Shown: one piece after another, positions 1 to 64,000 of the stretch | Numbering within the stretch: position 1 is the first letter of the stretch | Layout of the letters: the number at the start of each line of letters is the position of its first letter | NCBI GenBank assembly: GCA_902562135.1 | Contig: CACESE010000006.1 | Span: 7,231 to 71,230 of the forward strand | DNA from: an uncultured SAR86 cluster bacterium | GTDB taxonomy: Bacteria > Pseudomonadota > Gammaproteobacteria > Magnimaribacterales > AG-339-G14 | Reading direction: 5' to 3' | Length of the DNA stretch: 64,000 nt | Notes under the pieces: model-generated | Seen by the model: the letters and a program-made list of their open reading frames with translations, nothing else | What the model was told of the DNA's origin: nothing | Database searches by the model: none | Made by a program: the position numbers and the translations under genes

Positions 1-492
1 GTTAACATCTGATAAATATTCTGAAAAATCATAGCTTATAGCGTGTAATTCGTTTTTAGAAGAATCGAATTTTGGATGTGCAGTAAACCTTTTATTATCA
101 TTCTTTGGGAATGGAATTTGATCGGTAAAATTTAAATTATCATCTAGAATAACTGGAGATACTCCTCCTTCAACTAATGCATAAATTTTCCCTGCATGTT
201 TTAAAACATGGGTATTAGGGCCAAAGCCGAAAGATGATTCCACATATCTGTTTTTATACCAATGAGCTTTCCCATCTTGTATTTTTAAACCGTGGATCAT
301 ACCGTCTCCAAAAAAAGGGTGATAATTCTTATGATCAATTGGCTCTCTAGGATTGGGTCCATTTCTCAAGAATAAGCCATTTAATTCCATAGGTATTTCT
401 CCAACAATATTTAGATTGTTGGAAGAAGTTTCTTCAACGGGATACCAGTTACCTTTTAAGAATACATTTTCACTTTCTCTAAAATTTTTCAT
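1..492 (-). CDS. Carotenoid oxygenase / lignostilbene dioxygenase (RPE65 family), 5' part only; runs off the window edge
   Basis: Not in the ORF track. Manual translation from the ATG at 492 (ATGA overlap with the mdh stop): MKNFRESENVFLKGNWYPVEE...GEIPMELNGLFLRNGPNP...HPFFGDGMIHG...WYKNRYV...NTHV...FTAHPK. These are the family's signature motifs. Confidence 0.9.
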   Translation of the reverse strand, partial: MKNFRESENVFLKGNWYPVEETSSNNLNIVGEIPMELNGLFLRNGPNPREPIDHKNYHPFFGDGMIHGLKIQDGKAHWYKNRYVESSFGFGPNTHVLKHAGKIYALVEGGVSPVILDDNLNFTDQIPFPKNDNKRFTAHPKFDSSKNELHAISYDFSEYLSDVN

Positions 493-1484
493 ATTAACTC
501 CGAAACGGCTTCTTTTTCCTCTAATAATTCTCTAGTAGTAATTTCAAGTTTTTCCTTAGCATAAGAATTTATTTCTAGCCCTTGGATTATTTCAATTTTA
601 CCTTCTTTGGTAGATCTTAATGGAAATCCATAAATTATACCTTTTGGCACATTATAGCTTCCATCGCTTAAAATCGCGGCGCTGAAGCAGTCACCATTTT
701 TTGTTGGGGCTAAAGTAGCTTTGACCGTCTCTATTGCGGCATTAGCTGCAGAGGCAGCTGAAGAAGCTCCCCTTGCGTCAATAATAGCTTTTCCTCGTTG
801 CTGAACAGTTTCTAAGAAGTCGTTTTTAATCCATCCTTCGTCCTTAATAATAGATGAAACGCTCTCATTTTTTACTAATGCATTATCCAAATCGGGATAC
901 ATAGTTGGGCTGTGATTACCCCATATAATCATTTGATTAATTTCAGAAATTGGAACATTTATTTTACTTGAAACTTGAGCTTTTGCTCTATTTGCATCTA
1001 AAGCAGTCATGGCCATCCAAGTCTGACTTCTATTATTTGCATGAGTCATGCCAATTAAAGCATTTGTGTTAGCAGGATTTCCAACTACGAGAATTTTTGC
1101 ATTATTTTTTCCTTTACTACCAATCGCTTTACCCTGATCAGTGAATATTCCTCCATTAATTTTTAATAAGTCGCCGCGCTCTTCGATTTTTTTGCCATTA
1201 ATTGTTATTCCTCTAGGAATGCTTCCCACGAGCAAGGCCCAATCAACTTCTTCAGCCGCTTTGTAAATATCAGAAAATGCTTCGACTTTTCCAAGAGTAT
1301 TGAAGCCACAATCTTCTAATTCCATAATTGTTCCATTGAGCTTTTCTACAACTTGGGGAATCTCAACTAAACGTAAATTTACAATAACATCGGAACCAAA
1401 TGTTTCGCCACTAGCAAGTCTAGGCAGAAGAGCATAACCAATCTGACCAGCTGCACCCGTAACCAATACATTAATTTCTTTCAT
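489..1484 (-). CDS. mdh: Malate dehydrogenase (type 2, cytosolic-like)
   Basis: VTGAAGQIGY, VVGNPANTNA, IWGNHS, RGASSAASAA motifs. Confidence 0.93.
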   Translation of the reverse strand: MKEINVLVTGAAGQIGYALLPRLASGETFGSDVIVNLRLVEIPQVVEKLNGTIMELEDCGFNTLGKVEAFSDIYKAAEEVDWALLVGSIPRGITINGKKIEERGDLLKINGGIFTDQGKAIGSKGKNNAKILVVGNPANTNALIGMTHANNRSQTWMAMTALDANRAKAQVSSKINVPISEINQMIIWGNHSPTMYPDLDNALVKNESVSSIIKDEGWIKNDFLETVQQRGKAIIDARGASSAASAANAAIETVKATLAPTKNGDCFSAAILSDGSYNVPKGIIYGFPLRSTKEGKIEIIQGLEINSYAKEKLEITTRELLEEKEAVSELI

Positions 1485-3022
1485 AAAATTTCCGGTTTAA
1501 AAATATTTCTCTCTGAAGTGCATATCACTTCTCCTTTCGTACCTAATAATTCCAGTTCTGTCATTTTTTTTAATAAACTTTGATCGCCTAAAATGTTAGC
1601 AATGAATTGGGAGTTATCTTCTAATTCACCAATTACGATACCATACTCTAAATTTTTTCTCCCCTGTACGATTGTATAAGATGTTATCTTACCAAGACCG
1701 TTAGGTGTTTGATTAAAATTTTTAATTTCTCTTGAATCTATTTCTTTTTGGAGCTTTTGGAAGTTTTGATTCCAGTCAATCTCAGGAGGAGCTTTCGAGG
1801 AAAAAATATTAATTGCATGTTTAGTCAAAAACCAACTGTTAGCCGTAATCATTCCGTATTTGTTCTGATTTTTTCTTAACTTTCTTACCATCTCAGATGA
1901 AGAAAACATTGTGTATGCATTTCCTGGTCCTCCAAAATAAGGAAGTCCTCCAGTGACCGTAAGCGGGCGATTATCGTCTAAATTTAAAGATAACTCTTTC
2001 ATAGCAATCTGAACCGCAGAAGGGAAACAAGAATAAATATCAAAATAAGATATTGAATCCATAGAAACTTGTGCTTGTGAGAGAACCTCTTCTCCACATT
2101 TTTTTATTGCTGGAGATTCGATAAGTTTTGGGCGTTTAGAAACATTCCAAATATCATTCAAAATACATGAACCATGTAAATAAATTTTTTTCTTTTGAGA
2201 AATATTCAATTCTTTAGAAAGTTTTTCAGACATGATTATCATAGATGAAGCCATATTTACTCTGATCATAGAATTTAAATATTTTGTGTAGGGAAAGCCT
2301 ACTAATCTATTGGAATCTGTAACTTTTTCGATTTCCTCTGGCGACCGATATTTTGGAAACCATGAATTTGAATTTTTTTCTGCTACTTTAGAAAATTTAC
2401 TAAATAACTCCGAACACTCTTTTAAATGCTCTTTACTAGATTGAGATTTTTCTGATCTTAATGCATTTGCAAAAATAGGATATACATTTGAGGGAAGATC
2501 CATAAAGTGTTTTTTTTCATCTGACGAGAAACCTTCGTCGTTTATTCCAACAATTTCTGGGTTTCCTCCTGGATGATCCTCCCAGTCTAAATGTTTTCCT
2601 GCTTTAAGTTTGGATATCATCGTTTGTAAAACCTCACCGCCAGAAATTAATGCGCATTGAACTTCATTGTTATAGATTCTTCTAGAAACTTCTTGAATTA
2701 AAACTTGAGGGGCATTGCCTCCCATTCCCGAATATAATTCAAAGATATCTTTATTTATGTTCAATTTTTTTGCTAGCGACCTAGGAAAATTACTATATCC
2801 AAAATTTGATTGGTTGGTCGCTGTAGAAAAATCCACAGAAAATCGTACAACACCGACAGCGTCTATATAACTATGAAGATTGCTTATTCCTGTATCTTGA
2901 AATGATAGTTCGCTTGCCTTTACTAAGAAAGAAAGGGGATCCGGGCCGTCTTCTTTCCTTCTATCTATAATATCTGCAACTCCAACAATTACTGGGGTAT
3001 TTCCTGGAATATTTAAAGTCAT
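1481..3022 (-). CDS. Acetyl-CoA acetyltransferase-like (atypical thiolase with C-terminal extension)
   Basis: TPVIVGV, GGNAPQ, FPYTK, DIYSCFP, TVTGGLPYFGGPGN motifs. Confidence 0.8.
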   Translation of the reverse strand: MTLNIPGNTPVIVGVADIIDRRKEDGPDPLSFLVKASELSFQDTGISNLHSYIDAVGVVRFSVDFSTATNQSNFGYSNFPRSLAKKLNINKDIFELYSGMGGNAPQVLIQEVSRRIYNNEVQCALISGGEVLQTMISKLKAGKHLDWEDHPGGNPEIVGINDEGFSSDEKKHFMDLPSNVYPIFANALRSEKSQSSKEHLKECSELFSKFSKVAEKNSNSWFPKYRSPEEIEKVTDSNRLVGFPYTKYLNSMIRVNMASSMIIMSEKLSKELNISQKKKIYLHGSCILNDIWNVSKRPKLIESPAIKKCGEEVLSQAQVSMDSISYFDIYSCFPSAVQIAMKELSLNLDDNRPLTVTGGLPYFGGPGNAYTMFSSSEMVRKLRKNQNKYGMITANSWFLTKHAINIFSSKAPPEIDWNQNFQKLQKEIDSREIKNFNQTPNGLGKITSYTIVQGRKNLEYGIVIGELEDNSQFIANILGDQSLLKKMTELELLGTKGEVICTSERNIFKPEIL

Positions 3023-3116
3023 TATTATTGATTTATTAAATTAAAAAATAGAAGTAATATTACTCTTTTATAAATTTTATTTTAATAAAAAAACTAGTCT
3101 GATAAGGAGAAAAAAA

Positions 3117-4022
3117 ATGTCTATAAGATTTGATGGAAAAGTTGCAATTGTTACCGGTGCAGGGGGAGGTTTAGGTAGATGTCATGCCCTCGACTTAGCT
3201 GCTAGAGGTGCAAAGGTTGTTGTAAACGATTTAGGTGGGGCTGTAGATGGTACTGGAGGTTCTCTCTCAGCAGCTGAGAAAGTTGTTGAAGAAATAAAAT
3301 CTGCAGGTGGAGAAGCTATGGCAAATGGAGCTAGCGTTACAGATCTCAAACAAGTCGAAGACATGGTTAAGCAAACAATTGATACGTGGGGCAGAGTTGA
3401 TATCTTGGTTAATAATGCTGGTATTCTGAGGGATAAAAGTTTTTCTAAAGTTACCGATGAAGATTTTAGAATTGTTTTAGAGGTTCACCTTATGGGAACT
3501 GTAAATTGTTGTAAAGCAGTTTGGGACATAATGAAAGAACAAAATTACGGAAGAATTTTGGTTACATCTTCTTCCAGTGGTGTTTATGGAAATTTTGGTC
3601 AAACAAATTATGGTGCAGCTAAAATGGGAGTTTTAGGTTTGATAAATACATTAAAGCTCGAAGGTGCAAAATATAATATTAAATGTAACGGGCTCACTCC
3701 TGTAGCTGGAACTAGGATGACAGAAGATTTAATGCCTCCTGAAGTAATTGAAAAAATACAACCAGAATGCGTAAGTCCTGCTGTAACATTTATGGTTTCT
3801 GAAGATGCTCCTACAGGGGTAGTTATGGCAGCTGGCGCGGGAGTATTTGCAAGAATCATGACTTTTGAAACTATGGGTGTTTATTTCGGAACGGGAGATG
3901 AAATGAATGCCGATAGTATTGCCGAAAATTGGGAGAAGATTTCTGATATGACTGATGCAAGGCCTTGTACCGAGGGGAACAGTCAAGCTGCAAAGATGTT
4001 TGAGTTGATCAGTAAATCTTAA
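3117..4022 (+). CDS. SDR oxidoreductase (MFE-2 / 3-hydroxyacyl-CoA dehydrogenase-like)
   Basis: TGAGGGLG, VVVNDLG, NNAGILRD, GNFGQTNYGAAK. Confidence 0.9.
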   Translation: MSIRFDGKVAIVTGAGGGLGRCHALDLAARGAKVVVNDLGGAVDGTGGSLSAAEKVVEEIKSAGGEAMANGASVTDLKQVEDMVKQTIDTWGRVDILVNNAGILRDKSFSKVTDEDFRIVLEVHLMGTVNCCKAVWDIMKEQNYGRILVTSSSSGVYGNFGQTNYGAAKMGVLGLINTLKLEGAKYNIKCNGLTPVAGTRMTEDLMPPEVIEKIQPECVSPAVTFMVSEDAPTGVVMAAGAGVFARIMTFETMGVYFGTGDEMNADSIAENWEKISDMTDARPCTEGNSQAAKMFELISKS

Positions 4023-4945
4023 GGCTTTCCTGCGCTGGAATAATCTACTTCAATAGAGAAGATTTCGCCTTCTGCTTTTTTTCTACAGATTTCTGGAGCT
4101 GAACTGTTTGCCGTGAGGATAAATAAAGTTTTTCCTTCTTCACCGCCTAACATACATGCGTAAGCATTTTTAGGAGTTTCTATAACGTCTGTAATTTTTC
4201 CTCCTTGCTCAAATCTTACTACAGCTGATGAAGTCGGCGATGCAATCCAAATTCCATTATTTTCATCTAGGCAGATTCCATCAGGTACATGAAAATTTTT
4301 AGCTGCAGAGCCGGATTCAGAAATTTTAATCCCTATATTTCGCAGAAACTTGATGAGTGATATTCCAAATTGTGACGAAGTATTAGCCCATTTTTTTCTA
4401 TTTGTAAGCAAGCCTTTCGAATCAATATCAAAGCTCGTAAGTCTTGCTCCTAAGGTTTCCCCAACAATTAATTTTTTTCCATCTTCAGAAATCACCGAGC
4501 CATTGGGAAAGTCTAAATTATCTGGACCTTTTTTAAACGATCCATCGGGAAAGACAATCATCAGATGAGTGCTTTTTACTTTATCTCTAGCATCAGCCAT
4601 TCCAAAATTTCCAACATATGCAATCCCATCTTTCGAAACAACCATGTCGTTACACTGATATTTTACTTCTCCAGACAAATCGGCATGCACACTTAAATCT
4701 CCATTTGAAAGCTTAAGAATTTTCCTGTCTAACATGGAGACTATCAATAGGTCGCCATTAGGTAACCAACCTAATCCCGATGGTTGGTTTTTAATTTCAC
4801 AGACGGCCTCAAGATTATCATTTTCATCTAATGTGAAAACTTTGTCTCCATGCATATCAGAGAACCAAAGTTTATTTTCATGCCATCTTGGACCTTCGCC
4901 AAAGTAAATTCCATTGCACCTGCTTACTAAATTATTTTTGTTCAT
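4019..4945 (-). CDS. SMP-30/gluconolactonase family protein
   Basis: FGEGPRW, CNDMVV, FPNG, PDGICLD motifs. Confidence 0.88.
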   Translation of the reverse strand: MNKNNLVSRCNGIYFGEGPRWHENKLWFSDMHGDKVFTLDENDNLEAVCEIKNQPSGLGWLPNGDLLIVSMLDRKILKLSNGDLSVHADLSGEVKYQCNDMVVSKDGIAYVGNFGMADARDKVKSTHLMIVFPDGSFKKGPDNLDFPNGSVISEDGKKLIVGETLGARLTSFDIDSKGLLTNRKKWANTSSQFGISLIKFLRNIGIKISESGSAAKNFHVPDGICLDENNGIWIASPTSSAVVRFEQGGKITDVIETPKNAYACMLGGEEGKTLFILTANSSAPEICRKKAEGEIFSIEVDYSSAGKP

Positions 4946-5714
4946 TAATTCTTTCTAAAATCTTTGCTAATTTTTTTGGGTAGTCAGTAATAATTCCATC
5001 TACCTTACTTTTAATTAATTTTTCCATAAATTTTTTATCATTAACAGTCCAAGTAAGCACAAAAAATTTTTCATTCTTCAATTTTTCTATGAGTTTAATT
5101 GATTGTTTAGAGTCTACGTGCAAGCTTACTCCATCTGAATTAGAATTTTTTATTTCTTCTTTTATTCTTTCCTCATCGTAATCAAATAAAGAAGGAATTA
5201 GATTTAAAGTAGCCATTTGGGTGGGAAATTTTTTTTTAATATTTTTTATTACTGAAGGCAGGTAACAAAGAAAATGAACTTGATTTTTTTTTAAATTTGA
5301 ATTTGAAATTAATTTCATTAATTTATTTAAACTTTTAGTTACGCCTTTTATTTCGATAAATATTATTTTTCGGTTTGGTAATCTTTTTAGAACTTCTTCT
5401 AATTTAGGTACTCTTTGTGTTTTAAATTTTTGTCCTTTCCATGATCCTATATCTATCTTCAACAGGGACTTAAAAGTTGACTCTGAAATATTTTTTGTAG
5501 AACCTGATACTCTATTGAAATTGTTGTCATGAGCACAAATAAATACTCCATCTTTGGTTTTTCTAAGGTCTACTTCAATTGCATCTGCATTCTGCAACCA
5601 AGCAGTTTCATAGGAAATTATAGTATTCTCAGGTGCCTTCGAAGAGGCCCCTCTATGAGCAATTATTAGAGGGTTTTTAATCCCAGTTAAGCGCTCCACC
5701 GGTTTGATACTCAA
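4932..5714 (-). CDS. Glycerophosphodiester phosphodiesterase (start uncertain)
   Basis: [31 protein letters not shown]. The TTG start overlaps nrdB by 38 nt. Confidence 0.88.
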
Positions 5715-6888
5715 TTACCCTTGTCTCAAAGAAATTCTTTTCTTTTCTTAGATCCATAATTTCTGACATCCAGGGGAAAGGATTAGAAGCATTAGGAAAT
5801 GCTTCGTTAAGACCTATCTGAGTCAGCCTTCTATTTGCAATAAAATGCAGATATTCAGCCATCATTTCTGAATTCATGCCAAGAATTCCTTTAGGCATTG
5901 TGTCTTGGGCATATTCAATTTCTAATTGCGTCCCTTGAAGGATCATAGTTTCTGCTTGTTTTTGCATTTCTTCATCCCATAGATGAGGATTCTCAAGTTT
6001 AATTTGGTTGATCATGTCAATACCAAAATTTACATGCATAGACTCGTCTCTGAGAATGTACTGGAATTGTTCTGCTGTGCCAGTCATTTTATTTCTGTTT
6101 CCCATAGAAAGAATTTGAGTGAATCCACAATAAAAGAAAATACCCTCGAGCACACAGTAGAAAGCTATAAGATTTCTTAATAGAATTTTATCGTTTTCTA
6201 CAGTCCCAGTTTCAAACGACTGATCAGAGAGAGATTGCGTGAAAGGAAGTGCCCAAGCAGCTTTTTTAGCCACAGAGGGTATCTCTTTATACATATTAAA
6301 TATTTCACCTTCATCCATGCCCAATGATTCAATTACATATTGATAGGCGTGAGTATGAATAGCTTCTTCAAGCGCTTGTCTCAATAAATATTGACGACAT
6401 TCTGGGTTTGTAATGTGTTTATATACAGAAAGAACAATATTATTGGCTACTAATGAATCAGCAGTAGAGAAAAATCCTAGATTTCTCATGACGATTCTTC
6501 TTTCATCCTCTGTTAAACCGTTTTTATCTTTCCAAAGCGCAACGTCCGCAGTCATGTTAATTTCCTGAGGCATCCAATGATTTGCGCTACCATCTAAATA
6601 TTTCTGCCAGGCCCAATCGTATTTAAAAGGCACTAACTGATTGACGTCAGCTCTTGAATTAATCATTTTCTTTTCGCTGACGTCTACCCTTGCTGAGGCT
6701 CCTTCTAAATCAGCTAAACCTGCTTCTAGATCCAAAGAATCTAAATCTGGAACCTCGGTTGAGGTTTGCATTTCTTCTTTGTCAGAAGGTTTAGCGTCTG
6801 TTAAGCCGTCTTCTTTTTTAAGAACTTCTTTTGCGATAGATTGTTCTGTTATTTTTTCTTTTTCATCGAAATCATCCCAAGATAACAT
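5677..6888 (-). CDS. nrdB: Class Ia ribonucleotide reductase beta subunit
   Basis: EAIHTHAY (radical Tyr retained), EGIFFY, RDESMH, NFFETRV. Start moved to MLSWDDF at 6888, which has an AGAGG RBS. Confidence 0.95.
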
Positions 6889-6902
6889 TTTAATACCTCT
6901 TT

Positions 6903-9710
6903 TTATTGACAAGCTTCACAGTCTGGATCAAGTATTGAGCAGGCTTCAGGAGCCTCGGATCCTTGATTTGCAGCAACAGCGTTGAGCTCTAGATTAGTAA
7001 TAGTTGATTTCTCAGAAGTTGTGGCACTTCTTGAGCGTAAATAATAAGTAGTTTTCAAACCTCTTAGCCATGCCATCTTGTACATCACATCAAGTTTTTT
7101 TCCATTCGGTTCTGAAACGTAAAGATTAAGAGATTGGCTTTGATCTATCCATTTTTGTCTTCTCGATGCGGCTTCAATTAGCCATTTTGGTTCAACTTCA
7201 AAAGACGTGGCGAAAAGCCTTTTTATATCGTCGGGGACTCTGTTGATACCTTCTAAACTACCATTCAAGTTTTTCAGATCGTAGACCATTACCTCGTCCC
7301 ACATATCTATTTCTTTTAGCGCTTCTACTAAGTGCATATTGATAATTGTGAATTCCCCTGAAAGATTAGATTTAACAAATAAATTAGAATAGGTAGGCTC
7401 TATTGATTGTGTAAGGCCGGTTATGTTTGCAATTGTGGCGGTTGGAGCAATTGCCATGACGTTAGAGTTTCTCATGCCTTGTTTCTTTACAGTTTTTCTT
7501 AAACCTTTCCAATCAAGCTTCGAAGCTGTATCAACCTCTAGATAATTTTCTCCTCTTTCTTTTTTAAGCAGTTCAATTGAATCTAAAGGAAGTATTCCTT
7601 TGCTCCATAATGATCCCTCGTAAGATGTATATGCTCCTCTCTCTGAGGCTAGGTCTGAAGACGATTTAATTGCGTAATAACTAACCATTTCCATGGACTC
7701 GTCTGCAAAGCTGACAGCTTCTTCGGATGCATAAGGAGTTTTTTTGATATAGAGGGCATCTTGAAAGCCCATAATTCCTAATCCTATTGGCCTATGTTTA
7801 AAATTAGAATTTTCTGCTTGTGGAACGGCGTAGTAGTTTATGTCTATAACATTGTCTAGCATTCTTATTGCAGTAGTTATAGTTCTTTCTATTTTTTCTT
7901 CATTTAGATCTCCATTTTCATTTAAATGGTTTGGAAGATTAATGGACCCTAAATTACAGACTGCAATTTCGTCTTGAGAAGTATTTAAAGTTATTTCTGT
8001 ACAAAGATTAGAGGAATGAATTACCCCAACGTGTTGTTGTGGTGATCTTAAGTTACAAGCATCTTTAAAAGTTATCCAAGGATGGCCTGTTTCAAATAGC
8101 ATGGAAATAATTTTCCTCCAAAGATCCTCGGCTTCTACTTCTTTAGAAACTTGGATTTTTCCTGTCTTTGCGTCATTTTCATACTCTTCATACCTGATTT
8201 TGAACGCTGAGCCCGTTAAATCATGTAGATCTGGTGTTTCATTAGGAGAAAAAAGAGTCCACTTACCACCGTCCATGACCCTTTGCATAAATAGGTCTGG
8301 TATCCAGTTCGCGGTATTCATATCATGAGTTCTTCTGCGATCGTCGCCGGTGTTTTTTCGAAGTTCTACAAATTCTTCAATATCTAAATGCCAAGTTTCT
8401 AAGTATGAACAAACAGCTCCTTTTCTTTTCCCTCCCTGGTTTACCGCTACTGCAGTGTCATTAACCACTTTTAAAAATGGAACAACACCTTGAGATTTCC
8501 CATTCGTTCCTTTTATGTGTGCGCCCATACCTCTGACAGGAGTCCAGTCATTGCCTAAACCTCCAGCCCATTTTGAAAGCATAGCGTTATCACCTAACGC
8601 ATCATAAATCCCTTTTAGGTCATCAGGGACGGTAGTTAGATAACAAGAGGATAGCTGAGAATGGATAGTTCCTGAATTAAATAAAGTTGGAGTAGAGCTC
8701 ATGTAGTCAAACGAGGATAGAAGATTGTAAAATTCTATTGCTCTTTCTTCTCTATTTTCTTCTTCAATGGCTAAGCCCATTGCTACTCTCATAAAAAATA
8801 TTTGAGGAAGCTCGAATCTTACTTCATCTTTATGTATGAAATATCTATCGTAGAGAGTTTGAAGACCTAAATAAGAAAACATTAGGTCTCTTTCGGGCTT
8901 AAGATTATTTCCAAGTTTTTTTAAGTCCATCTTTCCTAATTCAGGATTAACCAACTCTAATTCAATTGCTCTTTTTATAAACACATCTAACGCTTGAGGA
9001 TAAAGGTTTTCCATTTCTTTCTGTGTTGCATTTGGGGCTAAATTTAAAAAAGACAAGGCTTCTGTTCTTAAGCTGTCTAATAAAATTCTTGAGGTTGCAT
9101 ATGTATAGTTTGGTTCAGCCTCTACAAGGGATCTTGCAGAAAGAATCATCGCTTCTTTTATCTCGTCTTCCGATGCCCCTTCATAAAGGTTTTTATTTGC
9201 TTCTTGTATTATCGTCTCTGGATTAGTGCCGCTCAGGCCTTCACAGGCTTCCTTCGCTATCGTTTCCGTCCTTTCTGATGGGCTCAATACAGTCATTTCT
9301 TGGGCAGAAGTGTTTTCTTCCTGTCTTATTTTTGTTCTCTCGGCTCTATAGACAACATAGGCTCTTGCAACCTTTAATTCCTCTGATCGCATGAGGGCTA
9401 ACTCTACCTGATCCTGAATCTCCTCTATGTGAATTGTTCCGCCAGAGGGCATTCTTGATGAAAAAGTATCGTGGACACTTTTTGCAAGAGAATTTACTTT
9501 CTGTTGAACACTGGATGACGCCGCAGCTGCGCTAGTATGAACGGCTAGAAAAGCTTTTGTAATTGCTACTTCAATTTTTGATATATCGAAATTAACTACT
9601 GAGCCGTTTCTTTTAATAACTCTAAGAATTCCTGGCTCTATAGCAGAAGAAGGTCTTTCGCTTGATATATTTATTTTATTCTTTTCGTTTTCTCTCTCAG
9701 TAATGTCCAT
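6903..9710 (-). CDS. nrdA: Class Ia ribonucleotide reductase alpha subunit with ATP cone
   Basis: VIKRNG ATP cone, SSCY, SNLCTEI, APTA, KTTYYLR, C-terminal CEACQ. Confidence 0.97.
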
Positions 9711-9738
9711 ATTTGTCAGGTTAGTTACTTTTCTTGTA

Positions 9739-9785
9739 ACTCAATATATAGTGGGGCAAAAACTTAATTACACAAGATACTGTGT
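9739..9785. promoter_or_regulatory. Tandem NrdR boxes upstream of nrdAB
   Basis: ACTCAATATATAGTGG (9739-9754) and ACACAAGATACTGTGT (9770-9785) match acaCwAtATaTwGtgt, spaced 31 bp apart. Confidence 0.85.
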
Positions 9786-9834
9786 TTTTATGAGAAAAGC
9801 AATAGAATAATTTATGAAATTTAAGTGGATTAAG

Positions 9835-9843
9835 TGTGGATAA
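9835..9843 (-). promoter_or_regulatory. DnaA box in the nrdA-glpK intergenic region
   Basis: Perfect TTATCCACA on the minus strand, upstream of nrdAB as in E. coli. Confidence 0.6.
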
Positions 9844-9862
9844 CTATATATAAATATAAAGC

Positions 9863-11311
9863 ATGAAAAAATATTTTCTCTCTATCGATCAAGGCACAAC
9901 TAGTACTAGAACAGTGCTTTACGATTCTAAATTTAAATATTTAGACCAGAAACAAATTGAAATTACGCAATTTTATCCGAAATCTGGTTACGTAGAACAC
10001 GATGCAGAAGAAATATGGGATAAAACGTATAAAACATTGCGTCAACTTTTAAGAAAATATGATTTGAAATCAAATCAAATAATTTCAATTGGCATAACCA
10101 ATCAAAGGGAGACAATATTAGGATGGGATAAAAGTTCAGGAAAGCCCATAGGAAAAGCCATTGTTTGGCAGGATAGAAGAACTAGTAAATTTTGTGAAAT
10201 ATTAAAAAATGAGGGCTTAGAGCCAGAAATTAATGAAAAAACAGGACTTTTACTGGACCCCTATTTTTCTGCTTCTAAACTGAGATGGATTAAGGATAAG
10301 TCAAAATCAATATTCAAAAGATCTACTACACTTTTCGGGACCATAGATAGTTTTTTGTTATGGAAATTGACAGAAGGAAGGGTTTTTGCAACAGATATAA
10401 CTAATGCTGCGAGAACATCACTTTTTAATATATCTAATCTTAAGTGGGACGATGATTTAATAAAAATTTTTGGGCTTGAAGGAATAAAATTACCAGATAT
10501 AAAAAATAATGCAGATGATTACGGCACCACGTCTTTATTTGGTGGAGAAATTAAAATTTCTGGTATGGCTGGTGATCAGCAGGCAGCTCTTTTCGGACAA
10601 GCTTGTTTTGATACAGGTGAGGTTAAAAGTACCTATGGCACAGGTTGTTTTTTAATTTTAAATACAGGAACTAAAATCTTGAGGTCAAATAATAAATTAC
10701 TTTCCACTGTGGGTTATAAAATAGGTGGAGACGTTACTTATGCATTAGAAGGAAGCATTTTCGTTGCTGGTTCGTTAATTCAGTGGTTAAGAGACAAAAT
10801 GAAATTTTTTTCTAATGCTCTAGAAACAGAAAAACTTGCAAAATCAGCAAATAAGAACTCTGAAGTTGTCATAATTCCATCTTTTACAGGACTTGGCGCT
10901 CCACATTGGAAGCCTGATTTGAGGGGAGCAATCCATGGCCTTTCTCTAGAAACATCGAAAGAGGACATAATTTTAGCTGCTTTAGAAGCTATATGCTTTC
11001 AGACGAAAGATCTAGTCACCGCGCTTAAAAATGATGGTGCAAAAATAAAATCAATTAAAATAGACGGAGGAATGGCGACCAATAATTTTTTTGGACAAAC
11101 TTTGTCCAATATTTTATCTATGAAAGTTTTTAAGCCTAAAAATATCGAAAGCACTTCATTGGGTGCTGCTTATTTAGCCGGAATTGGATCAAATTACATA
11201 AATTTAAGCGAACTCAAAGATGTTTGGAAGATTGATAAATTATTTGAACCTAAAAAATCCTACGAAAAGAAATATTTAAAATATTTAGACAGTATCGAAT
11301 CTTTAAGTTAA
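9863..11311 (+). CDS. glpK: Glycerol kinase
   Basis: IDQGTTSTR, GITNQRET, AIVWQDRR, GDQQAALFGQ, KSTYGTG. Confidence 0.96.
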   Translation: MKKYFLSIDQGTTSTRTVLYDSKFKYLDQKQIEITQFYPKSGYVEHDAEEIWDKTYKTLRQLLRKYDLKSNQIISIGITNQRETILGWDKSSGKPIGKAIVWQDRRTSKFCEILKNEGLEPEINEKTGLLLDPYFSASKLRWIKDKSKSIFKRSTTLFGTIDSFLLWKLTEGRVFATDITNAARTSLFNISNLKWDDDLIKIFGLEGIKLPDIKNNADDYGTTSLFGGEIKISGMAGDQQAALFGQACFDTGEVKSTYGTGCFLILNTGTKILRSNNKLLSTVGYKIGGDVTYALEGSIFVAGSLIQWLRDKMKFFSNALETEKLAKSANKNSEVVIIPSFTGLGAPHWKPDLRGAIHGLSLETSKEDIILAALEAICFQTKDLVTALKNDGAKIKSIKIDGGMATNNFFGQTLSNILSMKVFKPKNIESTSLGAAYLAGIGSNYINLSELKDVWKIDKLFEPKKSYEKKYLKYLDSIESLS

Positions 11312-12199
11312 AAGCAGTGTTTCTAGTAAAGCCTGTTGAACATGTAGTCTATTCTCTGCCTGAATCCAAACCTTACTAGATTCATGATCTAACATGTCTA
11401 TAGATATCTCTTCTCCTCTGTGAGCTGGTAAACAATGAAGAAAAATTGCACTGTTATCAGCCAATTCCATAGAGGCTTGATCAACAGTGTAACCTTTGAA
11501 TAAATTAGTTTTTTCTAATGATTGATTTTCAGAGTGCATTGAAGTCCAAACATCAGTAGTTACTATTTTTGCATCTTTTAATGCATCTTTTTTTGTTTCA
11601 GTTAAGACAACGTTATTTTTTTTAGAATTCATTATTTCTGGATTAGGTTCAAAGCCTTTAGGGCAATATATATTCAGATCAAAATTAAATATTTCTGCTG
11701 CTTCTATATAGGAATTGCATACATTGTTGCTATCTCCAATCCAAGCAACCTTAGATATCTCTAAGTCTCCATTACATTCTTTGAATGTCATGAGATCAGC
11801 CAAAATTTGGCAAGGATGGTATAAATTGCTCAAGCCATTTATGACTGGAATTGAAGAGTTTTGACTATATATGTCTAATAGTTCATGGTTTGCGGTTCTA
11901 ATTACTACAGCGTCTAACATTGAAGATAAAACACGAGCGGTATCTGAAATAGGTTCGCCTCTTGAGATTTGAAGGTCAGAACTCGACAAAAAGATAGAGT
12001 TTCCTCCGAGTGATTGAACCCCAATTTCAAAAGAAACCCTCGTTCTAGTTGAAGGCTTTTCAAAAATTAAGCCCAAAGATTTATTTTCTAAAGTTTTCGG
12101 TAAATTTTTCAAAGATTTCAATTCCAGCCCTCGTTCAATAATTGAATGAAGGAATTCTTTGGAAAAATCTTTAAAATTTAAAAAATGTTTTGGTGACAT
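11303..12199 (-). CDS. argF: Ornithine carbamoyltransferase
   Basis: STRTRVSFE, HPCQILAD, WTSM, FLHCLP, QAENR. Confidence 0.95.
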   Translation of the reverse strand: MSPKHFLNFKDFSKEFLHSIIERGLELKSLKNLPKTLENKSLGLIFEKPSTRTRVSFEIGVQSLGGNSIFLSSSDLQISRGEPISDTARVLSSMLDAVVIRTANHELLDIYSQNSSIPVINGLSNLYHPCQILADLMTFKECNGDLEISKVAWIGDSNNVCNSYIEAAEIFNFDLNIYCPKGFEPNPEIMNSKKNNVVLTETKKDALKDAKIVTTDVWTSMHSENQSLEKTNLFKGYTVDQASMELADNSAIFLHCLPAHRGEEISIDMLDHESSKVWIQAENRLHVQQALLETLLLT

Positions 12200-12242
12200 A
12201 GTATATGCGTTATAGAATTGATTTTTTTAAAATCAAATTAGT

Positions 12243-13433
12243 ATGAATTTTAAAGTAAAAACTTACAATGCCATAGCAGAAACAGGACTTTCTCTTCTGA
12301 AAGATTCAGATTTTGAAATTTCTGAAAATCTTGAAGCTCCTGATGCTTTGATTTTGAGAAGTTATAAATTGACCAACAACGACATTGAAAGTTCAATCAA
12401 AGCAATTGCAAGAGCGGGCGCAGGTGTTAACAACGTTCCAGTCGATTACTGCTCTGATCAGGGTATAGTCGTTTTCAATACACCAGGCGCGAATGCAAAT
12501 GCAGTCAAAGAGATTGTACTGGCGGGGTTACTTTTATCATCAAGAGGAATTTATAGTGGAGCAAATTACATAAATGACATTCAAGGAGTTGATCAAGGCG
12601 ATCTGAAAGGTCATATTGAGCAAGGAAAGAAAAGTTTTAAAGGGCGTGAATTAAAAGATGGAGTTTTAGGTGTAATAGGTATGGGGGCTATTGGCTCTAA
12701 AGTTGCAGATATGGGTGTTATGTTAGGTATGGAGGTTATAGGGTATGATCCAGCAATATCCGTTGAAGCCGCTTGGAAGTTGCCAAATATGGTTTCTAGA
12801 AGAGATAATCTAGCGGATGTATTCAAAGAATCAGATTACTTAACTTTACACATTCCCGCTATTGAAGAAACAAAAAATCTTGTAAATAAAGATCTTTTAC
12901 AAAACGCAAAAGAAGGGCTTAAATTGATCAATTTCGCAAGAGATGAGATTGTCAATTCACAAGATGTAATTGATGCATTGACATCCGGTAAGTTAGGAGG
13001 TTATGTGACTGATTTTGCTGATTTAGATCTTATAGAAAGAGCGAAAACTATGGGCGACGTCATCATATTGCCTCATATTGGCGCCAGCACTAGACAAGCA
13101 GAAGAAAATTGTTCGATTATGGCAGCAGAACAACTGAAAGATTTTCTAGAGAACGGAAATATAACTAATTCCGTAAATTTTCCTGATTTAATTGAGCCCA
13201 GAAAGTCAAAATTTAGAATCACCCTATCAAATAATAATATTGCTGGAATGATTGGTCAGATAACAACAATTCTAGCTGAGAATAACCTTAACATTTTAAA
13301 TATGATCAATAAAAGTAAGGGTGAAATTGCTTACAACGTAATTGATACGGACTCTGAGCCCTCAAATGCTGTTGAAGAAGGTCTCAAGAAATTAGAAGGC
13401 GTAATTAATGTCAGAGTAATTAAAGATGAATAA
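12243..13433 (+). CDS. serA: D-3-phosphoglycerate dehydrogenase with C-terminal ACT domain
   Basis: ARAGAGVNN, NTPGANANAVKE, GMGAIG, PHIGAST, ACT-like tail. Confidence 0.88.
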   Translation: MNFKVKTYNAIAETGLSLLKDSDFEISENLEAPDALILRSYKLTNNDIESSIKAIARAGAGVNNVPVDYCSDQGIVVFNTPGANANAVKEIVLAGLLLSSRGIYSGANYINDIQGVDQGDLKGHIEQGKKSFKGRELKDGVLGVIGMGAIGSKVADMGVMLGMEVIGYDPAISVEAAWKLPNMVSRRDNLADVFKESDYLTLHIPAIEETKNLVNKDLLQNAKEGLKLINFARDEIVNSQDVIDALTSGKLGGYVTDFADLDLIERAKTMGDVIILPHIGASTRQAEENCSIMAAEQLKDFLENGNITNSVNFPDLIEPRKSKFRITLSNNNIAGMIGQITTILAENNLNILNMINKSKGEIAYNVIDTDSEPSNAVEEGLKKLEGVINVRVIKDE

Positions 13434-14181
13434 ACCGGTAGCCATTATAACAGGCGCAAGTAGGGGGGTAGGAAAAGCTGTAGCTATAATGCTTGCAGAA
13501 AAGGGCTGGAATCTTACTTTGACATGTTCTAACTCTTTAAAAGAGGCAGAAGAAGTTGCAAAAGAATGTAACGATCTTGGTGCAGAAACACTAGTTTTAG
13601 TCTCTGATGTTTCCGATGACTTAAAATGTCGTGAAACTGTAGATAGGACAATTGAAAAATGGAATAAATTAGATACTTTGATAAATAACGCAGGTAGAAC
13701 AGTATTTAATGCACATGAAAATATGTCTGGACTAACCACAGAAGATTTTGTTGAAATTTATAAAACAAATACAGTTGGACCATATATGATGATTAAGGAA
13801 TCTGAGAAATATTTAAGAAAAAGTCCAATTGCGTCTGTTGTAAATATTGCGTCCATTGCCGGAGTTATCGGTGTGGGAAGCTCCATAGCTTACGTGGCTT
13901 CAAAAGGGGCGCTTGTCATGATGACTAAATCTCTAGCTAAAGCTTTGGGCCCCATCCGAATCAATGCGATTTGTCCAGGTTTCATTGAAGGAGAGTGGTT
14001 AAAGTCAGGATTGGGTGATGAGGCGTATGAGGCTACAAAAAGTTTTATTGAATCTAGTACTCCTTTGAGTATGGTTTGCAATCCTGAGAAAGTAGCTAAA
14101 GGAGTCTTCTTTTTTGTCGAGGATGCTATTGCAACCACAGGTGAAACATTAATTTTAGATGGTGGATTCCATTTAAAGTGA
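13426..14181 (+). CDS. SDR oxidoreductase
   Basis: TGASRGVG, NNAG, YVASK, DGG. Confidence 0.9.
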   Translation: MNKPVAIITGASRGVGKAVAIMLAEKGWNLTLTCSNSLKEAEEVAKECNDLGAETLVLVSDVSDDLKCRETVDRTIEKWNKLDTLINNAGRTVFNAHENMSGLTTEDFVEIYKTNTVGPYMMIKESEKYLRKSPIASVVNIASIAGVIGVGSSIAYVASKGALVMMTKSLAKALGPIRINAICPGFIEGEWLKSGLGDEAYEATKSFIESSTPLSMVCNPEKVAKGVFFFVEDAIATTGETLILDGGFHLK

Positions 14182-14564
14182 TTTTTTCATAGTTCGATCT
14201 AAGTTATCAGAAACTTTTAAATACTTTAAAAAAAATCAATTAATTTTTTTTATTTTTTAGATTTTTAATTGATAAAAAAATATTCTTTTAGATAAAAACT
14301 TAACTATTACTTAAAAAGTTACACACATATAAACAGAAATTATCGCTTAACCAAAAAAAATAAACTTAAAGTGCACTTTTTTAGAACATAAAGTACTTTT
14401 TTATTTAAGATATTGATTTCATTGAACTTTTTAAGTTGATCAATTTTTGTACAATTTAAAAAAAACCTTTTCACATTAAGGCTTTAGAACATTTGAGCCA
14501 TTTTATCCAAAGAGTTATCCACAGTTTCTGTGGATAAAAAAATTGGGTTTGTTAGCATTAGATT
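14182..14564. other. Candidate chromosomal replication origin (oriC)
   Basis: 383-bp very AT-rich non-coding gap. DnaA boxes TTATCCACA (14515-14523) and TGTGGATAA (14529-14537); near matches TTATCCAAA (14503-14511) and TTACACACA (14319-14327); IHF consensus AATCAATATCTTA on the minus strand (14406-14418). Confidence 0.6.
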
Positions 14565-15236
14565 ATGCTACAAGATCTTCCAAAAAATTGGTTAGGTTTT
14601 TTAAAAAATCATGACTTGAAAAAGCAACTGCTATCAATAGAAGCAAGATTGGAGGAAGAAATTAAATTAGGGAAAATAATTTTTCCTAAAAGAGAAAACA
14701 TTTTTAGATCTTTACAACTTGTTCAGCCTTATGAAGTTAAGGTTGTTATTCTTGGCCAGGATCCTTACCACAACTTTAATCAAGCTGACGGTTTAGCTTT
14801 CTCTGTTAGTAACTTCCAATCTCTTCCACCATCTTTAAGAAATATTTTCATTGAAATTGAAAATGATTTAAATATCAAGATAGAAAAAAAGGGGGATTTA
14901 GAGAATATAGCGAAACAAGGAGTGTTGCTTTTAAATTCTATTCTTACTGTAGAAAAAAATAATCCAGGATCGCACAAAAATATAGGTTGGGAAAAATTAA
15001 CAGACATAATAATTAGCTCTTTGAGTTTGATGGGAAATATTGTTTTTATTCTTTGGGGAAATTTTGCAAAGAAAAAATCAAATCTTATTGATAACAATAT
15101 TAATTTAGTAATAAATTCCTCCCATCCTTCTCCTTTTTCTGCCCATAAAGGTTTTTTTGGGTCAAAACCTTTTAGTAAATGTAATGATTATTTAATTAGC
15201 AAAGGCAAGGAGCCTATTAAATGGAATTTAAAATAA
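14565..15236 (+). CDS. ung: Uracil-DNA glycosylase (family 1)
   Basis: GQDPYH, PPSLRNIF, GVLLLN, HPSPFS. Confidence 0.96.
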   Translation: MLQDLPKNWLGFLKNHDLKKQLLSIEARLEEEIKLGKIIFPKRENIFRSLQLVQPYEVKVVILGQDPYHNFNQADGLAFSVSNFQSLPPSLRNIFIEIENDLNIKIEKKGDLENIAKQGVLLLNSILTVEKNNPGSHKNIGWEKLTDIIISSLSLMGNIVFILWGNFAKKKSNLIDNNINLVINSSHPSPFSAHKGFFGSKPFSKCNDYLISKGKEPIKWNLK

Positions 15237-15944
15237 TTTTAGCCTTTTGAAGTTTATTTTTTCGCCCGAGTCTTTATAAATATCTTTTAAATTACTTTTA
15301 TTTTTAAGAAAAATTAAACTATTTGTTTCAAATTTTGAGGCAATCTTACCCAAAACTTTATTTTCTTGGTCATAAAGGCTAGAACCTTCTTCCATAGAGT
15401 TTAAGTCCGAGGAATAAATAAGAAGGAGACCAGTTTTTAGTTTAGCCCTGTAGTGCATTCTAGCCACAACTTCTTGACCTGTGAAACATCCTTTTTCAAA
15501 ATTAATAACATCAAGGTTTTGATATCCAAGGTCGTGAGGTGTAAATAATTCGGAAGTGAGAGAATTGATTTCACAGAGACCATTATTAATACAGTTAGAT
15601 TTCCATTTGGCAAAATCTACAATTTCGGCATTTTTTGACACTTCATCGATAATGAACATTTCAGATTTAAAAAAAACTTTGTATTTTTTTAATGTGTCAA
15701 AGGTTTTATCAATTATTGATCTGTCTAAAATGAGGTCAAAACTTTCTTCGCTTTGTTTTTTTAGCCATATAAGAGAAATGATCTGTCCTCTTAAATTACA
15801 AATCACATTTTTTTGCAAAATGTCTTTATTTGCTAAATTTAAATCATTAGATAATTGTCCTTGAAGAAACTCTAGAGAGTCTATTCCTTCTACTCTTATG
15901 ATTTTGTGACTTGAAGATAACTCCATACTCTTATATTTTATCAA
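15228..15944 (-). CDS. ygfZ: Folate-binding Fe-S maturation protein YgfZ (shortened)
   Basis: FLQGQLSND and the KGCFTGQEVVARM signature. Confidence 0.88.
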   Translation of the reverse strand: MIKYKSMELSSSHKIIRVEGIDSLEFLQGQLSNDLNLANKDILQKNVICNLRGQIISLIWLKKQSEESFDLILDRSIIDKTFDTLKKYKVFFKSEMFIIDEVSKNAEIVDFAKWKSNCINNGLCEINSLTSELFTPHDLGYQNLDVINFEKGCFTGQEVVARMHYRAKLKTGLLLIYSSDLNSMEEGSSLYDQENKVLGKIASKFETNSLIFLKNKSNLKDIYKDSGEKINFKRLKLF

Positions 15945-15962
15945 TAATAGTAAATTTAACCT

Positions 15963-16211
15963 ATGAATGACTTAATTGAAGAAGCTAGATTCAGAAGCAG
16001 AAGAGGGCTAAATGAGTTAGATTTAGTGCTAGAGCCATTTTCGAAAAATAACCTACATAAATTAAACTCAAAGGAGTTAGAGTCTTATCTCGAGATACTT
16101 TCATGGGAAGATAACGATTTAGCTGATGCAATACTTTATGGCAAAGTCTGTGAAGATAAAGAATTACAAAATGTAATTACAAAAATAATTGATTTTTTTA
16201 GTGAAATTTAG
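15963..16211 (+). CDS. sdhE: Succinate dehydrogenase flavinylation factor
   Basis: SRRGLNELD (RGxxE) motif; divergent from ygfZ. Confidence 0.85.
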   Translation: MNDLIEEARFRSRRGLNELDLVLEPFSKNNLHKLNSKELESYLEILSWEDNDLADAILYGKVCEDKELQNVITKIIDFFSEI

Positions 16212-16213
16212 CT

Positions 16214-16240
16214 GAACTTATGCACAATGCACATGTCAAA
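16214..16240 (+). promoter_or_regulatory. Sigma-E (RpoE/AlgU) autoregulatory promoter
   Basis: GAACTT-N16-TCAAA immediately upstream of rpoE. Confidence 0.85.
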
Positions 16241-16255
16241 TGAAAAGGGACAGAG

Positions 16256-16837
16256 ATGAACTCAGAAAAAAGCCTTATAAACTTGGTCAAAAAGGGCGAC
16301 AAAAAGGCCTACGAAGTACTTGTTTTGCAATATCAAGACAGGCTTGTTTTCTCTGTTTACAAATTTCTTAAGGATTATGAACTTGCACAAGACATAGCCC
16401 AAGAGGCTTTTGTAAAAGCTTTTAAAAATATTGAAAAATTTCGCGGTGATAGCTCCTTCTATACTTGGATTTATAGAATTGCTATAAACACTGCAAAGAA
16501 CTTTTTATCTTCTAAATCTAGAAAATCTGAAATTTACGATGATGAGATTATGGAGTTAAAACTGTCTGAATCAGCAGTAACTTCAGAAAATCCTGAAAAT
16601 ATTTTAGAAGCTGAAGAGTTACGATCTTTAATGATGGACGCCATACAAGACCTTCCTGATGATATTAGAACAACTTTAAGCTTAAGAGAATTTGATGGTT
16701 TAAGCTATGAAGAAATAGCGGAAGTTCAGAATTGTCCTATTGGAACAGTTAGATCTAGAATTCATAAAGGTCGTGAAATTTTAGATAAAACTTTTTCTAA
16801 ATATAATATGTCTAATTTGGAGACAAATTTAATATGA
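16256..16837 (+). CDS. rpoE: ECF sigma factor RpoE/AlgU
   Basis: FRGDSSFYTWIYRIAINTAKN, LREFDGLSYEEIA..CPIGTVRSRI. Confidence 0.95.
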   Translation: MNSEKSLINLVKKGDKKAYEVLVLQYQDRLVFSVYKFLKDYELAQDIAQEAFVKAFKNIEKFRGDSSFYTWIYRIAINTAKNFLSSKSRKSEIYDDEIMELKLSESAVTSENPENILEAEELRSLMMDAIQDLPDDIRTTLSLREFDGLSYEEIAEVQNCPIGTVRSRIHKGREILDKTFSKYNMSNLETNLI

Positions 16838-17520
16838 GTAAATTATTTGAACAAAAATTATCCCTACTAATGGATGGGGAGATAACTCCTTTTGAAACTA
16901 AGAGGTTAGTAGATGAAATTCATTCAAACTCGCATTTAAGGAGCCTCTGGCTCAGAATGAATAAGCATAAAGCTGCCATGCATGGCGAATTATTAGATCA
17001 AAATCTAGACCTCTCCAAAAAAATAATATCTCAAATTAACAAATCTACACAAAATACAAAAACTTTAAAAACATGGCCTAAGTTTAACTTTTTATCTCCG
17101 ACTTATATGAAGGCGTGTTGTTATCTGATTGGTTTTTTCTTTATCTTATCTCTGCCCCTCCTAAATCTGCCGTCTCCTTCATCTACAGTCTCTTCAAAAC
17201 AAAATCTCCTTTCCCTAAACAATGAAGCTTTATTGCTAGATTTAGGTGCAAATTTTAACGGTAACTTAAAAGACTACAGAATTACATCGTCTTCAAGTAT
17301 GGAAGCAAACTATTTTATTCCCGGAGATGAAAAATCTGTGAGATTAAAAGTCTTTTTTGATCGTATTCCAGAACAAGAATGGCTTGGGACGATAAACAAC
17401 GGAGTCACAGTTCATACCAAATCAGGCTCTACTCCACTAATCCTCAACCTCTCTAGCGAAAATCTCCCAAATCAAAGACTCATTAAAATATCAAACACTT
17501 TCTTGGAAAAAAATAAATAA
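16834..17520 (+). CDS. rseA: Anti-sigma-E factor RseA/MucA-like
   Basis: N-terminal EQKLSLLMDGE...W, one TM helix, position after rpoE; the C-terminal domain is divergent. Confidence 0.7.
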   Translation: MSKLFEQKLSLLMDGEITPFETKRLVDEIHSNSHLRSLWLRMNKHKAAMHGELLDQNLDLSKKIISQINKSTQNTKTLKTWPKFNFLSPTYMKACCYLIGFFFILSLPLLNLPSPSSTVSSKQNLLSLNNEALLLDLGANFNGNLKDYRITSSSSMEANYFIPGDEKSVRLKVFFDRIPEQEWLGTINNGVTVHTKSGSTPLILNLSSENLPNQRLIKISNTFLEKNK

Positions 17521-18932
17521 TGCGAAAAGTCCGTTTTTTTCTTTTCATCTGTATATTAATTATCCCAAACTTAAGTTTCTCAGATGATAAATTCTTGCCT
17601 AATATAGCTGAGCTAGTTGAGGACACTTCAGCGGCTGTTGTAAACGTAAGCGTCACTAAAACCGTTAAAACTCAGTCAAGACAAAGCCCTTTTCCAGGGT
17701 CTCCAAGAGGTTTTCCTTTTGATGATTTCTTTAACTTTCCTTTTGAAGAACCTAAACAACAAAGAGAAAGAAAAATAAGTTCAGGCGGCTCAGGCTTCAT
17801 AATATCTAAAGATGGCTATATTCTCACTAACCATCATGTTGTTGCAGATGCTTCAGAAATAGTCATTAGTCTCAATGATAGAAGAGAATTTAAAGCAAAT
17901 TTAATAGGTAGCGATGAAAAATCTGATGTTGCCCTTCTTAAAATTAATACCAATGAAGCCTTGCCTTATTTATCACTTGGCAATTCCGATGAAATCAGAG
18001 TGGGCGACTGGGTTGTAGCAATAGGTTCTCCATATCGTTTGAATTTCTCGGTCACTGCTGGAATCGTAAGCGCGAAGTCTAGAAGCATTCCGGATCAAGG
18101 AACTTCTTATATACCTTTTATACAATCAGATGTTGCAATAAATCCAGGTAATTCAGGCGGTCCATTATTTAACCTCAAAGGCGAAGTTATAGGGATTAAC
18201 GCAATGATTTATTCAAGCGGCGGAGGTTACATGGGAATTTCCTTCACAATTCCAATTAATTACGCTTCAGAAATTATAGATCAATTAAAAAATAATGGCG
18301 TAGTGTCAAGAGGCTGGTTAGGTGTTAGCGTTCAAGAGGTTACTAAAGATTTAGCTGATTCTTTTAAATTAGGCAATCCACGTGGAGCATTGATTGGAAA
18401 TGTACTAAAAAATAGCCCTGCAGAAAGAGCTGGTTTAAAAAATGGAGACGTTATTTTAAGTTTTAACAAACAAAAAATTATTTATTCAGGTGATTTACCT
18501 TTAATTGTTGGAAGGATTAAACCAGACACTACAGTTGATGCGGTAATTTTTAGATCAGGTATAGAAAAAAAGATGAGAGTTAAAGTAGGGGTTCTTGAAG
18601 AAATTACAACAGAAAATATTATCCCTGCTGTAGAAGATAAGATTGACGATTTATTGGGTCTGAAATTGGTACCAGTTAAGGAGTTATCAAGTGAGAAAGT
18701 TGAACAATTAAAAGTTGAATCAGGCGTTTTCGTCGAAGAGGTTAAAGATGGACCTGCAAAAGACGCTGGAATCAAGGTTGGAGATGTTATAACTACAATG
18801 GCCTTCAAAGAGGTTTCAAATTTAGAAGATTACAATTCAATTCTCTCTGAATTAAGTACAGAAGATAATTTGGCTGTCAGAATTGTTAGAAATGGTAATG
18901 GTTCTTTTATTACTATAAAACTAAAAAAATAA
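17520..18932 (+). CDS. DegP/MucD serine protease with two PDZ domains
   Basis: Signal peptide, GSGFII, TNHHV, SDVALL, INPGNSGGPL. Confidence 0.93.
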   Translation: MRKVRFFLFICILIIPNLSFSDDKFLPNIAELVEDTSAAVVNVSVTKTVKTQSRQSPFPGSPRGFPFDDFFNFPFEEPKQQRERKISSGGSGFIISKDGYILTNHHVVADASEIVISLNDRREFKANLIGSDEKSDVALLKINTNEALPYLSLGNSDEIRVGDWVVAIGSPYRLNFSVTAGIVSAKSRSIPDQGTSYIPFIQSDVAINPGNSGGPLFNLKGEVIGINAMIYSSGGGYMGISFTIPINYASEIIDQLKNNGVVSRGWLGVSVQEVTKDLADSFKLGNPRGALIGNVLKNSPAERAGLKNGDVILSFNKQKIIYSGDLPLIVGRIKPDTTVDAVIFRSGIEKKMRVKVGVLEEITTENIIPAVEDKIDDLLGLKLVPVKELSSEKVEQLKVESGVFVEEVKDGPAKDAGIKVGDVITTMAFKEVSNLEDYNSILSELSTEDNLAVRIVRNGNGSFITIKLKK

Positions 18933-18946
18933 GCGATAATCCTTAA

Positions 18947-20743
18947 ATGGAGGATAACTCTTTAGATAAAACTAGGAATTTTTCCATAATCGCTCACATC
19001 GATCATGGTAAATCTACTTTGGCCGACAGAATCATTGAGTTATGTGGCGGCTTGTCTAATAGAGAAATGCAAAGTCAAGTCTTGGATTCTTTGGAAATAG
19101 AAAGAGAGCGAGGTATAACTGTTAAAGCTCAATCCGTTGCACTTAAATTCAAAAAAAATGGTTCAAACTATAATTTAAATTTAATAGATACTCCTGGACA
19201 TGTAGATTTTGCTTACGAAGTATCTCGTTCCTTAGCCGCATGTGACGGAGCTATTTTGTTAATCGATGCCTCACAAGGAGTAGAAGCTCAAACTTTATCG
19301 ACCTGTTATAATGCTATAGAGCAAGGATTAACCATTTTGCCTGTTTTAAATAAGATTGATCTTCCTCAATCTGATCCAGATAGAGTAAAAAAGGAGATAG
19401 AAGAAATAATAGGGATTGACGCTAGTAATGCTCCTTGTATTAGTGCAAAAAACGGGGATGGCGTTGAAGAGTTATTAAATATAATTATTGATGAAATTCC
19501 TTCGCCAGAAGGAGAAATTAATTCAGCCTTAGAAGCGCTAATTATTGATTCTTGGTTTGATCAATACCTTGGCGTAGTTTCCTTAGTGAAAGTAATGAAT
19601 GGGAAAATTATTCAAGGCGAAAAAATAAAATTTAATTCATCTGGAAATGTTCACTTGGCAGAAAAAATAGGTTTTTTTACTCCAAAGCGACAAGAAAAAA
19701 ATCAATTAAGTGTTGGAGAGGTTGGATTTGTTTGTGCCGGTGTAAGAGACATAAGAGGTGCACCAGTTGGAGATACCCTAACCCATCAAAGTCACAACGC
19801 AGCACTTCCAGGTTTTAAACCAATAAAGCCTCAAGTTTTTGCTGCTTTATACCCCCTAGATTCTTCAGAATTTGAACTTTTTAGAGAATCTTTGGAAAGA
19901 TTGTCATTAAATGATGCTGCTTTGAGTTATCTACCTGAACAGTCTTCAGCACTAGGTTCTGGATTCAGATGCGGTTTTTTAGGAACGCTTCACATGGAAA
20001 TAGTAATTGAGCGTTTAGAAGTAGAGCACGGTATTGAATTGCTCGCAACTGCACCTACAGTTGCATATCAGATTATCGATTCGTCAAATAACCTTTTGGA
20101 AATAGAAAATCCGAGTAAATATCCAGAACCAAATCACATAAACGAAGTTAAAGAGCCTATAGCAAAAGCGACGATGCTTGTTCCTGAAAAATTTATTGGA
20201 AATGTAATATCTTTATGTGAAGAAAAAAGAGGTATTCAAAAATCCTTAAGATACGTAGGAGGTCAAATAGAACTAATTTATGAAATGCCAATGAACGAAA
20301 TTGTCTTAGATTTTTTTGATAGATTGAAGTCTTGTAGCAAAGGGTATGCCTCTTTAGATTACGACTTTTTAAGATTTCAAAATAGCGATATGGTTAAAGT
20401 CGATATTTTGCTAAATGGTGAAAAAGTTGATGCATTAAATTTTATGGTTCATCGATCAAAGGCAGATCAAAAGGGAAGAGAATTAGCAAAATCTCTCAGA
20501 GAAGTAATACCAAGACAGATGTATGACATAGCCATCCAAGCAGCAATAGGAGGAAAAATTTTGGCTAGAGAAACTGTGAAAGCGTTTCGTAAAGACGTAA
20601 CAGCGAAATTATATGGAGGTGATGTTACTCGAAAAATGAAACTTTTAGAAAAGCAAAAGAAGGGTAAGAAAAAAATGAGACAAATTGGAAAAGTTGAAGT
20701 CCCTCAAGAAGCTTTTCTATCAATCTTAAAAGTGTCAAAGTGA
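18947..20743 (+). CDS. lepA: Elongation factor 4
   Basis: [45 protein letters not shown]. Confidence 0.97.
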
Positions 20744-21720
20744 ATTTTCATTTTATTTTTTACCTTGTCTTGATATTTTCAGTGATTTTAATAAGTTTCT
20801 GGATTTACTCAGAAAAGAAACTGAATGGAAAATTTAATAAATCTATAAATTATTTTTCATTTCCTCTTGCAATACTCGGGCTGTATTGCGTTTTTAGATT
20901 GAATTTAGATTTTGGATATATTCTGGTTGGATTGACCCTAATTTCACTTTTTCTTTGGGTCTTAGGGAGAATACTTTACTTGGAAAAATTAATTAAGGAA
21001 TCCAGATCTTTCTTTTTAATTCTTACAGTGATTACAGTTTTTAGATCTTTTGTGTTTGAGCCATTTCAAATTCCTTCAGAGTCAATGATTCCTGGATTAG
21101 AAGTTGGAGATTTTGTTTTAGTTAATAAATTTGAATATGGTTTAAAAAATCCTATAGGTAATAAAACGCTTATTTTAAATAATACTCCAGAAAGAGGAGA
21201 TGTTATTGTTTTTACTCCTCCGCATACATCTTGTTCATCAAAGATAGAAGATGCTTATCCCGAAGGCAGTCTAAATCTAACCTTGCCGGATCAGTTTATT
21301 AGATGGAACAGTTTAAATAAAAATTGCTCAACTTTTGGTTTGAAATATGTAAAAAGGGTTATTGCGGTGCCAGGAGACACTTTAGAATTAAAAGGGAAAG
21401 AATTTTTTATTAATGGAAAGAAGATAGAGAAGAAATTGATTGAATCAAATTTAAATCAATCTATCTATACAGAAACACAAAACTTGAAAGAATATTTTGT
21501 AGGCAATTCGAATTTAAGAGAATTAAAATTTTACCAGTCGTGGGTTATTCCGGAAGGGTATTTTTTTGTTGTAGGAGACAACAGAGATAACAGTTTAGAC
21601 AGCAGAAGTTGGGGCTTGGTTCCTGAGAAAAATGTAACTGGAAAAGCTCAATTGATTTGGTTGCATTGGCCTTCGTACGGATCTATTCCGAGCTTATCCA
21701 GAAACAAAATAATTAAATGA
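20740..21720 (+). CDS. lepB: Signal peptidase I
   Basis: [32 protein letters not shown]. Confidence 0.95.
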
Positions 21721-22382
21721 AGAAAAAATTAGCTAATTTAGAAAAAGATTTGGATTATACTTTCAAAGATAAGAATTTATTAATTAAAGCACTTACTCAC
21801 ACAAGCAGTTCCCAAGAAAATAACGAAGTCCTAGAGTTCTTAGGAGATTCAGTTTTGAATCTAATCGTCACAGAATTGTTACTTGAAAAATTTCCTAACG
21901 AGAATGAAGGGTTTCTTAGCTTGATGCGTTCGAAATTAGTTAGCAGAAAGATACTTAATAAGATAGCTAATGGTTTTAAATTGGAGGAATTTCTAATTTT
22001 AGGAGAGTCATTTAAAAACCAAAAAATTCCAGAAGATTTATTGGGAAATGCTCTGGAAGCAATTCTTGGGTCAATTTTTTTAGAAAAAGGATTGCAGCCT
22101 CTGAGAAAAATTTTTAAAAAAAATTTTAATAAAGAAATTTCATTACTTTCGAAATCTGACTTGAAAAATAGTAAGACTATTTTGCAAGAATATTGTCAAA
22201 AAAATAAGTTTAACTTACCAACATATAATCAAATAAAGAAAGATGAAAAATTAAATTCTTTTATTGTGATTTGTCGCTTAAATAAAGACCTACAAAGTCT
22301 AGGTCATGGAAAAAATTTAAAATGTGCTGAACAAGATGCAGCTGAAAAGTTAATTAAAGAAATAAAAATCATAAATGGATAA
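21717..22382 (+). CDS. rnc: Ribonuclease III
   Basis: NEVLEFLGDSVL, EAILGSIFLE, C-terminal dsRBD. Confidence 0.93.
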   Translation: MKKKLANLEKDLDYTFKDKNLLIKALTHTSSSQENNEVLEFLGDSVLNLIVTELLLEKFPNENEGFLSLMRSKLVSRKILNKIANGFKLEEFLILGESFKNQKIPEDLLGNALEAILGSIFLEKGLQPLRKIFKKNFNKEISLLSKSDLKNSKTILQEYCQKNKFNLPTYNQIKKDEKLNSFIVICRLNKDLQSLGHGKNLKCAEQDAAEKLIKEIKIING

Positions 22383-23259
22383 AAAATTTGGGTTCGTTTC
22401 TTTGACCGGAAGAACTAACGTAGGAAAGTCGACTCTTCTAAATGCTTTTTTCCAAAAAAAAATTGCGATAACTTCAAGGAAACCACAAACGACCAGAAAT
22501 AGAATTTTAGGTATTTTCTCAAGAGGAAGTAATCAAATTGTTTTTCTTGACTCTCCAGGCGTTCATACTGGATATAAAAGAGCTCTAAATAAATATATGA
22601 ATAAAACAGCCAAAGCGTGTTACGAGGAAGTCGATTTAGTAGTTTTTGTCGTAGACAGAGATAAGTGGCAAATTGAAGAGGATAATATTTTAAAAAATCT
22701 TAAAGAACTAAAGAAACCTGTATTATTAGTAATTAATAAAATTGACAGAATAAAAAATAATAACAACATTTTGCCAATTATAAATGAGCTTAGCTCTAAG
22801 CACTCTTTTGAAGCAATTATGCCCGTCTCAGCTTTAAAAAAAATGGAAGTCGATTCATTGCTTTCAAAAATAATTGAAACTATTCCATCTGGAGAATTCC
22901 ATTACCCAATTGAAAATGAAAAAGAGTTTTCTAAATCTTTTTATATATCAGAAATAATTAGAGAAAAAGCAATCAACAGGTTAGGTGACGAATTACCTTA
23001 CAGAATTAATGTAGAAGTGGAAAAGATTGACGAAGAAAAATCTATTCAACATATTCACTCAAACATTTACGTTGAGTCTTCAAGTCAAAAGGCTATTTTG
23101 TTAGGAAAGAATGGAACAATGATTAAATCAATTGGAATATCTTCAAGAAAAGAGCTGGAAAGAGAACTTGAATCAAAGGTAAATTTGCAGTTGAGAATAA
23201 GAGTTAAAAAAAATTGGACTAACGACGTCAATCTTTTGTCTAAATATGGGTACGAATAA
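22375..23259 (+). CDS. era: GTPase Era
   Basis: GRTNVGKST, KPQTTR, NKID, KH domain (ELPY...VKKNW). Confidence 0.95.
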   Translation: MDKKFGFVSLTGRTNVGKSTLLNAFFQKKIAITSRKPQTTRNRILGIFSRGSNQIVFLDSPGVHTGYKRALNKYMNKTAKACYEEVDLVVFVVDRDKWQIEEDNILKNLKELKKPVLLVINKIDRIKNNNNILPIINELSSKHSFEAIMPVSALKKMEVDSLLSKIIETIPSGEFHYPIENEKEFSKSFYISEIIREKAINRLGDELPYRINVEVEKIDEEKSIQHIHSNIYVESSSQKAILLGKNGTMIKSIGISSRKELERELESKVNLQLRIRVKKNWTNDVNLLSKYGYE

Positions 23260-23262
23260 ATA

Positions 23263-23291
23263 TTGTAATTTTTGGCAGTTTGTACTAGAAT
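23263..23291 (+). promoter_or_regulatory. Sigma70-type promoter for the riboswitch-peptide unit
   Basis: TTGTAA-N17-TAGAAT; predicted start near 23298, exactly at GTAATCGTTC. Confidence 0.65.
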
Positions 23292-23297
23292 TGCACA

Positions 23298-23435
23298 GTA
23301 ATCGTTCATCTTTTGCACTATTTAAATGCATGAGACGGAAGTAGGAAGATAGGAAAACCTCTTTCTTCCAATGGGAGGAAAGGTTAGCAAGTACCGAATG
23401 CGGGAACGAGACCGAATATCTAACGAAGGAACGCG
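23298..23435 (+). ncRNA. Glutamine riboswitch-like RNA (glnA motif) with expanded P3
   Basis: GUAAUCGUUC...P2 (UCUUUUGCA/UGCAUGAGA)...CGGAAGUA...GAAGGAACGCG. P1 is CGUUC (23303-23307) paired with GAACG (23429-23433); loop-E AGUA/GAA is present. Same core order as the cyanobacterial glnA aptamer. Confidence 0.8.
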
Positions 23436-23497
23436 TTGAGAAGGGTGTACGTCGGGAGACGTATGTACGAAATCGATACGAAAACTGGAGGCACGAT

Positions 23498-23662
23498 ATG
23501 GCTACTTACTATAGAGGCGTTAAAGTAAACTCTGATAACTCTAATTCTGAAGGAAGCACTTCAAAGGGTGGAATTTACAGAGGCATTAAACACGACGCAT
23601 TACAAAACAATAAGTCAGCTAAAAATCCTGGGATTTATCGCGGGACTAAAACAGCTGCATGA
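23498..23662 (+). CDS. 54-aa YRG-repeat peptide (DUF4278 / Downstream-peptide-like)
   Basis: GGAGG RBS at 23487-23491. MATYYRGVKVNSDNSNSEGSTSKGGIYRGIKHDALQNNKSAKNPGIYRGTKTAA. Below the ORF-track length cutoff. Confidence 0.85.
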   Translation: MATYYRGVKVNSDNSNSEGSTSKGGIYRGIKHDALQNNKSAKNPGIYRGTKTAA

Positions 23663-23683
23663 CTTTGTTTTAAGTTAAAAATT

Positions 23684-23713
23684 AGGGAGGCTTAACAGCC
23701 TCCCTTTTTTTTT
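23684..23713 (+). terminator. Intrinsic terminator after the YRG peptide
   Basis: AGGGAGGC-TTAACA-GCCTCCCT followed by a T run. Confidence 0.9.
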
Positions 23714-23733
23714 GATAAATTAATCAGAAAAAA

Positions 23734-24459
23734 TTGAAACATTCAAGGTTCTCATCTAAGGCTATACTTTTACATTCAGCTAATTTTAAAGAAACTAGTT
23801 TAATTGGAACTTTTTTTACAGATACATACGGTCTAATTAAATTAGTCGTAAAGGGAGCAAAAGCAAAAAAAAGTAGATTTTCAAACATAAAAGTTCCTGG
23901 AGCTGTTTTTGAAATAGAATTTGGCGGAAGAGGAGAATTAAAAAATCTTTATACATCTGAAATTATCGACTCTGTAGTTATAGATGAATCTAATTTAAAA
24001 ATTCATCTTTACTTGCATGAAATAATAATTAGAACCTTAGAATTGGAAGCGCCAGTAAAACCAATTTTTGAAAGTCTATTAACTATACTCAAAGAAATAG
24101 AAAAGATAAGTGATGCATCTCAAAAGGAGATTAAATTGAGACAATTTGAATTTCAATTGATTTCAGAGTTGGGTTACGAGTTTAGTCTATTAAATGATTG
24201 CAATGGAAAAATGATTAAAAAAGATTCTTTTTACGAATTTATTCCAAATCAAGGCTTAAGAGAAACCAAAGAAACTAGTGAAATTAGTCGTTTGAACGTT
24301 TCTAAGGGAAGTTCAATCTTAAAATTTAGTGAGGGAGCTTTTGAAAATGATCAGTCAAAAAAATTTATTAAATATATAATGAGATCTTCGTTGGATACAA
24401 TATCGACAAAACCTTTAAATTCTTCAAGATTTTTTAGATTAAAAAAAGATGCAAATTAA
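23734..24459 (+). CDS. recO: DNA repair protein RecO
   Basis: AILLHSANFKETSLI, LRQFEFQLISELGY, KPLNSS; follows era. Confidence 0.85.
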   Translation: MKHSRFSSKAILLHSANFKETSLIGTFFTDTYGLIKLVVKGAKAKKSRFSNIKVPGAVFEIEFGGRGELKNLYTSEIIDSVVIDESNLKIHLYLHEIIIRTLELEAPVKPIFESLLTILKEIEKISDASQKEIKLRQFEFQLISELGYEFSLLNDCNGKMIKKDSFYEFIPNQGLRETKETSEISRLNVSKGSSILKFSEGAFENDQSKKFIKYIMRSSLDTISTKPLNSSRFFRLKKDAN

Positions 24460-24835
24460 AAATGGAATAGACCTGATAGAAATAAGCAGGATAAAAAAAT
24501 CTTATGATACTTTTGGAGATAGATTACTTAATAGAATTTATGACAAATCAGAAATAAATGTTTTTTTAAAAAAAAGTTTAGTTGCTAAAGCTCCATTCCT
24601 TGCTAAGAACTTTGCAGCTAAGGAGGCAGTATCAAAAGTTTTAGGCACTGGTTTTACAAAAGGAATAAGGCCTAAAGATATTGTTATCAAAAGAAAGTAT
24701 GGTGGCCCAGAAGTTGAGTTAAAAGGTAAAGCTGCAACATTTGCAAAAGAAATTGGTTTAAAACATATCAGTCTCAGTTTGACCGATACGAATTACAACG
24801 CTGCTGCGGTGGCAACAGGAATTTTTGAAGCGTGA
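24449..24835 (+). CDS. acpS: Holo-ACP synthase
   Basis: GIDLIEISRI, FAAKEAVSKVLGTG, ISLT. Confidence 0.9.
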   Translation: MQIKNGIDLIEISRIKKSYDTFGDRLLNRIYDKSEINVFLKKSLVAKAPFLAKNFAAKEAVSKVLGTGFTKGIRPKDIVIKRKYGGPEVELKGKAATFAKEIGLKHISLSLTDTNYNAAAVATGIFEA

Positions 24836-25476
24836 AGTTAATATTACTAGGACCGCCTGGTGCGGGAAAAGGAACTCAAGCCGAGTTAATCTCAAAAAAA
24901 TTAAACATTCCTCATATTTCAACTGGCGATATTCTTAGAGAATCTATAAGGAATAATACTTCGCTTGGCGAGCAAGCAAAAAAAATTATGGATCAAGGTA
25001 ATTTGGTATCTGATGAGATAATTCTCGGCATTATAAAGGAGAGAGTGTCTTTGAGAGATTGTAAAGATGGGTTTTTATTTGACGGATTCCCAAGGACTAT
25101 TGGACAAGCCGATGGTTTAAAAAAATTAAATATTGATATTAATTTAGTTATCGAAATCAGTCTTCCTGAAGAAACTATCATTTCAAGAATGTCAGGAAGA
25201 CGTATACATCCTCCTTCTGGAAGAAGTTATCACATAAAATTTAACCCTCCAAAGATTGATGGGAAAGACGACGAAACCGGTCAGGATTTAATACAAAGAG
25301 ATGATGACAAGCCTGAAACTGTTCTTGCAAGATTAGAAGTTTATAAAAAACAAACTGACCCTTTAATCGACTATTATCTAAATCTTCAAAAAAATTCAGA
25401 TCTCAAGTTTATTAAAATCAATGGAGCCAACTCACCCCAAGAAGTGAGTGAAGAAATCTTTAGAAGCTTTGAGTAA
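24832..25476 (+). CDS. adk: Adenylate kinase
   Basis: GPPGAGKGTQA, STGDILR, DGFPRT, LID domain. Confidence 0.97.
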   Translation: MKLILLGPPGAGKGTQAELISKKLNIPHISTGDILRESIRNNTSLGEQAKKIMDQGNLVSDEIILGIIKERVSLRDCKDGFLFDGFPRTIGQADGLKKLNIDINLVIEISLPEETIISRMSGRRIHPPSGRSYHIKFNPPKIDGKDDETGQDLIQRDDDKPETVLARLEVYKKQTDPLIDYYLNLQKNSDLKFIKINGANSPQEVSEEIFRSFE

Positions 25477-26146
25477 ATTTAAAAATATTTTAGCGATTGA
25501 AACTTCCGGACTTTATTGTTCAGTAGCTTTAAAATCAAATGGATTGATAACGCAAAAGGCGACTAAAGAAGCAAATAAACATGGGCAAGTAATATTAGAT
25601 TTTATAGAAGATTTGTTAACTAAATCTAATGTTAATAAAGCGGATATAGATTTAATTGCTGTGAGTAATGGTCCAGGATCATTTACAGGATTAAGAATAG
25701 GTTGTTCAGTTGCTCAAGGTCTAGCTTTTGCTAACAATATTCCACTCTTACCAATCTCAAGTTTAGCGAATTTAGCCTTTCAAGCTAATTGCGAATTTAA
25801 AAAAAGTAATATTTTTGTAATAACAAACGCACACATGAAAGAACTTTATATTGGCCACTATGAATTTTATAAAGATCAAATCAAAATACTAAAAAAAGAA
25901 AGCTTGATTAATCTTGAAGAACTTTCTGACCACATAGATGAAAATTCTAAAGAGACAATTTATGTAGGCGATGGGGTTGGCTTTTTAAGTAAAATTTCAA
26001 AAACAAATATATATGAAAATTTATATTCTCAAGCCAACAATATGTTCGGATTAATTAAAATTGCTTTAATAGATAAAAATTTTTATCTAGCTGAAGAGTT
26101 ATCTCCAAATTACCTATCGGGCGAAGATCATTGGCAAAAAAGTTAA
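25448..26146 (+). CDS. tsaB: t6A biosynthesis protein TsaB
   Basis: ILAIETS, GPGSFTGLRIG. Confidence 0.93.
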   Translation: MKKSLEALSKFKNILAIETSGLYCSVALKSNGLITQKATKEANKHGQVILDFIEDLLTKSNVNKADIDLIAVSNGPGSFTGLRIGCSVAQGLAFANNIPLLPISSLANLAFQANCEFKKSNIFVITNAHMKELYIGHYEFYKDQIKILKKESLINLEELSDHIDENSKETIYVGDGVGFLSKISKTNIYENLYSQANNMFGLIKIALIDKNFYLAEELSPNYLSGEDHWQKS

Positions 26147-26147
26147 T

Positions 26148-26915
26148 TTGATGGATATTTTAAGTATTTTTATTCTATCCTTGCTTCAAGGATTTACTGA
26201 ATTTTTACCTGTATCTAGCTCAGCTCATTTAATTCTTTTCTCAGAGCTTTTTGGGAACTCTAATCAGGATATTACTGTTGATGTTTTTGCTCACTTTGGA
26301 ACCTTGCTAGCAGTAATTTGGTATTTTAGAGAGGAACTTAAAAGAGTTATTAAAACCTATAAATTTTACGAAATAAATAATCTTGGTAATTGTTTGATAT
26401 TCAGTACCTTGCCGATATTATTTGTTGGATTTATCTCTAGAGACTTCATTGAAGCTAGTCTCAGAACCCAAAATGTAATTATTTTTTCGATGATATTTTT
26501 TGGAGTTCTTTTACTAATTTTTGAATACTTTAAAGGAAAAAAGACTTTGAATGACCTCAATTGGAAAGATTCAATTATCATTGGATTTTTTCAAGTACTT
26601 GCTCTAATACCAGGTGCTTCAAGATCAGCGGTAGTAATCATGGGCGCTATGTATTTAGGCTATCGAGCTAGAGACGCTCTTAAAGTAAGCTTTTTACTTG
26701 CGGTCCCAACTTTAGCAATGATTTTTCTTGGAGAAAATATCATTTTGGGATTTAGATACAATATTAATTTTTTTGAGCTAATATCTGTAACTTTCTTTTC
26801 TTTTTTGACTGCTTTATTAACCATTCATTTTTTTCTTAATTTGATTGATAGAATAGGGCTAATGCCATTTGTGATTTATAGATTTATCTTGGCAGGTATA
26901 TTATTTTTTATTTAA
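26148..26915 (+). CDS. uppP: Undecaprenyl-diphosphate phosphatase
   Basis: QGFTEFLPVSSSAHL, HFGT, PGASRS. Confidence 0.95.
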   Translation: MMDILSIFILSLLQGFTEFLPVSSSAHLILFSELFGNSNQDITVDVFAHFGTLLAVIWYFREELKRVIKTYKFYEINNLGNCLIFSTLPILFVGFISRDFIEASLRTQNVIIFSMIFFGVLLLIFEYFKGKKTLNDLNWKDSIIIGFFQVLALIPGASRSAVVIMGAMYLGYRARDALKVSFLLAVPTLAMIFLGENIILGFRYNINFFELISVTFFSFLTALLTIHFFLNLIDRIGLMPFVIYRFILAGILFFI

Positions 26916-27767
26916 AAAAGTTCTAAGACTCTGATTAGTGAGATTAAGATAAATTTTGTAAATAGAAGAAATAATTTTCAAGGGGATTGGCAAAGAAGTT
27001 TCTTTTAGAAAGTTTTTATTTTTTTTAAGTTCCTCGAACCATTTGTAAAGATTGGGATAATTTTTCTTGAAAGAAAACCCTACGGTCTCAAGTCTTCTCA
27101 GATAAACAAACCAGGCAATATCAACAATGGTTATATGTTCTGATATTATAAATTTGTTCTCTGATAATTTTTTATCAATTTTAGTAAGTTTTTTTTTGAA
27201 TACATTAATTGAATTAAGAACAGATTCTTCAGTAACTCCATTGTTTTCTATAAAATTTTTATGATATTCAAGTTGCATATTTTTTTCTTTATCTTCTAAA
27301 CCTTCAACAAAATTCGAAGCGCTTTCAAAATTCTTTATGTCTTTGTCTTTTTTCTTCATTAAGAAAGTAGGAGCTACAAATTTCATTGTGAGATTTCTCA
27401 AGTCAAAATGAATTTCATTTTCTTCTTCGAGAAATTCTTTAATCTTTTCATTTAAATTTTCGGGCCATAAGAAATTCGATTGAAACTTTTTATCCAAATG
27501 TTGAATTATGTCATTACTTTCTATGTAAACTTCTCCATTGTCTACAAGGACCGGCACAACACCCCTTGGATTAATACCTAAAAACCATTTAGTAAAATTG
27601 TCACCTTTGACTAAGTCTATGTGATAACTTTTCCAATCTATTTTTTTTTCATTTAAAAAAATTCTTAACTTTTGAGAACAACTGGACCCTTGAAAATGAA
27701 GGATATTTATTCCATGCCAATTTTTTACTTCATCAGTTGTTACATCAGTTTCTAAAAGTTTAACCAT
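26901..27767 (-). CDS. Glutathione S-transferase family protein
   Basis: SSCSQKLR, INPRGVVPVL, ESNDII, TIVDI. Confidence 0.85.
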   Translation of the reverse strand: MVKLLETDVTTDEVKNWHGINILHFQGSSCSQKLRIFLNEKKIDWKSYHIDLVKGDNFTKWFLGINPRGVVPVLVDNGEVYIESNDIIQHLDKKFQSNFLWPENLNEKIKEFLEEENEIHFDLRNLTMKFVAPTFLMKKKDKDIKNFESASNFVEGLEDKEKNMQLEYHKNFIENNGVTEESVLNSINVFKKKLTKIDKKLSENKFIISEHITIVDIAWFVYLRRLETVGFSFKKNYPNLYKWFEELKKNKNFLKETSLPIPLKIISSIYKIYLNLTNQSLRTFLNKK

Positions 27768-27805
27768 AATTAATGTTTGTAAAGAATATATTAATATAGA
27801 TAATC

Positions 27806-28537
27806 ATGAAATCTATTCAAGAACCTTTTGTGTCTTATCTCTCTGAAAAATCTAGAAAAAAAGCTGAAACTTTTTCTAAGAAGCATGGCTTGTTCTTGCA
27901 ATCTCCCAGGGAGGTAAGAAAATTTCATAACGATAAACTCATAATTTGGATAGGTCAGGAAGATACATACTTGCAAGATCTTTCAATAAAGAATTCAAAA
28001 CCGTTCAGTTTAAATTTTAGTAAGCATCAAAGCAGAAACAATAATAAAAATCTCCTACAAAGGTGTTTTTCTAAGTTCGATACTAGTTTTTCGGTCTACG
28101 ATCTTACTGCTGGATTTTGTTTAGATTCTTTTTTGATAAGCGAGCTCGGATTTAAAGTTAAAGCTTACGAGAAAGAATCATGGCTTTGTGAATTTACAAA
28201 AGAAAAATTGAAAGATCAAAAAATATTCAACATAAAAATAAAAAATAAGAACTCTTTAGATGTTATGGGTGAAATTGAAAATAAATCTATTATTTATCTC
28301 GACCCTATGTTCGGCGTCGACAATAAAGCATTTGCAAAAAAAGAGATGCATTTTTTGAGAAAATCTCTTAATGATGATCCAGATAAGGTAATCAACGCTT
28401 CTTTAGAATCTAAAGCGTGCTTGATAGTTGTTAAAAGGCATAAAGTAGATAAATTTAAAATAAAAAATAATCCTTCATTTGAGCTTCAGGGGAAAGTTGT
28501 CAGTTTTCAAGTTTATGATAGAAGAGAAAAATTATAA
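27806..28537 (+). CDS. rsmJ: RsmJ-like SAM-dependent rRNA methyltransferase
   Basis: DLTAGFCLDS, IYLDPMF, AKKEM, VVKR. Confidence 0.75.
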   Translation: MKSIQEPFVSYLSEKSRKKAETFSKKHGLFLQSPREVRKFHNDKLIIWIGQEDTYLQDLSIKNSKPFSLNFSKHQSRNNNKNLLQRCFSKFDTSFSVYDLTAGFCLDSFLISELGFKVKAYEKESWLCEFTKEKLKDQKIFNIKIKNKNSLDVMGEIENKSIIYLDPMFGVDNKAFAKKEMHFLRKSLNDDPDKVINASLESKACLIVVKRHKVDKFKIKNNPSFELQGKVVSFQVYDRREKL

Positions 28538-28966
28538 CCATCGTCTTGTTTTTGAAGAATAATCCTGCCAATCCTCCTTAAAAATTTTGGATAATTTGTT
28601 TTCTTCATGTTTTATCCAAGTAAAGTTAATTATTAAAAAGAAAACAGCTGCAACCATTAAAGAAGATAATGATTGGAGAGAAAGTGCTGTTCCTAATAGA
28701 ATCAAAAGCATGCCTAAATAAGTTGGGTTTCTCGAAATTCTAAAAGGCCCATCCACTACTAACTTTATAGGTTCGCCATCAGGTATAAATGTAGTTTCCA
28801 TTTTTGAAAGTTTTTTCAAGGAAATGTAAACCAATATGATTCCTAGCAAAACGACAAAAATTCCAAAAAAGATGCTTAAATTCAAGAGTACTGGATAAGT
28901 AAAATAAAGAACAGATTGAACGATTAGTGCAGATAATAAAATAACAGGTGGGTATGTAATTTTCAT
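28532..28966 (-). CDS. Isoprenylcysteine carboxyl / phospholipid methyltransferase family membrane protein
   Basis: LVVDGPFRISRNPTYLG, EE..L...F..W..Y...TRRWL; start moved to MKITYPP. Confidence 0.85.
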   Translation of the reverse strand: MKITYPPVILLSALIVQSVLYFTYPVLLNLSIFFGIFVVLLGIILVYISLKKLSKMETTFIPDGEPIKLVVDGPFRISRNPTYLGMLLILLGTALSLQSLSSLMVAAVFFLIINFTWIKHEENKLSKIFKEDWQDYSSKTRRWL

Positions 28967-28988
28967 ATTTAAATTATATAAAATTTTT

Positions 28989-31070
28989 TTAATCGGCTGG
29001 AAGACTTTCCAACCAAAGAGATGCAAGCATTCCCGCTACGTCCCTCTTATTTTCTGACCACGAAATTTCATCATTTGAATTAATCTTTAATAAATTAATC
29101 TCTTCAAGATCATCAAGAATTTTGCACATTCGTTCTTCCGCGTTGCTTAAGGAAAGGTCTATAAAGAAATCTTTTTTTATTTGAGGAAAAATTTCTATAA
29201 AGTCATTAATTAGATCATTTTTTTTAATTTTTTTTCTAGATTTATACATTACATAAGCCTGTAAAATTAAAAGATGTAAGATATTATTTTTATAAAACTC
29301 CATAAGGTTTTTTTCATTTTTACTTATTTCTAAAGTTTTGGGCATATCTGATTTATAAAATTTTAATTTTTTTATTTTTTCTATTATTTCGCTTGATGAG
29401 ATATTCGGTAGTTTTATTAATTCTGAATATTTAGAAATTTCTATTACTTTCCTTAGAACATCGAGGCGAAAGACGAGTCTTTCTTTATCAATTTCTTTGT
29501 CAGAAATATCACAAATGCTTGCAGCAAACAAACCTGAAGAAGTCACCACGGTTGCCTTATTTATATTGGTCATGATTTTACTTCCAAGTAGGGGGGTGAC
29601 TTCAAAAAGCCATGATTTTTTGTCAGTATCTTCACTTAAATCTATGGTATCTTTTTGCCAATTTGGTGCGTGCTTATCAAGAAAAGATTTTAGGTCTACA
29701 GGCTCTCCAAATTGAAGATATGCATTGCCTAAGTAACCTCTAAAATCACTTATAGTAGATAAAATTGAAGTTAAGTTTTCTTTTTTCTTTTTTTGTCCTT
29801 TAGCTTCTTTCAAATGTGATTTGCCTTCTAAAACTTTTTCATAGCTAATGGATATTGGTAAAAACTTTACATCTCTATCATCCATATCTTGAAAAGATTT
29901 GATAATCATAGAGATTATTCCCGGTCGCGGCGGAAGTAATCTACCAGTTCTTGTTCTTCCTCCTTCAGGAAAGAATTCTATTGAATACCCTCTTTGAAAA
30001 AGTTTTCTCAAATGTTCAAAAAAAACTTTAGAATACAATTTGTTCGGTCCAAATGATCTTCTCATAAAGAAAGCGCCCCCATTTCTTAGAATTCTTCCTA
30101 GAAAGGGCAGGTTAAGGTTTTTACCTGCAACAATTTGAGGGAGCATTAAATTATTTGTGTAGAGTTCATAAGATAAAGCGAGATAATCGATATGACTTCT
30201 ATGCGAGGGTGTATAAATTAAAGAATTTCCAACTGCTAAATTATTGATTTTTTCTATGCCTATGATTTCAAGTCCATCATAACGATTGTTCCAAAACCAA
30301 TTTAATGCCTTGTCATAAAGGTAAATAACAGGATAGGAAATATCCGAACAAATTTCCAAAGCATATTTATAAGCCTTTCTTTTTTGAATATTTTCTAACC
30401 TTGCAGATCCTTTTGACGTGACCTTTATTTCTTGTTTAACTGAAGATGAGTTAAGAATTGCATGTATGAGCGTTCTTTTATTGGAAATGTCTGGACCGAT
30501 CTTCGCTTGTCTGTTTTTTCTAAACCTAGCTCTCAAAAGTCTATCTGTTTTTAAAACTAAATGATCAGAACTTCTCTTTTGAGTAAATATTTCTTCTGTT
30601 TCTAGGGGCTTATGAAAAAAAACACTTGTTTGCCTTCCATTGAAAATAACTTTTAGAAAGTTTCTTAAAAAAGACCCTGCTTCCCAAGAATCTCTGAAGA
30701 TTAACTTTACCCAGTGATCTTGTCTGTCAGGTGCCTTGCCCCAAAAAACGTCCACAGGGATGATTATTTTGTCTTTACTTTTGGAGTCTCTAGCGAGCTC
30801 ATGCAATTCTCTCGGGCTTCTTCTTCTTGGCTTTTGCCATGGAAAAAGTCTTTTAGCTCCTTTAAGTTGAAAGAAATTTTTTTTATTTCTTTTTGGTAGA
30901 GAAAAATTGTTTCGTTTAGCAGTTTTTATTAAAGCGTTCAGATCAAAGGAAGACCCTGTAGAAAGAGCGTATACAACTTTTCTAGACTGGACAAGGCGTT
31001 TCACTTCCTCTGTCTCGAACTCAGCATCAGGGTTTATTAGAAAATTCAGCATCTTCTTTAAAATTACCAA
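28989..31070 (-). CDS. plsB: Glycerol-3-phosphate acyltransferase
   Basis: HRSHIDY, GAFFMRRSF, FFPEGGRTRTG. Confidence 0.92.
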   Translation of the reverse strand: MVILKKMLNFLINPDAEFETEEVKRLVQSRKVVYALSTGSSFDLNALIKTAKRNNFSLPKRNKKNFFQLKGAKRLFPWQKPRRRSPRELHELARDSKSKDKIIIPVDVFWGKAPDRQDHWVKLIFRDSWEAGSFLRNFLKVIFNGRQTSVFFHKPLETEEIFTQKRSSDHLVLKTDRLLRARFRKNRQAKIGPDISNKRTLIHAILNSSSVKQEIKVTSKGSARLENIQKRKAYKYALEICSDISYPVIYLYDKALNWFWNNRYDGLEIIGIEKINNLAVGNSLIYTPSHRSHIDYLALSYELYTNNLMLPQIVAGKNLNLPFLGRILRNGGAFFMRRSFGPNKLYSKVFFEHLRKLFQRGYSIEFFPEGGRTRTGRLLPPRPGIISMIIKSFQDMDDRDVKFLPISISYEKVLEGKSHLKEAKGQKKKKENLTSILSTISDFRGYLGNAYLQFGEPVDLKSFLDKHAPNWQKDTIDLSEDTDKKSWLFEVTPLLGSKIMTNINKATVVTSSGLFAASICDISDKEIDKERLVFRLDVLRKVIEISKYSELIKLPNISSSEIIEKIKKLKFYKSDMPKTLEISKNEKNLMEFYKNNILHLLILQAYVMYKSRKKIKKNDLINDFIEIFPQIKKDFFIDLSLSNAEERMCKILDDLEEINLLKINSNDEISWSENKRDVAGMLASLWLESLPAD

Positions 31071-31148
31071 TTGGTGGTATTATCCACAAAAATTTAGTCT
31101 ATTTAACATTGAAATCCATGTAGTATATGAATTTTACAATTTAATTTA

Positions 31149-31234
31149 GCCGAAGTGGCGGAATTGGTAGACGCGCTCGATTCAAAATCGAGTGCCCAAA
31201 AGGCGTGAGAGTTCGAGTCTCTCCTTCGGTACCA
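31149..31234 (+). tRNA. tRNA-Leu(CAA)
   Basis: Cloverleaf; anticodon arm CTCGA-TTCAAAA-TCGAG, long variable arm, GTTCGAG, CCA end. Confidence 0.95.
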
Positions 31235-31243
31235 GAGAAAATT

Positions 31244-31555
31244 ATGAACGAAATACAATTAATTACTGCCCAATCCTCTTCTTTTTTAGGCCCTCAATTA
31301 ATTTTGATAGGTGGATTTTTTCTTTTTATCTATTTTCTTATCATTAGACCACAAAACAAAAGAATGAAAGCTCAGAAAGAGATGATAGAAAATTTATCTG
31401 TAGGAGATGAAATTGTTATATCCGGAGGAATCGTGGGATCAATTTTAAAAATTTCTGAAAACTTTCTAACCATTAGAGCAAATAATTCAGAATTAATTAT
31501 TCAAAGGTCAGCCGTAAGCAGCGTCCTTCCAAAGGGAACAATCAAATCTTTATAA
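31244..31555 (+). CDS. yajC: Preprotein translocase subunit YajC
   Basis: YFLIIRPQNKR, GDEIVISGGIVG, VLPKGTIK; start moved downstream of the tRNA. Confidence 0.93.
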   Translation: MNEIQLITAQSSSFLGPQLILIGGFFLFIYFLIIRPQNKRMKAQKEMIENLSVGDEIVISGGIVGSILKISENFLTIRANNSELIIQRSAVSSVLPKGTIKSL

Positions 31556-31559
31556 GGTA

Positions 31560-33374
31560 GTGAGATTTCAGTTTTCGAAAATTTTATTTGTTTTATTGGT
31601 TTTAACAATAGGCATAATTTTTTCACTGCCAAATATATTTCCACCAGATCCATCTGTACAAATAACTACTTCAAGTGTAGGAGATGGATTCTCAGAAAGA
31701 TTTGTTGAGGATTTAGAAAATAAAACTCGAATTACAGACATTCAGAACTTAGTTTTCGAGAAAAATGATAAATCTATACTAATAAGAACAAAAAGTTATC
31801 AAGATCAAATCAAACTAAAAGATTTTCTTCAAAAAGAGCTAGATGAAAATTTTGTGGTAGCTTTAAATTTGGCTGCCAATACGCCAAATTGGCTCAAGTC
31901 TTTAAATGCAAAACCAATGAAATTAGGGCTTGATTTAAGAGGGGGTGTAAATTTCCTTATGGAAGTTGACACAGATTTACTAATAGAAACAAAACTTGAA
32001 TCGACAGCTTCCGTTTTGAGAAATTCTTTGAGAGACGCAAGAATAAAAGTTAATTCGATCAATGTTGAAAGAAACAAAATAGTTTTAAATTTGAGCGATG
32101 AAGAAAAACTAGAAAATTTCAATAAAATTGTCTCAGATATAGGAATATTGGATGTAAGTTTTTCTCAAAATTTAAACTATGAGCTCTCGTTTTCTGATCA
32201 AGAAATTGAAGATACTATCGAATATGCTGTTCTTCAAAATTTGACTACACTAAGGAATAGAGTTAATGAATTGGGGGTTTCTGAGCCCGTAGTTCAAAGG
32301 GAAGGAGAAAAAAGAATATCAGTTCAATTGCCGGGCATTCAAGATACTGCTGAAGCAAAAAAAATAATTGGTAAAACGGCAAATTTGGAGTTTCGTTTAG
32401 AAGCAAAAAATAATTCGTTAGCTTCCAGAGTAGAAACTTTTCCATATCGTGGCTTAAATACAAAATTAGAAAAAAAAATAATTATTTCTGGAGATCGAGT
32501 CTCTGATGCAAGTGTTGGTTTCGATGAAAATGGATTCCCTCAGGTTAACATCTCTCTAGACTCAGATGGCGGAGCTCAAATGCATAGAGCTACTCGAAAC
32601 AATGTAGGCGTAAGAATGGCCGTTTTATTTGTTGAAAAAAAAATTAGATCATTAAATGATAACGGAGCAACCTCAATCAAAAACTATTACGATAAAAAAA
32701 TTATAAGTCTTGCGACCATTCAATCTGCTCTTGCAAATCAATTTAGGATAACTGGATTGGACTCTCCTGCAGAGGCTTCTGAGTTGGCTTTGCTTCTGAG
32801 AGCTGGAGCGCTCGCAGCGCCTATGAACTTTGTTGAAGAGGGGACCATAGGACCATCACTCGGAGCTGACAATATAAGGCTAGGTATAAATTCTTTAATT
32901 TTAGGTCTTTCATTAGTACTAATATTTATGGTGTTTTATTACAAAGGGTTTGGTTTAATTGCAAATCTAGCTGTCCTTTTAAATCTAGTTTTAATTGCTT
33001 CAGTAATGTCAATTTTATCAGCAACCTTAACCCTACCTGGCATTGCCGGAATAGTTCTAACCATTGGTATGGCGGTAGACGCAAACGTACTTATTTTTTC
33101 CAGAATACGAGAAGAATTACAAAGAAATTTAAAACCTTTAGAAGCTATTACATCGGGATATGATAGAGCATTTATTACAATTGTAGATGCAAACTTAACA
33201 ACCTTAATTGTTGCTTTAATTTTATATATTGTTGGAACAGGCCCTATTCAGGGCTTTGCAATTACTCTTTCAGTTGGAATTTTAACTTCAATGTTTACTG
33301 CGATCTTATTTACCAGAATGCTTGTTTTTTTTGTTTATGGCAGAAGACGTAATGTAGAAAAAATTTGGATATAG
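31560..33374 (+). CDS. secD: Protein translocase subunit SecD
   Basis: LGLDLRGG, RVNELGVSEP, IGPSLG, GMAVDANVLI. Confidence 0.96.
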   Translation: MRFQFSKILFVLLVLTIGIIFSLPNIFPPDPSVQITTSSVGDGFSERFVEDLENKTRITDIQNLVFEKNDKSILIRTKSYQDQIKLKDFLQKELDENFVVALNLAANTPNWLKSLNAKPMKLGLDLRGGVNFLMEVDTDLLIETKLESTASVLRNSLRDARIKVNSINVERNKIVLNLSDEEKLENFNKIVSDIGILDVSFSQNLNYELSFSDQEIEDTIEYAVLQNLTTLRNRVNELGVSEPVVQREGEKRISVQLPGIQDTAEAKKIIGKTANLEFRLEAKNNSLASRVETFPYRGLNTKLEKKIIISGDRVSDASVGFDENGFPQVNISLDSDGGAQMHRATRNNVGVRMAVLFVEKKIRSLNDNGATSIKNYYDKKIISLATIQSALANQFRITGLDSPAEASELALLLRAGALAAPMNFVEEGTIGPSLGADNIRLGINSLILGLSLVLIFMVFYYKGFGLIANLAVLLNLVLIASVMSILSATLTLPGIAGIVLTIGMAVDANVLIFSRIREELQRNLKPLEAITSGYDRAFITIVDANLTTLIVALILYIVGTGPIQGFAITLSVGILTSMFTAILFTRMLVFFVYGRRRNVEKIWI

Positions 33375-33378
33375 ATTT

Positions 33379-34281
33379 ATGAATATTCAATTTATGAGAT
33401 TTAGAAAAGTTGCCTTAATGATTTCAGGAGCTTTGTTAATTACTTCTGTAATTTCTTTAACATTTAAAAATTTAGAGTTAGGCCTTGATTTTACCGGTGG
33501 CGTGCTACTAGAGATCAAGCTTAATGAAAACTTAGAGAGCTTAGAAGAGATTCGAACTCTTCTTATTGAGAAAAAGATCGAAGATTTTATTTTAAATTTT
33601 TCTGGTTCTCAAAATGATGTGATCATAAAAATACCAGGACAAATAGAAAGTGAAAGTTCTGAGCTTCTTAAATCTGTTTTACGTGAGAACTTCGAATTTG
33701 ACCTGAGAAAAGAAGAGTTCATTGGACCGCAAATTGGAGAAGAATTAAGAGACCAAGGTGGACTGGGATTACTTTTAGCTTTGGCAATAATGACTATTTA
33801 TATAATGTTTCGCTTTCAATATAAATTTGCAATTGGAGCAATTTTTGCCCTTGTTCATGATGTTTTAATAGTCTTAGGCTTGTTCTCTTTATTCTCTATA
33901 GATTTTGATTTAACAGTTTTGGCGGCGGTTTTGGCGGTAATAGGATATTCATTGAATGACACCATAGTTGTTTCAGACAGAATTAGAGAAAATTTCAGAA
34001 AAAAAAGAAGATCAGAAACTATTCCGCTTATAGATAGATCTTTGAATCAAATGCTAGGAAGAACTCTTATTACTTCCTTAACCACTTTATTAGTCCTTTT
34101 AGCTTTATTGATATTTGGTGGGGATGCAATTCAAAATTTCTCAATTGCGCTAATAATTGGTGTGATTGCTGGAACTTACTCTTCTATATACGTCGTGTGT
34201 AATACCTTAATTTCATTAAATGTGATTGCAGATGACTTGGCAATTAGAAAAGCTGAAAGATTTGATGATGGAATGCCTTGA
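33379..34281 (+). CDS. secF: Protein translocase subunit SecF
   Basis: GLDFTGG, GYSLNDTIVVSDRIREN. Confidence 0.96.
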   Translation: MNIQFMRFRKVALMISGALLITSVISLTFKNLELGLDFTGGVLLEIKLNENLESLEEIRTLLIEKKIEDFILNFSGSQNDVIIKIPGQIESESSELLKSVLRENFEFDLRKEEFIGPQIGEELRDQGGLGLLLALAIMTIYIMFRFQYKFAIGAIFALVHDVLIVLGLFSLFSIDFDLTVLAAVLAVIGYSLNDTIVVSDRIRENFRKKRRSETIPLIDRSLNQMLGRTLITSLTTLLVLLALLIFGGDAIQNFSIALIIGVIAGTYSSIYVVCNTLISLNVIADDLAIRKAERFDDGMP

Positions 34282-34282
34282 C

Positions 34283-35080
34283 TTACTTAAAGGAGTTTTT
34301 TACATCTTTTAAAATCATTTCAACGCACTTTTTATTGCCAGCAATTAAGTGGTGAGAATTATCAACAAAATCTTCTCCAAAAAAATTAGAAACATAGCCA
34401 CCAGCTTCTTGGACAAGTAAAACTCCTGCGGCAAAGTCCCAATGTTTCATTCCATACCCTACAAAAGCATCTAGCCTCCCTGCGGCAACATAAGCTAAGT
34501 CAATTGCAGTCGAGCCAGTACGCCTTAGAGTTAGATTGTGACTGTATAGCTTTCTTATTACACTCAATGTATCTAATTCCGGCTCAATCTTACCCGAATG
34601 AAAAGAGTTACAAAGCAAAGAATTTTTTAGGGATTTAATTTTTGAAACTCTTAGCCGTTCTTGATTTAGATAGGCTCCTTTTCCTTTTGATGCAAAGTAT
34701 TCGTCGTCCCTAGTGATGTCATAGATAACTCCATGAGACAAAATATCATTTTCATAGCAAGCTATTGAAATTGAATAGTATGGGAAACCGTGAATAAAAT
34801 TTGTTGTTCCGTCAATTGGGTCTATGACCCAAAGTAATTCAGCGTTATCTTTCCCAGATCTTCCCGATTCTTCGCAAAGAAAAGCGCTGTTTGGAAAAGC
34901 TTCGCTTATAGACGAGATAATAATGTTTTCAGCAATAGTATCTACTTGTGTGACAAAATCGGTAGGCCCTTTTTCATAAATTTTTACCTTATCCATCCTA
35001 CGAGAAAATTTATGAATTTCTTTAGCTGCCAATCTTGCTGCTTTAATAGCTATATTTATTTTTGGTTCTTTCGATTGCAC
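34283..35080 (-). CDS. suhB: Inositol monophosphatase family protein SuhB
   Basis: DFVTQVD, WVIDPIDGTTNF, WDFAAG. Confidence 0.92.
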   Translation of the reverse strand: MQSKEPKINIAIKAARLAAKEIHKFSRRMDKVKIYEKGPTDFVTQVDTIAENIIISSISEAFPNSAFLCEESGRSGKDNAELLWVIDPIDGTTNFIHGFPYYSISIACYENDILSHGVIYDITRDDEYFASKGKGAYLNQERLRVSKIKSLKNSLLCNSFHSGKIEPELDTLSVIRKLYSHNLTLRRTGSTAIDLAYVAAGRLDAFVGYGMKHWDFAAGVLLVQEAGGYVSNFFGEDFVDNSHHLIAGNKKCVEMILKDVKNSFK

Positions 35081-35116
35081 AAAACAATTGTAAACTATTG
35101 CTCAAGTTACGGCAGA

Positions 35117-35848
35117 ATGAATAAAAAAAATAATATTGATATCGAATTTATTTTGGTTGAACCTTCTCATCCAGGAAATATAGGCGCTTGTGCAAGGGCT
35201 ATCAAAAATATGGGTTTTAAAAAATTGGCGTTAGTTAATCCTAGAAAAAAAATTACCGAAGAAGCATTTCACAGAGCAAAAAGTGCAAAAGATATTTTAG
35301 AGAATACAGTTATTTATAAATCATTTGACCTAGCTATAGGAGAAAAAAATTTAATTTTAGCGACTAGCGCTAGAGAAAGAACTATTCCTTGGCCCACTTT
35401 TTATGTGGACAAAATAAGCGACGAGGTTAAGCGTCAAATAAAAACAAAAACAACCAAAACAGGAATTGTATTCGGAAGGGAAGATAATGGACTCTCAAAT
35501 GAAGAGCTTCAAAAATGTCATTACCATTTAATTATTCCAGCTAGTGAAGAGTATTCATCTTTAAATCTTTCTCATGCTTTGCAAATTGTTGCTTTTGAAA
35601 TAAGAAAGATTGTTTTTGATAATAAAATTTTAAAGACAGAGGTTAGAGAGGTTGTCTCAAACTTAGAGAATGAGAAATTATTAGAACATTTGATGGAAGT
35701 TTTAAAAAAAATTGATTTTTATGATCCTAAAAGCTCTAAACAAGTTAAAACGAGAATTGACAGACTAATAAAAAAAACTAGATTAGATAAAATCGAAATG
35801 GGTATTCTTAGAGGATTTCTTTCTAAGATTATAGACTTTGAAAAATAA
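35117..35848 (+). CDS. trmJ: tRNA 2'-O-methyltransferase TrmJ (SPOUT)
   Basis: LVEPSHPGNIG, FGREDNGLSNEEL, YSSLNL; start moved to ATG 35117. Confidence 0.92.
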   Translation: MNKKNNIDIEFILVEPSHPGNIGACARAIKNMGFKKLALVNPRKKITEEAFHRAKSAKDILENTVIYKSFDLAIGEKNLILATSARERTIPWPTFYVDKISDEVKRQIKTKTTKTGIVFGREDNGLSNEELQKCHYHLIIPASEEYSSLNLSHALQIVAFEIRKIVFDNKILKTEVREVVSNLENEKLLEHLMEVLKKIDFYDPKSSKQVKTRIDRLIKKTRLDKIEMGILRGFLSKIIDFEK

Positions 35849-35878
35849 TTCATTCTGATACAATCGATTCTTCGTTGA

Positions 35879-35953
35879 GTCCCCTTCGTCTAGCGGTTAG
35901 GACACCGGGTTTTCATCTCGGCAACAGGGGTTCGATCCCCCTAGGGGACGCCA
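35879..35953 (+). tRNA. tRNA-Glu(TTC)
   Basis: Acceptor GTCCCCT/AGGGGAC, anticodon loop TTTTCAT, GTTCGAT, CCA end. Confidence 0.95.
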
Positions 35954-35960
35954 TAAAATC

Positions 35961-35977
35961 CGCTCTTTTTAGGTGCA
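35961..35977. promoter_or_regulatory. Possible NtrC-type site upstream of glnK-amtB
   Basis: CGCTCTTTTTAGGTGCA resembles TGCACC-N5-GGTGCA; only the right half is perfect. Confidence 0.35.
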
Positions 35978-36121
35978 TTCTGTAAAATTTTAGTAAAAAA
36001 ATGTACGATTTCCTTACGTTTTATGTTTTTTTAGATTCCTTCTGGTCAAAATTGTTGCCTTTTGCAAAGTTTTAAAATAGCTCAATAAATTGTATGAATG
36101 CTGTGCATTTGTTAAATATTT

Positions 36122-36472
36122 ATGAAACTTATGTCAATTGTTGTGAAACCATCAAAAGTCGAAGCTGTTAAAAGTGCTATTTCATCTGTAGGTGTAAGCG
36201 GCGCCACTATCTTAGATGCAAGAGGTTTCGGTTCAACAAAGGGGCACACAGACTCTTATAGGGGAGCTCAATATCAAGTGGATACAAATCCCAAAGCTAT
36301 GTTGCAGGTCGCATGTAAGGACGAGAGTGTTAATGACATTATAGAAGCGGTTCGTAGTGTAGCTAATACCAACACTATTGGGGATGGAAAAATTTTCATC
36401 ACAGAACTTTTAGATGTAATACGCATTAGAACTGGTGAAACCGGTGAAGGTGCAATTAACGGAGAATATTAA
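36122..36472 (+). CDS. glnK: PII nitrogen regulatory protein (divergent)
   Basis: GFG..KG...YRGAQY T-loop, IGDGKIF, RIRTGE; directly upstream of amtB. Confidence 0.9.
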   Translation: MKLMSIVVKPSKVEAVKSAISSVGVSGATILDARGFGSTKGHTDSYRGAQYQVDTNPKAMLQVACKDESVNDIIEAVRSVANTNTIGDGKIFITELLDVIRIRTGETGEGAINGEY

Positions 36473-37710
36473 TGGAAGAAATTAAATTTTCATTAGACAC
36501 ATTCTATGCTCTTATGTCGGGAGCTTTAGTTATGTGGATGGCTGCTGGTTTCACAATGTTGGAAGCTGGTTTAGTTCAGAAGAAGGATGTCTCTGAGATC
36601 GTTACTAAGAATTTAGGATTGTATTCAATCGCATGTGTCATGTATTTGGCTTGTGGATTTATTCTTATGTATCCTGGCTCAGCATTGATTGACGGAATTC
36701 TTCCAGGAATAGGAACTTCATGGTGGTTATCTACCGCAGATCCTATAGAAGAGATTGGTATACCTTATGGTATGGATTATTCACAACAGGCTGATTTCTT
36801 TTTCCAAGTTGTTTTCGTTGCAACAGCTATGTCGATTGTTTCAGGAGCGGTTGCAGGTAGAATGAAACTATTACCTTTTTATTTATTTGCTGTAATTCTT
36901 ACTGCATTTATTTACCCAATCCAAGGTTACTGGAACTGGGGTGGTGGTTTCTTAAGTTCAGGTGGTTATTCTGACTACGCTGGATCAGGAACAGTCCACT
37001 TATGCGGTGCTGCTGCAGCGTTAGCTGTTGTTACAGTTTTAGGTCCTAGAAAAGGCAAATATAATGCTGACGGTTCTGTAAACCCTATGCCTGGATCAAA
37101 TATTCCATTAGCTGCTTTAGGAGCTTGGATTCTTTGGTTAGGTTGGTTCGGATTTAATGGCGGTTCAGAGCTTGTAGTTAGTTCTGAAGCTAGTGCAATT
37201 GCTGTAAGTCAAGTATTTTTAAATACTAACATGGCAGCTGCTGGTGGAGTAATCGCTGCATTATTAACAAGTTTATTTGCAACAGGAAAAATGGATGTCA
37301 CCATGGCAATTAATGGTGCCATTGCCGGTCTAGTTGCAATCACAGCAGGTCCAAGTGCTCCTACTGGCGGAGAAGCCGTATTCATCGGTGCAGCTGGTGG
37401 TGTGTTGGTTTACTTCTCAATTCTTTTCTTTGATAAGACATTGAAAGTTGATGACCCTGTTGGCGCAATTTCAGCTCACGGAACTGTAGGTATTTTAGGT
37501 GTAATGGTTGTTCCTTTCACTTCAGATGCTTCTTTCCTATGGCAGTTATATGGCGTACTAGCTATCGGTGGATTCACTTACATAGCAAGTTTAATAGTTA
37601 CATTTATTATAAATATAATTATGCCAATCAGAGCAACTGATGAAGAGCAAGATGCAGGTCTTGATTCTACAGAAGTTGGGGTATCAGCTTACCCAGAATT
37701 CTCAGATTAA
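36472..37710 (+). CDS. amtB: Ammonium transporter
   Basis: DYAGSGTVH, WFGFNGGS, DDPVGAISAHG (twin His retained). Confidence 0.95.
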   Translation: MEEIKFSLDTFYALMSGALVMWMAAGFTMLEAGLVQKKDVSEIVTKNLGLYSIACVMYLACGFILMYPGSALIDGILPGIGTSWWLSTADPIEEIGIPYGMDYSQQADFFFQVVFVATAMSIVSGAVAGRMKLLPFYLFAVILTAFIYPIQGYWNWGGGFLSSGGYSDYAGSGTVHLCGAAAALAVVTVLGPRKGKYNADGSVNPMPGSNIPLAALGAWILWLGWFGFNGGSELVVSSEASAIAVSQVFLNTNMAAAGGVIAALLTSLFATGKMDVTMAINGAIAGLVAITAGPSAPTGGEAVFIGAAGGVLVYFSILFFDKTLKVDDPVGAISAHGTVGILGVMVVPFTSDASFLWQLYGVLAIGGFTYIASLIVTFIINIIMPIRATDEEQDAGLDSTEVGVSAYPEFSD

Positions 37711-37722
37711 TTTCTCCCTAAT

Positions 37723-37756
37723 AAAAAGCAGGCAAGCCTCCCTTGCCTGCTTTTTT
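37723..37756 (+). terminator. Intrinsic terminator after amtB
   Basis: AAAAAGCAGGCAAG-CCTCC-CTTGCCTGCTTTTTT. Confidence 0.9.
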
Positions 37757-37798
37757 CTTTTTTGTTTATAACTAAAGTTAAAAGCTAAAATTAGATCA

Positions 37799-39805
37799 AT
37801 GAAATTTTTTTTCGTACCACTATTTTTTTTGTTTCCTTTAATTCTGTCCTCAACGATAGAGGAAGAGATAATAGTTACAGAATCAAATTGGCTTTTTTTA
37901 CCTTCTATTGACCAAATAAATCAAGAGGAAATAGAATTATACAATTCTCATCATTTCAAAGAATTATTGAATTTGTCATCAGGCGCTTGGATAAGTCGAG
38001 GGTCTGGACAGGAAAGTTTAATTTCATTGAGATCGCCTGTTTTAACGGGATCAGGAGCTTGCGGATCTTTTCAGATTTTAGAGGATGGAATTCCAATTAG
38101 GCCTGCGGGCTTTTGCAATGTAAATAATCTTTTTGAGGTTGCAGAAAACTTATCCTCAGAAATTGAGGTGGTTAAAGGTCCTTCTAGTTCCATGTTTGGC
38201 GGTAACGCTATGCATGGCGTAATAAATGTTAAATCTACAAATATTGACGGAAACAATAATTTAAATTTTCAAGTAGATAAAAATGAATCAGTGAGAAGTA
38301 AATTTCTTTATAAAAGTTTAGAAAATACTGCAGTAGGATTTGAATTAGTAAGTGATAATGGATTCAGGAATCATTCTGGATTTGATCATCAAAAAATTAT
38401 TTTAAAAAACTTTAATAATATTCAAGATTTGTCATTACAAACATTAATTAGTTTTACTAATTTGAACCAAGAGACTGCAGGCTATATAAATTCATATTTT
38501 TATCCCACCAGAATAGAAAATATTAATCCCGAGGCTTATAGAGATGCCAAATCTTTGAGGATTAAGACAGAAATATCAAGAGGTTTAAAAAAATATAACA
38601 TTTATTTTACGCCTTATTTAAGATTTAGTTCGATGGAATTTATTCAGCATTATTTGCCTGGAAAGCCTATTGAAAAAAATGGCCAGAAAAGTACAGGCCT
38701 TACAATCAAGTTATCAGAAATAGAAATAAATGATAATTTTTTTGAAATAGGTAGCCAGGTAGAAATAGCTTTTATTAATCTAGATCAGTTTCAACCAGAT
38801 GTATTGAATTCTCCTAATGCTTTTAACAATGCAGTTAGGCCACAGGGTTATCACTATGATTTTGAGGTTGTAACTAATTTTTTTGCTGGTTTTATTTCTC
38901 ACGAAATTGAACTCAAGAATAACTACAATTTTTTTTCGAATTTACGTCTAGAATATCTCAATTACGATTATGACAATTTAATGTCTGACGGTCGTTTAAA
39001 AGACGATGGAACCGCATGCGCTAGAGGCGGGTGTTTTTATTCAAGACCGGCAGATTCTGAATTAAGTTTTAAGGATTATTCTTATAGACTAGGACTCTCA
39101 AAGATTACAAGTATCGGAAATATTTTCCTTCAATTTAGTAAGGGGCATCGTCCTCCCCAGATTAACGAATTATTTAGGCTTCAAAAATCTCAGGTTCTTG
39201 CAGAGTTAGATTCAGAAAAAATAGACTCAATTGAATTAGCCTTGGAAAATAAAGGAAATGATTTTTTTAATAAATTAGTTTTCTATTATTCAAAAAAGAA
39301 AAATTACATATTTAAAAATTCTGATTCTAGTATGGTGCTTGGCGGAAAGTCTAGGCATAAAGGAATCGAAATTAAAGGGGCAAAAGTTCTGAATAATTCT
39401 TTTTCAGTAAAATATGCCCTAAATTTAGCTGGACACTACTATGATTTTACTAACCAAGATATAGGAGTGGCTTCTGGAAATGAAATTGATACTAGTCCAA
39501 ATCTTTTTGGTAGCATTTTTATAAATTTTCAAGCTTCGAATAAATTAAATATTGAGATAGAGCAAGAATTTATGGATGAATATTTTACTGAGCCCTCGAA
39601 TGCTTATATTTATAAAGGGCACAACTTAACAAATCTTAGAACTTCTTTTGAAATGAGTGATGCCATTAATTTAAATCTCAGTATTTTAAATCTTTTTGAT
39701 AAAGAGTACGCTGAAAGAGCAGACTATTCTTTATTTACTGGAGAAAGATTTTTTCCAGGAATTCCTTTAAAGTGGCGTTTGGGAATTAACTACAAATTCA
39801 ATTAA
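37799..39805 (+). CDS. TonB-dependent receptor
   Basis: Signal peptide, EEIIVT TonB box, IEVVKGPSSSMFG plug motif, NLFDKEY, terminal YKFN. Confidence 0.9.
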   Translation: MKFFFVPLFFLFPLILSSTIEEEIIVTESNWLFLPSIDQINQEEIELYNSHHFKELLNLSSGAWISRGSGQESLISLRSPVLTGSGACGSFQILEDGIPIRPAGFCNVNNLFEVAENLSSEIEVVKGPSSSMFGGNAMHGVINVKSTNIDGNNNLNFQVDKNESVRSKFLYKSLENTAVGFELVSDNGFRNHSGFDHQKIILKNFNNIQDLSLQTLISFTNLNQETAGYINSYFYPTRIENINPEAYRDAKSLRIKTEISRGLKKYNIYFTPYLRFSSMEFIQHYLPGKPIEKNGQKSTGLTIKLSEIEINDNFFEIGSQVEIAFINLDQFQPDVLNSPNAFNNAVRPQGYHYDFEVVTNFFAGFISHEIELKNNYNFFSNLRLEYLNYDYDNLMSDGRLKDDGTACARGGCFYSRPADSELSFKDYSYRLGLSKITSIGNIFLQFSKGHRPPQINELFRLQKSQVLAELDSEKIDSIELALENKGNDFFNKLVFYYSKKKNYIFKNSDSSMVLGGKSRHKGIEIKGAKVLNNSFSVKYALNLAGHYYDFTNQDIGVASGNEIDTSPNLFGSIFINFQASNKLNIEIEQEFMDEYFTEPSNAYIYKGHNLTNLRTSFEMSDAINLNLSILNLFDKEYAERADYSLFTGERFFPGIPLKWRLGINYKFN

Positions 39806-39815
39806 AAAATTTTAG

Positions 39816-41186
39816 GTGAGTCATTCTAAAAGCTCTGAAGAGTTAGCTGATAATATTGAAAGCGTTTCTAGTCCAGAAACCTTATCGATATGGGGATTAG
39901 CATGGCCTTCAATTTTGGCAAATATTTTATTTGCTGCAGCAGGAGTAGTTTCTATTAAAGCCGTTGGCGTTCTTGGAACTGAAGCAGTTGCTGCTGTAGG
40001 AACTGGACAGAGAATTTTATTTGTCATTCAATCAATAATTATGGCGGTTTCTACTGGGACTGCTGCACTGGTGGCTAGAGCTTTTGGTTCCGGTAATTAT
40101 AAAGAAGCTTCACAGGTACTGTTAGACTCTCTATGGATTGGTTCCGCATTAAGTTTACTTGCATCTTTATCAATGTGGTTCTACGGAGAATCAATTATTT
40201 CATTCTTTGGTTTAGATCCCGAGTCAAAAAAATTGGCGGTTATTTATATTAAGTACACCATGTTGTTTTCAATAACTTTTTCTTGCTCATTTATTTTCAG
40301 CTCGGCTTTAAGAGCTGCAGGCGACGCTAAAACACCTTTGGCAATTATGATTTTTCAAAATCTTTTAAATATATATTTACTGATTGGTTTGGTTAATGGG
40401 CAATTTGGATTTCCAAAATTAGGAGTTTTGGGAGCTTCATATGCGTGGGGTATATCATTTACTGCCGGAACGATTATCTATCTGATTCTTTGGCTTTCAA
40501 AAAAGACAATTATTCCTGTTCCCAATATAAGGGGCATAATATATGAAAGAGTTAAGTCAATAATTAGAATTGCAACTCCTGCCACCTTAGAATCTGGCGT
40601 TTTTCAATCGGGGTTACTATTTTACTTCTGGATAATTTCTTTATACGGAACTGCACCCAGCGCTGCATACAACATTGGAATAAATATTCTTATGCTGTCT
40701 TTCATGATTGGTCAGGGCTTTTCTATCGCTGGAGCAACACTAACTGGACAATTTTTAGGAGCCAATAATCCAAGAGAAGCAAAGCGAAGTGGTTGGAGAT
40801 CTGCAGGATTATCGATCATTTCTATGGGCTTTGTTGGACTTTTAATTGCTGTATTTTCTAATGACATATCAAGATTTCTTGTCGATGATGATGAAGTTGT
40901 AAGATTGACAGTAATATTTGTATGGTTTTTAGGCTCTATGCAACCATTGATGGCAATCGAGTTTGCGATAGGCGGAGCTTTGAGAGGAGCTGGCGACACA
41001 AAATCACCATTAGTCATAACTTTAATAGGACTAGTATTCTTTAGGTTATCTATTGCTTTGTTATTTTTATTATTTAATTTACCCGTTGAATACATCTTTG
41101 CTAGTTTAATGATTGATTATCTTGTTAAAGCAATTTTATTTGCCTATAGGTTTAATTCTGGTAAGTGGATAAAAATTAATATATAG
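39816..41186 (+). CDS. MATE family efflux transporter
   Basis: LAWPSI, ALRAAGDAKTP and ALRGAGDTKSP repeats, about 12 TM helices. Confidence 0.92.
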   Translation: MSHSKSSEELADNIESVSSPETLSIWGLAWPSILANILFAAAGVVSIKAVGVLGTEAVAAVGTGQRILFVIQSIIMAVSTGTAALVARAFGSGNYKEASQVLLDSLWIGSALSLLASLSMWFYGESIISFFGLDPESKKLAVIYIKYTMLFSITFSCSFIFSSALRAAGDAKTPLAIMIFQNLLNIYLLIGLVNGQFGFPKLGVLGASYAWGISFTAGTIIYLILWLSKKTIIPVPNIRGIIYERVKSIIRIATPATLESGVFQSGLLFYFWIISLYGTAPSAAYNIGINILMLSFMIGQGFSIAGATLTGQFLGANNPREAKRSGWRSAGLSIISMGFVGLLIAVFSNDISRFLVDDDEVVRLTVIFVWFLGSMQPLMAIEFAIGGALRGAGDTKSPLVITLIGLVFFRLSIALLFLLFNLPVEYIFASLMIDYLVKAILFAYRFNSGKWIKINI

Positions 41187-41259
41187 CTAATTATTTATAT
41201 TTTTTGCTTTTTTAATGTATTATTTACGTAATTATTAATAATTATCTGGGAGAGATATT

Positions 41260-41961
41260 ATGGAATATGTTCTAGCTACCAACGATTATGTTGGTATTTC
41301 TTTTTGGCTAGCCACAGCTATAATGCTTGCTTCTACTGTATTTTTCTTTATTGAAAGATCTGACGTTAAAGGTAAGTGGAAAACTTCTTTGACTGTTGCA
41401 GGTTTAGTTACTGGTATAGCTTTTTGGCATTATTTGTATATGAGAGACGTATGGGTAATGGTTGGTGATACACCTACTGTCTACCGATACATCGATTGGT
41501 TAATTACCGTACCTCTACAAATAATTGAATTTTATTTAGTTATTGCTGCTGTTACAGCAATTAGCGCTGCCATCTTTTGGAAGCTTTTAACTGCATCAAT
41601 TGTGATGCTTGTTTTTGGTTATCTCGGAGAAACTGGATTAATGGATGTAACTCTTGGTTGGGTGATCGGAATGATTGCTTGGCTATACATCATTTATGAA
41701 ATCTTCTTTGGAGAAACTGCTAAAGCTAATGCCGGAAGTGGAAATGCAGCCAGTCAACAAGCATTTACAACAATTAAATGGATTGTGACTGTAGGTTGGG
41801 CAATATACCCATTGGGATATGCAATTGGATATTTCGGTGGCGGAGTAGATGCTAATTCATTGAATATTATCTACAACTTGGCTGACTTAATTAACAAAAC
41901 AGCATTTGGTTTAGCTATCTGGGCTGCTGCTAAAGCAGATTCAGAAAGTTCCTACGCTTAA
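41260..41961 (+). CDS. Proteorhodopsin, DTE proton pump, blue-tuned (Q105)
   Basis: WHYLYM (His75), RYIDWLITVPLQIIEF (D97/T101/Q105/E108), YNLADLINK (retinal Lys). Confidence 0.96.
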   Translation: MEYVLATNDYVGISFWLATAIMLASTVFFFIERSDVKGKWKTSLTVAGLVTGIAFWHYLYMRDVWVMVGDTPTVYRYIDWLITVPLQIIEFYLVIAAVTAISAAIFWKLLTASIVMLVFGYLGETGLMDVTLGWVIGMIAWLYIIYEIFFGETAKANAGSGNAASQQAFTTIKWIVTVGWAIYPLGYAIGYFGGGVDANSLNIIYNLADLINKTAFGLAIWAAAKADSESSYA

Positions 41962-41974
41962 AGGAAAAAAAACC

Positions 41975-42010
41975 AAAAAAAACTCCGGCATAAAGCCGGA
42001 GTTTTTTTTT
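41975..42010. terminator. Bidirectional intrinsic terminator
   Basis: A8-CTCCGGC-ATAAA-GCCGGAG-T9. Confidence 0.9.
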
Positions 42011-42046
42011 GGAGCTTCTTGTGAATCTCCCCCGTACACAAGAAGC
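41975..42046 (-). ncRNA. Candidate ~70-nt small RNA convergent with proteorhodopsin
   Basis: Minus-strand TTGACC-N17-TATCTT promoter (42080-42052). The predicted start at 42046 is the base of a perfect 10-bp hairpin, followed by the terminator. Confidence 0.5.
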
Positions 42047-42174
42047 AATATAAGATATAAAAAAAATCTATCAAGGTCAAAACTTTTATTAATTTTTTTT
42101 TATTTTGCATTTCATATTTTTTATTTAAAGTAAAGGTTGATTCGGATTTTCATAATATGTAAATTAATAGGCCT

Positions 42175-42250
42175 GCGATTGTAGCTCAGTTGGTAGAGCG
42201 CGACCTTGCCAAGGTCGAGGCCACGGGTTCGAACCCCGTCAATCGCTCCA
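42175..42250 (+). tRNA. tRNA-Gly(GCC)
   Basis: 76-nt cloverleaf, anticodon arm CGACC-TTGCCAA-GGTCG, CCA end. Confidence 0.96.
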
Positions 42251-42264
42251 ATTTCAAAAAAATA

Positions 42265-43194
42265 ATGAAACCATTTTTAATTTCTTTATTACTTATCTTT
42301 AGTTTCTATTCATATAGCGATGCTTGTGAACATTCTAAGTGGGGAGAAGGTGATGAATTGGGTAATGCGAACCTACTTACAAAAGAATTAGTTCTTGAGG
42401 CTTCAGATTTAATTAAAACTGGAAAAGTATATAGTTTAGGCTTAGTCATAGATCAGAATACTCCAGCTTATCCTCCAAGATCTTTAAGTTTGAGTGTGGT
42501 TCAGCCTACCCAACAGTTTGGTAAATTAGGGTTACCCAATGCGACTTACAACGACGACATGTTTCATGGTTGGTTAGGTATAGGTTCTCAAATTGATGGT
42601 CTTGGACACATCGGAGGGACCGATGCAATTTTTTATAATTGTCATGATGGTAAAGAATTTTCTGAAACAACCGGGTTAACCAAGTTAGGAATTGAAAAAA
42701 TTCCTCCAATTGTTACAAGAGGTGTTTTAGTAGACATGGCTAGATTCTTTAAAAAAGATTTTCTAGAGGCTGGAGAGACTTTCGATGTTGAAGATGTGAT
42801 TGAAGCTCTTGAACTTCAAGACGTCACAATTGAAGAAGGAGATGTCGTTATATTCCACACTGGTTGGACCGAAGCAAAATATTTTTCCGATCCTGAATTA
42901 TGGGGTTCAGGAACGCCAGGGCCTACCGGAGAGGTTTCTTCATTCCTAGCCTCAAAAAATGTTGTTGCAGCTGGAGCAGATACTTGGTCATATGATGTTG
43001 TTCCTCCAATTGATTTAAATGAGCCTTATCCCGGACATCAAATACTTTTAAAAGAAAATGGGATATACATCTTAGAAGCTATGAGTACAGGCGAGCTTGC
43101 GAAAGATAATGTTTATGAGTTTTTGTTTGTACTAGGTCAGGCTAAGGTTAGGGGAGCGGTTCAAATGATAATTAATCCTATAGCTATAAATTAG
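42265..43194 (+). CDS. Secreted cyclase / kynurenine formamidase-like family protein
   Basis: Signal peptide MKPFLISLLL, WGEGDELG, GSQIDGLGH, RGVLVD, GDVVIFHTGW; start moved downstream of the tRNA. Confidence 0.85.
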   Translation: MKPFLISLLLIFSFYSYSDACEHSKWGEGDELGNANLLTKELVLEASDLIKTGKVYSLGLVIDQNTPAYPPRSLSLSVVQPTQQFGKLGLPNATYNDDMFHGWLGIGSQIDGLGHIGGTDAIFYNCHDGKEFSETTGLTKLGIEKIPPIVTRGVLVDMARFFKKDFLEAGETFDVEDVIEALELQDVTIEEGDVVIFHTGWTEAKYFSDPELWGSGTPGPTGEVSSFLASKNVVAAGADTWSYDVVPPIDLNEPYPGHQILLKENGIYILEAMSTGELAKDNVYEFLFVLGQAKVRGAVQMIINPIAIN

Positions 43195-43832
43195 ACAGAA
43201 TCCAAATCATCCGCAATTAAGTGATTTTTATCACGATGCCCAGCTTCATCATTTCTAACTGCAATGACTACGTCTCTCAAAGTTGCGTCTTTTGATAAAT
43301 TCCAATAGTTGATAGCAATTTCAGGAGCTTGGGTATTTTCTATTTGACCTTTATCAATTTCATCTAAATATTCGGTATAGGAGATAACAGCCTCTTCTTC
43401 AAAATATCCAATCATTCTGTGAGCGGTTCGGTTGAAGAAAATGTATAAAAAAGTATAAAAAGTTCCAAATCCTATTTGGGCAAGAAAGATTAAAAATCTT
43501 TCGAAAGTTGATGGTTGTGCTATTTCTATAAAAGTCATTAGATGCATTCTTTCATTTTCAGCTTCCTCTAACATTTCTCTAATTAAACCATTATCATCTT
43601 GCATTCTTCTTAAGGAGCGTAAATGGTGAACTACTCCGGCAACCATTCCTGGGACTGCAGCAACAGTTTCTAAAACAACTGCTCGGTGACCATATCTTTT
43701 TTTAAAAAGGAAATCGGCTGAGTTCCTTAGAAACTTTGTGATCCCAAGGGCAAAGGAATCACTAATGGATATAGGTAACTTGTGTCCAGCTATTTCGTTT
43801 TTCATATTTGGAGGTAATTCCTGATTTAACAT
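43191..43832 (-). CDS. aox: Alternative (ubiquinol) oxidase
   Basis: LETVAAVPGMV, EAENERMHLMTF, GYFEEEAVISY, VRNDEAGH di-iron motifs. Confidence 0.95.
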   Translation of the reverse strand: MLNQELPPNMKNEIAGHKLPISISDSFALGITKFLRNSADFLFKKRYGHRAVVLETVAAVPGMVAGVVHHLRSLRRMQDDNGLIREMLEEAENERMHLMTFIEIAQPSTFERFLIFLAQIGFGTFYTFLYIFFNRTAHRMIGYFEEEAVISYTEYLDEIDKGQIENTQAPEIAINYWNLSKDATLRDVVIAVRNDEAGHRDKNHLIADDLDSV

Positions 43833-43987
43833 GATTGTATTTTATATAAGTGAAAGTTATATAAAATATTTTCAACCTTTTCTGTTGATATATATATCTA
43901 AAAGCTATATATAAAATATTCTCTCTATTAAAAAGATATATAAAAAACCACATTGCTTCAGATAATATAAATAAAAAAGGAAAAATT

Positions 43988-44791
43988 ATGAGCGAAGTAG
44001 TAAATGAAATTAACGAATCTGGAGTAATGGTGGTTAAGTTAAATAGACCAGAAAGCTTAAATAGTTTGAACTATGGTCTTGTTACTGGAGTAATCGAAGC
44101 TTTTGATGAAGCATCATCTAATGAAAAAGTTAGGGCAGTTATTCTAACTGGTGAAGGTAGAGGGTTTTGTTCAGGCGCTGATTTAAGCGGCGGTGGATGG
44201 CCAACTGAACCAGAATGGTCTACAGGTGAAATTTCAGCAAAAAACATGGAGTTTTATTTAAATCCAATGATAAAAAAAATAGTTAACTGTCCAAAGCCCG
44301 TTGTTAACGCCATAAATGGTATTGCCGCCGGAGGAGGAGTAGGTTTGGCTCTGAGTGGAGATATTTTAATAGCTGCTAAGTCAGCTAGGTTTAAGTTAGT
44401 ATTTGGTAAACAACTAGGAATTATTTCTGATGTTGGCGCTTCTTGGTTCGTTCCGAAATTAATTTCCAGAGCTAGAGCAAACGCTCTTGCTTTACTCGGA
44501 GAAGACCTTCATGCCGAGCAAGCAGAAGATTGGGGACTCATTTGGAAAACTTACGAAGATGATTCTTTAATGGATGAAGCGATGAGAATTGCTTTACAAA
44601 TTTCTGATAGTGCAATCGAAGGATTAAAAGCATGCGTCCATGCTCACGACAATGCTTCTAATGTCTCTCTTGACGAACAATTGGAGTATGAAATTAAAAC
44701 TCAAAGAGTGCTCTGTGATGAACCAGCATTTAAAGAGGGAGTTTTAGCTTTTTTAGAAAAAAGAAAGCCAAATTTTAGGAATTTGAAATAG
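43988..44791 (+). CDS. Enoyl-CoA hydratase/isomerase (crotonase, PaaG-like)
   Basis: LNRPESLNSL, FCSGADL, NGIAAGGG, EGVLAFLEKRKP. Confidence 0.88.
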   Translation: MSEVVNEINESGVMVVKLNRPESLNSLNYGLVTGVIEAFDEASSNEKVRAVILTGEGRGFCSGADLSGGGWPTEPEWSTGEISAKNMEFYLNPMIKKIVNCPKPVVNAINGIAAGGGVGLALSGDILIAAKSARFKLVFGKQLGIISDVGASWFVPKLISRARANALALLGEDLHAEQAEDWGLIWKTYEDDSLMDEAMRIALQISDSAIEGLKACVHAHDNASNVSLDEQLEYEIKTQRVLCDEPAFKEGVLAFLEKRKPNFRNLK

Positions 44792-45911
44792 AGATTTTAT
44801 TTAATATTTCTAGATAAATTTTACTAAGTTCTTCTAAATCTTTCACAGAAACATTTTCATCAATTTTGTGAATTGATTCATTTAGAGGTCCTAGCTCAAC
44901 TATTTCAGCGTCCATAACAGGCATAAATCTTCCATCTGATGTACCGCCCCCGTTATTGATTACAGGTTCCCTGCCCAAAACCTTTTTTATTGAATCAATC
45001 ACTAAGTCTACAAAAAAGGTTTTTGTAGTTAAAAATGGAAGCCCACTGAGATTCCATTCAACTTTGTAATCAACCTTATGAGAATCTAAAATCTTTTCAA
45101 ATTCACTTATCAAACCTTCACTAGTTGATTCTGAACAGAATCTAAAATTAAAATCCATTTCTAATTCTCCGGGCACAATATTTCCAGCTCCAGTTCCAGA
45201 TTTAATATTGGAGATTTGAAACGAAGTAGGTTGGAAATGATCATTACCAGCATCCCATTTCTTCTCTCTTAGTTCTGTGATGATGTCGGAAATTAAAAAA
45301 ATTGGATTAATTATTTTCTCTGGATATGCAATGTGGCCTTGCTTCCCAATAACTTTTAACTTTCCGCTTAAAGAGCCTCTTCTACCAATTCGAATTGTGT
45401 CTCCAACCTTTTCAGAGGATGAAGGTTCTCCGACCAAGCAGTAATCTATTTTTTCTCCTCTTTGAATGAGTTTATCAAGCAGCACATCTATGAAACCATC
45501 AGATGATTCTCCTTCCTCATTACTAGTTAATAAAATAGCTATTCTGAAGTTTTTATCCTCTTTAGTTTTAATAAATTCACTGAGGGCTTTTATGAAAGCG
45601 CAAATATTCCCTTTCATATCTGCTGCTCCCCGACCAAAAATTTTTCCATCAACTTTTTTTCCAGAAAATGGAGGATGGGTCCATAATTCTTCTGGCCCTG
45701 TCGGCACAACATCGGTATGCCCAAGAAAACAAAATGTAGGACCGTCATTACCGTAAACAGAATAAAGGTTTTCAACGTTTTTGTAGTCGATTCTTTCAGA
45801 CTTGAAACCAAGATCAGTCAAAATTGGTTCAATAATATCGAAACATCCTTTATCTCTAGGAGATATAGACTCAATTTTTATTAGGTCGGTTATTAAATTT
45901 TCAAGGTTCAT
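44775..45911 (-). CDS. dapE: Succinyl-diaminopimelate desuccinylase
   Basis: GHTDVVPTG, GRGAADMK, GEPSS, GRRGSL, QGHIAYP, GGTSDGRF. Confidence 0.95.
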   Translation of the reverse strand: MNLENLITDLIKIESISPRDKGCFDIIEPILTDLGFKSERIDYKNVENLYSVYGNDGPTFCFLGHTDVVPTGPEELWTHPPFSGKKVDGKIFGRGAADMKGNICAFIKALSEFIKTKEDKNFRIAILLTSNEEGESSDGFIDVLLDKLIQRGEKIDYCLVGEPSSSEKVGDTIRIGRRGSLSGKLKVIGKQGHIAYPEKIINPIFLISDIITELREKKWDAGNDHFQPTSFQISNIKSGTGAGNIVPGELEMDFNFRFCSESTSEGLISEFEKILDSHKVDYKVEWNLSGLPFLTTKTFFVDLVIDSIKKVLGREPVINNGGGTSDGRFMPVMDAEIVELGPLNESIHKIDENVSVKDLEELSKIYLEILNKISISNS

Positions 45912-46003
45912 TTTTTGTAAGTCTAAAACATTTTTAACTATTTATTAAAAAAATTTTTTTTCACTGGTAGAATATTTTTTTAACTTATAAAAGAAGGGAA
46001 TAT

Positions 46004-48172
46004 ATGACTGAATATGTAGATAAAGGTAATTTAAAAGTTTCTAAAAACTTAGACAATCTGATAAGCGAAAAAGTTTGTCATTCTATTGACCTCACACCAG
46101 AAGCTTTTTGGGGCAAATTTGAAGAAATTCTTAATAAGTTTTCACCCGTTAACAAAGAGCTTTTAGAAAAAAGAGAATCCCTTCAGAAACAAATTGATAG
46201 CTGGCATATAACTAATAAAGACAAGAATTTTGATAAAGAGGCCTACAAAGACTTTCTTAAAGAGATTGGATATCTATTAGACGAGGGAGATGATTTTTCT
46301 ATTGAAACAGAAAATGTAGATCCAGAGATATCTACAATCGCCGGACCTCAACTTGTAGTTCCAGTAATGAATGCAAGGTTTGCTTTGAATGCTGCAAATG
46401 CCAGATGGGGAAGTTTATATGATGCATTATATGGAACCGATGTTATTTCTGAAGCAGGTGGTGCAGAGCGGGGAAGTGCTTACAATTCGACTAGAGGGAA
46501 TAAAGTAATTGAATTTTCAAAAAAGTTTCTTGATGAGACTTTTCCTTTGACGTCTGGAAGCTTTGCTGACATTACGGCATTCCAAGTTAAAGACGGAAAG
46601 TTGCAAATAACTCTTGCAGATCAAAGTCAAGTTTCTATTGACGATGATTCAAAATTTGTCGGCTTCGTAGGAACAGAAGATAACCCAACTGGTATTTTAT
46701 TAAAAAATAATAATCTTCATATGGAAATTCAAATCGATCGAACTGATAACATTGGATCAGAAGATCCAGCTGGTATCAAAGATGTTTTGGTAGAGAGTGC
46801 AATAACAACAATTCAAGATTGCGAGGATTCGGTAGCAGCTGTTGATGGGGAAGATAAAGCTCAAGTTTATGAAAATTGGTTGGGTTTGATGAAAGGCGAT
46901 TTAGCAGAAACTTTTCAAAAAAATGATCAAACTATGACGCGAGTTCTCAATCAGGATAGAGATTATTTAAAACCCGAAGGAGATTCCTTTTCTTTACCTG
47001 GTAGAAGTACATTATTGGTTAGAAATGTTGGACACTTAATGACTAATCCAGCTATTTTAGATCAAGACGGAAATGAAGTTTTTGAAGGAATTATGGATGC
47101 GATGTTCACCATTGCTATTGCAAAACACGATCTTTTGAATACAGGAACAACAATAAATAGTAAAACCAAAAGTATTTATATTGTGAAACCTAAAATGCAC
47201 GGTCCTGAGGAGGTTAAATTTACTTGTGATTTATTTGCTGCTGTCGAATCTGCTTTGGGCTTAGAGCCTCTGACTGTAAAAATTGGAATAATGGATGAGG
47301 AAAGAAGAACTACTGTGAATTTAAAAGAATGTATCAGAATAGCTAAGGATAGAGTTATTTTTATTAATACTGGCTTTTTAGACAGAACTGGTGATGAAAT
47401 TCATACAAGTATTGAAGCTGGTCCGATGATAAAGAAATCTGAGATGAAGCAACAAACTTGGATAAATGCTTACGAGAATTGGAATGTTGATACTGGCTTG
47501 GAAACAGGTTTCAAAGGTAAAGCTCAAATTGGAAAGGGGATGTGGGCAATGCCTGATGAAATGCTGGCAATGTATGAAGGTAAAACTAACCATCCCGAAG
47601 CAGGCGCTAATTGCGCATGGGTTCCGTCGCCAACAGCAGCAACACTGCATGCGTTGCACTATCATCAAATAAGTGTCTCAAAAGTCCAAGAAAATCTTTT
47701 GACACAACAAAAAGCAGATCTCGACGATATTCTTGAAATTCCTTTGCTAAAAAATCCCGACTCATTAACGTCTGATGAGATTCAAAGTGAATTAGATAAT
47801 AACGCTCAAGGTATTCTAGGATATGTTGTTCGTTGGATTGATCAAGGCGTTGGTTGTTCAAAAGTACCTGACATAAACAATATAGGCCTTATGGAAGATA
47901 GAGCTACGTGCAGAATCTCTAGCCAACACATAGCTAACTGGTTATTACATGGCTTATGCGATGAATCTCAAGTTATAGAAACCATGAAAAAAATGGCTGT
48001 TGTTGTAGACCAACAAAATTCTGGAGATCCTAAGTACATACCCATGGCTCCAAATTTTGACGGTGAAGCTTTCAAGGCTGCTTGCGCTTTAGTTCTAGAA
48101 GGAAGAAATCAGCCAAGCGGTTATACAGAACCAATTTTACATTCCAAGCGTTTAGATTTTAAAGCTCAGTGA
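46004..48172 (+). CDS. glcB: Malate synthase G
   Basis: [45 protein letters not shown]. Confidence 0.97.
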
Positions 48173-49173
48173 GCTCATTAGAAGATCATCTCAAATGGTT
48201 AAATCTTCATAATGAAGAAACTATTGATCCGGAAAGACCAATAATTGACCCCCACCATCATTTTTGGCCAGGTGACTTACATTATCTCCTTGATGATCTA
48301 AGGTTAGATACAGAGAGCGGCCATAATATAAAGAAGACAGTTTTTATTGAATGTTCCCAAGAATACTTAGAAGAGGGCGATCAGGATTTTGCACCTGTTG
48401 GAGAAACAATATTTGTAAAAAAAATTTGTGATGCCGCAAAAGAGGAAAGCCAAAGAACTCAGATCGAAGGGATTGTAGGCCATGTTAATTTACTAATTGG
48501 AGCTGAAAAAACTAAGTCTGTCCTCAAAAGTCATCTCAAAGAGGGCGGGGATTTATTTAAAGGAATACGTCACGCAGGAGGTTGGGATCACCATTATGAA
48601 TTGTCTAACTCACATCACAACCCTCCAAAAAATCTATATTCTGATGAGACTTTTCTCGAGAGTCTTAATGAACTAAGCAACATGAATCTGTCCTTTGAAG
48701 CTTGGCAATACCATCATCAAGTTAATCAAGTGAGAAAAATAGCAGAAACCCTCCCAAATTTGAAAATCGTATTAAATCATTTCAGTGGGCCTATAGGAAT
48801 TGGCCCCTATGCAACGAAAAAAGAAGAAATTTTTGAGGTATGGAAAACTGACATACTTAAGCTATCTAAATGTGAAAACGTTTATGCAAAGTTAGGCGGA
48901 ATGGCAATGCCTATAAATGGCTACGAGTTTCATAAACAAGCATCGCCAACAACTTCCGACCAATTGATCCAAGAACAGGAACATTATTACCATTTTTTAA
49001 TTAAGAGTTTCGGGGCAGAAAGATGTATGTTTGAAAGTAATTTTCCAGTCGATAAGCAATCCATTTCTTATAACGTTCTTTGGAATGCTTTTAAAAAAAT
49101 GGCTGACAGATACAACAGTGAAGAAAAAGACCAAATGTTTTATAAAACTGCTCAGAGTTTTTACAAGCTTTGA
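48169..49173 (+). CDS. Amidohydrolase family 2 protein
   Basis: [22 protein letters not shown]. Confidence 0.88.
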
Positions 49174-50271
49174 TTACTGATTAAAACCTTGTAATTCAGC
49201 GGCTTCTTCTCTGACAATTTCGGGCGCTCCAAGAATTTGACGATTCAAGCCAATTCTTTTAAACCAATAATGAAGTCCCAGAAGGTCAGTAAAGCCCATA
49301 CCCCCATGAACTTCTGTAGCCTTCTTTGAAATCATTTTCCCAACTTCAGAGGTATGTGATTTTGACTGACAAGCGAGTAATCTTGACGAGCTAACTTCTT
49401 CGGTATCGAACGAATGGGCAGCTTGCCAAACTAAAGAATAACAAGGTTCCAGATCTGCAGCCATTTCAGCACACATGTGTTTTACTGCTTGAAAAGAACC
49501 TATAGTTCGATTGAATTGTTTACGTTCTTTAGAATAAGTAACAGCTTTTTCTACCATAGCTTCGGATGCACCTACCGTATCTGCAGCAAGAATTATTCTT
49601 CCTGCGTCAACAACTTTTTTTGCAATTTCATTGTTTTCTTCAGTTAAAGCCAAAATTTCAGCGTTCACATTCTCTAGTAAGATTTCATGAAATGAGCGTG
49701 TTTTATCAACTGTAGTCAATTTGTTTATTTTCACTCCTTTTTCTTTAGCATTGATGATAAAAATATTTCCTGACTTATTTGAAAGAATTATAAAGTCTGA
49801 TTTTTCTGCGTCTAAAACAAATAAAGCTCGACCATTTAATTTATTTTTAGAAAATTCAATTCCTGCGTCTTCTCTAGCCCCGACAAATTCGGTCATGCCA
49901 ACGCCAAACCTTATTTCGTTATTAGCAATCTTAGGTAAGTAATTATTTTTTTGTTCCTCATTTCCGCCAAGATTAATTGCAATTGGAGCCATAACATATG
50001 ATCCTACAAAAGGAATTGGACCAACTCCAGACCCCAAAGCTTGTGCCACCGCCACCGCATGCAAAAGACCAGCGCCTAATCCATTATGCTTTTCTGGAAT
50101 AAGAAGGGTATTAATACCAAGACTCAAAATACCCTCAATAATGTTTTTTTCTAATTCCTCACCTTCACCATTTGCAATTTTACGAATTTCGTCAACAGTT
50201 GAGTTGTCGGCAAGAAATTTTTTTACAAAATCTTGGATAGATTCTTGTTCTTCAGATAACCCAAAATACAT
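49174..50271 (-). CDS. Acyl-CoA dehydrogenase (short partner subunit)
   Basis: RKQFNRTIGSFQAVKH, VHGGMGFT. Confidence 0.88.
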   Translation of the reverse strand: MYFGLSEEQESIQDFVKKFLADNSTVDEIRKIANGEGEELEKNIIEGILSLGINTLLIPEKHNGLGAGLLHAVAVAQALGSGVGPIPFVGSYVMAPIAINLGGNEEQKNNYLPKIANNEIRFGVGMTEFVGAREDAGIEFSKNKLNGRALFVLDAEKSDFIILSNKSGNIFIINAKEKGVKINKLTTVDKTRSFHEILLENVNAEILALTEENNEIAKKVVDAGRIILAADTVGASEAMVEKAVTYSKERKQFNRTIGSFQAVKHMCAEMAADLEPCYSLVWQAAHSFDTEEVSSSRLLACQSKSHTSEVGKMISKKATEVHGGMGFTDLLGLHYWFKRIGLNRQILGAPEIVREEAAELQGFNQ

Positions 50272-50273
50272 TT

Positions 50274-51518
50274 TTAGACCTCTACTTGAACTTTTGGTTC
50301 CCTAGGCATTCCAAGGCCTCTTTCTGAGATGATATTTTTCTGAATCTGATTGGTACCTCCACCAATAATAAGACCCAGGAAATACATGTAAGTGAATTGC
50401 CAGGAGCCACCACCTCGAACATTTGGGTCGTCTTCATATAGAGTTCCTAGTTCCCCCATAATGTCGATAGCAAGACCCTCCAATTCGTGACGTAATTCAG
50501 TACCAACCAACTTTTGAATCATGCCCCCAAGTTTCACATTTTGTCCTGGATTAATTTTTGCAGAAAGTAGTCTTAAAGAATGCGCTTGAGCTGCCAAAAC
50601 TTTCCCTTGCACTTGAAGTAATCTGTCTCGATAAGAAGCCACATCAATTAATCTTCTACCATCAATAGTTTCTTCTTTCATAAGATTAATTAGAGAATTT
50701 AATCTATTAAGAGTTACGTTTGGATTTGCAAGTGAACCTCTCTCGTGTCCCAGCACAGAGTTCGCTACGGACCAGCCTTCACCTCTCTTCCCGACAATAT
50801 TTTCTTCTGGCACTGTGACATCGTCAAAAAAGACCTCGTTAAATCCGGCTTTTAAGGTCATATCAACTAAAGGCCTAATTTCAATACCAGGAGTATCCAT
50901 AGGAATTAAAATAAAGCTAATACCAGCATGTTTAGATGCTTCTGGTTCTGTTCTAACCAAACAAAACATCATTTGAGAGTATTGAGCCGTACTTGTCCAT
51001 ATTTTTTGACCGTTTATCACCCAGTTTCCATCAATTAGCTCTCCTTTTGTCTGCAAGCTTGCCAAATCGCTTCCGGCGTTAGGTTCGGAATATCCCTGAC
51101 ACCAAATTGTTTCACCATGCAGTGTGGATTCAATGTATTGTTTTTTTTGTTCCTCAGTTCCCCACTCTAGAAGGGTGGGAACTAGCATATCTATTCCTTG
51201 ACCGCCCATAGCATTTGGCACTTTGTACTTTGCAAATGCTCCAGCAATAATTCTGCTTTTTATAATATCTGGTTCTCCTCCATAGCCACCGTATTCTTTT
51301 GGAATAGATCGTGCAAAATAGCCTTTTTCAATAAGCAGTTTTTGCCATTCTGATCGCCCAACTGACTTACCTGATTTTTTTGATGCATTACCAGACAAAG
51401 CATCATGCATTTCGAATTTTTTATCATTGGTAGTGATAGTGGCTCCACTATATTCTTTACAAAAATCTTCTACTTCTTTGGTGAACTCGTCGTATTCAGA
51501 ACCAAACTCTAGATTCAT
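50274..51518 (-). CDS. Acyl-CoA dehydrogenase (catalytic subunit type)
   Basis: WCQGYSEPNAGSDLASL, NGQKIWTS, FNEVFF, LGHER, IGGGTNQIQKNII. Confidence 0.92.
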   Translation of the reverse strand: MNLEFGSEYDEFTKEVEDFCKEYSGATITTNDKKFEMHDALSGNASKKSGKSVGRSEWQKLLIEKGYFARSIPKEYGGYGGEPDIIKSRIIAGAFAKYKVPNAMGGQGIDMLVPTLLEWGTEEQKKQYIESTLHGETIWCQGYSEPNAGSDLASLQTKGELIDGNWVINGQKIWTSTAQYSQMMFCLVRTEPEASKHAGISFILIPMDTPGIEIRPLVDMTLKAGFNEVFFDDVTVPEENIVGKRGEGWSVANSVLGHERGSLANPNVTLNRLNSLINLMKEETIDGRRLIDVASYRDRLLQVQGKVLAAQAHSLRLLSAKINPGQNVKLGGMIQKLVGTELRHELEGLAIDIMGELGTLYEDDPNVRGGGSWQFTYMYFLGLIIGGGTNQIQKNIISERGLGMPREPKVQVEV

Positions 51519-51619
51519 AATAATCTCCTACATTTAAAGCAAAGTTATTTTATAGGTTTCCAATCAAAAAAACATTTAATTGTAATTGTTATTTTTTAAA
51601 ACAATTGTTTCTTTATTTT

Positions 51620-54076
51620 TTAAAGCGTTATTTCATAGCCTAGCGAAATATTTTTTTGAGTATTTCCTAAATCGAAATTAAAGTGTATTGATGAATTTGA
51701 AAATTCCTTTTTTAGTTGAAATTCTAATCCATATTGATCTTCAACCACTTCCTGATTGTTCATTCTAATAAGGCCTAAATTTTCATCAAAATATGATTCA
51801 ATCGATCCAGTTGATGAAATTAGATGGTAGTTAACATTTGATGAAAATTTTACAGAAGAGTCGTTAAATACAATCAAATCCTTTATCAAGCTTGCTTCTA
51901 TTGAAGCAATTAAAAAAGTTTTTGAAAAATCTTTAGTAGTCAGATTTAAACCTCTAGGATGTCCAGTTTCTGAAAATCCATCTTGAGCATAATTGACTAC
52001 ATCAAATCCTATTTTGTTTATATATTTCCAAAAAATATTTTCATTTCTTTTAGATTCATCCGGATAAACATCAACACCGATCATTAAAATCCTTGAATCA
52101 AAACTGGATCTTATGCTGAAATTCTGTAATGAAGATGAAGTATTCAAAGATATTGACCTTGTTCTCTCTAAATCAGAATTACTTTCCGATAAGATCAGTC
52201 TAAAGTCTAAATTTTTATTTCTACTAATTTCATTAGATGTAAGAAAAAAACTAGAAGATTCTATTTTGTCTTGACTGGACACATCTAGTTTACTTCTCGC
52301 AAAATTAAAACCTGCGGTAAATTTTTCAAAACTATAAGAACCAATGAATTGATTAGATTTGGCATTCAAATTATTTTTTTGATTAATATCACTTTTGGTG
52401 ATGAATGCATTAAAAGATTTTTTTGGTGGATTAAATCTAATATTATTTTTTAGAAAAATAATATTAGAAGTATTTATGCCAATAGTTGAATTGTAGTCAG
52501 GTGCAAAATATAAAATTTGTTCGTTAAGACTAGCTATCGAGGAGCTTAAATTAACTTCATCTAAAATGGATTGAATATTGTTGTAAAGAGATGGATTAGA
52601 GTTACTTATTAATTCAAGATTGTCTAAAATTTTAGAAACTGCTTCTGTTTGATGCGAATTAGACAAATTTTGATAATTTGGATTTGCCAACACGAAACTC
52701 TTACTGTCAGTACTCAAGTTGATAGATAAAAATCCTAAGTGCCCACTAGGATCTATAATTTGCGTCGATGAGAAATTTCCATTCAAGGTTATGTAATTAA
52801 GAAAGTCGTAAGAAAGCCCTTTTTTATAGAGAGCCCCCCCAGTTAAAGGCGCTATAGCGAGATTTCCGTTTAGAGAAGCTGTTCCATTCACATTAATTAA
52901 ACCAGAGTCTCCAGATGAATTTATTTTAATCTCAATGGTTGCATCAGAATCCATCATTAAATTACCTGAAAGAGCTAAATTAGCAGTAGTATCCAAAGAC
53001 AATTTTCCAGATGAGTTTATGTCTAAATTATCAACCGCGATTGCTGCAGCTTGTAAATTTATTGCGTGAGAAATAGAAACGTTGTAATACCTTGCGGATT
53101 GAGTAACTAACACAAAACCAGAAAGTACATTATAAAAATTATTTGGTATGAATTGATCGTGAGTCCCCGCATGACCTGAATAAGTCCAAGTGTTCAAAGA
53201 TGACCAATCACCATCGCGATCTGATATAGAGGTTTTCAATGGCATCACCCGTTCCAAACCGTTTAGTTGAGAAAAGTTTCTAACATCTGACCAATAAGCA
53301 GCGGTCCCATAAAGGCCTCCAACACCGTTAACCAGTGAAATACAGCATGCAGCTCCTAAAAATTGATAAGAAGCAACACCATTATTGATAGTTTCCAAAA
53401 ATATAGGACCGCCTGAATCTCCGGGCGCAACCGTGCCTTCATAAGTAGTCGCAGATGCTTCATTTGGATTATTGAAAGATGCCTGATAATAGTCTTTTTG
53501 AAATCCACCCGATGTTGTAGGCACGTTAAACACTTTATTTGTGACATATCTTCTTTTGCCATCAGGGAGATTAGCCACACCAACATTGCCATATTCATAA
53601 CCGGAATTATCTCCTTTGGTTCCATACCCAACTATGTAAACTTCTTGCTCGCCTTGAAAGTTTCCTCCAGAATAAATAGTTGGAAACTCTGTAACGGAGT
53701 AAACAGGAGTTTCTAAACTTAAAACTGAAAAATCTGTACCTGTGGTGGAAGTACCCGGATTACCTAGTCCATTACTTTCAAATCTAAAATGCACATCGCT
53801 GGTAACGTTTACTTTTGTGACAGAGCTAGACACATCTGAACCTATCCAAATTTGTTGCGGCAGAGAAGTTGTACAATGTGCTGCAGTAAAAACCGTTCTC
53901 GGATTAATTAAAGTCCCAGTACAAAACATTGACCCATCAGTCAGGGTTCTTTGGACAACAAAGGGGAATTTATCTGTTGAATCATACCAGTTATTTACGT
54001 CTCCCATATTTTCATTGATTATTATGGAAAAGAGATTTGGCGGTAAAAGCAGAAGTAAAAGAAAAAGCTTTTTCAT
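51620..54076 (-). CDS. Secreted S1 (trypsin-fold) serine protease with autotransporter-like C-terminus
   Basis: Signal peptide MKKLFLLLL (start moved to 54076); CTGTLI..TAAHC, DFSVL, GDSGGP; beta-helix-like middle and beta-strand-rich C-terminus. Confidence 0.75.
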   Translation of the reverse strand: MKKLFLLLLLLPPNLFSIIINENMGDVNNWYDSTDKFPFVVQRTLTDGSMFCTGTLINPRTVFTAAHCTTSLPQQIWIGSDVSSSVTKVNVTSDVHFRFESNGLGNPGTSTTGTDFSVLSLETPVYSVTEFPTIYSGGNFQGEQEVYIVGYGTKGDNSGYEYGNVGVANLPDGKRRYVTNKVFNVPTTSGGFQKDYYQASFNNPNEASATTYEGTVAPGDSGGPIFLETINNGVASYQFLGAACCISLVNGVGGLYGTAAYWSDVRNFSQLNGLERVMPLKTSISDRDGDWSSLNTWTYSGHAGTHDQFIPNNFYNVLSGFVLVTQSARYYNVSISHAINLQAAAIAVDNLDINSSGKLSLDTTANLALSGNLMMDSDATIEIKINSSGDSGLINVNGTASLNGNLAIAPLTGGALYKKGLSYDFLNYITLNGNFSSTQIIDPSGHLGFLSINLSTDSKSFVLANPNYQNLSNSHQTEAVSKILDNLELISNSNPSLYNNIQSILDEVNLSSSIASLNEQILYFAPDYNSTIGINTSNIIFLKNNIRFNPPKKSFNAFITKSDINQKNNLNAKSNQFIGSYSFEKFTAGFNFARSKLDVSSQDKIESSSFFLTSNEISRNKNLDFRLILSESNSDLERTRSISLNTSSSLQNFSIRSSFDSRILMIGVDVYPDESKRNENIFWKYINKIGFDVVNYAQDGFSETGHPRGLNLTTKDFSKTFLIASIEASLIKDLIVFNDSSVKFSSNVNYHLISSTGSIESYFDENLGLIRMNNQEVVEDQYGLEFQLKKEFSNSSIHFNFDLGNTQKNISLGYEITL

Positions 54077-54190
54077 AAAAGAACCTTTATTTTCGGTTAA
54101 CCAAAAGTAATAACTTAAATTCCACAATATTTTTATCCCCACTTGAACATTCTATGCTTTTAATTAGAATTATCCTCGGTTTTTTTAAAT

Positions 54191-54589
54191 ATGGATAAAT
54201 TAGTAACGGTTGTAATGGTTTCACTTCTGACTTTTACCATTCCAGTATCAATAATTAACTTATTCTGGCCAGAACTGAATGCTTCCTTTCCCTTTTCCGG
54301 CTTAACAAGCGAAGAAATGAATTTATGGAGGTTGAAAACAATAAATCCTGCAATTTTTTTAACCGTTAGTTATTTTATATATAGATATTTTGCTGGATTA
54401 AACCCCACCTCCACGATCTGGCCAGTATACGTCGTATGCATGTTTTTTTGTTTGACGCAGTTTGTTGGTTTTTTTACAGGAACACCGGTTTCTGTTGGAT
54501 CTAGCATCTGTTTTGTTCTTTCACTTTTTTCTCTTTTCGTACTACGAATTGCTCACGAAAAAAGAAAAAAAGAAATATCTACTTTTTGA
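54191..54589 (+). CDS. Hypothetical 4-TM membrane protein
   Basis: 132-aa ORF with four hydrophobic segments. Confidence 0.7.
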   Translation: MDKLVTVVMVSLLTFTIPVSIINLFWPELNASFPFSGLTSEEMNLWRLKTINPAIFLTVSYFIYRYFAGLNPTSTIWPVYVVCMFFCLTQFVGFFTGTPVSVGSSICFVLSLFSLFVLRIAHEKRKKEISTF

Positions 54590-54600
54590 TAAAAAAAAGA

Positions 54601-54741
54601 TCAAATAATGAATAACAACCAAATTCCTGATAAGGAAATATGTGGTCCAAATGCTATTTTTTCAAAAGTTTTTTTGCTTTTGAATAAGTACCAGGTAATA
54701 CCTGATAGCGAAGAAACTAATAAAATATTAAGAGTAAATTC
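54601..54741 (-). pseudogene. C-terminal remnant of a prepilin peptidase (PilD/GspO-like)
   Basis: EFTLNILLVSSLSGITWYLFKSKKTFEKIAFGPHISLSGIWLLFII* resembles the PilD tail (ILLSSLVG...IPFGPYL..AGW). No ATG/GTG/TTG start before the in-frame stop at 54802-54804. Confidence 0.6.
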
Positions 54742-54818
54742 ACACTTAAATAACTTTAATATAGCTTTTATATTAGATAATATGAACTTGCAAAATTTTT
54801 TTTAAAATTTAGTTCAAG

Positions 54819-55649
54819 GTGAATATAGATCTTTTAGATATTTATAAAAAAATTGTCAGTTTTGTTGCCAATAGGACTAAGATTATTTTGATCAGCGTTG
54901 TTGTTCTCGTATTTTCTTTTGAAACATCAAATGTAATTTTAAAAATCGCTTTCGCTGACAAACCTGTAATCAATCATTCTGCTTCTTCTAAAATTCAGAT
55001 AAAAAAAGTCAATAGTAATCCTTTTCAGGCAAATTATTCTCAAACTATATCTTTGACTTCTAATTTAGCTAACAAGGCTCAAGAGACATCCTTGTCTCTT
55101 AAATTATTTGGAGTCACATCTTCGAAGGATAAAAATTTTGCAATAATAGGTTTAGATAAAACAGATCAAAAAGAGTATCAAGCAGGAGATCAGGTTTTAG
55201 ATAATGTTTACTTGGAAGCCATTCACAAAGATTACGTTACAATCAATAGAGCAGAAACTTCGGAGAGTCTCTCTTTTGATAAATCAAATTACATTTCGGG
55301 CATAGGAAATAAAACTCAGATAAATTCTTCTAATAAAAATCAATATAATCCAATCTCCGCTGATTGGCTTTCGAACCAAAACATTCTGGAGGCTGTTTCA
55401 TTCACTCCAATTTTTACTAATGGCGCACTAACAGGTTTGGAAGTAAATCCTGGAGAAAATAAAGAGTCTTTCGTTGACTTGACTTTTATGCCTGGCGACA
55501 TTCTTTACTCCATTAATGGTTCACCAGTTTCGGATTTAAGTGAAAATTATCTTACTAATTTAGAGAATTTATTCAATGAGCCTCAAAATCTAAATTTCAC
55601 GGTATTGAGGAATAGCTATCCTTTGTCAATTGGAATAAAAATTAATTAA
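54819..55649 (+). CDS. Type II secretion GspC-like protein (TM, HR domain, PDZ)
   Basis: AQETSLSLKLFGV..AII...Y..GD..L..I..DYV.I.R....ESL, then PG.....F..L....GDILYSING. Confidence 0.8.
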   Translation: MNIDLLDIYKKIVSFVANRTKIILISVVVLVFSFETSNVILKIAFADKPVINHSASSKIQIKKVNSNPFQANYSQTISLTSNLANKAQETSLSLKLFGVTSSKDKNFAIIGLDKTDQKEYQAGDQVLDNVYLEAIHKDYVTINRAETSESLSFDKSNYISGIGNKTQINSSNKNQYNPISADWLSNQNILEAVSFTPIFTNGALTGLEVNPGENKESFVDLTFMPGDILYSINGSPVSDLSENYLTNLENLFNEPQNLNFTVLRNSYPLSIGIKIN

Positions 55650-55741
55650 ATTATAAGAATGTTTTTAAGGAATTGCCTAAAATTTTATAAATATTTATTG
55701 ATTAGTTTTTATCTAATTTATAAGGTCTTAATTAATAATTT

Positions 55742-57127
55742 ATGCTAAAAAAATATAAAAAGTCTGTAAAAACTTTTTTTATCTCTTCTTTTTTTCTTTT
55801 CTTGGTAAGTTGTGGCGGTGGCAGTTCACCCAGCTCGGAAAGCCCAAGTTCAACTTTTAAACCCTATACTTGGCAAACTGCTGAACCAGAAGCAGTTGGC
55901 CTTACTTCGGACAATATAAATTCTGCCCTTAATTATGCTTTAGGTGCCGCTGAATCTAATTTTAGATTTTCACAATCAGCTATTATTGCAAAAGATGGAT
56001 TAATTGTAGGTGAAGGATACAAAGGTATTTCTACTGCGGAAAAAAATAGTATCCTTGCAGCTTCAAATACTCTTACTAATGCTGAATTAGATGCAGGATG
56101 GGGAACTCGAACTACCGCGTCTTTGGTGCATAGCTGGTCTATGGGTAAATCGTTCACGAGTATACTTATTGGCATCGCACAAGATCAGGGGATTTTATCT
56201 ATTAATGATGCAGCATCGACTCATATAAATGAATGGAACAATGCGGGTGATCAGAGACAATATATAACGATTAAAAATCTTTTAGACATGAGCTCTGGGT
56301 TGCATCAAGGATGTTACGATGCCGTGCAGACAGACAATATAGGAAACTGTACTGATTCACCTCTTTTCCCTCAAAACGCTAATTCTGGCGGTGATTTTGC
56401 TAAAGCCAGCGATCAATTAACTGGCTGTATTAATCAAACATACAATGATGCGAAGCATGGAGCACATGACGTGGATACGCCATATGTCGAATATTTTCTT
56501 TATTCAAATTGCGACACCATGATTCTTGGTGAAATTCTTTACCGAGCAAGTGGTAAGAATATCTATAGATTTGGCCAAGAAAATTTATTTAATAAATTAG
56601 GCATTACCGCATATTGGTGGAGAGACAATGCAACCAATGGTCAGGACAATGGAAATTACGTTAGCTATGCCGGACTTGACATGACGGCAAGGGATTTTCT
56701 AAAAGTCGGTCAATTACTTTTAAACGACGGAATGTGGGAAGGCGAGCAAGTTTTGTCATCAGCATACGTTCAGCAAATAAAAAATGCTACGCAACTGAAC
56801 AATTACGGCTTGAAGTTTTGGAGATATCCTACACTTGGCACTTTCTCTCCACAAACAAATCACATGGCAGCCATGATAGGATTTGATGGTCAATTTGTAG
56901 TAATGGATTTTGATAATAATATCTTGATTGCTAGAAATAGCTTGTACTCGCCAAGACTTGAATTAAACCCTGAGCGAAAGATGATTGTATCAACTGTTGA
57001 AGGTGCGCAAGTTAATTTCCCTTTAACGGTTCCAACAATTCTTACAACGACTGCAACTAATACTTTGACTACAACTTTTCAAATGTTTCAAATGATTTCT
57101 TGTCTTTACGTTGCAGAAGGATGTTAA
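55742..57127 (+). CDS. Lipoprotein serine hydrolase (beta-lactamase class C-like)
   Basis: Lipobox LVSC-GGGS, SWSMGKS (SxxK), YSN. Confidence 0.85.
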   Translation: MLKKYKKSVKTFFISSFFLFLVSCGGGSSPSSESPSSTFKPYTWQTAEPEAVGLTSDNINSALNYALGAAESNFRFSQSAIIAKDGLIVGEGYKGISTAEKNSILAASNTLTNAELDAGWGTRTTASLVHSWSMGKSFTSILIGIAQDQGILSINDAASTHINEWNNAGDQRQYITIKNLLDMSSGLHQGCYDAVQTDNIGNCTDSPLFPQNANSGGDFAKASDQLTGCINQTYNDAKHGAHDVDTPYVEYFLYSNCDTMILGEILYRASGKNIYRFGQENLFNKLGITAYWWRDNATNGQDNGNYVSYAGLDMTARDFLKVGQLLLNDGMWEGEQVLSSAYVQQIKNATQLNNYGLKFWRYPTLGTFSPQTNHMAAMIGFDGQFVVMDFDNNILIARNSLYSPRLELNPERKMIVSTVEGAQVNFPLTVPTILTTTATNTLTTTFQMFQMISCLYVAEGC

Positions 57128-57411
57128 TAACTGACAGCTGCTCCTATTCCAATGGCTGCAAGTATTCCTCCAAGAAATAAGAGTGATAAAAATCCAAATC
57201 CTATTGATATGTAATCCGTAATAAAGCCGCCAAGTACCAAACCTTCTCCTCCATAAATTTCTGGTTCTTTATTAATTTTGCTTTTATATATATGTCCAAG
57301 AACGACAGCAATTATTCCTAAAATTAAACCAAAACCGAAAAAAGTAAAGACCAAACCGCAGATTCCTAAAACAAGAGATGCGACAGCCATTCCGTTATTT
57401 TTTCCTTCCAT
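57124..57411 (-). CDS. DUF4190-like small membrane protein
   Basis: NGMAVASLVLGI...IIAVVLGH.......G.GL..GG pattern. Confidence 0.75.
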   Translation of the reverse strand: MEGKNNGMAVASLVLGICGLVFTFFGFGLILGIIAVVLGHIYKSKINKEPEIYGGEGLVLGGFITDYISIGFGFLSLLFLGGILAAIGIGAAVSY

Positions 57412-57572
57412 GATTACTCTGTGTTGATAAATTAATTTTAACTAATTTAAAAGAAGCAAATCAGTTATTTTTAAGCAGTTTCCAATACTGGCAGGGTAAT
57501 GGTAGTGAAGGTTAAAATCACAGATATTAAATAAAGGGTAAAGATGTATAATCTCCTTTCAAATTAAGATTT

Positions 57573-57647
<75 letters not shown>

Positions 57648-57670
57648 AGATTCCGCTAAATCAAAGGTAA

Positions 57671-58087
57671 ATGAAACAACTAAAAAAAATTTATTTTATT
57701 TACGATGCTGACGGTGGTTTATGGAATGAAATTAAATATTGGATTGATAAAAACCTATTACGTAAAACAAGTGCGTGCGAGCTATGTGATATTTCTCATC
57801 GTAAATTCTTTGTAAGATTTGAATGGTTAACATTTATCAAAGAACTAAAGAATCATTACAACGTAGAAGTGTTGCACCGCAATGAAATCCCACAAAACAT
57901 TCAAGATAAAAATTATCAATTCCCATGCGTGATTGGTGAGACTGAGAATGAGTTAATCGAAATTCTTAGTAAGAAGGTATTTATAGATCAGGGGAATCCG
58001 ACAAGCGTCAAAGAATTAAGAGAACAATTCTTTCAAAAGCTAACAATTCTTGAACCAGTTCTTGTATTTGATAAGGTAGAAGAGTGA
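57671..58087 (+). CDS. Conserved hypothetical protein (YDADGG...CxLC)
   Basis: 138-aa ORF translationally coupled to the next gene. Confidence 0.7.
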   Translation: MKQLKKIYFIYDADGGLWNEIKYWIDKNLLRKTSACELCDISHRKFFVRFEWLTFIKELKNHYNVEVLHRNEIPQNIQDKNYQFPCVIGETENELIEILSKKVFIDQGNPTSVKELREQFFQKLTILEPVLVFDKVEE

Positions 58088-60054
58088 AAAACCTGCTCTT
58101 AATTATAACTTTGTTTGTTGTTGGTTGTGGTAACGAATACGAAATTATTCTGGATTCTGACTATTCTCCTCTGTTGGAAGAAATTTCCCTGAATCCAAAT
58201 AAGGACGTTTATTTTGGCGACACACATGTTCACACTGGCTACTCATTCGATGCCTTTCTCTTAGGAACAAACCTTGATCCGCAAGCAAGTTATGAATATG
58301 CGCAAGGAAAAAAGGTCTATAACGCCATTGGCGAGGAACTACAGATTGCAAGACCGTTAGATTTTTTAGCGGTCACTGATCATGCTATTTTTTTAGGGGT
58401 CATGAAAGAATGGGCTGCAGACAATCCTAAATTTAATGCTGAACATTTCCTTAAGTATAAAGGCATCAATTCAAATAAAGACAACTACACGACTATAAAA
58501 GCAGCCGAGAGAATTAAATTATTTAGAGAAACCTTTAGAGACGATGTCACTCGCAGAGGCAGTTTATTCGACATCGTAAAAGCTTATATTTTCGATTATG
58601 TTCCCTTTGCCTCAAGTGGTTACGATCATGAGACTCATCTGGAAAGTTGGGAAGAAACTGTCATGGCGGCAAATAGAAATTACAAGCCTGGCCAGTTCAC
58701 AACTTTTATAGGTTACGAATGGACTACTGGAACGCAAGAACCTGAAACTGCTTCTTATCATCGAAATGTAATTTTCAACTCTTACATTGCTCCTGTCAGA
58801 CCATTCTCTAGATTTGATTCTTCTTACCCAGAAGATCTTTGGGATTGGATGGATAATTTGAGAAATAAAGGGATTGATTCAATTGCTATTCTTCATAATT
58901 CTAATGGCTCAAATGGTAATGCCTTTCCAAACACTTACACAGATGGACGGCCTATTGATCAAGATTATTCTTCCCAACGAATGAGAAACGAACCCATAAT
59001 AGAAATAGCTCAACAAAAGGGTCAATCCGAAACCCATCCTAAGCTATCTCCTAATGATCCTTGGGCCTCTTACGCAATCTTGAATACTAGAAAAGGTAAC
59101 ATTCAGCTTTATAGCTCACCTTCGGGAAGTTATGCCAGAGAAGCGTTACAAAAAGGGCTGGCGTTAAAAAAAGAAAATAGAGGCAACCCTTATAAATTTG
59201 GTTTCATTGGATCTTCTGATGTGCACAATGCCGCCCCAAGTTTCGAAGAAAATAATAATACTGGAGCGACTCCGTTGCAAAATAACAATATAGCCTATAG
59301 AAGTTCAGTTCCTATCGACACAGAAGTTGCAAGACAATTAGATGAAGACACAGTTTTTCTGGAAGATGAAAGGTATTTTCTTTCGAAACGAAATGCTCAA
59401 ATGTCGTCTTCGGCTTTAGCGGCAGTGTGGGCCGAGGCAAATACTCGCGAGCATATATTTGATGGAATGAAGAAAAGGGAAACTTATGCCACGTCTGGAC
59501 CAAGAATAAAATTAAGATTTTTTGCTGGTAAAAATTTTTTGAATCCAGATGAAGAAGATGAAATTACGTATTTATATAAAAATGCTGTTCCAATGGGCAG
59601 TTCCTTAAACTTAGTTGCAGGCAAGCCAACTTTTTATGTTTGGGCGCTTCGAGACGAGATGAGTCAACCTTTACAAAGAATCCAAATCGTTAAAGGTTGG
59701 TACGACGATAGTTACAAAAAGGAGATTGTAGAAAGGGTATTTGATATTGCGTGCTCAGATGGTTTAAGTCCGAACGAAGAAACCGGTCTTTGTCCAGACA
59801 ATGGCGCTGTTGTGAATATTGATGATTGCACAACTTCGGAAAATTTAGGAGCTAGCGAATTGAAAGTAATTTGGCGAGATGATGACTTTGATGCAAATGT
59901 TGATACGTTTTATTACGTAAGAGTTTTAGAAAACCCATCATGCAGATGGTCTACCTGGGATGCGATAAGAAATGGATCGGCCCCAAGACCGGACGTTCCA
60001 ACTATTATTCAGGAGAGGGCCTGGTCTTCTCCAATTTGGGTTGAGCAATCATAG
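58084..60054 (+). CDS. DUF3604 family (PHP-like metallo-hydrolase) lipoprotein
   Basis: Lipobox VVGC, YFGDTHVHT..SFDA, LDFLAVTDH, HRNV, YYVRVLENP, QERAWSSPIW. Confidence 0.88.
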   Translation: MKNLLLIITLFVVGCGNEYEIILDSDYSPLLEEISLNPNKDVYFGDTHVHTGYSFDAFLLGTNLDPQASYEYAQGKKVYNAIGEELQIARPLDFLAVTDHAIFLGVMKEWAADNPKFNAEHFLKYKGINSNKDNYTTIKAAERIKLFRETFRDDVTRRGSLFDIVKAYIFDYVPFASSGYDHETHLESWEETVMAANRNYKPGQFTTFIGYEWTTGTQEPETASYHRNVIFNSYIAPVRPFSRFDSSYPEDLWDWMDNLRNKGIDSIAILHNSNGSNGNAFPNTYTDGRPIDQDYSSQRMRNEPIIEIAQQKGQSETHPKLSPNDPWASYAILNTRKGNIQLYSSPSGSYAREALQKGLALKKENRGNPYKFGFIGSSDVHNAAPSFEENNNTGATPLQNNNIAYRSSVPIDTEVARQLDEDTVFLEDERYFLSKRNAQMSSSALAAVWAEANTREHIFDGMKKRETYATSGPRIKLRFFAGKNFLNPDEEDEITYLYKNAVPMGSSLNLVAGKPTFYVWALRDEMSQPLQRIQIVKGWYDDSYKKEIVERVFDIACSDGLSPNEETGLCPDNGAVVNIDDCTTSENLGASELKVIWRDDDFDANVDTFYYVRVLENPSCRWSTWDAIRNGSAPRPDVPTIIQERAWSSPIWVEQS

Positions 60055-60075
60055 TTTTTTAAATAAGGTATTCAC

Positions 60076-61254
60076 ATGGATAAAATAATCAAGCAAGTTG
60101 AAGAAGCATTAAAAAAAGAAAAAATATTATTTGCTTCTTATGCGGTCACTAACAAAAATAATACGGTTCTATATGAGCATTATGGAACGCAAGATCTATC
60201 AAGAGAATTACCTCCGACTAATAAGACACGTTACCGAATTGCTTCGATGTCGAAAGCTGTGACCACTTTGGGAGCTCTTAAATTATTTGACAGGGGAGAA
60301 TTAAAACTCGATGCACTAGCAAAAGAATATTTCCCTGAGCTTGGCGAAGTAAAAGTTGCCAAACTTGAAAATGACAAAGTCACATACGAAGACCTAAATT
60401 CTGACATTACCATCCATCAGCTTTTAACTCACACTTCCGGTTTTGGTTATGATTTTCATGATCCCGTTTTAAGCCACTTAGTTTTAAATGAGGAAATTTC
60501 TTCTTTGACAAGTAAAGACGGATCCCAACTAAATGCTCCTTTGGTGTATCAACCTGGAACACGCTGGGAGTATGGCATTAGTCTTGGTTGGATGGGAAAA
60601 ATAATAGAAAAAATTTCATCCAAAAATCTGAATGATTTTATTACTGATGAGGTGTTTTTGCCGCTTGGTATGAACGACTCTACTTTTGATGCAGCCAAGT
60701 TTGGAAACAAAGATATAGCAGTGTTGCATGCAATGGATAATGATACTTTTGTAAATGTTGATGAATTAATTGATGATTCCACTGCAAATTTTTTTTATGG
60801 CGGTGGAGGTATTTATTCTACTCCAGATGACTACTGCAAATTCATGCGACTCTTTTTAAATAATGGGGAGGCTAATGGAAATCAGTTTATAAGTTCTGAG
60901 ACTTTAGAATTAATGAAAACAAACCAAATTGGCGATTTAAATTATGAATTTCAACCAACTTACAACCCAAGTTTGATTCACGCTCACGAGTGGTATCCTA
61001 ATATTAAAAAGAAATTTACATACGGGTTTTTAACTAATTTAGAAGATTTACCAGGTGGAAGAAAAGCGGGATCATTGGCTTGGTCCGGAATCTGCAACAC
61101 ATATTTTTGGATTGATCCATATTCTGGTATTGCTGGAACAGCAATGATGCAACTCTCTCCTCATTATGATAAAAGATGTATCAGTATATTAGAGGCTTTA
61201 GAGAAAGCTTCTTATTCTGAATTGGACGTTTTGAATAATTGGTCTGCCACATAG
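60076..61254 (+). CDS. Serine hydrolase (beta-lactamase-related esterase)
   Basis: IASMSK, LLTHTSGFGY, PGTRWEY, WSG..NTYFWIDP. Confidence 0.9.
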   Translation: MDKIIKQVEEALKKEKILFASYAVTNKNNTVLYEHYGTQDLSRELPPTNKTRYRIASMSKAVTTLGALKLFDRGELKLDALAKEYFPELGEVKVAKLENDKVTYEDLNSDITIHQLLTHTSGFGYDFHDPVLSHLVLNEEISSLTSKDGSQLNAPLVYQPGTRWEYGISLGWMGKIIEKISSKNLNDFITDEVFLPLGMNDSTFDAAKFGNKDIAVLHAMDNDTFVNVDELIDDSTANFFYGGGGIYSTPDDYCKFMRLFLNNGEANGNQFISSETLELMKTNQIGDLNYEFQPTYNPSLIHAHEWYPNIKKKFTYGFLTNLEDLPGGRKAGSLAWSGICNTYFWIDPYSGIAGTAMMQLSPHYDKRCISILEALEKASYSELDVLNNWSAT

Positions 61255-61880
61255 GGATTAGTTAATCTTTCTTGACCAAACGTAGAAATAGGCCCATGAC
61301 CTGGAACAAAAGTTACATCGTCGCCTAATGGCCAAAGTTTAGTTCTGATAGCATTAATTAAATCAGCATGGTTCCCTTTAGGAAAATCGGTTCTACCTAT
61401 AGAGCCTTGAAATAATACATCTCCAACAATAGCAAATTTAGATTCTTTGTTATGGAAAATAACGTGACCAGGTGTATGACCGGGGCAATGGTAAACATCA
61501 AAATTTATCCCATCCAATTCAAGTTGGTCGCCATCCTCTAGCCATCTATCAGGTAAGAAATTTTTAGAATCGGAAAGCCCGTACATTTTTCCATGTTCTT
61601 CTAAAGCAGATATTAAATATTCATCTTCTTTATGAGGTCCTTCAATAGGTACATTAAATTTTTTAGAAAGAGAAAATGCTCCACCCGCATGATCCAAATG
61701 ACCATGGGTAATAAAAATTTTAATTAGTTTTAAGTTGTTTTCTGCTAAGTAAGATTCTATTTTTTCCAGATCACCCCCTGGATCAGTCACTGCTGCATTT
61801 TTTGTTTCTTCATTCCAAATAACACAAGAATTTTGCATTAAGGGTGTAACTGGAATTATTTTTGCCTTAAGATTACTCAC
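61212..61880 (-). CDS. MBL-fold metallo-hydrolase (YcbL/GloC-like)
   Basis: THGHLDHAGG, PGHTPGH, GDVLFQGSIGRTD, PGHG. Confidence 0.9.
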   Translation of the reverse strand: MSNLKAKIIPVTPLMQNSCVIWNEETKNAAVTDPGGDLEKIESYLAENNLKLIKIFITHGHLDHAGGAFSLSKKFNVPIEGPHKEDEYLISALEEHGKMYGLSDSKNFLPDRWLEDGDQLELDGINFDVYHCPGHTPGHVIFHNKESKFAIVGDVLFQGSIGRTDFPKGNHADLINAIRTKLWPLGDDVTFVPGHGPISTFGQERLTNPYVADQLFKTSNSE

Positions 61881-61901
61881 TCATATATTTTACTACAAAT
61901 A

Positions 61902-62885
61902 ATGGAATTTAAGTTTATCGATACTAATGGCATAACTCTCCGCGCTGCAGTAGAGGGTGAAGGTCCATTAATAATCATGGTGCACGGCTGTCCTGAAAGT
62001 TGGTTTAGTTGGAGGCGCCAAATCCCTGTAATCGCAGAAGCTGGTTATAAAGTGGCTGCTATTGATGTAAGAGGTTATGGCGGTTCTGATAAACCCCATG
62101 CAATTGAGGAATATACTTTAAAAAAAATAGGCGCCGATATTGTTGGCATCATAGATTTTTTTGAGGAAGATCAAGCAATTTTAATTGGTCATGATTGGGG
62201 CGGTCCTATAGTTTGGTATACCAGTTTACTTAATGAAAATAGAATTTCTGCAGTAGCGGGTTTGTCAGTTCCATATTTTCCTCAAAGAGAAGTCTCTCCA
62301 TTAGATGCTTTTGAAGTCATTTATAAAGATAAGTTTTTTTATCAACTTTATTTTCAAAAAGAAGGTGTTGCAGAGTCAGAATTTGAACCAGACTTGAGGA
62401 AATATCTTGAATCTACTTATTTCTCAATTGACGCAAGAGGTATGAAAAAACAATTTGAAAATCCCTTGAATGCTATGAATAAGGGCCCAAATGCAAAATA
62501 CCTAGATGATGTAGTCGAGTTTGAGTCATATCCTGATTGGATTAATAAAGATGAAATGAATTATTTGATCAATGAATTCGAAAATAGTGGTATGCGAGGT
62601 CCTTTAAATAGATACAGAGCGCAAAGAATTGATTTTGAAGAATTAAAAGATTTTCGAGACAAAAAATTAAAACAACCCGCCGCATTAATGGTTGGTTCTC
62701 TCGATCCTGTTAATTTTTTTATAGGCGATGGTTATAAAGACACTGAGCATTTAAAAGAAGTTTTTGAACCAGTTTACGAAAACTTAATCAAAACAGAGCT
62801 AATAAATGACGTTGGTCATTGGACTCAACAAGAAGCGCCAGAAGAAGTTAATAGATTTCTTTTAGACTTTCTTAAACAGATTTAG
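61902..62885 (+). CDS. Alpha/beta-fold epoxide hydrolase-like protein
   Basis: HGCPE, RGYGGS, GHDWGG, GHWTQQE. Confidence 0.88.
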   Translation: MEFKFIDTNGITLRAAVEGEGPLIIMVHGCPESWFSWRRQIPVIAEAGYKVAAIDVRGYGGSDKPHAIEEYTLKKIGADIVGIIDFFEEDQAILIGHDWGGPIVWYTSLLNENRISAVAGLSVPYFPQREVSPLDAFEVIYKDKFFYQLYFQKEGVAESEFEPDLRKYLESTYFSIDARGMKKQFENPLNAMNKGPNAKYLDDVVEFESYPDWINKDEMNYLINEFENSGMRGPLNRYRAQRIDFEELKDFRDKKLKQPAALMVGSLDPVNFFIGDGYKDTEHLKEVFEPVYENLIKTELINDVGHWTQQEAPEEVNRFLLDFLKQI

Positions 62886-63927
62886 TTTCAATCTGATCGC
62901 CAGTAGAAAATCTTTCAAGATTGGCTTCAAATTCATGAAGTCGTTTCCAAATACTTCTTAATTCAGTAATCGTAGTCCAATTAAAAAGAAATAGAGCAAA
63001 ACCGCTATGTACTCTGTCAAAGGCATTAGAAATTTGAATCACTACTCCCAACAAGGCCGCTCCTGTGAATAAACTTGGTCCAATTATTAAAAAAGGAACA
63101 ACAACCATAAATTGCCCATAACTTTCTATCCAGATGTCGAAATATCCATAATGAAGATACAGTCTTTGATAGTTAAATCTGATTCCTGTGAATAGATACC
63201 AAAGTGTATCGGTTTGAGCATAATTAACTTTATCATCTTCTCCCAAGACCAAATCTTTTCGAAAAGCAGCCTCAACTTTTTGATTGTTGTATTCAAGACC
63301 AGGAAGCCTATATCCAACAAACCAAGAGATAATTAGTCCTCCAATTGAAACAGATAATGCGGTCCATACCAAAGATCCTTCTATGTCGCTGAAAAAAGGA
63401 ATGGTGACTGAATCACTTAATGCCCACAATACAGGTACAAATGCAACCAAAGTCATAATTGCTCTCACAACTTGCAAACCTAAACTTTCAACTATTCGGG
63501 CGAACCTGTTGCAATCTTCTTGAATCCTTTGACTAGCACCTTCAATTTCTTCTTCTACGCTTTGCCATCTGGGAATATAGTTGAAGGTGATTGCTTGTCT
63601 CCATCTCAACCCATATATTCTTGTGAACCATGCTGTAAAAGTTGCAAGAAGTACATACGGCATAGCAATTACTAAGAAACTTGGGTTCCCTTCGAAACCA
63701 TTAAATAAAAAATCTGTAGAAATCAAAAAATCATAAAAAATATCTATACCTTCTTGGGGATTTTCTGAAAATTCAGCCGCTATTTGCAAATGATCATAAA
63801 AACCTCCATACCAGGAGTTTATGGCAACGGTTAATTGAACTTGCACCCATAGAGAGCTAATTAACAAGCCTAATCCTCCATACGCCCATAGGGCCCACTC
63901 TTTGGATGCATAAAAAGCGCGTAACAT
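62872..63927 (-). CDS. SbmA/BacA-like peptide transporter
   Basis: INSWYGGFYD, RWRQA, IEGASQRIQED, NQKVEAAFRKDLV, TELRSIWKRLHEFE. Confidence 0.88.
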   Translation of the reverse strand: MLRAFYASKEWALWAYGGLGLLISSLWVQVQLTVAINSWYGGFYDHLQIAAEFSENPQEGIDIFYDFLISTDFLFNGFEGNPSFLVIAMPYVLLATFTAWFTRIYGLRWRQAITFNYIPRWQSVEEEIEGASQRIQEDCNRFARIVESLGLQVVRAIMTLVAFVPVLWALSDSVTIPFFSDIEGSLVWTALSVSIGGLIISWFVGYRLPGLEYNNQKVEAAFRKDLVLGEDDKVNYAQTDTLWYLFTGIRFNYQRLYLHYGYFDIWIESYGQFMVVVPFLIIGPSLFTGAALLGVVIQISNAFDRVHSGFALFLFNWTTITELRSIWKRLHEFEANLERFSTGDQIETKSV

Positions 63928-64000
63928 AGAATTTAATTAAAATTTTTAAAAAGTTTAAACTATTATATTCCTATGAGAAGTTTAAAAGAAAATTTTAGAA

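Follow-up and report, generated by a model that had tools for sequence, protein, structure and literature searches.

A probable extended glutamine riboswitch variant upstream of a YRG-repeat microprotein gene in a SAR86 cluster bacterium, its relatives, and uncultured T4-like marine phages

Comparative and RNA-library evidence points to a short transcription unit between era and recO in the window (the whole 64-kb stretch of DNA from an uncultured SAR86 cluster bacterium that was analyzed), in which a variant glutamine riboswitch precedes a microprotein gene. In the best explanation as a whole, to which we assign a probability of roughly 0.8, positions 23298 to ∼23713 form a separately transcribed mRNA of ∼400 nt whose leader is a type-1 (glnA-motif) glutamine riboswitch controlling translation of a microprotein with three YRG repeats. 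The original prediction had placed a self-contained unit at 23263 to 23713, and reading of the sequence located each of its listed elements there. Its central proposal, that outside the cyanobacteria, in a marine gammaproteobacterium, a type-1 glutamine riboswitch and a YRG/DUF4278 microprotein make up a transcription unit by themselves, is supported by a match to the Rfam glutamine riboswitch family RF01739, by covariation, and by an RNA-library contig that starts at 23298. Absent from that prediction were the domain inserted in the third stem, the proposed helix joining the post-P1 nucleotide to the region ahead of the ribosome-binding site, the cassette copies on phage contigs, and the apparent lack of type-I glutamine synthetase in the window's genus. 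Coordinates are positions in the window, and all features described below, neighbors included, lie on the forward strand.

The unit is flanked by two genes that stand outside it, era upstream (22375 to 23259; a 294-amino-acid open reading frame [ORF] with Pfam domains MMR_HSR1 and KH_2) and recO downstream (23734 to 24459; an ORF with Pfam domains RecO_N and RecO_C). These genes had been said normally to abut, and in 5 of 5 other genera examined they are indeed only ∼10 to 35 nt apart. The 474-nt gap seen here is therefore read as an insertion, and comparison with the other genera marks the era-recO interval as a new site of the cassette in the window's genus.

A promoter-like site occupies 23263 to 23291, with a −35 element TTGTAA (23263 to 23268), a 17-nt spacer, and a −10 element TAGAAT (23286 to 23291), together 9 of 12 matches. 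By itself the promoter scan was at chance level (3 sites found versus 2.3 expected in shuffles); in an alignment of 18 relatives, the −10 element and its distance to the aptamer are conserved across genera. Transcription from about 23298 had been predicted, and a 385-nt RNA-library contig from run X2 begins at exactly that position, which is the probable 5′ end of the transcript. Directly before 23298 this single contig, from a single run, carries 19 non-genomic letters, which we take to be a template-switch adaptor. At the other end, an intrinsic terminator spans 23684 to 23713 (a 9-pair stem at 23684 to 23705 with a 4-nt loop, then a T-run); the terminator scan found 2 sites versus 0.3 expected.

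Part of the stretch was present in 20 of the 24 sequencing runs listed (18 RNA runs, 17 studies), and RNA-library contigs from four studies covered it from 23298 or 23337 to 23663-23691. Because 23337 is the start of a block common to relatives, we read the several contig starts at that position as assembly breaks, not RNA ends. On the era side (22800 to 23297), RNA-contig cover was 0 in 4 of 4 runs compared, and on the recO side it was 0 in 3 of 4, run X4 having one piece of 2.3 depth at 23780 to 23928; on both sides, such absence carries no evidential weight.

The RF01739 aptamer lies at 23301 to 23437. Its match reached 37.0 bits (gathering score, 35), covered the full model (positions 1 to 53 of 53), and had an E value of 2.2e-4 over the 64-kb window and 1.9e-6 locally. 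Thus, of the two models put forward for an Infernal search, the glnA model passed, and the Downstream-peptide model RF01704 was absent among the 29 Rfam matches in 23200 to 23760 at E values up to 10. A genome search with stricter first-pass filters returned only a partial RF01739 alignment of 23.4 bits. The low full-model score is explained by 79 nt inserted where the model expects ∼8. Apart from this insert, the core strings AUCGUUCAUC, GACGGAAGUAG, and CGAAGGAACGC are intact. P1, CGUUC/GAACG (23303 to 23307 with 23429 to 23433), encloses the P2 hairpin on its 5′ side and the loop-E strands ACGGAAGUA (23335 to 23343) and CGAAG (loop-E part, 23425 to 23428), so that the whole core is present at 23303 to 23343 and 23425 to 23433.

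P1 is invariant in 47 distinct sequences. P2, in an extended form with 8 pairs and a 9-nt loop (23309 to 23335), shows compensatory change in 7 of its 8 pairs, and the cytosine following P1 (C23434) is present without exception in the 25 platforms compared. Judged by its sequence, the aptamer keeps all conserved core elements of its class, namely, P1, P2, the loop-E strands, and the post-P1 cytosine, and it would be expected to bind glutamine. RNAalifold and the single-sequence minimum-energy fold favor a different arrangement, in which the 5′ strand of P1 pairs with a second GAACG inside the insert; every position of that alternative is invariant, and the single-sequence fold is no more stable than shuffles (z = −0.85).

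The insert replaces the short terminal third stem-loop of RF01739 with a structured element of 79 to 81 nt. In the window, it is an 81-nt three-way-junction domain, P3 (23344 to 23424), composed of a base stem (23347 to 23351 with 23417 to 23421), hairpin A (23360 to 23383), and hairpin B (23394 to 23403), the last flanked by a second AGUA/GAA loop-E-like motif (23390 to 23393 and 23404 to 23406). As the insert lies in a variable region of the RF01739 model, membership in the family is intact and the insert defines a variant. Covariation of the region had been named as a check on the prediction, and it was found in two independent sets. Among the 47 distinct sequences of the extended RNA, 93.2% of cells pair, versus 37 to 50% when the partners are slid, and 27 of 35 pairs show compensatory change, values reached by 0 of 500 shuffles; within P3, the counts are 6 of 7 pairs in the base stem, 9 of 10 in hairpin A, and 3 of 3 in hairpin B. 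The phage set (29 distinct sequences) was 92.2% paired with 17 compensatory pairs, and shuffles reached its values in 0 of 500 cases on four of five measures and in 32 of 500 for further pair types.

The P3 helices vary, and the conserved joining strands, AAAACC, AGCA, and CGAGACCGAA, are almost invariant across bacteria and phages, a pattern that functional pockets and contact surfaces typically show. The domain might thus be a second sensor or a protein-binding platform, responding to another metabolite, to feedback by the YRG peptide, or to a nitrogen-signaling protein, and the leader would then have two inputs or an altered ligand. The likeness of the second loop-E-like motif to the aptamer core and the lysine/arginine-rich composition of the 54-residue translation are in keeping with such a role, as is the occurrence of the domain solely before YRG peptides and never before the remaining genes that these genomes place under riboswitches. 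A tertiary module with a purely architectural function would show invariant junction strands just as well, however, and the glutamine-binding core is fully kept. Alone, the insert matches no Rfam family (the sole overlapping match is sucA, at 14.6 bits and E = 6.3). Moreover, in two genomes the RNA that controls this peptide lacks the domain: the third stem is short in G010, and canonical aptamers in tandem precede the peptide in G072. The domain is therefore dispensable in principle. On balance, we think a second sensor or platform unlikely; most likely, the extra domain pre-organizes the aptamer and gives it a glutamine threshold of its own. No description of the extended third stem was found in the literature searched; supplementary material of Weinberg 2010 and Klähn 2018 may already contain enlarged third stems or non-cyanobacterial DUF4278 links.

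To describe the distribution of the extended RNA, we built our own covariance model (R1) and applied it to 151 genomes of the window's order. The RNA occurred in 45 of them, one copy each, and was intact and single-copy in 33 of the 40 genomes of the family and in all 6 congeners sampled. In all 45 genomes, a peptide match followed ∼60 to 70 nt downstream on the same strand, and among metagenome and genome-contig loci that extended far enough downstream, 26 of 26 had a YRG ORF behind the RNA. Wherever downstream sequence sufficed, the extended form precedes a YRG peptide, with the exception of one locus. An exact-pattern scan of genome contigs recovered only 4 stretches, but near relatives were left out of it, which makes it weak on distribution compared with the 45 genomes found by the model.

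RF01739 itself matched in 64 of 101 related genomes and exceeded the cutoff in 44 of 101 genomes of the order, and a 2025 paper mentions the family in passing for SAR86 metagenome-assembled genomes (PMC12379486); the locus is thus no lone oddity. Canonical riboswitches of the order, often in tandem, precede genes for GSI, GlnII-like, GOGAT, ATP-grasp, and Gcw_chp proteins, glnA, glnII, and gltB being among the downstream genes. The cassette adjoins glnK-amtB in genera g4 and g3 and lies ∼2 kb away from it in g2. Canonical and tandem glnA RNAs of marine metagenomes, described before glnA, gltB, and transporter genes in the portions of Weinberg et al. 2010 (PMC2864571) and Klähn 2018 used here, belong to the same family and the same organisms as the extended form. 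They differ from it in having a short third stem, a total length of ∼50 to 60 nt, and no YRG peptide, the tandem pair of G072 excepted.

The coding part of the unit is a 54-amino-acid ORF (23498 to 23662) with three YRG repeats, the YRG motif being a hallmark of the DUF4278 family. Its match to the Pfam profile PF14105 scored 24.0 bits against a cutoff of 25.3 (E = 5.2e-5; profile positions 1 to 55 of 57), and PF14105 was found in 42 of 44 relatives at E values up to 0.01, the best being 3.1e-9; the nearest Atlas clusters of the peptide are likewise DUF4278. The domain spans residues 1 to 50 of the 54, with no further domain. Across 44 sequences, Y5, R6, and G7 and also R48 and G49 are invariant, and Y27, R28, G29, and Y47 occur in at least 90%. 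An AlphaFold2 model of the peptide (mean pLDDT 75.5, pTM 0.28) was assigned paired β-strands by DSSP near YRG repeats 2 and 3 and only short bridges at the first. Foldseek returned 0 matches of this model to the PDB, PDB sequences searched with a profile yielded no match under E = 0.4, and no NCBIfam family was found for the peptide.

The unit is short, self-terminated, and present in many RNA libraries, and the cyanobacterial RNA Yfr6, which the relevant portion of PMC2864571 reports was at first taken as non-coding, provides a precedent for reading such a transcript as mainly a trans-acting or dual-function small RNA to which the short ORF is secondary. We consider this very improbable for the present locus. 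The ORF belongs to a protein family (PF14105) and is conserved at the protein level in bacteria and phages: indels in the peptide alignment are whole codons, and within the genus, 9 to 11 of 14 to 16 differences fall at third-codon positions. It is also preceded by a strong Shine-Dalgarno (SD) sequence, GGAGG (23487 to 23491), at proper spacing, with 6 nt separating it from the ATG (23498). Across 25 long platforms this GGAGG is near-invariant, and an invariant A-rich AAAACU lies ahead of it.

Under the favored reading, that of a riboswitch acting on translation, the region between aptamer and SD serves as the expression platform (23434 to 23480). It begins with C23434, directly after P1, and contains a proposed helix, P0 (23434 to 23436 with 23478 to 23480), that encloses hairpin C (23446 to 23465). 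A GNRA hairpin had been described at 23448 to 23463 (UACGUC-GGGA-GACGUA); the stem is present and covaries in relatives (compensatory change in 6 of 8 pairs of hairpin C), but the GNRA loop is not conserved in them. P0 shows compensatory change in 3 of 4 pairs (CGU/ACG to CUA/UAG in 3 sequences), with further variants seen by eye, CGUA/UACG in locus L088 and CAUAGG/CCUAUG in L108 and L145; this covariation rests on few lineages, and P0 has only 3 pairs in the window's genome, where U23437 faces U23477. In relatives with a short platform, the pyrimidine tail behind the post-P1 cytosine is, by eye, complementary to the SD, a layout that has been suggested for cyanobacterial gifB (PMC6212724).

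We propose that when glutamine is absent, C23434 and the two or three bases behind it would pair with ACG at 23478 to 23480. The resulting P0 would lie immediately 5′ of the A-rich tract and GGAGG and keep the ribosome-binding region held to the folded aptamer. When glutamine is present, C23434 would be taken into the long-range G-C "linchpin" pair of the aptamer, as in the solved cyanobacterial aptamer, P0 would melt, and translation of the 54-residue microprotein could begin. If glutamine releases P0 in this manner, the peptide would be made under plentiful nitrogen; this ON direction is suggested by analogy with gifB of Synechocystis. Secondary-structure modeling showed no difference in SD or AUG accessibility among aptamer-enforced, P0-enforced, and P0-forbidden states and thus gives no explanation of how P0 would block initiation. 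An alternative tail helix, UUGA/UCGA, which overlaps P0 and would take its place, is 94% paired with one compensatory pair and is less supported than P0. We also tried an OFF helix between the 3′ strand of the third stem and the start-codon region and rejected it (cognate −2.53 versus non-cognate −2.33 kcal/mol; permutation P = 0.18; 29 sequence pairs).

Pairing of post-P1 bases near the SD, freed on glutamine binding, is the mechanism proposed for gifB of Synechocystis PCC 6803 in the part of Klähn et al. 2018 (PMC6212724) on which we draw. The gifB leader and the present cassette share this proposed logic, the aptamer core (P1, P2, loop E, and post-P1 cytosine), and a downstream DUF4278 gene. 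According to the same part of that study, a glnA aptamer precedes a DUF4278 ORF in 25 of 28 cyanobacterial genomes, so that the pairing of a class I aptamer with a supposedly class II peptide, which had been presented as unusual, is no such thing. The two systems differ in that the cassette has the 81-nt three-way junction with its second loop-E-like motif as the third stem, and a P0 helix and hairpin upstream of the SD, whereas pairing in gifB is with the SD directly. Its product is also only 54 amino acids of DUF4278, without the IF7-like C-terminal part of the gifB product IF17, a region needed for glutamine synthetase binding (PMC6212724, the portion considered here).

The hosts differ as well, the present one being a gammaproteobacterium for which the searches revealed no type-I glutamine synthetase. 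Searches with Gln-synt_C found none in the window's genome (G000; 76% complete), its congener G005 (97%), or G008 (96%), and no GlnE was found in these three; each has only a 326-amino-acid GlnII-type enzyme, and G010 has both glutamine synthetase types. With neither type-I glutamine synthetase nor GlnE detected in the genus, a simple IF17-like role is doubtful, and the analogy to IF17 is weak; the peptide may nonetheless act as a nitrogen-status effector. A complex prediction that combined the peptide with the GlnII-type enzyme in two copies scored 0.00, which bears neither for nor against binding. Glutamine-II/Downstream-peptide RNAs (RF01704) precede short DUF4278 ORFs in marine picocyanobacteria. 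They share with the cassette a short YRG/DUF4278 product and a marine, nitrogen-related setting but differ in RNA fold, RF01704 being unmatched at this locus.

The cassette also resides on contigs of uncultured T4-like marine phages (44 of the 80 viral matches listed). A YRG ORF follows the RNA in 43 of these 44 loci, and the remaining one is cut by the contig end. On phage contig L225, the major capsid protein encoded next to the cassette is 67.5% identical to that of phage Melnitz and 63 to 65% identical to those of Pelagibacter phages. Glutamine riboswitches have been reported in Melnitz-like and SAR11 T4-like myophages, as stated in the sections of Buchholz et al. 2022 (PMC9004378) used here, and these phages resemble the present case in the related capsid protein beside the L225 cassette and in the RF01739 match. 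Melnitz itself differs, since its 52.8-bit RF01739 match has the short canonical form and the 32-codon ORF behind it is unannotated and contains no YRG, whereas the cassette has the extended RNA and the YRG peptide. Searches of the GenBank phage collection recovered neither of these two: blastn queried with the unit from the window or with a phage copy gave no match to the extended RNA, and tblastn with two peptides gave no match at E = 1e-3 and only chance-level ones at E values up to 10.

Its presence on phage contigs and its new site between era and recO could mean that the bacterial cassette is merely left over from an insertion of phage origin, neutral and without a function in the host. 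Yet the single copies in the family and among congeners are intact, the helices covary, the cassette appears in RNA libraries, and the ORF list of the 64-kb stretch holds no phage genes flanking it, which together make a remnant extremely improbable. The position of the same cassette, long platform included, beside T4-like phage capsid genes suggests a metabolite-gated auxiliary gene. More tentatively, and at odds well short of even, the extended riboswitch and triple-YRG microprotein might form a mobile nitrogen-status module that passes between uncultured T4-like marine myophages and SAR86-like bacteria, with the three-way junction an undescribed elaboration of the aptamer and the microprotein directed at a target other than type-I glutamine synthetase (for example, GlnII, PII, or AmtB).

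If the mobile-module reading is true, the junction domain would provide this one gene with a separate glutamine threshold or an additional input, DUF4278 "IF17-like" proteins would be general nitrogen-sufficiency effectors, and phages would deploy them to reprogram host nitrogen assimilation. The phage cassette may also help tie uncultured phages to SAR86-like hosts. Retention of the peptide where type-I glutamine synthetase and GlnE were not found argues against DUF4278 proteins as simple type-I inactivators, and an extra domain that can be removed or swapped would allow a test of the way in which RNA domains at the periphery adjust an amino-acid sensor of low affinity. The host taxa of marine-metagenome glutamine riboswitches were stated to be unknown in the portion of Klähn 2018 (PMC6212724) that concerns them. 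The present distribution would answer that question by pointing to streamlined gammaproteobacteria of the sea, in which glutamine riboswitches govern an entire regulon: glnA, glnII, and gltB, together with the genes for an ATP-grasp enzyme, an outer-membrane protein, and the YRG microprotein.

A complete transcription unit lies in the 474-nt gap that separates era (22375-23259) from recO (23734-24459), with all of its parts on the plus strand: a promoter-like site (TTGTAA-17-TAGAAT, 23263-23291), a structured leader, a GGAGG (23487-23491), a 54-codon ORF (23498-23662), and a strong intrinsic terminator (23684-23713). The original observation of these elements is confirmed. The original prediction read this unit as a glutamine riboswitch controlling a YRG-repeat microprotein, which we consider the right core interpretation, with a probability of about 0.8. 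The Rfam model RF01739 matched 23301-23437 of the leader along the whole model at 37.0 bits, above the gathering score of 35 (E = 2.2e-4 for the whole window, 1.9e-6 in a local search), with all core strings intact. What keeps the score modest is solely the 79 nt that take the place of the model's short terminal loop. The Downstream-peptide model RF01704, also proposed for comparison, gave zero matches at the cassette at E values up to 10. A second RF01739-like match in the window's genome (contig C11 8746-8823, L002; 15.6 bits, E 0.67) is probably due to chance.

The insert was defined from an alignment of relatives and an unbiased metagenome scan for two core strings 60 to 90 nt apart, which revealed a three-way junction in place of the aptamer's third stem. 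The base of this P3 domain pairs 23347-23351 with 23417-23421, and beyond it lie hairpin A (23360-23383) and hairpin B (23394-23403), the latter set between AGUA and GAA, which make up a second loop-E-like motif. Almost no variation is seen in the joining strands. Inspection by eye showed that, beside this motif, a 5'-strand U and a 3'-strand A co-occur in some lineages, which would fit an added pair. R1, our covariance model of the extended aptamer, was built from 22 sequences; in its alignment of 47 distinct sequences, 93.2% of cells were paired, versus 37 to 50% with slid partners, and 27 of 35 pairs showed compensatory change, the observed values being reached by 0 of 500 shuffles. The covariation that the original prediction called for is present. 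The first pair of a GG/CC step, unpaired in 18 sequences, should be removed from the proposed fold. Alignments fitted to R1 are biased towards it; controls with slid partners, together with an independent set of phage sequences, serve as counterweight. The phage set (29 distinct sequences) was 92.2% paired with 17 compensatory pairs, and shuffles reached its values in 0 of 500 cases on four of five measures and in 32 of 500 for further pair types. Together, these comparative controls support the proposed fold. The 5' strand of stem P1 (23303-23307) has two possible partners, the GAACG copies at 23405-23409 and 23429-23433; energy-based folds favor the inner copy, and these positions showed zero variation among the sequences compared.

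The extended aptamer travels with the peptide. Across the order, 45 of 151 genomes each gave a single R1 match (33/40 in family f1, 10/40 in f2, 1/40 in f3, 0/30 in f4), and a peptide profile was positive in 48. Comparison of coordinates placed the peptide ∼60 to 70 nt downstream of the RNA on the same strand in all 45 RNA-bearing genomes. Of the three additional peptide genomes (G072, G123, and G156), the one examined, G072, carries two canonical aptamers in tandem immediately upstream of the peptide. In another genome, G010, the peptide follows an aptamer with a short third stem. Among the loci compared, a YRG ORF lay within 130 nt of 47 of 48 R1 matches examined, after exclusion of 3 of 51 (L050, a duplicate of L039, and the cut loci L090 and L116). 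The window's ORF scored 24.0 bits against Pfam DUF4278 (cutoff 25.3, E 5e-5), which matched 42 of 44 distinct peptides, and within the window's genus 9 to 11 of 14 to 16 nucleotide differences in the ORF fell at third codon positions. Other enlarged third stems carry unrelated inserts (L111:925-1050; L125:2153-2263, also L162; L169:48-166; L056:320-475, also L154), and YRG-type ORFs follow three of these four types (L111, L125/L162, and L056/L154). The L056 ORF, 94 residues as cut by the contig end, resembles the longer cyanobacterial type.

The window's genome, at 0.99 Mb and 76% completeness, has the order era-RNA-peptide-recO, as do all seven congeners examined, while era and recO are spaced by ∼10 to 35 nt in five of five other genera examined. 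Three further genera of the family keep the RNA-peptide pair at other sites: in g4 it adjoins glnK-amtB convergently, in g3 it lies directly downstream of glnK-amtB on the same strand, and in g2 it is ∼2 kb away. By these comparisons the cassette is an insertion at era-recO in the window's genus, yet old within the family. One of the two PII (GlnB/GlnK) genes of the window's genome lies at 36122-36439, 12.8 kb downstream of the cassette.

Phages carry the cassette as well. A two-string scan of viral contigs returned 119 stretches; among the 80 listed, 44 hold the extended aptamer, 43 of them with a YRG ORF and the remaining one ending at a contig edge. Nearby T4-like genes encode portal, scaffold, major capsid gp23, gp32, and a gp46-like nuclease; within the stretches examined by tblastn, such genes occur at 17/44 viral loci and 8/22 nonchromosomal metagenome loci. 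One of these loci, L053, comes from a contig recorded under a Flavobacteriales MAG (NZWA01000048.1). It combines the extended riboswitch and a YRG ORF with a T4-like major capsid gene and probably represents phage DNA that binning assigned to a bacterial MAG. The capsid protein next to one phage copy is closest to those of Melnitz (67.5% identity) and Pelagibacter myophages. Searches of the GenBank phage collection for the extended RNA and for the peptide were both negative. Melnitz, a Methylophilales phage, has a canonical aptamer only, and the unannotated 32-codon ORF behind it is a different one. In its record (MZ577097.1, ∼46398-46570; L311:1500-1672), the published aptamer precedes a same-strand SD-like GGGGAGAG and this ORF, which lacks YRG; a minus-strand ORF is annotated at the site, and a tmRNA feature overlaps the aptamer.

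Two kinds of expression platform, short and long, occur among the loci. In the short kind, as judged by eye, the cytosine that follows P1 opens a pyrimidine-rich tail with complementarity to the SD. This arrangement is shared with that proposed for gifB of Synechocystis, where the ribosome-binding site would be released when glutamine binds (PMC6212724). The window's leader is of the long kind, also found in phage copies L149, L083, and L152. Here, C23434-G-U can pair with A-C-G (23478-23480), immediately 5' of the invariant AAAACUGGAGG, forming a helix, P0, that encloses hairpin C (23446-23465). Covariation is seen at 6 of the 8 pairs in hairpin C, and P0 shows compensatory change at 3 of 4 (CGU/ACG to CUA/UAG in three sequences), with variants seen by eye (CGUA/UACG in L088; CAUAGG/CCUAUG in L108 and L145). 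By analogy, we infer an ON switch, in which glutamine would capture C23434 and P0 would melt. Folding calculations found SD accessibility unchanged between the states, and an alternative helix overlapping P0 is also possible.

Part of this stretch was found in 20 of the 24 public sequencing runs listed (18 recorded as RNA, from 17 studies). Contigs from four marine metatranscriptomes, each of a different study, span 23298 or 23337 to 23663-23691. The start predicted near 23298 coincides with that of a single contig, 7 nt past the −10 element, although contigs cannot prove transcription or transcript ends. The 19 letters preceding it are presumably a template-switch adaptor.

RF01739 has matches in 64 of 101 related genomes at E values up to 0.01 (44 above the cutoff), often in tandem. 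Canonical copies in other families of the order score 60 to 71 bits and precede genes for type I glutamine synthetase, a GlnII-type enzyme (323 to 336 aa), the glutamate synthase large subunit, a circularly permuted ATP-grasp protein, and Gcw_chp outer membrane proteins (examples among L003-L032: L006:15-1418, L014:1591-3057, L004:382-1350, L019:1583-3028, and L003:838-1431). By gene content, this looks like a glutamine riboswitch regulon in a heterotroph. PMC6212724 states that both aptamer types are confined to cyanobacteria and to marine metagenomes whose affiliation was unknown; the order is a likely source of these "marine metagenome" glnA RNAs, which had no assigned taxon in 2018. Glutamine riboswitches are also reported from Melnitz-like and SAR11 phages (PMC9004378), and RF01739 is mentioned for SAR86 MAGs (PMC12379486). 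The novelty originally claimed, a class I aptamer with a class II-type peptide, does not hold, since type 1 aptamers upstream of DUF4278 genes are described as the rule in cyanobacteria (PMC6212724). A full-text literature search, which covered main texts, found no account of the inserted domain, its link to gammaproteobacterial triple-YRG peptides, or the phage cassette. New here are a structured domain in P3 that is paired exclusively with the YRG peptide, a cassette common to phages and bacteria, and a mismatch with the model of IF17 (gifB), the cyanobacterial glutamine synthetase inactivating factor.

Searches for type I glutamine synthetase were negative in the window's genome, in G008, and in G005, a congener that is 97% complete. 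The sole synthetase found in the window's genus and in g2 is a 326-aa GlnII-type enzyme, followed in the window's genome by an NtrB-like kinase gene (contig C1; L174:1483-2460 and 235-1344). GlnE was found in none of five genomes searched; PII occurs in two copies in each of the four f1 genomes examined, and G052 has none. In family f4, synthetase genes carry riboswitches and the peptide is found in 0/30 genomes, whereas f1 has the peptide and a synthetase without a riboswitch. This complementary pattern fits a role in which the peptide would relay the glutamine signal posttranslationally.

Follow-up and report, generated by a model that had tools for sequence, protein, structure and literature searches.

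A conserved three-way-junction module in the P3 arm of a predicted glutamine riboswitch from SAR86 bacteria, marine metagenomes and T4-like phages

Results and Discussion

The riboswitch locus and its transcript

The DNA analysed here, referred to as the window, is a stretch of 64,000 nucleotides from an uncultured SAR86 cluster bacterium (contig CACESE010000006.1). The locus of interest lies between era and recO and comprises the following features.

22375-23259: era, 5′ of the riboswitch locus
23263..23291, + strand: promoter-like site, TTGTAA and TAGAAT separated by a 17-base spacer (consensus scan, 9/12 matches)
23435..23497, + strand: expression platform GAGAAGGG, with a hairpin at 23448-23463, an A-rich stretch and the ribosome-binding site GGAGG at 23487-23491
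23498..23662, + strand: ORF of 54 codons with three YRG repeats, DUF4278-like
about 23684..23713, + strand: intrinsic terminator, a 9-pair stem followed by a T run
23734-24459: recO, 3′ of the riboswitch and the small ORF

The product of the 54-codon ORF resembles the Pfam domain DUF4278 with an E value of 5.2e-5 and a score of 24.0 bits, which is slightly below the cut-off of 25.3. DUF4278 is a domain of the cyanobacterial glutamine synthetase inactivating factor IF17, and gifB, the gene encoding IF17, is described as a known target of the class of type-1 glutamine riboswitches (PMC6212724). The YRG-repeat ORF is kept in all relatives. The expression platform is kept across genera, and its hairpin at 23448-23463 shows visible covariation. 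The platform was also considered as a type-2 glutamine aptamer. This assignment was rejected: the platform contains neither a match to RF01704 nor a second match to RF01739, and its sole resemblance is to the Erse sRNA, with 10.4 bits, at the ribosome-binding site.

Metatranscriptome contigs from four runs of four studies span the leader and the ORF, extending from 23298 or 23337 to 23663-23691. The cover by contigs in the four runs lies within 23298-23691, and missing cover outside this interval does not constitute a finding; metatranscriptome libraries can also include DNA. In three of the four runs, the RNA contig ends at 23684-23691. One of the contigs, X2, ends at 23298, which is 7 bases 3′ of the second promoter hexamer, and carries at this end a tail that we take to be a template-switch oligo. 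This is a hint, not proof, that 23298 corresponds to the 5′ end of the RNA. A small separate transcript starting 5 bases ahead of P1 fits the RNA contigs.

The outer glutamine aptamer

The single riboswitch found by cmscan in the window is a match to RF01739 at 23301-23437 on the + strand, which reaches 37.0 bits (E 2.2e-4) where the gathering score is 35. A 79-base insertion accounts for this narrow margin: the P3 arm of the match contains 79 unmodelled bases where about 8 are expected by the model. This agrees with the insert placed at 23345-23424 by the original prediction, which had been made from the sequence of the window alone. A family search of the source genome with RF01739 missed the element at 23301-23437, a limit of the first look of that search. 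The aptamer outside the insert is composed as follows.

23303..23307, + strand: 5′ strand of P1, CGUUC, pairing with 23429-23433 in the cmscan alignment
23309..23335, + strand: extended P2 hairpin, 4 + 4 pairs about a U.U mismatch, with a 9-base loop
23336..23343, + strand: CGGA, the J2/3 linker, then AGUA (23340-23343) as 5′ strand of the outer loop E
23344..23351, + strand: 5′ strand of the P3 stem, with a G-C pair, a G.A layer, an A.A layer and AGAUA; partner 23417-23424
23417..23427, + strand: 3′ strand of P3 (23417-23424), followed by GAA (23425-23427) as 3′ strand of the outer loop E
23429..23434, + strand: 3′ strand of P1, GAACG, and C23434; invariant

All five pairs of P1 (CGUUC/GAACG) are identical in 62 of 62 relatives, and P2 shows compensatory changes at seven of its eight pairs in the same set. 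Also present, and invariant across the relatives, are the CGG linker, the AGUA/GAA loop E and the C that follows P1 (23336-23343, 23425-23427 and C23434), and the segment 23336-23343 agrees with the RF01739 consensus. C23434 is the expected partner of G23338 in a single long-range pair. Such a single-pair pseudoknot is annotated in the glnA alignment of 2010 (Additional file 5, PMC2864571) and described for the glutamine riboswitch (PMC12510878). According to the structural work, glutamine is bound by P1 through its first two pairs (C-G and G-C), by the linker G in a base triple and by a metal ion, while P3 juts out sideways and is peripheral in the solved structure (PMC6698751). Ligand binding is reported to lead to "dramatic conformational changes" of P3 (PMC5393176). 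The element at 23301-23437 is a predicted type-1 glutamine riboswitch in which every defining feature that can be recognised in the sequence is present.

The insert is a conserved structured module

The insert occupies the end of the P3 arm and is built from the following parts.

23347-23351 / 23417-23421, + strand: AGAUA/UAUCU closing helix, which continues P3
23352..23359, + strand: purine-rich strand GGAAAACC, of which the AAACC part is drawn unpaired
23360..23383, + strand: hairpin A, 10 pairs including the basal U.G and C-G, with an AAUG loop
23384..23389, + strand: junction dinucleotide UU followed by AGCA; C23388 pairs with G23408, and A23389 lies opposite C23407
23390..23393, + strand: 5′ strand of the inner loop E, AGUA
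23394..23403, + strand: hairpin B, CCG-AAUG-CGG; 8-30 bases long among the elements
23404..23416, + strand: 3′ strand of the inner loop E, GAA (23404-23406), then CGAG, the ACC bulge and GAA (23414-23416)

Taken by itself, the folding energy is uninformative (z = -0.58; 59 of 200 shuffled sequences are equally stable); it is the comparison of relatives that decides. When the structure was applied to 62 distinct relatives, 93.7% of the cells paired, against 80.3% in column-shuffled alignments, none of which (0/500) reached the observed value. The same structure shifted by 1-3 columns gave only 37-53% paired cells. Compensatory changes were seen at 8 of the 10 pairs of hairpin A, whose two basal pairs are invariant, at both basal pairs of hairpin B, where C-G is swapped for G-C or U-A, and at seven of eight pairs of the P3 stem with the closing helix. 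The closing helix AGAUA/UAUCU is replaced in relatives by AAAAC/GUUUU, GUAAC/GUUAC, GAC/GUC and others. Since the alignment of the 62 sequences had been fitted to its own model, the structure was retested by RNAalifold with a separate, plain MAFFT alignment comprising 36 diverse inserts. Both hairpins were recovered, with compensatory changes at seven of nine pairs. In an unbiased set of 21 sequences, which were picked by the outer aptamer alone with the insert disregarded, 26 of 65 insert positions are identical; the longest invariant runs are GAAAACCUC (23353-23361) and GAGACCGA (23408-23415). The invariant part is the junction, while the hairpin loops vary in sequence and length. The insert is a real, conserved and structured module. 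In this respect the original prediction of a nested subdomain is supported: the covariation in the 62 relatives shows a structured and conserved unit rather than a random expansion.

The sequence strings on which this prediction was built, AGAUA/UAUCU, the long hairpin at 23360-23383 and GCAAGUA-CCG-AAUG-CGG-GAA at 23387-23406, are found in the window as quoted. Two details had to be revised. For the long hairpin, a register AACC/GGUU with one bulged C had been proposed; it yields 67.9% paired cells against 66.3% after shuffling, and sliding it by one column gives a higher score. The conserved register of hairpin A is UCUUUCUUCC/GGAGGAAAGG, and the hairpin is 13-26 bases long among 107 elements. 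The AAUG loop common to both hairpins does occur twice in the window, yet it is a coincidence of this genome, as the loops of relatives vary freely. The suggestion that the hairpins provide protein-binding loops fails for a similar reason, because the loops are the variable part of the insert and the junction is the invariant one.

The second AGUA/GAA loop E, expected by the original prediction inside the insert, stands at the foot of a covarying hairpin in both the pairing test on 62 relatives and the RNAalifold analysis. AGUA and GAA flank hairpin B in 105 of 107 distinct elements (in the named exception, L133, the 5′ strand reads AUUA), so that this loop E is as well supported as sequence allows. 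It is flanked by covarying pairs of hairpin B (2/2) on one side and on the other side by the pair C23388-G23408, which is C-G in 61 of 62 relatives. Four distinct elements carry one extra base per strand between the loop E and this C-G pair, which adds a U-A pair; an insertion in a single strand at this place was found in none of the distinct elements. Judged by this pattern, the inner AGUA/GAA probably adopts loop E geometry of the bulged-G (sarcin-ricin) type, which would comprise a sheared A.G, a U.A.G triple and an A.A layer.

Two pairing schemes can be drawn for the GAG at 23408-23410. In the first, model X, GAG pairs with CUC (23359-23361), which would bring its topology close to that of the outer aptamer. 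In the second, model Y, GAG pairs with AGC (23386-23388) and extends the loop E helix, and hairpin A gains the U.G and C-G pairs at its base. Counts of pairs are unable to separate the two models, because all the pairs concerned are invariant. Model Y is preferred on account of the four paired insertions described above and of the divergent element L149, which has a Watson-Crick helix at this place and lacks GAG.

At the other end of the junction, G23353 with A23415 and A23354 with G23414 are possible tandem G.A pairs next to the ACC bulge (23411-23413). The layer outside them, 23352/23416, is variable (G.A, U-A, G-C or U.C), a variability also seen in known k-turns. The junction dinucleotide varies too and reads CA, UA, UU, CU, AA or AU. 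The segment 23352-23354 together with 23411-23416 resembles a kink-turn in sequence, with the G.A layers and the ACC bulge invariant, a resemblance that amounts to compatibility at the level of sequence. The module was not classed as a kink-turn because a canonical helix beyond the bulge is absent: the opposite strand runs through AAACC (23355-23359) unpaired, and in the preferred model G23410 beside the bulge has no adjacent Watson-Crick partner. The non-canonical motifs and the three-dimensional shape of the module are putative. The connector that links the module to the outer loop E measures 5 bases per strand in 14 of the 107 elements and 8-11 bases in the other 93.

Relation of the insert to the glutamine aptamer

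The original prediction interpreted the insert as a nested duplicate of the aptamer and suggested that it could confer cooperativity. The architectural part of this claim stands. The insert repeats the three-way arrangement of the outer aptamer (a closing helix, a 5′ hairpin and a 3′ hairpin on a loop E), including the AAGUA...GAA of this loop E, and also contains the word GAACG, a copy of the 3′ strand of P1 located at 23404-23408. The functional part does not. RF01739 gave no match on the insert alone at E values up to 10. R2, a lineage model derived from 45 short aptamers of the same marine habitats, gave at best 0.0 bits on the + strand of 23346-23422 (E 0.73), and its best overall score, 3.2 bits, was on the - strand. 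The sole candidate for an inner closing helix, CUC/GAG with the pairs C-G, U-A and C-G, is paired in 61 of 62 relatives and never covaries, and the paired insertions and L149 favour the other pairing of GAG. The inner linker has the form GG-YW-AGCA; there is neither a CGG linker nor a C after the inner GAACG that could form the long-range pair. The insert contains no copy of the residues that form the glutamine pocket, to which P1 contributes its initial C-G and G-C pairs and the CGG linker contributes a G. By every test available, the insert is not a second glutamine aptamer. Cooperative binding of a second glutamine is unlikely because the pocket residues are not repeated, and we regard a nested duplicate with such a response as barely credible. 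The insert was also compared with the other known RNA families. With E values up to 10, Rfam returned as the best match a fragment of the Moco motif (9.0 bits, E 7.8), and assignment to a known family was rejected.

In the minimum-energy fold calculated by RNAfold, the inner GAACG pairs with the 5′ CGUUC strand of P1 (-29.7 kcal/mol, compared with -29.0 kcal/mol when the native P1 is enforced). R2 aligns the leader through the inner GGAACG (23301-23411, 21.5 bits), and two other classes of P3 insert from metagenomes hold explicit CGUUC/GAACG hairpins (L165 and L201; L092, L097 and L195). These observations make it plausible that part of the insert arose by duplication.

The same three observations can be read as signs of a decoy, in which the inner GAACG (23404-23408) competes with the outer one for the 5′ CGUUC strand. 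As the inner word is transcribed about 25 bases earlier, it could form a transient or ligand-free closure, which would exclude P3 and the outer loop E, with glutamine favouring the native P1. We consider such a decoy unlikely as the function of the insert. The loop E already accounts for the GAA of this word and the pair with C23388 for G23408, and the 26 invariant positions are not needed for a decoy. Furthermore, the word is broken in 4 of the 27 nested metagenome elements listed, being GAAAG in L098 and interrupted by an inserted base in L117, L146 and L155. Nearest-neighbour energies, moreover, leave out non-canonical motifs and cannot rank the alternative folds.

The invariant strand of the junction could also act on translation. 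CCUC(U) at 23358-23362 is complementary to the GGAGG at 23487-23491, both are invariant or nearly so, and their pairing in one state of the RNA would block translation. Partition-function folds of 124 leaders gave no support to this anti-ribosome-binding-site role: of the 117 leaders containing the motif, 103 show a pairing probability no higher than 0.1, and in the window it is 0.02. The CCUC stretch is moreover partly buried in the covarying hairpin A, and a related element, L025, shares the expression platform but does not contain the module. We therefore rejected this role, which appears very improbable.

Distribution of the module

A DNA search of 41 related genomes gave matches in 26 of them, and the same insert was found at 24 distinct places. 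At the locus L025 in the genome G010, the same P3 stem is capped by a 6-base loop and is followed by the same platform and gene, and the module is missing; it is present in five other genomes of the same genus. A covariance model was built from 23 of these related elements and used to search 151 genomes of the host order. Matches were obtained in 71 genomes. The long form is present in 44 of these, with 125-164 bits, and occurs in three of the four families of the order. G010 scores 67.5 bits, and the remaining matches are short canonical aptamers with 28-42 bits, several of them in tandem. A contig scan found only 5 loci despite the 44 carrier genomes, and may have omitted near relatives.

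Metagenomes were scanned with a pattern anchored on the outer aptamer alone, in which 66-96 bases were permitted in P3. At least 120 stretches were obtained. Among the 120 matches listed, 86 are tandem pairs of aptamers that were read across, 27 contain the insert and 7 are of other kinds; the original remark that glutamine aptamers often stand side by side is thus borne out. Viral contigs, scanned for the 3′ part of the insert, yielded 109 stretches, and the full element is present at 73 of the 80 flanked loci, in 41 distinct versions. In four of five long viral records, a gene for a T4-type major capsid protein adjoins the element. In cultured phages, no match was found when the element of the window and one viral element were compared by blastn with 50,697 phage records.

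A YRG gene lies downstream of the element in 104 of 104 cases with sufficient flank. None of the 135 distinct nested elements has a second aptamer motif within 250 bases, and none of the 68 tandem aptamers in the sample is followed by a YRG ORF; the tandems serve other genes. The short aptamers of the same bacteria likewise serve genes other than YRG. In one family of the host order, two tandem aptamers (seen at L074 and L075) stand before a gene of the YRG kind instead. The insert is found with at least three types of expression platform, including that of the window.

RF01739 matches have been listed for SAR86 bins (PMC12379486), and glutamine riboswitches occur in phages of OM43 and SAR11 (PMC9004378). 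In its account of the class, the study of the gifB riboswitch states that glutamine riboswitches occur only in cyanobacteria and marine metagenomes (PMC6212724).

A possible second input through the nested module

The pattern of conservation raises the possibility that the module is itself a sensor, whose invariant junction would recognise a further effector. Candidates are metabolites of the nitrogen/carbon balance (2-oxoglutarate or glutamate, for instance) and proteins, among them perhaps the YRG product, which is basic. The P3 stem is short, and in this case the formation of P3, and with it the sensing of glutamine, would hinge on the module being folded or bound, resulting in two-input control. 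Like an aptamer core, the insert has an invariant junction surrounded by variable hairpins and loops. The variable length of the connector suits an independent module, the association with YRG genes is exclusive, and the tandem aptamers at L074 and L075 serve the same gene kind in one family, which provides a precedent for extra sensing capacity at this gene. Several points weigh against a second input. The insert belongs to no Rfam family, the 9.0-bit Moco fragment being its best resemblance. The gene association can be explained by a cassette that moves as a unit, for example with phages, and no result points to a ligand. To our knowledge, no natural riboswitch has one aptamer nested inside another, and the prior for such an arrangement is accordingly low. 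On balance, binding of a second effector by the junction is the strongest alternative to the role proposed below, though one that we regard as doubtful. Its stricter form is somewhat more doubtful still: here the module would be a nested independent sensor of a carbon or nitrogen metabolite or of the YRG protein, P3 would form only when this sensor is bound, and glutamine would be read thereafter.

Comparison with known RNAs

Modules that bend a peripheral arm are known from other riboswitches: P2 of the lysine riboswitch contains a loop E and a k-turn, and TPP riboswitches contain a k-junction. The insert shares with them a loop E, an internal loop rich in G.A and a 3-base bulge, all located in a peripheral arm. 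In the lysine and TPP riboswitches, however, the bend joins conserved or covarying loops, whereas in the insert the loops vary and the junction is invariant; a simple k-turn also needs a canonical pair beside the bulge, which the insert does not have. In 5S rRNA, too, a closing helix meets two arms at a three-way junction, a hairpin arm on the 5′ side and an arm on the 3′ side in which a loop E lies near the junction. Its likeness to the insert is limited to this topology, as there is no match in sequence or model and the sizes differ (120 versus about 75 bases).

Among known systems, the element is closest to type-1 glutamine riboswitches such as that in the Synechocystis gifB leader (Klaehn et al. 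2018, PMC6212724). This leader shares with the element the P1 strands CGUUC/GAACG, P2, the CGG linker, the loop E and the C after P1, and it also forms the 5′ leader of a DUF4278 gene and lies near the ribosome-binding site. The two differ in that P3 of the element bears a conserved three-way junction of 65 bases instead of a small loop, in that the protein encoded here comprises only a short DUF4278-like part, and in their hosts, which are here an uncultured marine gammaproteobacterial order and T4-like phages rather than cyanobacteria. In the tandem glutamine aptamers presented by Weinberg et al. 2010 (PMC2864571), RNA is also added to a single aptamer, but the extra RNA of the window is nested in P3 and is not an aptamer by any model tested.

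The insert itself is contained in earlier data. Rows with a long P3 in the glnA alignment of 2010 (Additional file 5, PMC2864571) represent the same insert as that of the window: at least 15 rows hold an unbroken GAACGAGACC together with GGAAAACCUC and GCAAGUA. In the structure line of this alignment, P3 is a single hairpin of variable length whose interior is left unaligned; neither an inner junction nor inner hairpins nor a second loop E are marked, and the glnA section of the main text does not mention the insert (PMC2864571). A description of an extended P3 domain was not found in the literature searched; a long P3 may be mentioned by Ames and Breaker 2011 or by Ren et al. 2015. The sequences of the insert have been public since 2010, yet the domain appears not to have been analysed.

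Proposed role of the module

We tentatively propose, with somewhat less than even confidence, that the insert is an autonomous accessory module on the ligand-responsive P3 arm which tunes the switch. In a glutamine riboswitch of type 1, a conserved three-way-junction module stands in place of the loop at the end of P3, and this switch, located at the 5′ end of its own small transcript, would control translation of the DUF4278-like YRG microprotein. The module consists of four parts: a continuation of P3, a purine-rich internal loop with putative tandem G.A pairs opposite the ACC bulge, hairpin A, and hairpin B standing on the second AGUA/GAA loop E and a short helix. Its predicted effect on the switch would be exerted in cis through the fold alone, P3 being the arm that reorients upon glutamine binding. 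As a rigid, bent and self-folding cap, the module would determine how stable P3 and the outer loop E are, and also the geometry of P3; this would set the glutamine threshold and the folding kinetics. The inner GAACG strand may in addition briefly hold the 5′ CGUUC strand while the RNA is transcribed.

Several observations count for an accessory module. In the outer aptamer, P1, the linker, the loop E and the C that follows P1 have all been retained, the helices of the insert covary around an invariant junction, P3 is peripheral and moved by the ligand, and the leader and the ORF are found in RNA libraries. L025 retains the stem, the platform and the gene and lacks the module, which indicates that the switch can exist without it. 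The combination with at least three types of platform indicates that the module is part of the aptamer and not of the platform. Other observations count against the accessory cap. The two connector lengths argue against a fixed docking contact with the aptamer core. Since P2 and both hairpin loops vary, no partner for a loop-loop or loop-receptor contact is visible, and inspection by eye for kissing contacts between the hairpin loops and P2 revealed no conserved or complementary loops. The approximately 26 invariant positions, many of them drawn unpaired, exceed what a spacer or a bend usually requires and form a pattern characteristic of binding pockets. The occurrence of the module before YRG genes only may reflect either shared descent or a gene-specific function.

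Conclusions

Glutamine riboswitches have been described as cyanobacterial, with a small three-helix aptamer, millimolar affinity and a mode of action that was called unclear (PMC6212724). The elements analysed here constitute a large subclass, carried by heterotrophic bacteria of the ocean and by T4-like phages, in which an extra domain is conserved as strongly as the aptamer core. The natural deletion variant L025 offers a clean experimental comparison for the function of this domain. Should the module do no more than tune the aptamer, it illustrates how a sensor of low affinity is adapted to another cell type. Should it bind a second factor, the element would be the first two-input riboswitch from nature that is built by nesting, and synthetic RNA logic could take it up as a ready design. 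Nesting rather than tandem arrangement would then be in use in abundant, streamlined ocean bacteria and in their T4-like phages.

Expression platform and viral copies

The expression platform that separates the riboswitch from the YRG gene, the small DUF4278-like ORF downstream (23498–23662, + strand), occupies positions 23435–23497 of the window. It consists of GAGAAGGG, a covarying hairpin and ACGAAAUCGA.ACGAAAACUGGAGG, and is kept across genera as well as in the phage copies. The sequence AACGCGUU at positions 23430–23437 is self-complementary. In four of the five long IMG/VR contigs, the riboswitch–YRG cassette lies about 1–2 kb or less from a T4-type major capsid gene. The viral records concerned are G152–G155, with the loci L267, L279, L280 and L251, and their capsid gene matches Gp23 with an E-value of about 1e-144. 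The tRNA genes of the window are the following:

31149–31231, + strand, tRNA gene, ordinary
35879–35950, + strand, tRNA gene, ordinary
42175–42247, + strand, tRNA gene, ordinary
57573–57644, + strand, tRNA gene, ordinary

Variation within the P3 arm

Hairpin B, which sits on the inner loop E of the module, is lengthened to 22–30 bases in the loci L091, L133, L141, L205, L213, L221, L230, L254 and L280. The inner sequence UUUUGGGUCAAUA..CCAG recurs in the extended hairpins of several lineages, and this recurrence may mark a further conserved sub-element. The metagenome set was anchored on the outer aptamer only, with 66–96 bases allowed in P3. Two further kinds of large P3 insert were found among the metagenome matches listed. 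In the first, seen in L165 and L201, a CGUUC-AUUU-GAACG hairpin forms part of a three-way junction. In the second (L092, L097 and L195), a GAACG-GAU-CGUUC hairpin is followed by a stretch similar to the loop-E-less 'CGC AA ... GCCGACU' rows found in the 2010 alignment (PMC2864571). In both kinds, the P1 sequence recurs within P3. The metagenome locus L149 is a divergent relative of the module, with which it has the closing helix and the two hairpins in common. The position of the inner loop E is taken there by a Watson–Crick helix, and the junction sequence differs from that of the other module members. Despite this divergence, a YRG-type ORF is located downstream of L149 too.

Distribution in the host order

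Glutamine riboswitches are described in PMC6212724 as confined to cyanobacterial genomes. In contrast, 71 of the 151 genomes of the gammaproteobacterial order match a covariance model that was built from 23 related elements. The long form at positions 23301–23437 scores 37.0 bits and was missed in the family search of the window's own genome. Because this score is so near the Rfam cut-off of 35, routine annotation may overlook the long form in the same way.

At L073 and L076–L082, loci of the host order, single or tandem short glutamine aptamers are located upstream of other genes. These include small ORFs with an FFPYYL end; the start of one ORF looks like that of the glutamate synthase large subunit, and one, judged by its N-terminus, looks like a glutamine synthetase. 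At L074 (genome G047) and L075 (G101), both of family f3, a tandem pair of short glutamine aptamers precedes a YRG gene, and the platform resembles that of the window. Genes of the YRG family can therefore have upstream of them one short aptamer, as at L025, the nested one or a tandem pair.
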